In this document: positions 1 through 32,000 of the stretch, one piece after another
Position numbering within the stretch: the first letter of the stretch is position 1
How the letters are laid out: each line of letters starts with the position of its first letter
DNA from: Neisseria sp. 27098_8_112
Lineage (GTDB): Bacteria; Pseudomonadota; Gammaproteobacteria; Burkholderiales; Neisseriaceae
Length of the DNA stretch: 32,000 bases
Assembly (NCBI RefSeq): GCF_041433235.1
Contig: NZ_JAPWBB010000002.1
Coordinates: 64,730-96,729, forward strand
Reading direction: 5' to 3'
The notes under the pieces: generated by a model
The model's input: only the letters and a program-made list of their open reading frames with translations
The model's database searches: none
What the model was told of the DNA's origin: nothing
Position numbers and translations under genes: made by a program

Positions 1-161
1 GCTCCATGCTGATTCTGATTTACTTTGCCGAAGCCTGTATGCGCCTGGCAGACACAGCCGTCGCCAGCCGGATTTGCGCCGCCGTTTCCGTATTATTGTG
101 TATTGCCTTTTTCCTCGGCTGCCTTGCATTTATCAAACAACAAAAACACACATCAAAATGA
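1..161 (+). CDS. 3' end of an upstream membrane-protein gene, truncated by the window edge
   Basis: Frame 3 is open from the window start and reads SMLILIYFAEACMRLADTAVASRICAAVSVLLCIAFFLGCLAFIKQQKHTSK*. It is hydrophobic and helix-like. Its TGA (159-161) overlaps the pglL ATG (158-160) as ATGA. It is too short to appear in the ORF track. Confidence 0.35.
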   Translation, partial: SMLILIYFAEACMRLADTAVASRICAAVSVLLCIAFFLGCLAFIKQQKHTSK

Positions 162-1990
162 CCTACCACACACTTTCAGACGGCCTGACTGAATCTTCAG
201 TAAAAACCTTTTGGCCTTTATGGCTCAGTTTTCTTTGGATTTGCGCCGTCCCTTTTCTCTCACTCTACCGAGTCGGCCCACTGCCCAGCTTTTATTTAGA
301 AGCCATCTCTCTGAGCGGCTCATTGGTACTGACACTGATTAGCGCACACAAAGGCCTGCTGAATATTCGCCTCCCTGCACTCAGTATCGGCTTATTTGCC
401 ATGGCCGCATTTTGGTCGCTCCAAGCGCGCCTCATGCATTCCACCTACCCCGGCATGAGCGATATTACTGCCTGGACCTTTGTCATTTTGGCACTGGGCG
501 CATGGTCGGTGCGAGGCTGGGTAGCAGCTTACGGACAGGAACGTGTCGTCAGTATCTTTGCTTGGTCTTTATTGATAGGGGCAACCATACAGGTCGCCAT
601 CGTCTGGCTGCAATTTAAAGGCTGGTCCAACGTAGAGTGGTTGAACGGCATTATTGCCCGAAGCAACGGCACCGTAAACGGCCAACTCGGCCAGCGCAAT
701 CATTTGGGACATTATTTAATGTGGGGCATTTTGGCGGCATCCTATTTATGGACGGTGCGCAAAATATCCAATGCAGCAGGTTTTCTGTTCGTATTGGCTT
801 TGACTGCGACCCTCGGCCTTGTCAACTCGCGCACCATCTTAGGCTACATTGCCGCCCTATTCCTGATTACGCCGTTATGGTTTTGGCGTACCTGTTTCCA
901 ACACAAACGCGCACTGTGCATTTTCCTTCTGACCGCCATCCTGGCCGCCGCTTTCCAATTCGGCATGGGCAGCCTGTTGGATTTGTTTGGCAACATCAAA
1001 TACGAAACCGCTGTCGAACGAGCAGGCACCAGCGGCTTTGAAGGCTCCATGCGCCAAATCGAATGGAGCAAAGCATGGATTGCCTTTAAATCCGCACCTT
1101 GGTTCGGCCATGGCTGGAACAGCTTTGCCCAGCAAACCTTTCTGATCAATGCCCAGCAACAATATTTCCCCAACAATATCCTCGGCGTACTGTTTACCCA
1201 TTCGCACAATATCGTCATGCAGTTGCTGTCCGAAATGGGCATTGCCGGCACCTTGCTCGCAACCTTAACCCTGCTTGCAGCCGTATGGCGACTATCGGGA
1301 CGCAACCAAACGCCAGCTTCCCTGTTTTTACTGACTGCCACCTCCGTCAGCCTTTGCCACAGCATGCTTGAATATCCTCTTTGGTATATCTACTTCCTCA
1401 CTGTATTCAGCCTGATTCTGTCGTTGACACCCTCTTATCCGAAAGATGTTTCAGACGGCCTTTTATCTACCCGAATCAGACAATGGGTAGGCGGTATAGC
1501 TGCTTTATCGATTTTAATCGGCATGGCAAACCTCAGCTGGGAATATCAAAATCTGACCCAATATAGCCGTGTAGGGAAAACCGATGATCAGCAAACGGTT
1601 CAAAACAAAATCGACGGCTTGCAACGACTTTCCAAAGAAAGCCCCATGCTTGCCTATTACGCCGATTTGAGCTTGAGCAAACGTGCAGACCCGACCGATA
1701 CCTACATCCGCCCGTGGGCAGAAGAAGCCGCACTCAAAGCCCTGACCTACCGCCCCTACTCCAGCGCCTATCAAGTCGGTCTCTACCTATACCGACAAGG
1801 CAAAAAAGAAGAAGGTGCGCAATGGATGCAGGCAGTGCAATATTATTACCCGTATATGATGTATTTCTACGCCGACAAAATACGCAGCCATCCGGTATTC
1901 GCCCCTCTGCTGCCCAAACTTTTGTCCGATTGCAAAGATTTCATCAATGCACCGAAACACCAAACTGCCCAATCATGTGATAAACCCTAA
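158..1990 (+). CDS. pglL: PglL O-oligosaccharyltransferase (pilin/protein O-glycosylation ligase, Wzy_C / O-antigen ligase family)
   Basis: A multi-TM protein with long stretches matching my recollection of meningococcal PglL (FAMAAFWxLQARLM, GQRNxLGHYLMWGILAA, LVNSRTIL, YETAVER, FGHGWNSFAQQTFLINA, THSHNIVxQLLxEMG, CHSMLEYPLWYxYF, YYPYxM). I chose the ATG at 158 (MTYHTLSD) over the TTG at 74, whose 28 extra residues are Arg/Cys-rich and not protein-like. Confidence 0.85.
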   Translation: MTYHTLSDGLTESSVKTFWPLWLSFLWICAVPFLSLYRVGPLPSFYLEAISLSGSLVLTLISAHKGLLNIRLPALSIGLFAMAAFWSLQARLMHSTYPGMSDITAWTFVILALGAWSVRGWVAAYGQERVVSIFAWSLLIGATIQVAIVWLQFKGWSNVEWLNGIIARSNGTVNGQLGQRNHLGHYLMWGILAASYLWTVRKISNAAGFLFVLALTATLGLVNSRTILGYIAALFLITPLWFWRTCFQHKRALCIFLLTAILAAAFQFGMGSLLDLFGNIKYETAVERAGTSGFEGSMRQIEWSKAWIAFKSAPWFGHGWNSFAQQTFLINAQQQYFPNNILGVLFTHSHNIVMQLLSEMGIAGTLLATLTLLAAVWRLSGRNQTPASLFLLTATSVSLCHSMLEYPLWYIYFLTVFSLILSLTPSYPKDVSDGLLSTRIRQWVGGIAALSILIGMANLSWEYQNLTQYSRVGKTDDQQTVQNKIDGLQRLSKESPMLAYYADLSLSKRADPTDTYIRPWAEEAALKALTYRPYSSAYQVGLYLYRQGKKEEGAQWMQAVQYYYPYMMYFYADKIRSHPVFAPLLPKLLSDCKDFINAPKHQTAQSCDKP

Positions 1991-2197
1991 ACAAAACTCA
2001 CTCAATTGTCAGTTTGTCCTTACAGGCCGTCTGAAAATGTAAAGAGCGACAAGTTTCTATGCAAAAAAGCGCAAAAGCACAGAAAATTACGCTATCAACA
2101 AAAGCAGATTGCATGTTAAGATTGAATACAACTCTATTTTAATCGCCGCACCGCCTATTTAGTGCCACGGCGCATACAATCACGAAAAGGAAATTCC

Positions 2198-2875
2198 ATG
2201 AGTCGCGTATTACTCGTAGATGACGATGCCCTCTTGACCGAATTGCTGACCGAATACCTGACTGCCGAAGGCCTCAACGTCCACAGCGTTCCTGACGGCG
2301 AAGCCGGCGTTCAAGAAATTCTGACCGGACAATACGATGTCGTCGTATTAGACTCCATGATGCCTAAAATGAACGGTTTGGACGTTTTGAAAAACGTACG
2401 CACCCAAAGCACTGTACCCATCATCATGCTGACTGCAAAAGGTGACGACATCGACCGCATTATCGGTTTGGAAATGGGTGCGGACGATTACGTACCGAAA
2501 CCATGCACACCGCGCGAACTCTTGGCGCGTATCAACGCCATCTTACGCCGTGCACAACACAGCAACGAACAAAACAACGCGCCTAACAGCATTTCTGTCA
2601 GCGACGTTGTCCTCTACCCTGCCAAACGCCAAGCCAGCATCAAAGACACTCCGCTTGAATTGACCAGCACCGAGTTCAATCTGCTCGAAGTTTTGATGCG
2701 CCACGCCGGACAAGTTGTCAGCAAAGAGACCCTGTCTATCGAGGCACTCGACCGCAAACTGGCTAAATTTGACCGCAGCATCGACGTACACATCTCCAGC
2801 ATCCGCCACAAATTGGGCGATGCTTCCCTGATTCAAACTGTACGCGGCTTAGGCTACCTGTTTGTTAAAAATTAA
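2198..2875 (+). CDS. OmpR-family response regulator, CpxR-like
   Basis: Receiver domain (LLVDDD, VVVLDSMMPKMNG, IIMLTAKG, GADDYVPKP) followed by a winged-helix C-terminus (LTSTEFNLLEVL, VRGLGY). The ATG at 2198 is preceded by AAGGAA. The GTG at 2162 adds 12 unlikely residues. Confidence 0.9.
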   Translation: MSRVLLVDDDALLTELLTEYLTAEGLNVHSVPDGEAGVQEILTGQYDVVVLDSMMPKMNGLDVLKNVRTQSTVPIIMLTAKGDDIDRIIGLEMGADDYVPKPCTPRELLARINAILRRAQHSNEQNNAPNSISVSDVVLYPAKRQASIKDTPLELTSTEFNLLEVLMRHAGQVVSKETLSIEALDRKLAKFDRSIDVHISSIRHKLGDASLIQTVRGLGYLFVKN

Positions 2876-2890
2876 AGATTAAACAGATCA

Positions 2891-4288
2891 ATGAAACTGT
2901 TTCAACGCATCTTCGCCACATTTTGCGCAGTCATCGTCTGCGCAATCTTTGTGGCGAGTTTTTCATTTTGGCTGGTACAAAACACCCTTGCCGAAAACCA
3001 ATTCAACCAACGCCGCACCATCGAAACCACATTGATGAGCAGCATTATTTCCGCATTCAACTCACGCGGAGACAGCGGTGCGCGCGAAATTCTTTCCGAA
3101 TGGAAAAACAATCCGGTTTCCAATGCCGTTTATGTGATTACCGGCGACGATAAAAAAGATATTTTAGGCCGAAACATCGACAGCCTCTCCATTGAGCGCG
3201 CCCGTATCTTTGCCATCAACAACCCCGAATCTGATTTGGCACACATCGAATACGACCGTTTCGGCGAAGAATACCTCTTCTTTATTAAAGGCTGGGACAA
3301 TCATCAGGCTCAACGCCTCCCTAGCCCGCTCTTCATTCCCGGCTTGCCGCTTTCGCCTATTTGGCACGAATTTATCATTCTGTCTTTTATCATCGTTGTG
3401 GGGCTCTTGATGGCATACATCCTTGCCAACAACATCACCAAGCCTATTAAAATTTTAGGTGGCGGCATGGACAGAGTGGCTAACGGCGAACTTGAAACCC
3501 GCATTTCCCAACAAGTTGACGACCGTGACGACGAATTGTCCCACCTTGCCGTACAGTTCGACAAAATGGCCGAAAAGCTTGAAAAACTTGTTGCCAAAGA
3601 GCGCCACCTGCTCCACCACGTTTCGCATGAAATGCGTTCGCCGCTGGCGCGTATGCAGGCGATTGTCGGCCTGATTCAATCTCAGCCGCAGAAACAAGAG
3701 CAATATCTCAAGCGCCTTGAAGGCGAACTGGTGCGCATGGATACTTTGGTCGGCGAATTGTTGACCCTCTCTCGCTTGGAAACTTCCAATATTCCTTTGG
3801 AAAAAGAAAACCTCAAACTCGTTCCTTTCCTGACCAACTTGATTGAGGACAACCAAAGCATTGCCCACCAAAACAACCAAAGCGTTACCCTGAGCATTGA
3901 CCCAAAAATCCCTGAAAATGCCGTAGTCAGCGCCAACGAAGGCTATCTATACCGTGCCTTTGACAACGTGATCCGCAATGCCATCAATTACAGTCCGGAA
4001 GGCAGCACCATTCAAACCCATATCGGACAAGACGGCAAAAACTGGATTATCGATGTTACCGACAACGGGCCTGGTGTCGATGAAATGCAGCTTTCGCATA
4101 TTTTCACTGCCTTTTATCGCGCCGACTCCAGCGCACACAAACCCGGTACAGGTTTAGGGCTTGCATTGACACAGCACATTATGGAACAACACTGCGGTAA
4201 AATCATTGCTGAAAATGTCAAACCCAACGGCCTGAGGATGCGTTTTATCCTTCCCAAAAAGAAAGCCGGAGACAAAAAAGAAGTCTAA
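2891..4288 (+). CDS. Sensor histidine kinase, CpxA-like (2 TM, HAMP, HisKA, HATPase_c)
   Basis: N-terminal TM, periplasmic segment, second TM, H-box HVSHEMRSPLA, N-box RNAINYSP, G-boxes DNGPGV and GTGLGLAL. It lies 15 nt downstream of the regulator gene. Confidence 0.9.
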   Translation: MKLFQRIFATFCAVIVCAIFVASFSFWLVQNTLAENQFNQRRTIETTLMSSIISAFNSRGDSGAREILSEWKNNPVSNAVYVITGDDKKDILGRNIDSLSIERARIFAINNPESDLAHIEYDRFGEEYLFFIKGWDNHQAQRLPSPLFIPGLPLSPIWHEFIILSFIIVVGLLMAYILANNITKPIKILGGGMDRVANGELETRISQQVDDRDDELSHLAVQFDKMAEKLEKLVAKERHLLHHVSHEMRSPLARMQAIVGLIQSQPQKQEQYLKRLEGELVRMDTLVGELLTLSRLETSNIPLEKENLKLVPFLTNLIEDNQSIAHQNNQSVTLSIDPKIPENAVVSANEGYLYRAFDNVIRNAINYSPEGSTIQTHIGQDGKNWIIDVTDNGPGVDEMQLSHIFTAFYRADSSAHKPGTGLGLALTQHIMEQHCGKIIAENVKPNGLRMRFILPKKKAGDKKEV

Positions 4289-4292
4289 AAAT

Positions 4293-4320
4293 AAGGCCGT
4301 CTGAAACTTTTCAGACGGCC
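4293..4320 (+). terminator. DUS inverted-pair hairpin after the kinase gene
   Basis: AAGGCCGTCTGAAACTTTTCAGACGGCC, a perfect inverted DUS pair directly after the stop codon. Confidence 0.7.
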
Positions 4321-4343
4321 AAAAACACAAATAAGGAACCATC

Positions 4344-6734
4344 ATGAGTGCAACCGTCCAAACCGGCTACTTCTTCATGCCTGAACACATCATCCTCGTC
4401 GGCGCCAGCGAACGTCCGCACAGCCTTGGCGAACGCATTTTCAGCCACCTGCTCGGTTCCTCATATCAAGGCAAAATCACCCCCGTCAATCTTCGACACA
4501 GCAGTGTCGCAGGTATTCCCTCCTACTCCAGCCTCAGTAAAATCCCGGGCCAAGCCGATTTGGTTGTTGCCGTTATCCCCCCCGACCATTACGACTCGCT
4601 GTTCAAAGCCTGCCGTAAAAAAGACCTGCGCCACATTATCCTGATTCAAGATTGGGAAAATCTGCCACCCGAATCCTGCAAAAACGCCCGTTCCATCATT
4701 CAAAAATATCACGGTGACGAATTAAACATTACCGTGTGCAACAGCGCAGGCATCCAACTCCCCTCACTCAACCTCAATATCGGCACCCAAACCGACTATC
4801 CGGCCGGCCATATCGCATTACTAACCGGCCACAGCACCGCCAGCCGCAACATCAACCACCTGCTGAATACGCTACACCAAGGCGTATCACGCCACATCAG
4901 CCTCAACTATGATATAAGCCCCACCACATCCGCCGACTGGCTCAACCGCTTCGGTCACAACCGCCATACCAAAGTTGCCGTGATCCACTATAATCCGGCC
5001 GAAAACCAACGCGAGCTGTTCAGTGCCATCCGCCACTTTACACGCCACACTCCGCTTATCCTGTTGTCCACACACTACACCGACGACACAGACAAAGCCA
5101 TCCTGCGCAGCCTCAGCCGCCATTGCAATTTCCAACCGGTATTCAATAACGCCGAACTGGAAGCAGCCCTAAAAGCCCACCTTTCCGGCATTCCCGTCAT
5201 TACCCACCCCACCATATTGTCCGATACGCCGATAGAATGGCTGCGCAGCACCGCCGATGCCTGCCAATTGACCCTCAACCTTCCAACCGATGTACCATCC
5301 ATCCGACAAGGCTGCATCGGCAGCAACCCCACGCCTGCACGCATCCACCGCCTGGCGCTCGAACAATTACAAAATCCTCATACTCAAGCCCTACTCGGCA
5401 TTATTTCGCCAGATACGCCGGATGCGTACAGCATTCATCAAACTCTGGATAATTTGGCACAAAAAACCAGCAAGCCCATTCTCGTCAGCTATCGTTTTTC
5501 AGACGGTCTGACTAGGTTTAACACGCCGGAAGAAGCCCTGCTGACACTTTATTTCCGCAATCAAACCGCCTATTTGCAACAGGTGCAAAATACCCCTGCT
5601 CCAGTAAAAACAGGCCGTCTGAAAACACCCAAAAGCAAAAGTATCGATAAAGCCATTGCGTCCGGCCAAACCGAACTAATGGCGGAAGCCCTATACCTGC
5701 CTCCGTGCCAAACCCAAAAACACAATGCCGTCCAATTCCGATTCAGCCGCCATGCCATTTACGACAACATCCTTACCGCCCATTACAACGGCCAAACCGA
5801 AGCCTCATTACCTCCTTTTACCACGCTTGATATCCAGCATTTAAGCCAATTTGCAGAACTCGACAACACGTCCGTTCTCAATCAATTCCTGCATTCCCTA
5901 AACACGCTTATCCACAACAACCAGCATATCGGCGACATTATCCTCAACTACAACGGCAGCCAATACAGCAGCGCCATCATTCCCGAAATCGTAGAAAAAC
6001 CTGTTGCACCAACAACCAAAATCCCCAAAAAAGCGGTCCAAACCTTAGAACAGGCCGCCGCTAAAATGCAAAGTGCCGCCGCCTACCTCCAACAAAAAAA
6101 TCCGGCCGCAGCCGAGTTTCTACGCAACACCGGCGAAGCTGCGTCCGAACTGCTGCACCCTAAAACTGAAACGCCCGAGATACAAAACGTACTCGCACCC
6201 TATCCGAGCCAAACCGAGACCTTTACCCTTCCCGACGGCAACACACTGCACATCCGCGCACTAGAGCCTGAAGATGCCGAAGCCAAACAAAAATTTGTCC
6301 GCCAATTACCCGCGACCGACCGCTATACGCGCTTCATGACCCATACCAACGAGTTGCCGCTGCCCACACTCGCACGGCTGACCCGTCCCGATTTCCATAC
6401 CGAATGTGCATGGGCAGCCTTCGCTTCAGACGGCCGTATTGTTGCAGTCAGCCGCTACAGCCGCATCAATCGCAATGAGTGCGAGTTCGGCATTACTTTA
6501 GCGCCTGAAGCACGCAAAACCGGCTTGGCCGGCAAAATGATGAGCCTCATTATCCAAACTGCCACACAGCAAGGTTACCAAACCATGAATGCGGAAATCC
6601 TCAAAGAAAACACACCGATGCTCAAACTCGCTGAAAAATCAGGATTTACCGTCACCCCATCGGAAACCGACCGCGGCCTGTATCAAGCCGGCCTCGATTT
6701 GATCGAATGGCAAAACAGCAACAAAAACAAATAA
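4344..6734 (+). CDS. PatZ/YfiQ-like protein acetyltransferase (N-terminal CoA-binding domain, divergent middle, C-terminal GNAT)
   Basis: The N-terminus (IILVGASERPHSLGERIF...ADLVVAVIP) resembles the CoA_binding_2 domain of NDP-forming acyl-CoA synthetase-like proteins. The C-terminus (IRALEPEDAEAKQKFV...RYTRF...EFGITLAPEARKTGLAGKMM...GFTV) aligns with my recollection of the E. coli PatZ GNAT domain, including the R-x-x-G-x-A motif. RBS AAGGAA precedes the ATG. Confidence 0.7.
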   Translation: MSATVQTGYFFMPEHIILVGASERPHSLGERIFSHLLGSSYQGKITPVNLRHSSVAGIPSYSSLSKIPGQADLVVAVIPPDHYDSLFKACRKKDLRHIILIQDWENLPPESCKNARSIIQKYHGDELNITVCNSAGIQLPSLNLNIGTQTDYPAGHIALLTGHSTASRNINHLLNTLHQGVSRHISLNYDISPTTSADWLNRFGHNRHTKVAVIHYNPAENQRELFSAIRHFTRHTPLILLSTHYTDDTDKAILRSLSRHCNFQPVFNNAELEAALKAHLSGIPVITHPTILSDTPIEWLRSTADACQLTLNLPTDVPSIRQGCIGSNPTPARIHRLALEQLQNPHTQALLGIISPDTPDAYSIHQTLDNLAQKTSKPILVSYRFSDGLTRFNTPEEALLTLYFRNQTAYLQQVQNTPAPVKTGRLKTPKSKSIDKAIASGQTELMAEALYLPPCQTQKHNAVQFRFSRHAIYDNILTAHYNGQTEASLPPFTTLDIQHLSQFAELDNTSVLNQFLHSLNTLIHNNQHIGDIILNYNGSQYSSAIIPEIVEKPVAPTTKIPKKAVQTLEQAAAKMQSAAAYLQQKNPAAAEFLRNTGEAASELLHPKTETPEIQNVLAPYPSQTETFTLPDGNTLHIRALEPEDAEAKQKFVRQLPATDRYTRFMTHTNELPLPTLARLTRPDFHTECAWAAFASDGRIVAVSRYSRINRNECEFGITLAPEARKTGLAGKMMSLIIQTATQQGYQTMNAEILKENTPMLKLAEKSGFTVTPSETDRGLYQAGLDLIEWQNSNKNK

Positions 6735-6738
6735 AAAC

Positions 6739-6768
6739 TTGCATAACCCGTGTGAAATATCCTAAAAT
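6739..6768 (+). promoter_or_regulatory. Sigma70-like promoter of the rpsP-rimM-trmD-rplS operon
   Basis: TTGCAT (6739-6744), an 18-nt spacer, then TAAAAT (6763-6768), about 40 nt upstream of the rpsP ATG. Confidence 0.45.
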
Positions 6769-6809
6769 TAGCGGTTTCTATATATCCGCATTTTTCAAAA
6801 GGACTCAAA

Positions 6810-7058
6810 ATGGTAGTTATCCGTTTGGCTCGCGGCGGCTCAAAACACCGCCCTTTCTTCAACGTAGTCGTAACTGACTCTCGCAACCGTCGTGACGGCC
6901 GCTTCATCGAGCGCGTAGGTTTCTACAACCCCGTTGCCAACGAAAAACAAGAACGCGTACGTTTCGACGCAGACCGCATCAACCACTGGGTTGCTCAAGG
7001 CGCAAAAGTTAGCGACGCAGTTGCCAAACTGATTAAAGAGCAAAAAATCGCTGCTTAA
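6810..7058 (+). CDS. rpsP: 30S ribosomal protein S16
   Basis: [41 protein letters not shown] is the canonical S16 N-terminus. Operon context is conserved. Confidence 0.97.
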
Positions 7059-7073
7059 TCAGCTAAAACGACC

Positions 7074-7583
7074 ATGACAGACACTCAAAAACGGGTAGCC
7101 ATGGGCTACATCAAAGGCGTATTCGGCATTAAAGGCTGGCTTAAAATTGCCGCCAACACCGAATATACCGACAGCCTGCTGGACTACCCAGAGTGGCAGT
7201 TGTGCAAGGATGGCAAAACCCTGGATGTTGTGCTTGAGGCAGGTAAAATTGTCAATGGCGAACTTCAGGTCAAATTTGAAGGTATAGACGATCGCGACCA
7301 AGCCTTTGCCTTGCGCGGCTATACCATCGAAATCCCCAGAGAGTCATTCGCCCCTACTGAGGAAGACGAATACTACTGGGCAGATTTAGTCGGCATGACC
7401 GTCATCAATAAAGAAAACATCGTCCTCGGCAAAGTCAGCAACCTGATGGAAACCGGTGCAAATGATGTTTTGATGATTAAAGGCGAACACGGACAAGTCC
7501 TGATTCCCTTTGTCTCCAACTATATCGAATCTGTCGATACCGACAGCAAAACCATTATCGCCGACTGGGGTTTGGACTACTGA
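7074..7583 (+). CDS. rimM: 16S rRNA processing protein RimM
   Basis: 169 aa with a GxxGxKGWxK-like motif ([11 protein letters not shown]) and a PRC-barrel C-terminus. It sits in the conserved position between rpsP and trmD. Confidence 0.9.
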
Positions 7584-8332
7584 TGCTGATTCAAGCCATC
7601 ACCATTTTCCCGGAGATGTTCGACAGCATTGTCGAATATGGCGTTACAGGCAGAGCAAGAAAACAAAATCTTTGGCAGTTTCAAGCCATCAATCCCCGAA
7701 AATTTGCCGACAACAAACTTGGCTATATTGATGACCGCCCCTTCGGAGGTGGTCCGGGAATGATTATGATGGCACCGCCGCTTCAAGCGGCAATTGAAGA
7801 AGCCAAAGCAAACGCGCAAAAACCTGCCAAAGTAATTTATCTCAGTCCGCAAGGTCAGCCGCTGACACATAAAAAAGCCGCAGAACTTGCCGAACTGCCC
7901 CATCTTGTTCTTCTATGCGGACGCTATGAAGGCATAGATGAAAGACTGCTACAAAGCAGTGTGGACGAAGAAATCAGCATTGGCGACTTTGTCGTCTCGG
8001 GTGGCGAATTACCCGCCATGATGTTGATGGATGCCGTCTTAAGATTGGTTCCGGGTGTATTGGGCGATATACAGTCAGCCGAACAAGACTCGTTTTCAGA
8101 CGGCCTTTTAGACTGTCCTCATTACACCAAACCCGTAGAATTCCAAGGCATGATCGTTCCCGATGTCTTACGCTCAGGAAATCATGGCTTGATTGCCGAG
8201 TGGCGATTGAAACAATCTCTACAACGCACTTTAGAGCGCCGACCTGATTTATTGGAAAAGCGCAGTTTAATCCCAAAGGAATCCCGCCTCTTAAAAGAAA
8301 TCTTGCAAGAGCAACAGGAAATCCAATCATAA
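7583..8332 (+). CDS. trmD: tRNA (guanine37-N1)-methyltransferase TrmD
   Basis: [33 protein letters not shown], SIGDFVxSGGE and HYTxP motifs. The start overlaps the rimM stop (TGATG). Confidence 0.95.
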
Positions 8333-8346
8333 CTTAGGAAAAACAA

Positions 8347-8712
8347 ATGAACTTGATTCAACAATTAGAGCAAGAAGAAATCGCTCGCTTGAACAAAGAA
8401 ATCCCTGAATTCGCTCCAGGCGACACCGTTGTCGTATCTGTACGCGTGGTTGAGGGTTCTCGCAGCCGTCTGCAAGCATACGAAGGTGTTGTTATCGCTC
8501 GCCGCAACCGTGGCCTGAACAGCAACTTCATCGTTCGCAAAATCTCTAGCGGCGAAGGTGTAGAACGTACTTTCCAACTGTACTCTCCTACCGTAGAAAA
8601 AATCGAAGTTAAACGCCGTGGTGACGTACGTCGCGCCAAACTGTACTACTTGCGCGGCCTGACCGGTAAAGCAGCTCGCATTAAAGAAAAATTGCCTGCT
8701 CGCAAAGGTTAA
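8347..8712 (+). CDS. rplS: 50S ribosomal protein L19
   Basis: [38 protein letters not shown]...RTF...SP...[18 protein letters not shown] is the canonical L19 sequence. Confidence 0.97.
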
Positions 8713-8724
8713 TAGCCTTCATCA

Positions 8725-8758
8725 AAAACCCACTTCAATGAAGTGGGTTTTTTGTTTT
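8725..8758 (+). terminator. Rho-independent terminator of the ribosomal operon
   Basis: AAAACCCACTT-CAATG-AAGTGGGTTTT stem-loop followed by a T-run. Confidence 0.8.
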
Positions 8759-8871
8759 TATACAAAAACTCCTTGTCTTTCTTACACAATCCTGCAAGCT
8801 AATCACAAAACACATCTCACGCATAAACTTAAACAGAATCGTAACTTCCCTACCTCTTTTAACCTTTATAC

Positions 8872-8910
8872 AAAAGGCCGTCTAAAACAAAAGATTCAGA
8901 CGGCCTTTAA
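8872..8910 (-). terminator. Imperfect DUS inverted pair downstream of the PepSY gene
   Basis: AAAAGGCCGTCTAAAAC...ATTCAGACGGCCTTT. One arm is degenerate (GCCGTCTAAA). It lies 14 nt beyond the minus-strand stop at 8924. Confidence 0.45.
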
Positions 8911-8923
8911 TCACATCAGGCGG

Positions 8924-10333
8924 TTATTTAAACCATCTTGCCAATGTCGGAATACGCGACAACAACAGTGTATCCAAAATCCAAATAACAGCGATTGCGG
9001 CAATGGCTGTTGGGAAAATCACAGCCAAAATCAGAAGTGGCACAGCCATTGCCCACCATACCGGCAATTTGATTTTCTGTGCAGGAGGAACCAAACCATG
9101 TGCTTCTGAAGGACGGCGTTTCCACCACATCACACAGCCGCTGACGCAGATGAAGATGACCGCCAAGCAGAACAAAACGTTCGCCAGCACGCTCCACCAG
9201 CCCAGTGTACCCATATGCAAAGCAATGCTTGCCGCCATGAATTTACCAAACCAGTTGTAATCATCGAAATGAATATCAGCCAGGATTTTGCCACTGTATT
9301 GATCAATGTGTACCGTACGATCCGCAGTCGGGCTAATCATATCGTAACTCATTGAGTCTTGTGACAGCGTCCATACACCGGTCTCACCCTTAGGCAAATT
9401 AAGCTGATAGCGACCTTTAAAGCCAATTTCGCGCGCAAAGCGGTCAACCGTCTCCAACGTCATCGGCTCACTCGGATTAATACCGTTTTCGCCCATTGTC
9501 GTACCAGAAACCGGCATAGGCGTCAGTTCCAAAATCCATGGCACTTCTTTGGATTTACCGTCGTTCAGCACATCACCATGGGTTGGTACAGAAGATACCG
9601 GATTAGGCTCCACACCCCATTTACCCACAGGAAATTGGCTCCACGCCTGAACCACTTTACCGCCCAAAATACCTGCCCAAGCAACGCCCGACAGGCAGAA
9701 CAGCAATAAAATCAAAGAAACCCAAGAGCCAAATGCACCGTGCAGGTTGCGCCACCAAGAACGACCTTTGCCTGCTTTAGGCAAAAAAACAGCCTTCAGA
9801 CTACGCTGTTTTACCCACCACAAATAAATACCGGTCACAATCATGATGATGGTTAGCGACGCAGCGGTTTCCAACAGGTAGTCACCTGTCGCCCCTAGCA
9901 TAATATCGCCGTGAATTTCATCCATCGTGTGATACCAGCCTTGCCCGCGCGGCATCGTATTCACAACTTTTGCTGTATAGGGATCAACAGCAACCATAGT
10001 GGCTTTATCGTCATTGTTTACGCGGAATACGGCAACCATATCATCTGCGCGCGGCGCAATATATTGCACCACAGAGGCAGTTTCCGGATTCACAAACTGT
10101 CTGGCAGCTTCAGCCTGAGCCGACAAAGGCTGAACCACTGCCTGCGGCGTAACATGTATCCGCTCGCCTTCTTTACCGGTAATATTGGCAAATAGCAGCA
10201 TTCCCAACCCTGTAACAGCCAGCAGAGTTAAAAACGGCTCAACCAAAAGTCCGGCATAAAAATGCCATCGCCAAACAGTCAAATAACGGCGGTTAGCCTG
10301 TTGTTCATTTTGGGAAGTTGGTTTTGTTTCCAT
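8924..10333 (-). CDS. PepSY-domain / PiuB-like integral membrane protein (putative iron-regulated reductase-type membrane protein)
   Basis: 469 aa. The N-terminal WRWHFYAGLL motif is typical of PepSY-associated TM helix proteins. There are four or more TM segments and large periplasmic segments. Confidence 0.7.
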   Translation of the reverse strand: METKPTSQNEQQANRRYLTVWRWHFYAGLLVEPFLTLLAVTGLGMLLFANITGKEGERIHVTPQAVVQPLSAQAEAARQFVNPETASVVQYIAPRADDMVAVFRVNNDDKATMVAVDPYTAKVVNTMPRGQGWYHTMDEIHGDIMLGATGDYLLETAASLTIIMIVTGIYLWWVKQRSLKAVFLPKAGKGRSWWRNLHGAFGSWVSLILLLFCLSGVAWAGILGGKVVQAWSQFPVGKWGVEPNPVSSVPTHGDVLNDGKSKEVPWILELTPMPVSGTTMGENGINPSEPMTLETVDRFAREIGFKGRYQLNLPKGETGVWTLSQDSMSYDMISPTADRTVHIDQYSGKILADIHFDDYNWFGKFMAASIALHMGTLGWWSVLANVLFCLAVIFICVSGCVMWWKRRPSEAHGLVPPAQKIKLPVWWAMAVPLLILAVIFPTAIAAIAVIWILDTLLLSRIPTLARWFK

Positions 10334-10522
10334 ATATTCTCTTTATATAGTTAAAGCAGACTAATTATTACGAATTAGCATCAGACATTTTAATCAAAAA
10401 CATTCATTTAAGAAACCGTTTTTCCCATGCAGCTTTGAAATACTTCAATATTTAGTTTTCAGGCCGTCTGAAAAAACAAAATAGACAGAAAACAACACTT
10501 TACTGAAAATCCGTTTTAATCA

Positions 10523-10550
10523 TTGCGGTTTCGGCAGAATTTGGTAGAAT
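10523..10550 (+). promoter_or_regulatory. Putative greA leader promoter with an extended -10
   Basis: TTGCGG (10523-10528), a 16-nt spacer, then TGgTAGAAT (TG at 10542-10543, hexamer 10545-10550). Confidence 0.4.
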
Positions 10551-10574
10551 ACAGGCATTACTTATTTATTCATC

Positions 10575-10609
10575 AAGCCGCCAAGCTTTGGCGGCTTGTA
10601 TTTTTATTT
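10575..10609 (+). terminator. Intrinsic terminator inside the greA leader (GraL-like arrangement)
   Basis: AAGCCGCCAA-GCT-TTGGCGGCTT, a perfect 10-bp stem followed by GTATTTTTATTT. It is ~70 nt upstream of the greA start and ~25 nt downstream of the putative -10. Confidence 0.6.
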
Positions 10610-10677
10610 CCAATCCGGCTACCGCGTGTGGCCGGATAAAATTTTAAAAGCATCATCATGCTTTCATGGAGAACTCA

Positions 10678-11154
10678 ATGCAAAAAATCCCTTTGACCGT
10701 CCGTGGTGCAGAATTGTTGAAACAAGAACTTCAACACCTCAAAAGCGTAGCACGTCCAGAAGTCATTGAAGCCATCGCCGAAGCACGTTCGCACGGCGAC
10801 TTGTCTGAAAACGCAGAATACGAAGCCGCCAAAGAGCGTCAAGGCTTTATCGAAGGCCGCATCGCCGAGTTGGAACACAAACTCTCTATGGCGCACATCA
10901 TCAACCCTGCCGAAATCCACGCCGAAGGCAAAATCGTATTCGGCACAACTGTGACACTGGAAGATTTGGAAACTGAAGAACAAGTTACCTACCAAATCGT
11001 CGGTGAAGATGAAGCAGACATCAAAGAACGCAAAATCTACGTTGGCTCCCCCATTGCCCGCGCCCTAATCGGCAAAGAAGAAGGCGACATTGCAGAAGTT
11101 CAAGCACCCGGTGGCGTGCGTGAATATGACATCATTGCCGTACAATATATCTAA
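10678..11154 (+). CDS. greA: Transcription elongation factor GreA
   Basis: [62 protein letters not shown] closely parallels E. coli GreA. The ATG at 10678 gives the canonical 158-aa length. The ORF track starts 4 codons earlier at 10666. Confidence 0.95.
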
Positions 11155-11160
11155 ATAAAC

Positions 11161-11196
11161 AAAAGGCCGTCTGAAAACATTTTCAGACGGCCTTTT
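11161..11196 (+). terminator. DUS inverted-pair terminator after greA
   Basis: AAAAGGCCGTCTGAAAACATTTTCAGACGGCCTTTT. Confidence 0.8.
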
Positions 11197-11252
11197 GTTG
11201 TATCTAAAAACACCATAATCAAAGAAAGTGAAATCTTCCCAGGAGAAGCATA

Positions 11253-11681
11253 ATGAATCTACTGTACAAAATTATCCAAACCGCTGCCGCCATGTGGCTT
11301 GGTATGCAGCTGACAGCAGGCTATGTTACTGCCCCTATCCTGTTCCGCATCCTGCCCAAAATGCAGGCAGGAGAAATTGCCGGCATTTTATTTGCGATTA
11401 CAGCACTATGTGGCTTAGTTATTTTTGGCGCAGCCTATGCCTTTTTAAGAAAACCGCTGGCCTCACTTTCTTGGTGGATCTTGGTGCTTTGGCTACTCTT
11501 AGCCTGCAACCATCTTTTGGTTACGCCGGTTATCGAGGCACACAAGTACGGGCTGGATAACTGGCTCTTGTCTCTAGTAGGCGGTACATTCGGCATTTGG
11601 CATGGCTTATCCAGTATTATCTTTTTAATCTGTACGATACTGGCAGCCATGTGCGTATGGAAATGGCCTAGGCCAAACTAA
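11253..11681 (+). CDS. Small 4-TM membrane protein, DUF4149/TMEM205-like
   Basis: 142 aa with four hydrophobic segments. An RBS (AGGAGAAG) lies upstream. The family assignment is from memory only. Confidence 0.55.
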   Translation: MNLLYKIIQTAAAMWLGMQLTAGYVTAPILFRILPKMQAGEIAGILFAITALCGLVIFGAAYAFLRKPLASLSWWILVLWLLLACNHLLVTPVIEAHKYGLDNWLLSLVGGTFGIWHGLSSIIFLICTILAAMCVWKWPRPN

Positions 11682-11692
11682 ACTGTTTTAAT

Positions 11693-11730
11693 AAAAGGCC
11701 GTCTGAAAATAAATCTTTCAGACGGCCCTT
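11693..11730 (+). terminator. DUS inverted-pair terminator
   Basis: AAAAGGCCGTCTGAAAATAAATCTTTCAGACGGCCCTT. Confidence 0.7.
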
Positions 11731-11774
11731 CTTATTTTGAAATCACGAATTATCTTGATTACTCAAATACAAGC

Positions 11775-11810
11775 CATAAAAAAATGCCCCGCATATCGCA
11801 GGGCATTTTT
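11775..11810 (-). terminator. Rho-independent terminator of rmpM
   Basis: AAAAATGCCC-(11 nt)-GGGCATTTTT. A T-run follows on the minus strand, 11 nt beyond the rmpM stop. Confidence 0.75.
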
Positions 11811-11820
11811 CACAAACCGA

Positions 11821-12582
11821 TTAAGGTTTAGCGTAACCGTGAACGCCATTGTAAGGAGCTGGGATCCAACCTTCATCAGTAGCAGGCAATTCGCCTTGAC
11901 CTTCGATAGTTTGGCCTGGAGCAACTTGACGAGTAACAACGCTGCGGATTTTAACGTCAACGCGGCGATCAGGCTCGATACAAGCGATAAGAGCAGCACG
12001 TTTCTTAGCTTTAGAAACTTTTTTGCCCAGTTTAGCAACTTCAGCTTCACAAGTAGCAGTCATGCGAGCTTGAGATTCGCCCAAACCTACTGCAGAGATT
12101 TTGCTAGAAGCAACGCCACGCCCTACCAAGTAGTTAGCCACTACGTTAGCACGACGCTCAGACAGAGCTTGGTTGTATTCTTCAGAACCCATGAAGTCAG
12201 TGTGACCTTCAACACGTACAGTTTCTACGTTTTTGTTGCTCAGGCGTTGAGCCAAAGCGTCCAGGTTTTCTTGAGCTTCAGGACGCAGGTTGTCTTTGTC
12301 GAAGCCGAACAGAGTTTTAGTAGACAGGGAAACAGTTTCATCAACATACTCAGGAGCTTGTTGTACAGGAGCAACTGCTTCGCGGTCACCACATTCAACA
12401 CGGCCTTCGGTAGCTTTGTCGAAGTAGCTGTTTTTCCAGCATTCGCCGTAGTTGTTACGGACGATTTCTTGAGATTGGCTGCTTACGGTGTAACCGTGTT
12501 TGGTGTGCGCTTCGCTGGCCATAGCGGTGCCAGAGGCAACCAAGGCAACGAACAATGCGCTTAATTTCAGCTGTTTGGTCAT
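11821..12582 (-). CDS. rmpM: OmpA-family outer-membrane protein RmpM (class 4 / PIII)
   Basis: [14 protein letters not shown]...[32 protein letters not shown] and [62 protein letters not shown] match my recollection of neisserial RmpM. The Pro/Glu-rich hinge of the meningococcal protein is much shorter here. Confidence 0.92.
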
Positions 12583-13024
12583 TTTATTCCCTCATCAAAT
12601 TGTTATGCGGCGGACTAGGAAAGCAACCGCTGCAAAGTACCAATATACAGGCCGCAGTATCAAAACAGCGGCAAATCGGATATATCAGGTTGCACTATAA
12701 AGAAGCGCAAGGCAAACTGTCAATACTCGATGCCTTCAAACAATCATGAAGTGCCTGCTTCCTAGTAGTTAATCATGCCGAAAAATCAATCTTGTGTCAT
12801 TAATTTAGGGCAAAATCAGACAATTCACCTACCTAAAGTTGTACAAAAACAACAAAACCCCTTTCCCTCTTCTTTCCTGAATTTCCTGTTTTCATATCAT
12901 TAAAAGATATTTTCATTAAAAACAACCATTTTCAAAACTCGGGGCAAAACCGGGCAAAATATGTTAAATTACAGACCGTTTGTCGCACAAAATCCACAAT
13001 AACAACGTATCCGATACTGTCACC

Positions 13025-13975
13025 ATGAAACTGCAACAATTACGTTACGCCCTTGAAGTTTACCGGCACAATCTGAATGTCTCCGAGGCTGCCGATGCGC
13101 TTTTTACATCCCAGCCCGGCATTTCCAAACAAATCCGCCTGCTTGAAGAAGAATTGGGTATCCAAATTTTTATCCGCAGCGGCAAGCGTGTGGTTTCCGT
13201 TTCGCAACCGGGCAAAGCCGTATTAGAGATTTCAGAACGGATTTTGCGTGATGTACAAAACATTAAAAATATCGGCAGCGAGTTTACCGATCACGACAGC
13301 GGCTCGCTGACCATTGCCACGACGCACACCCAAGCGCGTTATGCATTACCTAAAATCGTTGCGGAATTTGTGAAAAACTACCCCAAGGTCAATTTGACCA
13401 TCAAACAAGGCAGCCCTTCTGCCATTGCGCAAATGGTCAGCAGCGGCGAAGCTGATTTGGCAATTATTACTGAACGCATTGACGATCATCCTGAGTTGGG
13501 CAAGCTGCCCTGCTATGAATGGAATCATGCCGTCATTGTTCCACACGACCACCCTCTTTTGGACTGCCGCAATCCTTTAAGCCTTGAAGATTTGGCTTCT
13601 TTTCCGCTGGTTACTTACGAATTTGCTTTTAATTCCGGCAGCAGTATCGCGCGTACATTTAATAAAGCGCATATCGAGCAACCTGATGTTGCCTTATCGG
13701 CTGCCGATACGGATGTATTGAAAACGTATGTACGCTTAGGCTTGGGCGTTGGTTTGATGGCCAAAATGGCGTACGATCCCGCGGTTGATCAAGATTTACA
13801 GCTGATTGATGCGGCGCACTTATTTGAACCGTCGCCCACTTGGATAGCCTTACGCTCGGATACTTACCTGCGCGGTTACGCGTATGACTTTATCCAGATG
13901 TTTGCACCGAAACTGACCAGAGAAGTAGTCGACCGCATTCTGTACACGCCGGTTGTTGAAGATTTTTCAATTTAA
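13025..13975 (+). CDS. cysB: LysR-family transcriptional regulator CysB
   Basis: MKLQQLRYALEV...NLNVSEAADALFTSQPGISKQIRLLEEELG is the characteristic CysB/Cbl HTH. I prefer the ATG at 13025 to the upstream TTG at 12980. Confidence 0.85.
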   Translation: MKLQQLRYALEVYRHNLNVSEAADALFTSQPGISKQIRLLEEELGIQIFIRSGKRVVSVSQPGKAVLEISERILRDVQNIKNIGSEFTDHDSGSLTIATTHTQARYALPKIVAEFVKNYPKVNLTIKQGSPSAIAQMVSSGEADLAIITERIDDHPELGKLPCYEWNHAVIVPHDHPLLDCRNPLSLEDLASFPLVTYEFAFNSGSSIARTFNKAHIEQPDVALSAADTDVLKTYVRLGLGVGLMAKMAYDPAVDQDLQLIDAAHLFEPSPTWIALRSDTYLRGYAYDFIQMFAPKLTREVVDRILYTPVVEDFSI

Positions 13976-14024
13976 TATCTGACTATAACTTGCGTAACTT
14001 AACAATTATTCTTTAATTCTTGTT

Positions 14025-14055
14025 AAAAGGCCGTCTGAAATATTTCAGACGGCCT
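14025..14055. terminator. Bidirectional DUS inverted-pair terminator between convergent cysB and fnr
   Basis: AAAAGGCCGTCTGAAATATTTCAGACGGCCT. Confidence 0.75.
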
Positions 14056-14060
14056 AAGAT

Positions 14061-14795
14061 TCAGATAGCGTGCGAACAACCGGAAACCATTTTCTTCAAG
14101 GTTGTCGCATCTAAGATTTTGATGTGCTTGTGTTCAACCGAAATCAAGCCTTCATGATGGAATTTAGACAAGGTGCGGCTGACTGTTTCCAGCTTCAGCC
14201 CCAAATAGCTGCCGATTTCCTCACGCGACATCCGCAAGATAAAATCATTGGCGGCGAAGCCTCGTGAATAGAGTCGCTGAGACAGGTTGAGCAAGAATGC
14301 TGCCAATCGCTCTTCAGCGCGCATATTGCCCAAAAGCAACATAACGCCCTGATCTCGGACAATTTCACGACTCATCAAGCGGAAAAAGTGAGAACGAAGG
14401 CTGGGAATATCCTGACCGAGTTCTTCAATATGTGTAAACGGAAGCTCGCATACCTCGCTGTCTTCCAAAGCCACAGCATCACAGCTGTGAATATGGGAAC
14501 AAATCCCATCCATACCGATCAGCTCGCCCGACATAAAAAAGCCGGTTACCTGATCTCGTCCATCTTGGCTGGCGACTGTTGTCTTAAAGAAGCCCGCACG
14601 GATGGCAAACAAAGAGGTAAACGGCTCGCCGGCACGGAACAGGTATTCACCTTTTTTCAGACGGCGGCTTTGACGAATAACCGCGTCCAATTGTGAAAAT
14701 TCGTTAGGCATCAGTCCTACAGGCAAACACAGCTCGCGTAAAGAACATGTGGAACACAAGGTTTTCATTTGATGTGTTGCATTGTGTGTGGCCAT
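14061..14795 (-). CDS. fnr: Oxygen-sensing transcriptional regulator FNR (CRP/FNR family)
   Basis: N-terminal Cys cluster CSTCSLRELC plus an internal Cys for the [4Fe-4S] cluster, a cNMP-like domain, and the C-terminal HTH EIGSYLGLKLETVSRTL with the FNR-type E--SR recognition motif. Confidence 0.93.
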   Translation of the reverse strand: MATHNATHQMKTLCSTCSLRELCLPVGLMPNEFSQLDAVIRQSRRLKKGEYLFRAGEPFTSLFAIRAGFFKTTVASQDGRDQVTGFFMSGELIGMDGICSHIHSCDAVALEDSEVCELPFTHIEELGQDIPSLRSHFFRLMSREIVRDQGVMLLLGNMRAEERLAAFLLNLSQRLYSRGFAANDFILRMSREEIGSYLGLKLETVSRTLSKFHHEGLISVEHKHIKILDATTLKKMVSGCSHAI

Positions 14796-14849
14796 AACGC
14801 ACCTTTAATTTGCTTAGTTCTCTCAATCCCTGATTAAGCCGAATAACTA

Positions 14850-14863
14850 TTGACCCATGTCAA
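14850..14863. promoter_or_regulatory. FNR box in the fnr-hemN divergent intergenic region
   Basis: TTGAC-CCAT-GTCAA is a perfect palindrome. It matches TTGAT-N4-ATCAA except for one symmetric position. It lies 55 bp from the fnr ATG and 95 bp from the hemN ATG. Confidence 0.55.
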
Positions 14864-14957
14864 AGTCGGCATATCATTATGAGGCATTCTACCAAACTAT
14901 CGAAATTTTGACTAAAATTTTCCCTAATTTCCTTACTTCATACTACAAGCCCCGACC

Positions 14958-16379
14958 ATGAAAATCATCCCCATCTCAAATAACACCAACACAAACAATG
15001 AATTACCGGAATTCGACCGCGAATTGATTGCCAGTTTGCCATCAAGCGGTCCACGTTATACATCCTATCCGACCGCCGACCGCTTCCATGAAGGCTTTAA
15101 AGAAGCCGAATATATCCAAGCTTTAAACCTGCGCAACATGGGCGCGCTCAACAAACCCCTTTCGCTCTACATCCACATCCCCTTCTGCAATACCATCTGC
15201 TACTACTGCGGCTGCAACAAAATCATTACCAAAGACAAAAGCCGTGCCGATGCCTATATCCAATATCTGGAAAAAGAAATGGAGTTGCTGGCACCGCATT
15301 TGGGCGGACGACACCAGCTTGCACAACTCCACTTCGGCGGCGGCACGCCCACATTCCTGAGCGACGACCAACTCGAACGCGTATTCGACATGATCCGCAA
15401 ATACTTCCAGCTGATTCCCAACGGCGAATACTCCATCGAAATCGACCCGCGCAAAGTCAGCCGCGAAACCGTCCTCAAACTGGGCAAACTCGGTTTCAAC
15501 CGCATGAGTGTCGGTATTCAAGACTTTGACCCTAAAGTGCAGGAAGCCGTCAACCGCATTCAAAGTTATGAAGAAACCAAAGAAGTGATTGATGCCGCGC
15601 GTGAAGCCGGGTTTAAATCGGTCAGCGTCGATTTGATTTACGGCCTGCCGCACCAAAACACCGAAAGCATCAAAACCACCATCGATACGGTCTTATCCCT
15701 CGATCCCGACCGCCTTGCCCTTTACCACTACGCCCACCTGCCGCATATCTTCAAACCGCAACGCCGTATCGACACCAATGTCGTCCCCGGCAGCGAAGAA
15801 AAACTCGATATGCTGCAATATTGCGTTCAAACCCTGACCGAGCGCGGCTACGTTTTCATCGGTATGGACCACTTTGCCAAACCTGACGATGAACTCTCCA
15901 TCGCCCTCAAAGAAGGCTTCCTGCAACGCAACTTCCAAGGCTACTCGACCTATGCCGACTGCGACTTGGTGGCGATCGGCGTGTCCTCTATCGGCAAAAT
16001 CGGCAGCACCTACTCCCAAAACGAGCGCGACATCGATGCCTATTACGCAGCACTCGACGCCGGACACCTGCCCATCATGCGCGGCTACCAGCTTAATCAA
16101 GACGACATCCTGCGCCGTAACATCATTCAAGATTTGATGTGCCGCTTCTCGCTTGATTATCAAATTTACGAAAGCGTGTTCGGCATTCCGTTTAGCCGTT
16201 ATTTCGCGGTCGAGCTGGAAGACATGAAACAACTGGAAACCCTCGGTCTGGTTCGTCTCAAACCGCACGGTCTGACCGTTACACCGAAGGGCCGTTTCCT
16301 GATCCGCAACATCGCCATGGTATTCGACTACCATTTGCGCCATAAAGAAACCAAAGCCAAATACTCACAAACCGTATAA
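14958..16379 (+). CDS. hemN: Oxygen-independent coproporphyrinogen III oxidase (radical SAM)
   Basis: GPRYTSYPTA, the radical-SAM CNTICYYCGC cluster motif, GGGTPTFL, and a 473-aa length typical of HemN. Confidence 0.93.
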   Translation: MKIIPISNNTNTNNELPEFDRELIASLPSSGPRYTSYPTADRFHEGFKEAEYIQALNLRNMGALNKPLSLYIHIPFCNTICYYCGCNKIITKDKSRADAYIQYLEKEMELLAPHLGGRHQLAQLHFGGGTPTFLSDDQLERVFDMIRKYFQLIPNGEYSIEIDPRKVSRETVLKLGKLGFNRMSVGIQDFDPKVQEAVNRIQSYEETKEVIDAAREAGFKSVSVDLIYGLPHQNTESIKTTIDTVLSLDPDRLALYHYAHLPHIFKPQRRIDTNVVPGSEEKLDMLQYCVQTLTERGYVFIGMDHFAKPDDELSIALKEGFLQRNFQGYSTYADCDLVAIGVSSIGKIGSTYSQNERDIDAYYAALDAGHLPIMRGYQLNQDDILRRNIIQDLMCRFSLDYQIYESVFGIPFSRYFAVELEDMKQLETLGLVRLKPHGLTVTPKGRFLIRNIAMVFDYHLRHKETKAKYSQTV

Positions 16380-16493
16380 ACAGGAATGGAAAAGATGATA
16401 TATTGGCCTGTCAATTATTAAAATAAGTTAATTTCTTATGTTTATGTTTTTAATAGGTATTTAGTTATTGCATTTTCAACAGAAACGACAAAG

Positions 16494-16523
16494 AACGGCT
16501 GTTTTTACAGCCGTTTTGTTTTG
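16494..16523 (+). terminator. Hairpin plus T-run between hemN and the recombinase stop codon
   Basis: AACGGCTG-TTTTTA-CAGCCGTT followed by TTGTTTTG. I cannot decide whether it belongs to the host (hemN terminator) or to the element. Confidence 0.5.
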
Positions 16524-16533
16524 TATGAAATTG

Positions 16534-17490
16534 TTAAACCGTCTGATGACGCGCTTTATCAAACGGTTTTTTAGTCTTGTGTATATAAAAGGCGATTTTT
16601 GCCAATTTCCGCATTAGTGCAACAATGATTATCATCTTAGGCTTTTTTGCCGCTTCCAAATTGCTTACAAGTTGAGGAAATGCATTCATGCGGTAGGCAA
16701 CAAGGGCAGGCATAAACAAAGCCCGTTTTAATTGGCGGTGTCCGTATCGGCTCAATCTGCCTTTTTTATTGACACTTGTCCCTGATTGTTCAATTTTTGG
16801 ACTTAGACCGGCAAAGGCTACAAATTTATTCGCTGTTTCAAAATTCTTATCTGTCAAGTGTCTTAGTAGGATCACTGCGGTTTCTTTTCCTATTGCCGGT
16901 ATGATTTGCAGGTTTTGATATTCGATATTTAGGCTTTCTTTCTGTTTTATCATGCCATCTATCCGCTTTGATGTCTGATCTATTTTTTCTTCAAGTAGTT
17001 CTATGATTGCTTCATGGGTTGATTTTATGTAGATGTCTTTTGCAGTATGCAACCTGTTTTGTGTTTCTTTTTGCTGTTCCTTGAGTTGTTGCAGCAGATT
17101 AACCAACTTATAGAGTATTGGATTTTCAGACGGCCTAAACGGTGTCAGTTTGTCTAAGTGTCGGTTTGCAAATTCGGCGATAAGTTTTGAATCTGCTTTG
17201 TCTGTTTTGGTATGGCTAAACTGACTTTTTGCGTATTCTTTTATTTTCAAGGGATTAATTACATAAACGGTATAGAGTGCGCTCAAATATTCTGCCGCCT
17301 GTTCGTAGTAAATGCCTGTTGCTTCCATACTTATGGCAATTTTTCTGATTCTTTTTGTTTTTATCCAATTAATCAGATTCTCAAATCCTTCTGTATTATT
17401 TGATATTTTTATATAGTCTTTGTTTCCTTTAGTTGTAATCAATGTTGCGTCTATCGTGTCTTTAGATACGTCTAAACCTATTACATTCAT
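16534..17490 (-). CDS. IS110-family (Piv/Irg-like) DEDD transposase/recombinase
   Basis: N-terminal RuvC-like DEDD motifs (IGLDVSKD, SMEATGIYY, KTDKADS) and the C-terminal Transposase_20-type motif (AGLSPKIEQSGTS...RLSRYGHRQLKRALF). RBS AAGGAA lies 7 nt upstream of the ATG. The gene contains one canonical host-type DUS (17125-17136). Confidence 0.9.
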   Translation of the reverse strand: MNVIGLDVSKDTIDATLITTKGNKDYIKISNNTEGFENLINWIKTKRIRKIAISMEATGIYYEQAAEYLSALYTVYVINPLKIKEYAKSQFSHTKTDKADSKLIAEFANRHLDKLTPFRPSENPILYKLVNLLQQLKEQQKETQNRLHTAKDIYIKSTHEAIIELLEEKIDQTSKRIDGMIKQKESLNIEYQNLQIIPAIGKETAVILLRHLTDKNFETANKFVAFAGLSPKIEQSGTSVNKKGRLSRYGHRQLKRALFMPALVAYRMNAFPQLVSNLEAAKKPKMIIIVALMRKLAKIAFYIHKTKKPFDKARHQTV

Positions 17491-17640
17491 TTCATTTTCC
17501 TTATTTATTCAGCCTGATACGGCTATGATGATATTCAATCTTTAAGGTAATTGGACGGTTCGACATATCTTTTCCTCAGTTTTTAACTCTGGTCGTTATA
17601 CTGTCTAAACCGCCCAGGCTTTTGTTTTGCGCTTAAACAA

Positions 17641-17680
17641 AAACCTGTAAACCGTCTTAATTAAAACGATTTACAGGTTT
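17641..17680 (-). repeat. Long hairpin, terminator-like on the minus strand
   Basis: AAACCTGTAAA...TTTACAGGTTT, perfect 11-bp arms. The 18-nt spacer (CCGTCTTAATTAAAACGA) is itself self-complementary around TTAATTAA. A T-run follows on the minus strand. Confidence 0.6.
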
Positions 17681-17707
17681 CAATTTAATTTACCCAATTT
17701 CAAAAAG

Positions 17708-17721
17708 GCGGGAGTTCCCGC
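17708..17721. repeat. GC-rich palindrome GCGGGAGTTCCCGC
   Basis: 6-bp arms separated by 2 nt, with an A5/T5 run adjacent. It could be a protein-binding site or a small hairpin. Confidence 0.4.
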
Positions 17722-17729
17722 ACCCCGTT

Positions 17730-17785
17730 GATATTTATTTAACCGTTGATTCCGCTTAGGCTACATCAACAATTAAATAAATATC
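17730..17785. repeat. 21-bp AT-rich inverted repeat immediately after the zot-like stop codon
   Basis: GATATTTATTTAACCGTTGAT (17730-17750) against ATCAACAATTAAATAAATATC (17765-17785): 19 of 21 complementary, 14-nt loop. Confidence 0.7.
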
Positions 17786-17787
17786 TC

Positions 17788-18948
17788 TTAACTGCCGACC
17801 TTTGCACCGTTTTGGAATCCTGTTGTTTCGCCTGCTTCAACATAGCCGTCATACATCAGATTTTGAGGGCTTTTACCGCCCATCGTAAGCACTTGTCCAT
17901 TTTCAGGCGCGTAGGCTGTCTGCGGTGCTGTTTGTGGCTGTTGTACGGTTTGATGCTCGTCCTTGTACGGGTTAAACGGCAAGCCATTTTTGACGTAGTC
18001 TTTGCACATGACTTTTGTGATTTCTTTCAGCGGTGTGCCCTGGCTTGAGTAACAGGTACATCCGCTTTTGCCGCCATCGACACAGCCAACAGGGTATTCA
18101 AATGTTTTGACTTGGCGGACGCCGTTGTAGATGGGTTTGCTTTCGGGTTTTTCGACGAGTGTAGGTACAAAATCTTCAGGTTTGAGATTTTGCCCTATAT
18201 CGGCAGTCGCAGGACTAGTTTTTGGTTCTACGCCATCTACATCGGATGCGGCTATTGTTGACGTTGTTTGCTGTTCATCCGCGCTAAATCGTTTGCTCAT
18301 GTTGTTTATCGTGTAAAGCGTGAAGCCTATTAAAAGGGGAATAAACAGGACAACGAATATCAGGCTTTTGGGAATGCGACGTTTCGGCTTAGTATGCACT
18401 TCAGCAGACTTGTACATGCCAAAAGACTTTTTAGGAACTACAAACGTCCGCTCAATGGCTTTAGCAATATTTACGCTGCTATCGGGCTGGTCAACGCATT
18501 CGTTCCATTCGTAAAGCTTACGTCCCACTGGCTTGATTGAAACGTGCATATGCCTTTGAACGAGCTTTCTTACGAAACTATCAAGATAACTTGGATGTTG
18601 AGTAATCAGGACAATATCTAAACCATGATGTCGATGTAATGCCAAAGCTTCTATAAATGGAGGTACTTTTGAAGCTGCTGAACGTGTGCCCATCAGCCTT
18701 TGCACTTCGTCTATGATGACGAGCGAGCCATAAGGGAGAAAATCTTGAAATGGCTTTTCTTTAATTTGTTCATCTGTAAGTTCTTCATGTTCTATCTTCA
18801 ATTCAGGAATGCCGTTGACGAACAATGGACGTTTTTTCTTTACTCCGTCTTTATCAGTAAAATGTGTGTAGCTTTCGTCTGTCATAAGCATATTGACGAC
18901 AGAGCTAGTTTTTCCGCTACCTGGTACACCAGTTTGTAAAATAATCAC
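17788..18948 (-). CDS. Zot-like / pI-like filamentous-phage assembly ATPase
   Basis: Walker A GVPGSGKTS at residues 7-15, Walker B LVIIDEVQ, a central TM segment (LIFVVLFIPLLIGFTLYTI) and a periplasmic C-terminal domain. Its start overlaps the upstream ORF by ATGA. Confidence 0.88.
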   Translation of the reverse strand: MIILQTGVPGSGKTSSVVNMLMTDESYTHFTDKDGVKKKRPLFVNGIPELKIEHEELTDEQIKEKPFQDFLPYGSLVIIDEVQRLMGTRSAASKVPPFIEALALHRHHGLDIVLITQHPSYLDSFVRKLVQRHMHVSIKPVGRKLYEWNECVDQPDSSVNIAKAIERTFVVPKKSFGMYKSAEVHTKPKRRIPKSLIFVVLFIPLLIGFTLYTINNMSKRFSADEQQTTSTIAASDVDGVEPKTSPATADIGQNLKPEDFVPTLVEKPESKPIYNGVRQVKTFEYPVGCVDGGKSGCTCYSSQGTPLKEITKVMCKDYVKNGLPFNPYKDEHQTVQQPQTAPQTAYAPENGQVLTMGGKSPQNLMYDGYVEAGETTGFQNGAKVGS

Positions 18949-19238
18949 TTAGCTTTTCCCCCTGGAATAAAGGATAGTTTGCTGATACTTTGCATGGCAA
19001 CGTTAAATGCAAATGCACCGAATATCAGACCTAATGCATGGCCGAAACCTGCCATCATGACAATTTGAAGAATGTCTGACGGCATTGAGTTGAACTGATT
19101 TTTTACGTAGTCTTTTATAAAACCTAATCCAACTGTAAAACCTGTATAAGTTACAAAACTAATGCCAAGGGCAATAAATACTTTTGCAACAATATAGGTT
19201 AATAGCCTTTGTAATATGGCGAAAAACGCAGCTTTCAT
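18945..19238 (-). CDS. pVI-like minor coat / membrane protein (DUF2523-like)
   Basis: 97 aa with three hydrophobic segments. It sits between the adsorption protein and the pI-like gene, as in other inoviruses. Confidence 0.6.
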   Translation of the reverse strand: MKAAFFAILQRLLTYIVAKVFIALGISFVTYTGFTVGLGFIKDYVKNQFNSMPSDILQIVMMAGFGHALGLIFGAFAFNVAMQSISKLSFIPGGKAK

Positions 19239-19241
19239 GCT

Positions 19242-20762
19242 TTAATCCTTTCTACTTGAAAACATGATATATGCTGCTGCTACCGCAGCGATACCAATCA
19301 CAAGGAATCGGATCATTTCGGCAAAATTACAAATCATGTCATATTTAAATTCCGTGGTTATGCCCAAATAGGTTGCAGTTCTTGGAGCAGGGCAAACACC
19401 ATTATCGGGTAGAAAGAAATCAGGGCTAAATGTTGTATCGTTATTTGTATGAGGAATTTTGAAAGGTTCTTCTTGTTCCTCTACATCGCCTTTTTCTGAA
19501 CAAGCTAATATGTCAGGGAAAACATTACAAAGTAAGCCTTTTGATTCTTCTTTCTTGTCATCTTTTTTATCTTCTTTTCTTTTATCTTTATCAGATGGAT
19601 CATCATCCGGATCAGGCTTATCATCTGGACGTTTATCAGGCTTATCATCAGGTTTTTTATCGGGCTTTCCATCAGGATTAGGCGCAGGATCTGGATCAGG
19701 CTTTGTATTGGGTGCTTCAGATCCGCCCGGTGTCAAATCAGGACGTTGAGTAGTTGCGACTTCTGCCGTTGTATTGCCGTTGGAGTCTTTGCCGAAAGTT
19801 ATGGTAATTTGAACCGGTTTACCGTTTTCGGGAGTGACAGGGCCAATTGTTACAACAGTACCGGCAGGGACTGATACTTTTTCGTTATATTCTGGTTTGC
19901 CTGTGCCTTCTACAAATGGCGTGGGGTTACTATCTATTGATGGGGTTGCGATTTTTAGGAATTCTTGAGAATCCAAGACTGTAGGGAATGTACCTTCTTT
20001 CAATTTGAAAGAAATAGAGCTACGTGAATCACTACCATTTGAAACTGAACAACTTCCGCCGTTTAAATCGAATAAGCATTTACTAACATTATATTTAAGA
20101 TATTCTTTATTGCCATCATCAACTAAATATTGCCTACGTTCAGGCCAATAATTATTAGCCATCGCTTCCATTTTCGATTGCATCAAAAATTCTGCTTCAG
20201 ACCTACTTTTTCCTCCGAGTTTATATGCTCTGATGATTGAAGAATCAACACCTGTACATTCATATTCTTTATATATTTCATTTGGATATTCGCCCCTTCT
20301 ATCCCAAATGCACAATTTATTATCCCAATATTTAAGGAATTCTTCAGATTTTTCATCATATTTGTAGCCAGCAGATTCAATTGGGGATTTAACAGCTTGA
20401 TAAGCTTCGTAGGCAAGCAGTGCGCCGCCTATGTAGAGATTGCCTCGACTTGAAACGGCTAGTTTTGCGCCACTTTTAACTAGACCGAATGCGCCAGAAA
20501 GGACGGCTTTTCGGGATACTTGGGCTTCAACCGTTGCATTTACAGTTTGTTTTGCCAAATACCCTTCATAGCGAGCCTTCATAGCTTCCGTTTGAAATTT
20601 ACGATATAGATTATCAGAAACAGACCTATTCCAAGGCTGCTTATCCCAGTGTGCTGTATGCTGACCATTATAAGTAACTGATTTACCTTTAATATTAATA
20701 TCGCCAGCAAATAAATAAGAACTTCCCAAAAAAAAGAAGAAAAACAAAATTAATTTATTCAT
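19242..20762 (-). CDS. pIII-like adsorption / minor coat protein (TspB-like)
   Basis: Signal peptide MNKLILFFFFFLGSSYLFA, a large N-terminal domain, a Pro/Asp/Lys low-complexity linker, and a C-terminal membrane anchor FLVIGIAAVAAAYIMFSSRKD. It is the largest virion gene and sits in the pIII position. Confidence 0.7.
   Translation of the reverse strand: MNKLILFFFFFLGSSYLFAGDINIKGKSVTYNGQHTAHWDKQPWNRSVSDNLYRKFQTEAMKARYEGYLAKQTVNATVEAQVSRKAVLSGAFGLVKSGAKLAVSSRGNLYIGGALLAYEAYQAVKSPIESAGYKYDEKSEEFLKYWDNKLCIWDRRGEYPNEIYKEYECTGVDSSIIRAYKLGGKSRSEAEFLMQSKMEAMANNYWPERRQYLVDDGNKEYLKYNVSKCLFDLNGGSCSVSNGSDSRSSISFKLKEGTFPTVLDSQEFLKIATPSIDSNPTPFVEGTGKPEYNEKVSVPAGTVVTIGPVTPENGKPVQITITFGKDSNGNTTAEVATTQRPDLTPGGSEAPNTKPDPDPAPNPDGKPDKKPDDKPDKRPDDKPDPDDDPSDKDKRKEDKKDDKKEESKGLLCNVFPDILACSEKGDVEEQEEPFKIPHTNNDTTFSPDFFLPDNGVCPAPRTATYLGITTEFKYDMICNFAEMIRFLVIGIAAVAAAYIMFSSRKD
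19611..19676 (-). repeat. Tandem 24-bp coding repeats in the pIII-like linker
   Basis: ATCAGGCTTATCATCTGGACGTTT (19611-19634) and ATCAGGCTTATCATCAGGTTTTTT (19635-19658), plus a degenerate third copy. They encode KRPDDKPD and KKPDDKPD. Confidence 0.8.
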
Positions 20763-21060
20763 TTCGTACTTTTTCTATTTCCTTCTTCTCTTCTATAGAT
20801 CTATTTAAATCAGCCATGAACTTAACCATATCAGGATCTGATGGACTCGGTTTTTTTGGACTTGTATTCATTAAATAAAAATCATCGTTATCCGATAATT
20901 TATTATTAGATTTAAATTTATTTTGAATAAAACCTAATAAATTTATAACTAGATAAGATACCATCATGAAATATCTAATTTCATTAGGAATAAAAATAAT
21001 ATTTAAAAAATACAATAAATAGAGAAGAACAAAAACAAGATTAAAAATTCTAATAAACAT
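20755..21060 (-). CDS. Hypothetical small membrane protein (2 TM N-terminus, charged C-terminus); extremely AT-rich moron candidate
   Basis: 101-aa ORF whose stop overlaps the pIII-like start by 8 nt. A hand count of 20881-21000 gives 21 G+C in 120 nt. I recognise no homolog. Confidence 0.5.
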   Translation of the reverse strand: MFIRIFNLVFVLLYLLYFLNIIFIPNEIRYFMMVSYLVINLLGFIQNKFKSNNKLSDNDDFYLMNTSPKKPSPSDPDMVKFMADLNRSIEEKKEIEKVRNE

Positions 21061-21111
21061 AATACTAACTTTCGTAATGGTTGCTGAAAGTTAGATTATA
21101 TCGCTTCTTCA

Positions 21112-21348
21112 TTAAAACGAACCATAACCACTGTCTATCATGTCTTCAACCGTACTATCTTCAGGCATAAGACCGGCATCAATAAGGAAATTTAAATAAT
21201 CCTGATGTTGGTCATAACCATCTGACCAAACCCTATCCATATACTCTTCATGCGTTTCATGATCAGAGTCAGGCTCCATAAAGTCACCGAAGCCATAATC
21301 TGCCCCGCCATAACTAGCTCCTTGTTCATACTCAAAATCATCTTCCAT
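21112..21348 (-). CDS. Hypothetical hyper-acidic 78-aa protein
   Basis: 14 Asp and 9 Glu against 1 Arg and 0 Lys, rich in Tyr/Phe/Gly, with no TM segment or signal peptide. AGGTAA lies 5 nt upstream of the ATG. Confidence 0.55.
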   Translation of the reverse strand: MEDDFEYEQGASYGGADYGFGDFMEPDSDHETHEEYMDRVWSDGYDQHQDYLNFLIDAGLMPEDSTVEDMIDSGYGSF

Positions 21349-21356
21349 ATCATTAC

Positions 21357-21425
21357 CTATTTAAAAATCATCCAGCCCACCACGACCGGAACAAACACAC
21401 CTAGATAAAAATAAAAATCCATCAT
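21357..21425 (-). CDS. 22-aa hydrophobic micro-ORF, possible pVII/pIX-like minor coat protein
   Basis: Hand translation gives MMDFYFYLGVFVPVVVGWMIFK*. It starts 4 nt after the upstream stop, with AAGG 8 nt upstream, and ends 8 nt before the next ATG. It is below the ORF-track length cutoff. Confidence 0.35.
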   Translation of the reverse strand: MMDFYFYLGVFVPVVVGWMIFK

Positions 21426-21429
21426 GGTT

Positions 21430-21708
21430 TTACCTTAATTTCTGCCATATCAACCTAATACCCCAAACCGCTGCCATGATGGCAACAACTGACCAGCCTA
21501 TATAGGATCCGTCCTTCATGCTGTCTATTGGGTTACATTCTGGCAATTCAGCTTTTAAAATCTGTTCCCCATATTTCCAGCCAAACTTATTAAAATTGAG
21601 CTGATATAGCTTTCCGTCATCGCCAATTTTGGGAGGCACTAAACTGAAATAGACGTTTTCGGCATCCTGACGGGTTGCATAACAATTATTTCCGACTTGG
21701 TAGCCCAT
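21430..21708 (-). CDS. Hypothetical phage protein with a C-terminal TM anchor and basic tail (minor coat candidate)
   Basis: 92 aa ending in IGWSVVAIMAAVWGIRLIWQKLR. It lies directly downstream of the major coat gene. Confidence 0.55.
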   Translation of the reverse strand: MGYQVGNNCYATRQDAENVYFSLVPPKIGDDGKLYQLNFNKFGWKYGEQILKAELPECNPIDSMKDGSYIGWSVVAIMAAVWGIRLIWQKLR

Positions 21709-21733
21709 TATTAAATACTCATGTCAATTAGTA

Positions 21734-21762
21734 TTCAGACGACCTTTAAGGGGTCGTCTGAA
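21734..21762. repeat. Inverted pair of variant DUS (GGTCGTCTGAA) forming a hairpin after the major coat gene
   Basis: TTCAGACGACC-TTTAAGG-GGTCGTCTGAA. The position is analogous to the post-gene-VIII terminator of Ff phages. Confidence 0.6.
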
Positions 21763-21774
21763 ATATGCTTCAAA

Positions 21775-21993
21775 TTAGCGCAATACGCGGCGGATCAGCT
21801 GGATAGCAAAGATTGAAGCGATAATACCCAGTACGATGGCCGCAACGGATAATGCGTCAGTTTTGGCAGTAGCCAAGTCGGTTTTAACGCTTTCAGGTAC
21901 TTCGGCCAATGCTTGAGTAGCGAAAGCCAGAGGAGCTGCGGCAACAACGGCCAGTTTTGCGCCGTATTTACGGCAAGTGTTCATCAATTTCAT
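21775..21993 (-). CDS. pVIII-like major coat protein
   Basis: 72 aa. Signal peptide ending AFATQALA, then a mature peptide with an acidic N-terminus (EVPESVKTD), a hydrophobic core (AAIVLGIIASIFAIQLI) and a basic C-terminus (RRVLR). Confidence 0.85.
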   Translation of the reverse strand: MKLMNTCRKYGAKLAVVAAAPLAFATQALAEVPESVKTDLATAKTDALSVAAIVLGIIASIFAIQLIRRVLR

Positions 21994-22078
21994 GATGTTT
22001 TCCTTAACGAAATGTTTAAAAAAATGTGTTAGCGGGCTATGTGAAGGTTTTAGAGACCGCCCGCCGAGCCTCTTAAAC

Positions 22079-22282
22079 TTAATCTTCTTTTGTATAAAAA
22101 CTAAAAATTAAAAATTCGCCGCCGATTTCTTCAATCGCCGAACTGAAAGCATCTTCATAACTTTCATATTGACCGGCAGATTTAATGTTAGGCGTAAAGC
22201 CAATATCGCCGAATGGATCGGGATAGATAAATTCATGGTTTTCGAGTTCTTGTACAATAAATTTTTGCTGATACTTACTCAT
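22079..22282 (-). CDS. Hypothetical phage protein (67 aa, acidic)
   Basis: ORF in the compact phage operon with an RBS-like sequence upstream. No recognisable motif. Confidence 0.45.
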   Translation of the reverse strand: MSKYQQKFIVQELENHEFIYPDPFGDIGFTPNIKSAGQYESYEDAFSSAIEEIGGEFLIFSFYTKED

Positions 22283-22295
22283 GATTCAGCCTTTC

Positions 22296-22607
22296 TTAGG
22301 CTTTGGGCGCTGCGCCTTTAACTTGGAAATCAAGCAATTTTGGAACAAGGCCTTTACCTGTTGATTCCATTGCAACGGTTACGTCAACCGCGCATGGGAA
22401 TTTAAGATTTTTCAGCTTGTCGAAATTATGGCTATCGCCAAATTTCATGCTTGCCGCGGTAAAGCCTACGGCATTGCCGTTTGAAGGCATAGGGCTGGCT
22501 ACCAAAACAGTGCAAGAATCGATTTTGTTACCGTCGATTTCGCCTTTGAATTGTTTTGCTCCCAAAAGGGTTGCTGAATACGTGGTTACTTGGCTTTGCT
22601 CAAACAT
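22296..22607 (-). CDS. Putative ssDNA-binding protein (pV-like)
   Basis: 103 aa, immediately downstream of the replication gene. Size and position match inovirus gene V. There is no sequence motif I can verify. Confidence 0.5.
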   Translation of the reverse strand: MFEQSQVTTYSATLLGAKQFKGEIDGNKIDSCTVLVASPMPSNGNAVGFTAASMKFGDSHNFDKLKNLKFPCAVDVTVAMESTGKGLVPKLLDFQVKGAAPKA

Positions 22608-22619
22608 TTTGAATTTCCT

Positions 22620-23963
22620 TTACTTGTTTAAAAAATTTGAAATAATTTTCTCTTCGAGTTCGATGTCTTTAATGTGTTGTTTTTCCCTATCTTGTGGGAA
22701 TGCGGTTTCTTTCTCATCAAGCAAATCATCAAGTAATGTTTGCATGTTCAAATCATCAATTGCTTTTTGCTCTTCGTGTATATACTGAATCTTTTGTGTC
22801 TGATCTCTACAATCGTATTGTTCAGGTTGTAACCCTTTGGGATAACCTTCAATGCCTTTTACAAGTTCATCGACGATTTTTGTATCATCCCAGCCTATAT
22901 CGCGGAGGAAATTAACCATTTTTCCAACCTGATTACGCGCATGGAACAGTTTGTGATCGAAAGATAAATTTACTGTTTCTGTCTTGGCATCCATCCGCTT
23001 GGCTTCTGTTTTGAATATCGCCGTACATATCGGATAAGCACCGCCAAGATACGAACCGGGATAAAGCAAAACATCTAAGGGAATTTCTATATCGCCCGCA
23101 CGAAATTCAGTTTCAAACCTGACCCATGGACTATTGACATCGCCAAATTGTTTTCCTTTCTCATAAACGCGAGTGAATTTTGAATTGCCGCGTTTACCTA
23201 CATAAAAGGTTTTGCCGCTACCATCATCATTGCGCCATGCAGTACCTCGACATTCGCTTTTAGGCCTCATGTTATGAACGTCAAAATGACCGTTGTCATG
23301 ATCAAGTAATGCTTGATCGGGTGTGTATTCGCCGTTAAAAAAATCATGGGCCACATCAACACGGGTAATTTTTGGACGTATGCACTTACTTAAAAACTCA
23401 TACAGTCGGTTTTCCCAACCGGGTATAGCAGCCTGACAACCTGTACCATTCAATTCAACTAGCATTGTTTCTCGCTGACCGCCATAATGAACCTTGCCAT
23501 ATTCGACGTTATCCGGGCCTAGTTGGTAACAGCTTTTATAGAAAAACTTTCCTTTGAACGGTAATTTTTGGGTAATGCCAAAACCGAAAATTTCTTCTAA
23601 CAGCTCGCTATACTTCACAACAAATTCCGTATCGGATACCAATCCTTTGCCTGTTACTTTCGGCAAACTGTCTTCGTGAATCGTAAAAGTGATTTGGTCA
23701 ATAAATGCGCCGTCATCCCTTCCTCTTCTTAACGGTATTTCAATGAATTTGCCTTTTCCATCCGATACGAAATGACTGAAATATTCAAACTTAAAATCTT
23801 GGTTATCCGATTTTTCCGCACCCTTCGGATTAGGGGTTTTATTTTGCTCCCCCCCTATTAGCCTAGGGGGGCAGCCTTCGGCGGTTGTCGCAGCCTTGCC
23901 GTCCGCTGACGCGGCCGCCATGTCTGCGCCTACCGCCACGGCTTTATATTCCAAGGCTTTCAC
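22620..23963 (-). CDS. Rolling-circle replication initiator (Rep_trans / RstA-like, pII analogue)
   Basis: 447 aa. Conserved-looking blocks are HYGGQRETMLVELNGTGC, ITRVDVAHDF, and FYVGKRGNSKFTRVYEKG, which carries an R-x-Y-E-K putative catalytic-Tyr motif. The N-terminal ~60 aa are low complexity and GC-rich, so the true start is uncertain. Confidence 0.8.
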   Translation of the reverse strand: MKALEYKAVAVGADMAAASADGKAATTAEGCPPRLIGGEQNKTPNPKGAEKSDNQDFKFEYFSHFVSDGKGKFIEIPLRRGRDDGAFIDQITFTIHEDSLPKVTGKGLVSDTEFVVKYSELLEEIFGFGITQKLPFKGKFFYKSCYQLGPDNVEYGKVHYGGQRETMLVELNGTGCQAAIPGWENRLYEFLSKCIRPKITRVDVAHDFFNGEYTPDQALLDHDNGHFDVHNMRPKSECRGTAWRNDDGSGKTFYVGKRGNSKFTRVYEKGKQFGDVNSPWVRFETEFRAGDIEIPLDVLLYPGSYLGGAYPICTAIFKTEAKRMDAKTETVNLSFDHKLFHARNQVGKMVNFLRDIGWDDTKIVDELVKGIEGYPKGLQPEQYDCRDQTQKIQYIHEEQKAIDDLNMQTLLDDLLDEKETAFPQDREKQHIKDIELEEKIISNFLNK

Positions 23964-24174
23964 GGTTGCATTCCTTATCCATCAGTTCTTTTACAAACAA
24001 TCTGCCGCATTCATACGCTTCGTTTTCGGTTTTTTGTTTCAAAGTCGGATTGCGGATAGGGAAACAAACTGTTTTGATGCATTGGGATTCGTTGTCTTTA
24101 TCCCTGAACACTTTCAAGATGTATGCTTTCGGGAAAGATAAGGGTTCGGGATTGACGGTATAGAAAATAAACAT
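23944..24174 (-). CDS. Hypothetical 76-aa protein at the head of the phage operon
   Basis: The ORF overlaps the rep start by 20 nt. Its RBS (AAGGGG) is embedded in a hairpin arm. Function unknown. Confidence 0.4.
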   Translation of the reverse strand: MFIFYTVNPEPLSFPKAYILKVFRDKDNESQCIKTVCFPIRNPTLKQKTENEAYECGRLFVKELMDKECNRESLGI

Positions 24175-24178
24175 GATT

Positions 24179-24210
24179 AAGCCCCTTCACTGGCTAGAGT
24201 TAAGGGGCTT
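24179..24210. repeat. Hairpin AAGCCCCTT-(14 nt)-AAGGGGCTT abutting the first phage ORF
   Basis: Perfect 9-bp arms. On the minus strand the 3' arm contains the presumed RBS of the 76-aa ORF. Confidence 0.6.
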
Positions 24211-24253
24211 TACAAGAATTAAGAATATGCGCCCCTGATGGAACGCAATATAT

Positions 24254-24283
24254 AAGGTCGTCTGAAAATTTTCAGACGACCTT
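24254..24283 (+). terminator. Variant-DUS inverted-pair hairpin with T-run at the right prophage border
   Basis: AAGGTCGTCTGAAAATTTTCAGACGACCTT followed by TGTTTTTATTTT. No plus-strand gene precedes it in the present arrangement. Confidence 0.5.
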
Positions 24284-24372
24284 TGTTTTTATTTTCAATA
24301 CTTTCGGGTAACATAAAACCATACTTTCCGCTTTATCAGAATTCAAAGTTAATTTGTATAGGCGCGTATCCT

Positions 24373-24705
24373 ATGGTTACCGAACAGCAAAACGATATCC
24401 TCAGCATCAATCAAGTACAGCTTCTCCTTGCTGAAAAACGCACGGCACTTGCTATCATGCGTACGGGCATTGCCGTTTTCGCACTCCCTTTGTCTATTTT
24501 CAGTGCGCTGATTGCGACATCGAAATGGTACGAGGCCGTTGATGTTTGGCCTTTGCTCGTACTGGTCAGTCTGATGAACATCAGCTTGATTATTTTCTCG
24601 GTCTATCTGATTACCCGCTCGCTCCGTAGAATGCACCAATATGACCGGCTGATTGCCGATATCAAATACAACAATCAGTCTTTGCGCAAACTGATTAAGT
24701 CATAA
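24373..24705 (+). CDS. DUF202 / YidH-like membrane protein
   Basis: LLAEKRTALAIMRTGIAVFAL is the characteristic DUF202 motif, and there are 2-3 TM segments. I prefer the ATG at 24373 to the upstream alternative start at 24283. Confidence 0.65.
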   Translation: MVTEQQNDILSINQVQLLLAEKRTALAIMRTGIAVFALPLSIFSALIATSKWYEAVDVWPLLVLVSLMNISLIIFSVYLITRSLRRMHQYDRLIADIKYNNQSLRKLIKS

Positions 24706-24883
24706 AATGCAGATAGTTGGGGCTGAACATAGGTTGTCTGAAAATCAAAATATAGCGGAACTCCAAATATGTATTAAAACATGATTCTGTCAAACATACC
24801 GTAATTGCTCTTGGAGATGTTACTGTATACTTTGCTCCCCCCATTTGAATCGATACGATACCATTGCAGTAATTGAGATTAAA

Positions 24884-25189
24884 ATGAACAACAAATATAA
24901 AGAATGGATAAAAATCATACTGCTCCCTCATTTAATAACGGCTATTTTTTTAGGGCCGGCAATAATTGTTTTTTGGTCAGGTGGATTTATCGGTCTCTAT
25001 TCTGTTATAAACGTGTTCAGTGAATTAGGTTCGCTTAAATATTATATTTATATTGGAATTCCTTTAATTTTTATAATGTTCTTACTTGGGTTTTATTGGA
25101 AAAATCTGACAATAGGGAAGATACTGACCTCTTCTGCGATATATTTATGGTTTCTCTTAGGTTTTTTATGCCTAGGGTGGCAGATATAA
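24884..25189 (+). CDS. Hypothetical 101-aa 4-TM protein in a low-GC islet
   Basis: MNNKYKEWIKI... with four hydrophobic segments and AT-rich codon usage. I prefer the ATG at 24884 to the TTG at 24845. Confidence 0.45.
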   Translation: MNNKYKEWIKIILLPHLITAIFLGPAIIVFWSGGFIGLYSVINVFSELGSLKYYIYIGIPLIFIMFLLGFYWKNLTIGKILTSSAIYLWFLLGFLCLGWQI

Positions 25190-25318
25190 ACTTATTGAAA
25201 TGATCAACTCAATTGGATATTAGGAACCCTGCTGGATACACCGATCGTGTGTAGACAAATACGAATGCAGTCTGCAATTTTGGTTTGTCCGGTCTCTTGT
25301 CTCAAACGCTTTTAAAAT

Positions 25319-25564
25319 ATGGAACAACCTGATTTTTTCCCCATTCCCAGCCCCTGCATCGGCGTCTGCGAAGCCAATGCCAAAGGTTATTGCAAAGGCT
25401 GCCTGCGCAGCCGGGAAGAGCGCTTGTACTGGCTCCAGATGACCGACAGCCAAAAGCATCAAGTCATGCACCTTCTATCCCTCAGGAAAGCCAAAATCCG
25501 CAACCGCAAAACAGAAAAGCCCGACACGGGCGAATATCCGGTTCAAAACCTGCTCGATTTCTAA
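25319..25564 (+). CDS. DUF1289 (YdhL-like) Cys-rich protein
   Basis: PSPCIGVCEANAKGYCKGCLRSREE is the conserved C-x3-C...C-x2-C DUF1289 signature. Confidence 0.8.
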   Translation: MEQPDFFPIPSPCIGVCEANAKGYCKGCLRSREERLYWLQMTDSQKHQVMHLLSLRKAKIRNRKTEKPDTGEYPVQNLLDF

Positions 25565-25602
25565 ATTGCCCTTGCCTACCGCACACCACAATAAGGAAAA
25601 AC

Positions 25603-26589
25603 ATGAAAAAACTGCTTGCCTGCCTGCTTGTACCATTGACTGTCCTCACCCTGGGCGCCTGCAAACCCGCTGCAACTTCACCCGAAAGCAAACCTGCCGA
25701 ACTTAACTGGCAGCAGCCTAAACTGACCAGCAATGTTTGGAAAATCAGCAAAGAAGGCCAACCAGACTCCTATCTGTTCGGCACCATCCACATGGGGAAA
25801 ACCAATCAGACCTTGTCTTCCGATGCCCTCAAACTGTTGCAATCCACCAACCAACTGACCACAGAAGTTGACGCATTGCCGGACAGCAGTCCGGAAACAA
25901 AAAAAATGTATCAAAAATACTTCAAAGAAGTCATGAGTACCGAACCGCTCAGCCGCAAGCTTGGCAAAGCAGATTTCCGTCTTTTACAAGAAATCTATTC
26001 AAAAAATGAAGAAAGCCGACCCATCGCCAGAATTGCCGACAAACTCCACCCGTGGGCAGCATTGGTTTTTGCCGGCAGCGCATTTCCCCAAGGATATAGC
26101 GCAGAAACCGGTGCAGATATGTTGCTGACCAACGCAGCAGTCAATATCAACAAACCGCGTGGTTCATTAGAAAGCTTGGACGATGTTACCGCGATCTTCA
26201 AAGCCCAGCCTGAAGAAACCATGCTCAACTTTCTGAAAGCCAGCATTAAAACCAATAAAGAAGAAACAGAAGATATCAAAAAACTCCATCAAGCCTATTC
26301 AGGCGGCCGCTTTGAAGAACTCATTCCACTTTTGGAAGAAACCGAACAACGCACCCTCAAACTTGTTGATACCAAGTACGCCAAAGCCATGTCCGATTGG
26401 CTGAAAAACGACCTCCTGATCCGCCGCAACTTGGCATGGCTGCCTGAAATCCGCAAGCAATCCGCCAAACAAAGCACCCTCTTTGCCGTCGGTATTGCCC
26501 ATTTACCCAGCGAAAAAGGCTTAATCGAACTATTGCGTCAAGAAGGCTATCAAGTTACCCCGGAACCTAAGGTTTTAATTTGGCAATAA
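25603..26589 (+). CDS. TraB/GumN-family lipoprotein
   Basis: Lipoprotein signal MKKLLACLLVPLTVLTLGAC. Family motifs FGTIHMG and LFAVGIAHL. RBS AAGGAAAAAC precedes the ATG. The upstream 71 codons in the ORF track overlap the DUF1289 gene and are Pro/Gln/Arg-rich. Confidence 0.8.
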   Translation: MKKLLACLLVPLTVLTLGACKPAATSPESKPAELNWQQPKLTSNVWKISKEGQPDSYLFGTIHMGKTNQTLSSDALKLLQSTNQLTTEVDALPDSSPETKKMYQKYFKEVMSTEPLSRKLGKADFRLLQEIYSKNEESRPIARIADKLHPWAALVFAGSAFPQGYSAETGADMLLTNAAVNINKPRGSLESLDDVTAIFKAQPEETMLNFLKASIKTNKEETEDIKKLHQAYSGGRFEELIPLLEETEQRTLKLVDTKYAKAMSDWLKNDLLIRRNLAWLPEIRKQSAKQSTLFAVGIAHLPSEKGLIELLRQEGYQVTPEPKVLIWQ

Positions 26590-26607
26590 ACCTTATCAGC
26601 AAACGAC

Positions 26608-26643
26608 AAGGCCGTCTGAAAGTCTTTCTTTCAGACGGCCTTT
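26608..26643. terminator. Bidirectional DUS inverted-pair terminator between convergent genes
   Basis: AAGGCCGTCTGAAAGTCTTTCTTTCAGACGGCCTTT. Confidence 0.75.
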
Positions 26644-26690
26644 ATTCAATCTCTATTAAATCAAGCAGTAAGCAATGTTGAGCGTAACAA

Positions 26691-27686
26691 TCAATCGCCC
26701 AATGCCGCTACCATCACCGCTTTAATCGTATGCATCCGGTTTTCTGCCTGATCAAACACGATGCTGGCTTCGCTTTCAAAGACTTCTTCCGTTACTTCCA
26801 CACCATTCAGGCCGAATGTCTCATAAATCCATTCGCCGACTTTGGTTTCACGATTATGGAAAGCAGGCAGGCAATGCATAAACTTGACTTGCGGATTTTC
26901 AGCCGCGGCCATTAATTCGGGCGTAACTCGGTAATCTTTCAGCAAATCGATACGTTCCTGCCACGCCTCTTTAGGCTCACCCATGCTGACCCACACATCG
27001 GTATGGATAAAATCCACGCCTTTCACGGCTTCCTGCACATTCTCCGTCAACAGAATCCGTCCGCCGGTCTCTTTGGCAACAGCCTGCACTGTCTCGATAA
27101 TGTTTTCAGACGGCCACAAACTTTTCGGTGCACCGATACGCACGTCCATGCCCAGTTTCGCAGCCAACACCAGCAACGAATTGGCCATGTTGTACCGCGC
27201 ATCGCCGACATAGGCAAACGCAATCTGGTTCAAAGGCTTGTCGCTATGCTCGCGCATCGTCAGCGCATCAGCGAGCATTTGGGTCGGGTGGAACTCGTTG
27301 GTCAAACCATTGAACACAGGCACGCCTGCATACTTGGCCAGCTCTTCCACCACATCCTGTCCAAAACCGCGATATTCGATACCGTCAAACATCCGCCCTA
27401 AAACACGCGCCGTATCCTTAATGCTTTCCTTATGCCCGATTTGGCTGGCAGACGGCTCCAGATAAGTTACCCCTGCCCCTTGATCGCGCGCGGCCACTTC
27501 AAACGCGCAACGGGTGCGGGTTGATGTTTTCTCAAAAATCAGGGCAATGTTTTTTCCCTGCATCCGCTGCACCTCGCGCCCTGCTTTTTTAGCAGCTTTC
27601 AATTCGGCGGCAAGGTCAAGATAGGTAGTGATTTCTTCCGGCGTAAAATCCAAAAGTTTTAAAAAATGGCGGTTTTTCAGGCTCAT
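26691..27686 (-). CDS. argF: Ornithine carbamoyltransferase
   Basis: [20 protein letters not shown] and HCLPA motifs. It is near-identical over long stretches to my recollection of gonococcal ArgF (331 aa). Confidence 0.95.
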
Positions 27687-27826
27687 GTCTTATTTCTCTT
27701 TTTTCTAGCGTGGGCGTTGCCCAACATTTTTCTCCATGCAGATTTCGTCGGGCTTCCACCGACCTTCTGCTGCTCAATTTTTTTTAACGTGCGAAGCCTG
27801 CTAATAGTGCAGCCCCTTATCCTCTA

Positions 27827-28588
27827 TCAAAACAAGGCCGTCTGAACCTCGCCTCGCTCCAAAGCAAGCAACGATTGTTTGCGATTCAAACCGCCTGCGT
27901 AGCCGGTCAGCTTGCCGTCGCTGCCGATAACGCGGTGACAGGGAATCAAGATAGACACCTTATTCTGCCCGTTTGCAGCGGCAACAGCGCGAATGGCTTT
28001 AAGATTACCCAACTGCTGCGCCTGCTCCTTGTAGCTGCGCGTTTCGCCGTAAGGAATGGTCAGCAGCGCATTCCACACCTGCTGCTGAAAAGCTGTACCT
28101 ATCGTTTCCAAAGGTGTCGCAAAAACTTTCAGACGGCCTTGAAAGTATAAATCCAATTCTTGGCGTAAAAGTTGCGTTTGCTCATTTTCTTGGAAAATAA
28201 ACTGCCCGTGCAAAGCTTTTTGGACAGCCATGATTTCCTGTTCCATATGCTTCTGCCCGACAAATTCCAGCAGACACAAACCCTTACTGCCGAACACCGC
28301 CAACATCTCGCCCAACGGCGTAGCAACCGCAGCCGCAGTCAGTTCGTGCGGACTTTCAGGATAACGCGTTTCCAACAGTCGGATAGCTCGGCGGATACGG
28401 ACATATTCTTCAGGCGCGCAACCGATACAGTCAATAAAATCCTGCTCGAACTGCTTGGCTTTGTGTTCCGTAAACCGCTCGTGTATCAGGGCTTCAAGGT
28501 CGGCGGAAAAGTCTGTTTCCAATAGTTCTCGGATTTCATTCCACTTTGCTGGAAGCGCATCTAAAGAAGGCAGAGTAATCATCTGCAT
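27827..28588 (-). CDS. Methylated-DNA--protein-cysteine methyltransferase with an N-terminal AraC-type helix remnant (Ada/Ogt-like)
   Basis: Active-site IPCHRVIG, the O6-alkylguanine transferase DNA-binding region (YGETRSYKEQA...AIRAVAAANGQN), and an N-terminal segment resembling the second HTH of AraC/Ada. Confidence 0.85.
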   Translation of the reverse strand: MQMITLPSLDALPAKWNEIRELLETDFSADLEALIHERFTEHKAKQFEQDFIDCIGCAPEEYVRIRRAIRLLETRYPESPHELTAAAVATPLGEMLAVFGSKGLCLLEFVGQKHMEQEIMAVQKALHGQFIFQENEQTQLLRQELDLYFQGRLKVFATPLETIGTAFQQQVWNALLTIPYGETRSYKEQAQQLGNLKAIRAVAAANGQNKVSILIPCHRVIGSDGKLTGYAGGLNRKQSLLALERGEVQTALF

Positions 28589-28936
28589 TTACTCCCGATA
28601 ATCAACAAACCCCAAACGATTACCCGACGGATCAAAAAATTCCACAGCCCATCCGGTACGAATACGGAAAGGTTCACTTAGAAAACGGATATTTCTACCC
28701 TGTAACGCCGCATACTTCGCCCGCACATCATCCACTTCAATCCACACGGCAGGCGTCATATTAGGAAATTTTTTCCGCTCTTTAAGAATAATAGCAGCTT
28801 CTTCTTCGCCCACCCGAAAAGCAACCATACCGCTTTCGGAAAAGTCGAATTTAACGGGCAAATCCAGTACATCTTGATAAAAACGGCAACTAGTAGCCAG
28901 ATCATCTGCAGGAAAGAAAAAATTATCGTACTTCAA
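28589..28936 (-). CDS. VOC-family (glyoxalase / bleomycin-resistance fold) protein
   Basis: 115 aa with a typical paired beta-alpha-beta-beta-beta sequence pattern. Its stop directly abuts the methyltransferase start, so they are probably an operon. Confidence 0.6.
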   Translation of the reverse strand: MKYDNFFFPADDLATSCRFYQDVLDLPVKFDFSESGMVAFRVGEEEAAIILKERKKFPNMTPAVWIEVDDVRAKYAALQGRNIRFLSEPFRIRTGWAVEFFDPSGNRLGFVDYRE

Positions 28937-29033
28937 TTTTTCTCCTTATCAACTAATTGTTATCGCAGTATTACTTAAGAAAAATATACACCATTTTATC
29001 AGGCTAATATCCTACTTTTTCAGACGGCCTTTT

Positions 29034-30173
<1,140 letters not shown>

Positions 30174-30187
30174 TCACTTTGAGAAAC

Positions 30188-30228
30188 AGGCCGTCTGAAA
30201 CGTTCTGAATATGATTTTCAGACGACCT
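30188..30228. repeat. Mixed-dialect DUS inverted pair
   Basis: AGGCCGTCTGAA (30188-30199) is paired with TTCAGACGACCT (30217-30228). It lies between the dapE start and the stop of the next minus-strand gene. Confidence 0.6.
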
Positions 30229-30279
30229 TGAGTTCATTTGAATATACTGAATGGGCAGTCTGCCTTTCGGTATTCTGAG

Positions 30280-30900
30280 TTATTTTCCATGGCAAGCTTC
30301 ATACAGCGGCAGTAAGTCTTCCACTGTTTCCACTATCCATTTCGCGACATCCTGCTTGCCCAAATCATCGCGTTCGATGTGTTTCCCGATACAGAAGAAA
30401 TCTTTGTCGTCTCGAAGCTTTCTATCGCCGTCGCTTTGTTGGGAGATGGTACGATAATCATCATATTCGCTTTCCGCACCGTGCCACATATCGAATGAAG
30501 CGTATTTTTCAGTGTCAAAATTATCCAGCCAACGGTTGTAATCAGGCAGTGCAATGGGGGAAACATCGGCTTTATAGCAATGCCAGTCCAAGCTGACGCT
30601 CAAACGGCGGCGATTTAGCAAAATCGATAAAATCGCTGCGGAATTTTTATATTGTTCGTATTTGAAATACGCAAAGAAATGAGCGCGTACCTGCCAGCCG
30701 TTACACCAGCGTTCGATATGCGGCGGCGCGAACGGTGCACCCAATTCGGCGGCAACCTGCTGGATCAGCTGCTGCCATACCTGCCAGTTTTCTTTATAGT
30801 CTGCCTTGATTTGCGGAATGCTTTCAGGCTGGTATTTTTTAAGCTGGGAAAACTGGAAAAAAGGGATATTGAACAAATCGCAACTTTTTGGGGTCAGCAT
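30280..30900 (-). CDS. Conserved hypothetical protein (206 aa, Trp-rich, cytoplasmic)
   Basis: Long uninterrupted ORF with host-like composition. I do not recognise a family. Confidence 0.6.
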   Translation of the reverse strand: MLTPKSCDLFNIPFFQFSQLKKYQPESIPQIKADYKENWQVWQQLIQQVAAELGAPFAPPHIERWCNGWQVRAHFFAYFKYEQYKNSAAILSILLNRRRLSVSLDWHCYKADVSPIALPDYNRWLDNFDTEKYASFDMWHGAESEYDDYRTISQQSDGDRKLRDDKDFFCIGKHIERDDLGKQDVAKWIVETVEDLLPLYEACHGK

Positions 30901-30934
30901 AGTGTATTCCTTAAGACGATTGTTTCAGACGGCC

Positions 30935-31444
30935 TTATTTGCGGCGGCGTGCGGCCATAATTTCGCCGATTTCGGTCAATTTTTCTTTGGGGATAAAGGT
31001 TTTGCCCATATCAAACAGCGGCTCTTCAATCGCCAGATGAACATCATATCCTGCGACAAAACGTTTGAATGCTTCGGCATCAGGAATATAGGCATTGTCT
31101 GCTTCAAGCTTGGCAAATTCAGCTGCTACGCCGTCCCAGTTGCTATGCAGACTGACATGTTGGCGCAACAGCTCGTCAACGCTTTCTTGAGCTTGCGGCG
31201 CATATTGCAACAAAAGCGGAAAGAAGTTTTCTTCTTCGTCTTCATGGTGCAACGGCGCGGCAACGTTGAAATACTGGGCAATTTGGCGAATGGTTTGCAA
31301 AACAACCTGATTGCAGCCGTTTTCGGCGATATAGTCCGACAACATGGCAACCTGATTGCAGAAACGGCGCACTTTGCCGTGGCAGGCGTACAGCATTTCA
31401 ATGGGTTCGGCAAAAGTAACGCTTTTGGTTTCAAACGGATTCAT
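30935..31444 (-). CDS. Hemerythrin (HHE cation-binding) domain protein
   Basis: [12 protein letters not shown]...[16 protein letters not shown]...H pattern of His/Glu ligands spaced as in hemerythrin-like domains. Confidence 0.7.
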
Positions 31445-31491
31445 GGTTTTGAGGTTTTATTCTTAAATTAATGTTTCCAGATTATAACAAA

Positions 31492-31514
31492 ACAGCCTGC
31501 ACAAGGCAGGCTGT
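31492..31514 (-). terminator. Terminator of laz
   Basis: ACAGCCTGC-ACAAG-GCAGGCTGT hairpin, with a T-run on the minus strand (TTTGTTAT), 22 nt beyond the laz stop. Confidence 0.7.
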
Positions 31515-31536
31515 CTGTTTTCGAGCTTGAGGCGGA

Positions 31537-32000
31537 TTAGTCAACCAAAGTAACTTTACCGTTCATCAAAGCGCCGTGACCTGGGAAGGTACAAGCGAAT
31601 TTGTATTCGCCGCCGGCCAATTTAGCAGGATCCAGAGTCAGGGAAGCTTCTTCGCCGCCGCCAACCAGTTTGGTGTGGGCAACAACGCGTGCGTCGTCAG
31701 GTTTAACGTAGTCAGTTGCAGCAGCACCGGCACCGTCTTTGAAAATACCGTCCATGTCTTCGGCTTTACCGATGACGATGTTGTGACCCATGCTTTCTTT
31801 AGGTTGGGTACCAGTGTGTTTCAAAGTGATGGTGAATTCTTTACAAGCTTTACTTACTTGGATTTCTTTAGTGTTGAACTGCATAGCGTCGTTGGCTTCA
31901 ACAGTAGTTGCGCAGTTGCCGGCAGCAGGAGCAGCGGCAGCATCGGCTGGAGCAGCTTCAGAGGCAGGAGCGGCATCGGCAGGTGCAGTAGTTTCTGCAG
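31537..32000 (-). CDS. laz: Lipid-modified azurin Laz (H.8 antigen domain plus azurin); 5' end lies beyond the window
   Basis: Azurin copper-site residues ([13 protein letters not shown]) and near-identity to recalled neisserial Laz. The reading frame stays open upstream of the track's Met at 31884. Hand translation gives [38 protein letters not shown], the Ala/Pro/Glu-rich H.8 linker. Confidence 0.93.

What the first reader, a model, noticed from the sequence alone, without database searches (positions are those of the whole stretch)
17491..17787. Candidate bridge-RNA locus: structured 297-nt non-coding flank 5' of the phage-associated IS110 recombinase
IS110-family DEDD recombinases were recently shown to be programmed by a structured non-coding bridge RNA encoded in the element's non-coding end. 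That end is 5' of the CDS in the IS110 subgroup and 3' in the IS1111 subgroup. The RNA has two internal loops that pair with the target and donor DNA.

Here the recombinase (16534-17490) is preceded by ~300 nt with no ORF but dense secondary structure:
- a 21-bp inverted repeat
- a GC palindrome followed by T5
- an 11-bp-arm hairpin with a self-complementary loop
- a long-range interrupted stem between 17564-17575 and 17603-17615

If this encodes a guide RNA, a filamentous phage would be using RNA-guided recombination to choose its chromosomal attachment site. That would also explain the lack of dRS3 flanks. I have not seen this described for Nf-type phages.
Basis: inference. Interest (0 to 1): 0.8.

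Follow-up and report, generated by a model that had tools for sequence, protein, structure and literature searches.

The report
Bridge RNA steering filamentous phage integration
The non-coding stretch in front of this Neisseria filamentous prophage's IS110-type recombinase very probably encodes a bridge (guide) RNA whose loops match the phage's own attachment site and its chromosomal target, so the phage appears to choose its integration site by RNA-DNA base pairing.

Summary
Window 17491-17787 (minus strand) has no ORF and folds far better than shuffles (z = -9).

That part has the layout of the IS621 bridge RNA: a 5' stem-loop, a target-binding loop and a donor-binding loop ending at the recombinase start codon.

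A circular phage genome and an empty hemN site define the sites:
- attP: ATATCAT-CT-TATATATTG
- attB: CAGACGAC-CT-TTTCCATT, the 3' foot of a DUS-hairpin terminator
- shared core: CT

The loops carry AACGACC (left target), AGGAAAAG (reverse complement of CT-TTTCC), AAUAUCAUC (left donor) and ..AUAAG (right donor).

- Across 18 independent insertion sites, guide variants track target variants (permutation p <= 1e-5).
- Across nine lineages, including IS621, the donor guide tracks attP.
- dRS3-inserted Nf prophages carry CCCGCC and CGCGCAG, matching ATTCCCGC-CT-GCGCGGGAAT.
- An Eikenella-type phage matches that genus's DUS.

The distal 107 nt hold the zot-operon terminator and a separate conserved hairpin.

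Transcription and RNA dependence remain untested. I found no paper linking bridge RNAs to filamentous phages.

The parts
17491..17680 (-). Candidate bridge RNA as a whole: 5' stem-loop, second hairpin, target-binding loop and donor-binding loop, running up to the recombinase ATG. The 5' end is not mapped.
   Evidence: Homology with other phage lineages starts exactly at 17680. The block is about 88% conserved. A covariance model built from it finds the equivalent place upstream of the recombinase gene in divergent phages.
17641..17680 (-). 5' stem-loop (SL1), equivalent to the 5' stem-loop of the IS621 bridge RNA.
   Evidence: Compensatory UA->CG changes at three pairs.
17617..17645 (-). Second small hairpin (GGUUUUUGUUU / AAACAAAAGCC). 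It shares GGUUU with the 3' arm of SL1.
   Evidence: (I7), 61, 62: helix 2, 100% of cells paired, one compensatory pair.
17552..17616 (-). Target-binding loop. The basal stem pairs 17602-17616 with 17552-17565 and encloses an internal loop and a short inner hairpin (17578-17588).
   Evidence: Four pairs with compensatory changes. Nine lineages, including IS621, fold to the same architecture.
17591..17597 (-). Left target guide, AACGACC. It is identical to the top strand of the left target, GACGAC-C.
   Evidence: The variable base ACG[N]CC equals the target base in 10 of 11 guide/site pairs, and the exception is an rG:dT wobble.
17569..17576 (-). Right target guide, AGGAAAAG. Its last 7 nt are the reverse complement of the core plus right target, CT-TTTCC.
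   Evidence: 127 of 144 guide-target positions match over 18 independent sites, permutation p <= 1e-5.
17567..17568 (-). Candidate handshake guide, AU. It is complementary to donor positions 6-7 (AT), as with A81/U82 of IS621.
   Evidence: Sequence, compared with the rule described in PMC11208158.
17499..17536 (-). Donor-binding loop. Left donor guide AAUAUCAUC (17527-17535), inner hairpin UAGCC..GGCUG (17510-17525), right donor guide AAUAAAUAAG (17500-17509), and G17499 as a possible handshake base. It overlaps the ribosome-binding site.
   Evidence: attP comes from the circular genome L035. The cognate guide-donor match is 8-10 nt on the diagonal of a 9 x 9 lineage matrix; off the diagonal it is at most 7, apart from one pair that shares the same donor half.
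16534..17490 (-). IS110-family (IS621/Piv group) recombinase, 318 aa.
   Evidence: Pfam PF01548 + PF02371. NCBIfam NF033542, 208 bits. PDB ISCro4 2e-50 and IS621 1e-48. D7, E56, D97, D100, S236 and G237 align with the IS621 catalytic residues.
16393..16414 (-). attR: -35 box TTGACA (16409-16414), left donor half GGCCAATATATCAT and core CT (16393-16394). Right target TTTCCATT follows, toward hemN.
24244..24284 (-). attL: DUS inverted-repeat terminator of hemN (24255-24284) with left target CAGACGAC, core CT (24255-24256), right donor half TATATATTGCG, and a -10-like TATATT (24247-24252).
   Evidence: The empty site L092 equals the reconstructed attB apart from one substitution.
17702..17721 (-). 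Intrinsic-terminator-like hairpin + T5 ending the zot operon. Not part of the RNA.
   Evidence: It lies upstream of the conserved block.
17730..17785 (-). Separate 21-bp-arm hairpin directly after the zot stop codon. Not part of the RNA. Possibly a phage single-strand DNA signal such as a packaging signal.
   Evidence: I2. L037 and L074 keep GTTGAT..ATCAA(C/T) around the loop with different paired outer arms. Absent from the L002-type lineage.

Best explanation
Window 16393-24256 is a 7.9-kb Nf-type filamentous prophage. It behaves like a giant IS110 element.

Its last gene encodes an IS621/Piv-group DEDD recombinase. The ~190 nt in front of that gene (17491-17680, minus strand) encode a bridge RNA.

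The RNA folds into a 5' stem-loop, a small second hairpin and two loop-bearing stem-loops.

- The target-binding loop pairs with both strands of the chromosomal target CAGACGAC-CT-TTTCC. This is the 3' foot plus T-run of the DNA-uptake-sequence (DUS) hairpin terminator behind hemN. The left guide is AACGACC and the right guide is AGGAAAAG.
- The donor-binding loop pairs with the phage attP, ATATCAT-CT-TATATATTG. attP lies about 140 nt downstream of the recombinase gene in the circular replicative form. The left guide is AAUAUCAUC and the right guide is ..AUAAG.

The recombinase then exchanges strands at the shared CT core. This inserts the whole phage genome without any further duplication.

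Shown here by sequence comparison:
- the sites, the CT core and the empty site
- the guide matches and their covariation with target and donor
- the conserved fold
- the catalytic residues

Inferred, not shown:
- that the RNA is made
- that it binds the recombinase
- that it is required for integration

Also inferred: a sigma-70-like promoter (TTGACA, 18 nt, TATATT) exists only across the joined attP and faces the replication genes. Integration would split it, and excision would restore it.
For: 1. Sites. Prophage ends come from six loci and attP from complete circular inovirus genomes. A real empty hemN site, L092, equals the reconstructed attB apart from one substitution. attP and attB share only CTT. 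Both junctions carry CT.

2. Guide matches sit in the expected places of a fold like that of IS621. In the IS621 control, L071, the same reading recovers the published target ATCAGGC-CT-AC and its guides.

3. Target covariation:
- 18 independent insertion sites, 127 of 144 right-guide positions matched. Permuted mean 111.4, maximum 125 in 100,000 permutations.
- Position +6 is Watson-Crick in 18 of 18 sites with three pair types. Position +7 is 13 Watson-Crick plus 4 G:T.
- Examples: ACGAAAAG with CTTTTCGT, AAGAAAAG with CTTTTCTT, GACAAAAG with CTTTTGTC.
- The variable base of the left guide equals the target base in 10 of 11 pairs.

4. Donor covariation. The cognate left-donor match is 8-10 nt. 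Non-cognate matches are at most 7 across nine lineages, apart from the pair that shares one donor half. RDG UACAAG goes with donor TGTAT in L073.

5. Distant relatives:
- dRS3-inserted Nf prophages (37% identical recombinase) carry CCCGCC and CGCGCAG, for the target ATTCCCGC-CT-GCGCGGGAAT.
- An Eikenella-type phage (40% identical) carries GUAGCC for TTCAGGTAGC-CT.

6. Structure. 98.6% of cells are paired. Nine pairs have compensatory changes; 0 of 500 shuffles reach this. Slid controls pair only 37-52%.

7. A covariance model built from the close family finds the homologous position in front of the recombinase gene in L038 (2e-11), L074 (5e-8), L072 (8e-5), L079 (0.002) and L034 (0.03).

8. 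Protein. NF033542 'IS110 family RNA-guided transposase'. The closest solved structures are the ISCro4 transposase (9t56) and the IS621 transposase (8wt6). DEDD + Ser are conserved.
Against: - There is no evidence of transcription. The sigma-70 scan finds no minus-strand promoter between 16300 and 18000, and I saw only weak -10-like hexamers ahead of SL1.
- In this window the left target guide matches only 6-7 nt. Neither left guide pairs with the second core base: A sits opposite it, although the same is true of the IS621 left donor guide.
- Pairing of the right donor guide is discontinuous. Only AUAAG is contiguous.
- The phage sequences are related, so guide variants are not phylogenetically independent, even though the insertion sites are.
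- Position +8 shows no complementarity.
- The packaged single strand has the same sense as the RNA. Stems containing G:U therefore cannot tell RNA from phage ssDNA.
- No curated bridge-RNA model was available. My model did not reach significance on IS621 or on L073.
Confidence: 0.88

Rival explanations
1. The hairpins are single-stranded-DNA signals of the filamentous phage (packaging signal, minus-strand origin). They have nothing to do with an RNA guide.
For: Inoviruses keep such hairpins in intergenic regions (established knowledge of Ff phages). The structure is on the strand that is packaged. The 21-bp-arm hairpin 17730-17785 is conserved with changed outer arms in L037 and L074 and lies outside the RNA block, so this reading may well hold for that one element.
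Against: It does not explain why the loop bases covary with chromosomal targets and with attP. It also does not explain why the same layout sits in front of the recombinase of IS621, which is not a phage.
Confidence: 0.04
2. The region is only a structured 5' leader that controls translation or stability of the recombinase mRNA. The recombinase protein itself reads the sites.
For: The right donor guide overlaps the ribosome-binding site. The leader and the gene are contiguous. No separate promoter or terminator for a small RNA was found.
Against: Protein-only recognition predicts no complementarity and no covariation between the leader loops and the DNA sites. Close relatives of this protein are solved structures: the IS621 transposase, described with its bridge RNA in PMC11208158, and the ISCro4 transposase. 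A regulatory role can coexist with guiding.
Confidence: 0.04
3. The recombinase and its RNA form an independent small IS110 element that happens to sit inside the phage. Phage integration uses something else.
For: IS110 elements are normally about 1.5 kb. Some phage relatives lack the gene: Thermus phiOH3, PMC11437467.
Against: The donor halves matched by the RNA are the ends of the whole 7.9-kb prophage, not sites flanking the gene. The right donor half lies 6.6 kb away, beside the rep module. I saw no CTTATAT-like end in the sequence upstream of SL1. Of the 18 sites with an attR junction, the 11 guide/site pairs on contigs long enough also have the attL end 5-9 kb upstream.
Confidence: 0.03
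4. The structure and matches are chance in AT-rich intergenic DNA.
For: Individual matches are short (5-9 nt), and T-runs and A-runs are common here.
Against: z = -8.98. Permutation p <= 1e-5. Diagonal dominance across nine lineages. Compensatory stems.
Confidence: 0.01

Closest known systems
IS621 / IS110-group bridge RNA with its recombinase (Durrant et al. 2024, PMC11208160; Hiraizumi et al. 2024, PMC11208158)
   Same: - Recombinase of 318 aa in the IS621/Piv size class, 35% identical to IS621, with DEDD + Ser conserved.
- RNA encoded 5' of the gene: a 5' stem-loop, then the target-binding loop, then the donor-binding loop ending just before the ATG.
- Left guides have the sense of the top strand and right guides are its reverse complement.
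- CT core.
- AU handshake bases after the right target guide.
- A -35/-10 promoter spanning the joined ends.
- Even the donor resembles that of IS621 (..GTAT-CT-TGTAT vs ..TCAT-CT-TATAT).
   Different: - The mobile unit is a 7.9-kb phage genome, not a 1.3-kb IS.
- 6.6 kb of phage genes lie between the right donor end and the RNA, so the junction promoter faces the replication genes rather than the RNA.
- An extra small hairpin follows the 5' stem-loop.
- The right target guide is 7 nt, against 4 in IS621.
- The target is a host repeat family (DUS terminators, or dRS3 in relatives).
Nf / MDA filamentous prophages of Neisseria with pivNM/irg transposase (Bille et al. 2005, PMC2212043; Kawai et al. 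2005, from my own knowledge)
   Same: Same gene order (rep ... tspB, zot, transposase last). The transposase was already proposed as the integrase. MDA ORF9's best hit was the IS621 transposase. dRS3-inserted relatives (L079, L091) share the attP right half TATATATTGC and the RNA layout.
   Different: This phage does not use dRS3. Its target is the foot of a DUS-hairpin terminator. In the papers I could search, no RNA component is proposed for these phages.
Cargo-bearing 'expanded' IS110 loci (bioRxiv 10.64898/2026.08.14.744561)
   Same: IS110 recombinase plus bridge RNA moving many kilobases of passenger DNA, some of it phage-derived.
   Different: That work describes accretion of resistance and plasmid cargo with half-matched boundaries. 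Here the passenger is a complete, self-replicating inovirus with both donor halves intact. The text does not mention Neisseria or filamentous phages.
IS1111-group seekRNA (Siddiquee et al. 2024, PMC11187229)
   Same: RNA-guided DEDD transposase with target and donor recognition.
   Different: The IS1111 RNA lies 3' of the gene, with subterminal inverted repeats. Here the 3' flank holds only a terminator, the -35 box and the left donor half.
CTXphi-type inovirus integration by host XerCD at dif (from my own knowledge)
   Same: A filamentous phage with an RstA/Rep_trans replication module becoming a prophage at a specific short site.
   Different: CTXphi uses host tyrosine recombinases and a folded single-stranded attP. 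Here the phage brings its own RNA-guided DEDD recombinase.

Membership tests
IS110-family bridge-RNA recombination system (IS110 subgroup) | Recombinase with a RuvC-like DEDD domain plus a Tnp domain carrying the catalytic serine | tested here: met
   PF01548 + PF02371. NF033542, 208 bits against a cut-off of 140. IS621 and ISCro4 structures at E 1e-48 and 2e-50. D7, E56, D97, D100, S236 and G237 align with IS621 D11, E60, D102, D105, S241 and G242.
IS110-family bridge-RNA recombination system (IS110 subgroup) | [quoted passage not shown] | tested here: met
   Folds. Compensatory changes at 9 pairs. Same order and spacing as the IS621 control. The existence of the RNA itself is not shown.
IS110-family bridge-RNA recombination system (IS110 subgroup) | First internal loop complementary to both sides of the target around the core (LTG, RTG) | tested here: met
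   AACGACC and AGGAAAAG against the empty site CAGACGAC-CT-TTTCC. Covariation over 18 sites, p <= 1e-5. dRS3 and Eikenella-DUS cases.
IS110-family bridge-RNA recombination system (IS110 subgroup) | Second internal loop complementary to the joined element ends (LDG, RDG) | tested here: met
   AAUAUCAUC and ..AUAAG against attP ATATCAT-CT-TATAT of the circular genome L035. Diagonal dominance in nine lineages. RDG pairing is discontinuous, as reported for IS621.
IS110-family bridge-RNA recombination system (IS110 subgroup) | Shared core dinucleotide (usually CT) in donor and target, present at both junctions, with no longer target duplication | tested here: met
   attP and attB overlap is CTT. 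CT is at 16393-16394 and 24255-24256. The empty site confirms no other duplication. The left guides cover only the C of the core in this lineage.
IS110-family bridge-RNA recombination system (IS110 subgroup) | Handshake bases 3' of RTG and RDG that pair with the other DNA after strand exchange | tested here: inconclusive
   AU after the RTG is complementary to donor AT (positions 6-7), and G after the RDG to target C7, as in IS621. These bases hardly vary in my set, so there is no covariation to test.
IS110-family bridge-RNA recombination system (IS110 subgroup) | Promoter reconstituted across the joined ends that drives the RNA and the recombinase | tested here: inconclusive
   A TTGACA-18-TATATT motif spans attP. 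Equivalents with 17- or 18-nt spacers exist in seven phage lineages and in IS621 (read). Here it is followed by 6.6 kb of phage genes before the RNA, and a terminator precedes the RNA. No activity data.
IS110-family bridge-RNA recombination system (IS110 subgroup) | Compact element of about 1.3-1.6 kb with the RNA at the element's left end | tested here: not met
   The element is 7.9 kb and the RNA lies 6.6 kb from the right donor end. This is why I file it as a variant. Cargo-bearing IS110 loci have since been described.
IS110-family bridge-RNA recombination system (IS110 subgroup) | The RNA is expressed, binds the recombinase and is required for recombination | not testable with these tools
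   No transcript data. The Neisseria transcriptome papers I checked do not mention it.
Rfam-curated RNA family | Match to a curated covariance model | tested here: not met
   No hit at gathering scores in the whole window. Only chance-level hairpin matches at E up to 10. No bridge-RNA family appeared among the matches.
Nf-type Neisseria filamentous phage (Inoviridae) | Rep_trans replication protein, TspB-like adsorption protein, DUF2523, Zot assembly ATPase and a terminal IS110-type transposase on one strand; a circular form exists | tested here: met
   Pfam hits. A 98% identical recombinase gene in a complete circular salivary inovirus, OR148974.1, with the same gene order.
Nf-type Neisseria filamentous phage (Inoviridae) | Insertion into dRS3 (ATTCCCN8GGGAAT) | tested here: not met
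   No dRS3 at either junction. The target is a DUS-terminator foot. dRS3 insertion is seen in relatives L079 and L091.

The most novel reading that the evidence does not exclude
Inoviruses of Neisseriaceae (Neisseria and Eikenella-type, including the dRS3-inserted Nf/MDA-like group) have taken over an IS621-like bridge-RNA recombinase as their lysogeny module.

- The whole phage is the 'cargo'.
- The target loop is being reprogrammed in nature, base by base, to follow abundant host repeats: DUS-hairpin terminators of different dialects, and dRS3.
- The promoter split by integration may act as an on/off switch for phage replication genes.
Probability: 0.8. Interest if true: 0.8.

Novelty: new variant of a known kind. 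Interest (0 to 1): 0.74.

Why it matters
It has been known since 2005 that Neisseria filamentous phages, including the meningococcal disease-associated phage, insert at short repeats using 'their own transposase'. How the site is read was open. These data give a testable answer: a bridge RNA reads it.

1. Integration sites of these phages become predictable from about 15 nt of RNA sequence.
2. The variants form a natural series of reprogrammed bridge RNAs with their cognate targets. That is useful for learning guide rules: a 7-nt right guide, G:T tolerance, and a left guide that covers only the first core base.
3. A bridge recombinase naturally moves an 8-kb replicon whose RNA gene lies far from the donor site.
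4. It links phage lysogeny to DNA-uptake sequences. These mark terminators throughout Neisseriaceae genomes and give the phage many safe intergenic landing sites.

Tried and rejected
- **Rfam scans**. Nothing at gathering scores, and only chance-level miRNA-like hairpin matches at E up to 10. No curated bridge-RNA model could be run.
- **My first guess at the core** (CC, or a single C, from prophage junctions alone) was wrong. The circular genome showed the overlap is CTT.
- **An early impression that the leader is conserved where the protein is only 46-47% identical** is an artefact. Those three loci come from one MAG and carry frameshifts, probably homopolymer errors. I dropped them from the statistics. 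Their odd A-run lengths in the guide should not be trusted.
- **The idea that the guide matches the host's DUS 'dialect'** needs tempering for this window. The host's common DUS is AGGCCGTCTGAA (21 copies in the window). The phage's ACGACC guide matches the rarer GTCGTCTGAA variant at the hemN terminator.
- **No sigma-70 promoter for the RNA** was found by the scan. By eye, -10-like hexamers precede SL1 in several lineages, but with poor -35 boxes.
- **The genome-contig scan** gave only 7 loci. The viral and metagenome scans were more useful.
- **The 60-75% identical protein clusters** were all commensal Neisseria or Uruburuella, not N. meningitidis. dRS3-type phages were reached by a junction pattern search instead.
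- **My covariance model** did not reach significance on IS621 or on L073.
- **Transcriptome papers** gave no transcript evidence.
- **Thermus inoviruses with IS110 transposases** were not examined.
Full report
**Setting**

The window carries an Nf-type filamentous prophage on the minus strand.
- Rep_trans, 22620-23963.
- TspB, 19242-20762.
- DUF2523, 18945-19238.
- Zot, 17788-18948.
- Last, a 318-aa protein with DEDD_Tnp_IS110 and Transposase_20 domains, 16534-17490.
- hemN (14958-16379, plus strand) abuts the prophage.

The finding concerns the 297 nt between zot and the recombinase gene.

**Observation**

The stretch has no minus-strand ORF of 40 aa or more. It folds to -100.8 kcal/mol, against -58.8 +/- 4.7 for shuffles: z = -8.98, with 0 of 200 shuffles as good.

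**Ends of the element**

Comparison with six related loci puts the prophage ends at about 16390 and about 24260.

Complete circular salivary inovirus genomes carry the same recombinase. OR148974.1 is 98% identical. Its joined site reads ...TTGACAGGTCAATATATCAT-CT-TATATATTGCG....

The prophage junctions, in recombinase sense, are:
- attL: TTTTCAGACGAC-CT-TATATATTGCG
- attR: CAATATATCAT-CT-TTTCCATTCC

So attB is TTTTCAGACGAC-CT-TTTCCATT. The only overlap with attP is CTT, and CT is the likely core, as in IS621.

A contig with the identical HemN protein but no prophage (L092) reads ...CAGAAATGGAAAAGGTCGTCTGAAAATTTTCAGACGACCTTTG... That is the reconstructed empty site apart from one substitution. 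The target is the 3' foot and T-run of the DUS inverted-repeat terminator of hemN. There is no dRS3.

**Guides**

Read as RNA, 17552-17616 forms a stem (17602-17616 with 17552-17565). The stem encloses an internal loop and a short inner hairpin.
- The 5' side of the loop carries AACGACC, which is the top strand of the left target.
- The 3' side carries AGGAAAAG. Its last seven bases are the reverse complement of CT-TTTCC. It is followed by AU.

Further down, 17499-17536 carries:
- AAUAUCAUC, which is the left donor;
- a UAGCC/GGCUG hairpin;
- AAUAAAUAAG, whose AUAAG is the reverse complement of CT-TAT. The rest pairs discontinuously.

This loop ends at the ribosome-binding site.

As a control I read an E. 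coli IS621-like copy (L071) the same way. It recovered:
- the published target ATCAGGC-CT-AC with LTG AUCGGGCCU and RTG GUAG;
- an LDG ACAGUAUC that also stops after the core C;
- an RDG ending in CAAGG about 15 nt before the ATG;
- a 5' stem-loop (rules from PMC11208160 and PMC11208158).

The layouts coincide.

**Covariation with the target**

The two guide segments are the variable spots of an otherwise about 88% conserved block. I paired guides with junctions in viral and metagenomic contigs. Loci from one frameshifted MAG were removed. This left 18 independent insertion sites.
- 127 of 144 right-guide positions are complementary. The permuted mean is 111.4 and the maximum is 125 in 100,000 permutations.
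- Position +6 is Watson-Crick in 18 of 18 sites with three pair types.
- Position +7 is 13 Watson-Crick plus 4 G:T.
- Position +8 shows nothing.
- Examples: ACGAAAAG with CTTTTCGT (L047, L049), AAGAAAAG with CTTTTCTT (L040), GACAAAAG with CTTTTGTC (L060).
- The variable base of the left guide (ACG[N]CC) equals the target base in 10 of 11 pairs: A-A 5, G-G 4, T-T 1. The exception is an rG:dT wobble.

**Covariation with the donor, and distant relatives**

In nine lineages (recombinase identity down to 34%, IS621 included), the longest match between the left donor half and the RNA is 8-10 nt for cognate pairs. It is at most 7 otherwise, apart from the one pair of lineages that share the same donor half.

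L073 has TGTAT instead of TATAT in attP and UACAAG instead of AUAAG in the RNA.

A pattern search for dRS3 joined to the phage end found Nf prophages inserted in ATTCCCGC-CT-GCGCGGGAAT. Their loop carries AAACCCGCC and CGCGCAG. Bille et al. located MDA-phage insertion at ATTCCCNC / GNGGGGAAT within dRS3 (ATTCCCNNNNNNNNGGGAAT) and noted IS621 as the best hit of ORF9.

A 40% identical phage sits at TTTCAGGTAGC-CT-TTTTTATA. Its left half is the reverse complement of AGGCTACCTGAA, which I recognise from memory as the Eikenella DUS. The phage carries GUAGCC, GAAAAAAG and an 11-nt left donor match.

**Structure**

RNAalifold on 16 distinct sequences gives the 5' stem-loop, a second hairpin, the target-loop stem and the inner stems. 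Nine pairs have compensatory changes.
- 98.6% of cells are paired, and 0 of 500 shuffles reach the observed covariation.
- Sliding the partners drops pairing to 37-52%.
- Nine target loops from different lineages fold to the same shape.
- A covariance model from the close family places its best hit directly upstream of the recombinase ATG in L038, L074, L072, L079 and L034, with E from 2e-11 to 0.03. It misses IS621 and L073.

**Protein**

- NF033542 'IS110 family RNA-guided transposase'.
- Closest structures are ISCro4 and IS621.
- D7, E56, D97, D100, S236 and G237 align with the IS621 catalytic set.

**What is not part of the RNA**

Homology between lineages begins at 17680. Upstream lie a terminator-like GC hairpin + T5 (17702-17721) and a 21-bp-arm hairpin (17730-17785).

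L037 and L074 keep GTTGAT..ATCAA(C/T) around the loop of the second hairpin with different paired outer arms. It is absent from another lineage. It may be a phage single-strand DNA signal. I did not test this.

**Mechanism, and what is inferred**

The sites, the guide matches, the covariation and the fold are shown. That the RNA is transcribed, binds the protein and is required is inferred from family membership.

No promoter for it was found. It may be read through from the zot operon or from a weak promoter.

A TTGACA-18-TATATT motif spans the joined attP, and equivalents occur in every phage lineage I read and in IS621. In the phage it faces the rep module, so integration would separate the -35 from the -10. 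This is inference only.

**Rivals**

- Phage ssDNA signals, a purely regulatory leader, a hitchhiking small IS, and chance all fail to explain the guide-site covariation.
- The IS reading is also contradicted by the donor halves being the ends of the whole phage.

**Novelty**

Eight full-text searches found no paper linking bridge RNAs with filamentous phages, Nf, MDA or dRS3.
- A Thermus phage paper notes IS110 transposases at inovirus provirus ends, without an RNA.
- A 2026 preprint describes cargo-bearing IS110 loci without mentioning Neisseria or filamentous phages.
- The library lacks most subscription journals, so prior description cannot be excluded.

I rate this a new variant of a known kind.

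Noticed in passing
window 17730-17785 (-); L037 and L074 just after zot: A 21-bp-arm hairpin directly after the zot stop codon. L037 and L074 keep GTTGAT..ATCAA(C/T) around the loop, while their outer arms differ in sequence but still pair. It lies outside the bridge-RNA block and is missing in the L002-type lineage. Possibly a packaging or replication signal of the single-stranded phage DNA.
   Followed up: partly
window 16409-16414 (-35) and 24247-24252 (-10), joined only in the circular form; same in L034-L038, L072-L074, L071: A sigma-70-like promoter (TTGACA, 17-18 nt, TATATT) spans the joined attP in seven phage lineages and in IS621. In the phage it points into the rep module, and integration splits it. 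In the prophage the -10 half sits right behind the host DUS terminator hairpin.
   Followed up: partly
window about 24222-24246 (-); equivalents in L036, L072, L074: Immediately after the right donor half there is a conserved GC-rich hairpin, followed in several lineages by a T-run (for example GCCCC-ATGAAA-GGGGC-ATTTTT in L074). It could be an attenuator, an operator or the Rep nick site.
   Followed up: no
L007 10009-10060 and L063 about 3190-3240, corresponding to window 24256 joined to 16903: At the same hemN site, two samples carry a remnant in which attL (GACGAC-C) is joined directly to an internal point of the recombinase gene (..GCAAATC|ATACCGG). Everything between is deleted. The internal site contains ATCATA, resembling the left donor half. 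This recalls the 'half-match' excision of a 2026 preprint title listed, which I did not read.
   Followed up: partly
whole window: The host carries 21 copies of the 12-mer AGGCCGTCTGAA but only four of AGGTCGTCTGAA. Two of those four form the hemN terminator used by this phage, whose guide (ACGACC) matches that rarer variant exactly. Eight ACGGCCTTTT sites in the window would suit phages with an ACGGCC guide.
   Followed up: partly
L003, L005, L006 (same contig as L058, L065, L068): One Neisseria MAG holds three prophage copies at different DUS-type sites. All three recombinase genes are frameshifted, probably by homopolymer sequencing errors. The low protein identities reported for L005 and L006 (46-47%), and the odd A-run lengths in some of their guides, are therefore unreliable.
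   Followed up: yes
L038 2956-3059 (-): The covariance model of the RNA also hits the attP region of L038 on the opposite strand (E = 0.004). The model's right donor guide aligns with the reverse complement of CTTATATATT there. This is a side effect of guide-donor complementarity plus nearby hairpins.
   Followed up: no
window 21743-21762: An inverted pair of GTCGTCTGAA DUS variants lies inside the prophage, between phage genes. It has the same type of hairpin as the integration target, though without the ACGACCTTTT foot.
   Followed up: no
one search hits H21-H23 (Thermus phages Zuza27, Zuza8, phiOH16) and H18-H19 (Wolbachia phage WO): IS110-type recombinases 28-33% identical to this one occur in Thermus inoviruses and in Wolbachia WO phage records. 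I did not check whether they carry matching guide RNAs.
   Followed up: no
L036, L037, L038, L072, L073, L074 (circular inoviruses): Their target loops predict integration sites that I could not verify: AAACGGC-CT-TTTGTG, GCCTGTA-CT-TTGAACC, AAACGGC-CT-TTTTGA, GTACGGC-CT-TTACC and GCACGGC-CT-TTGCTTC. Four of the five left halves end in ACGGC, like the AG-DUS reverse complement.
   Followed up: no
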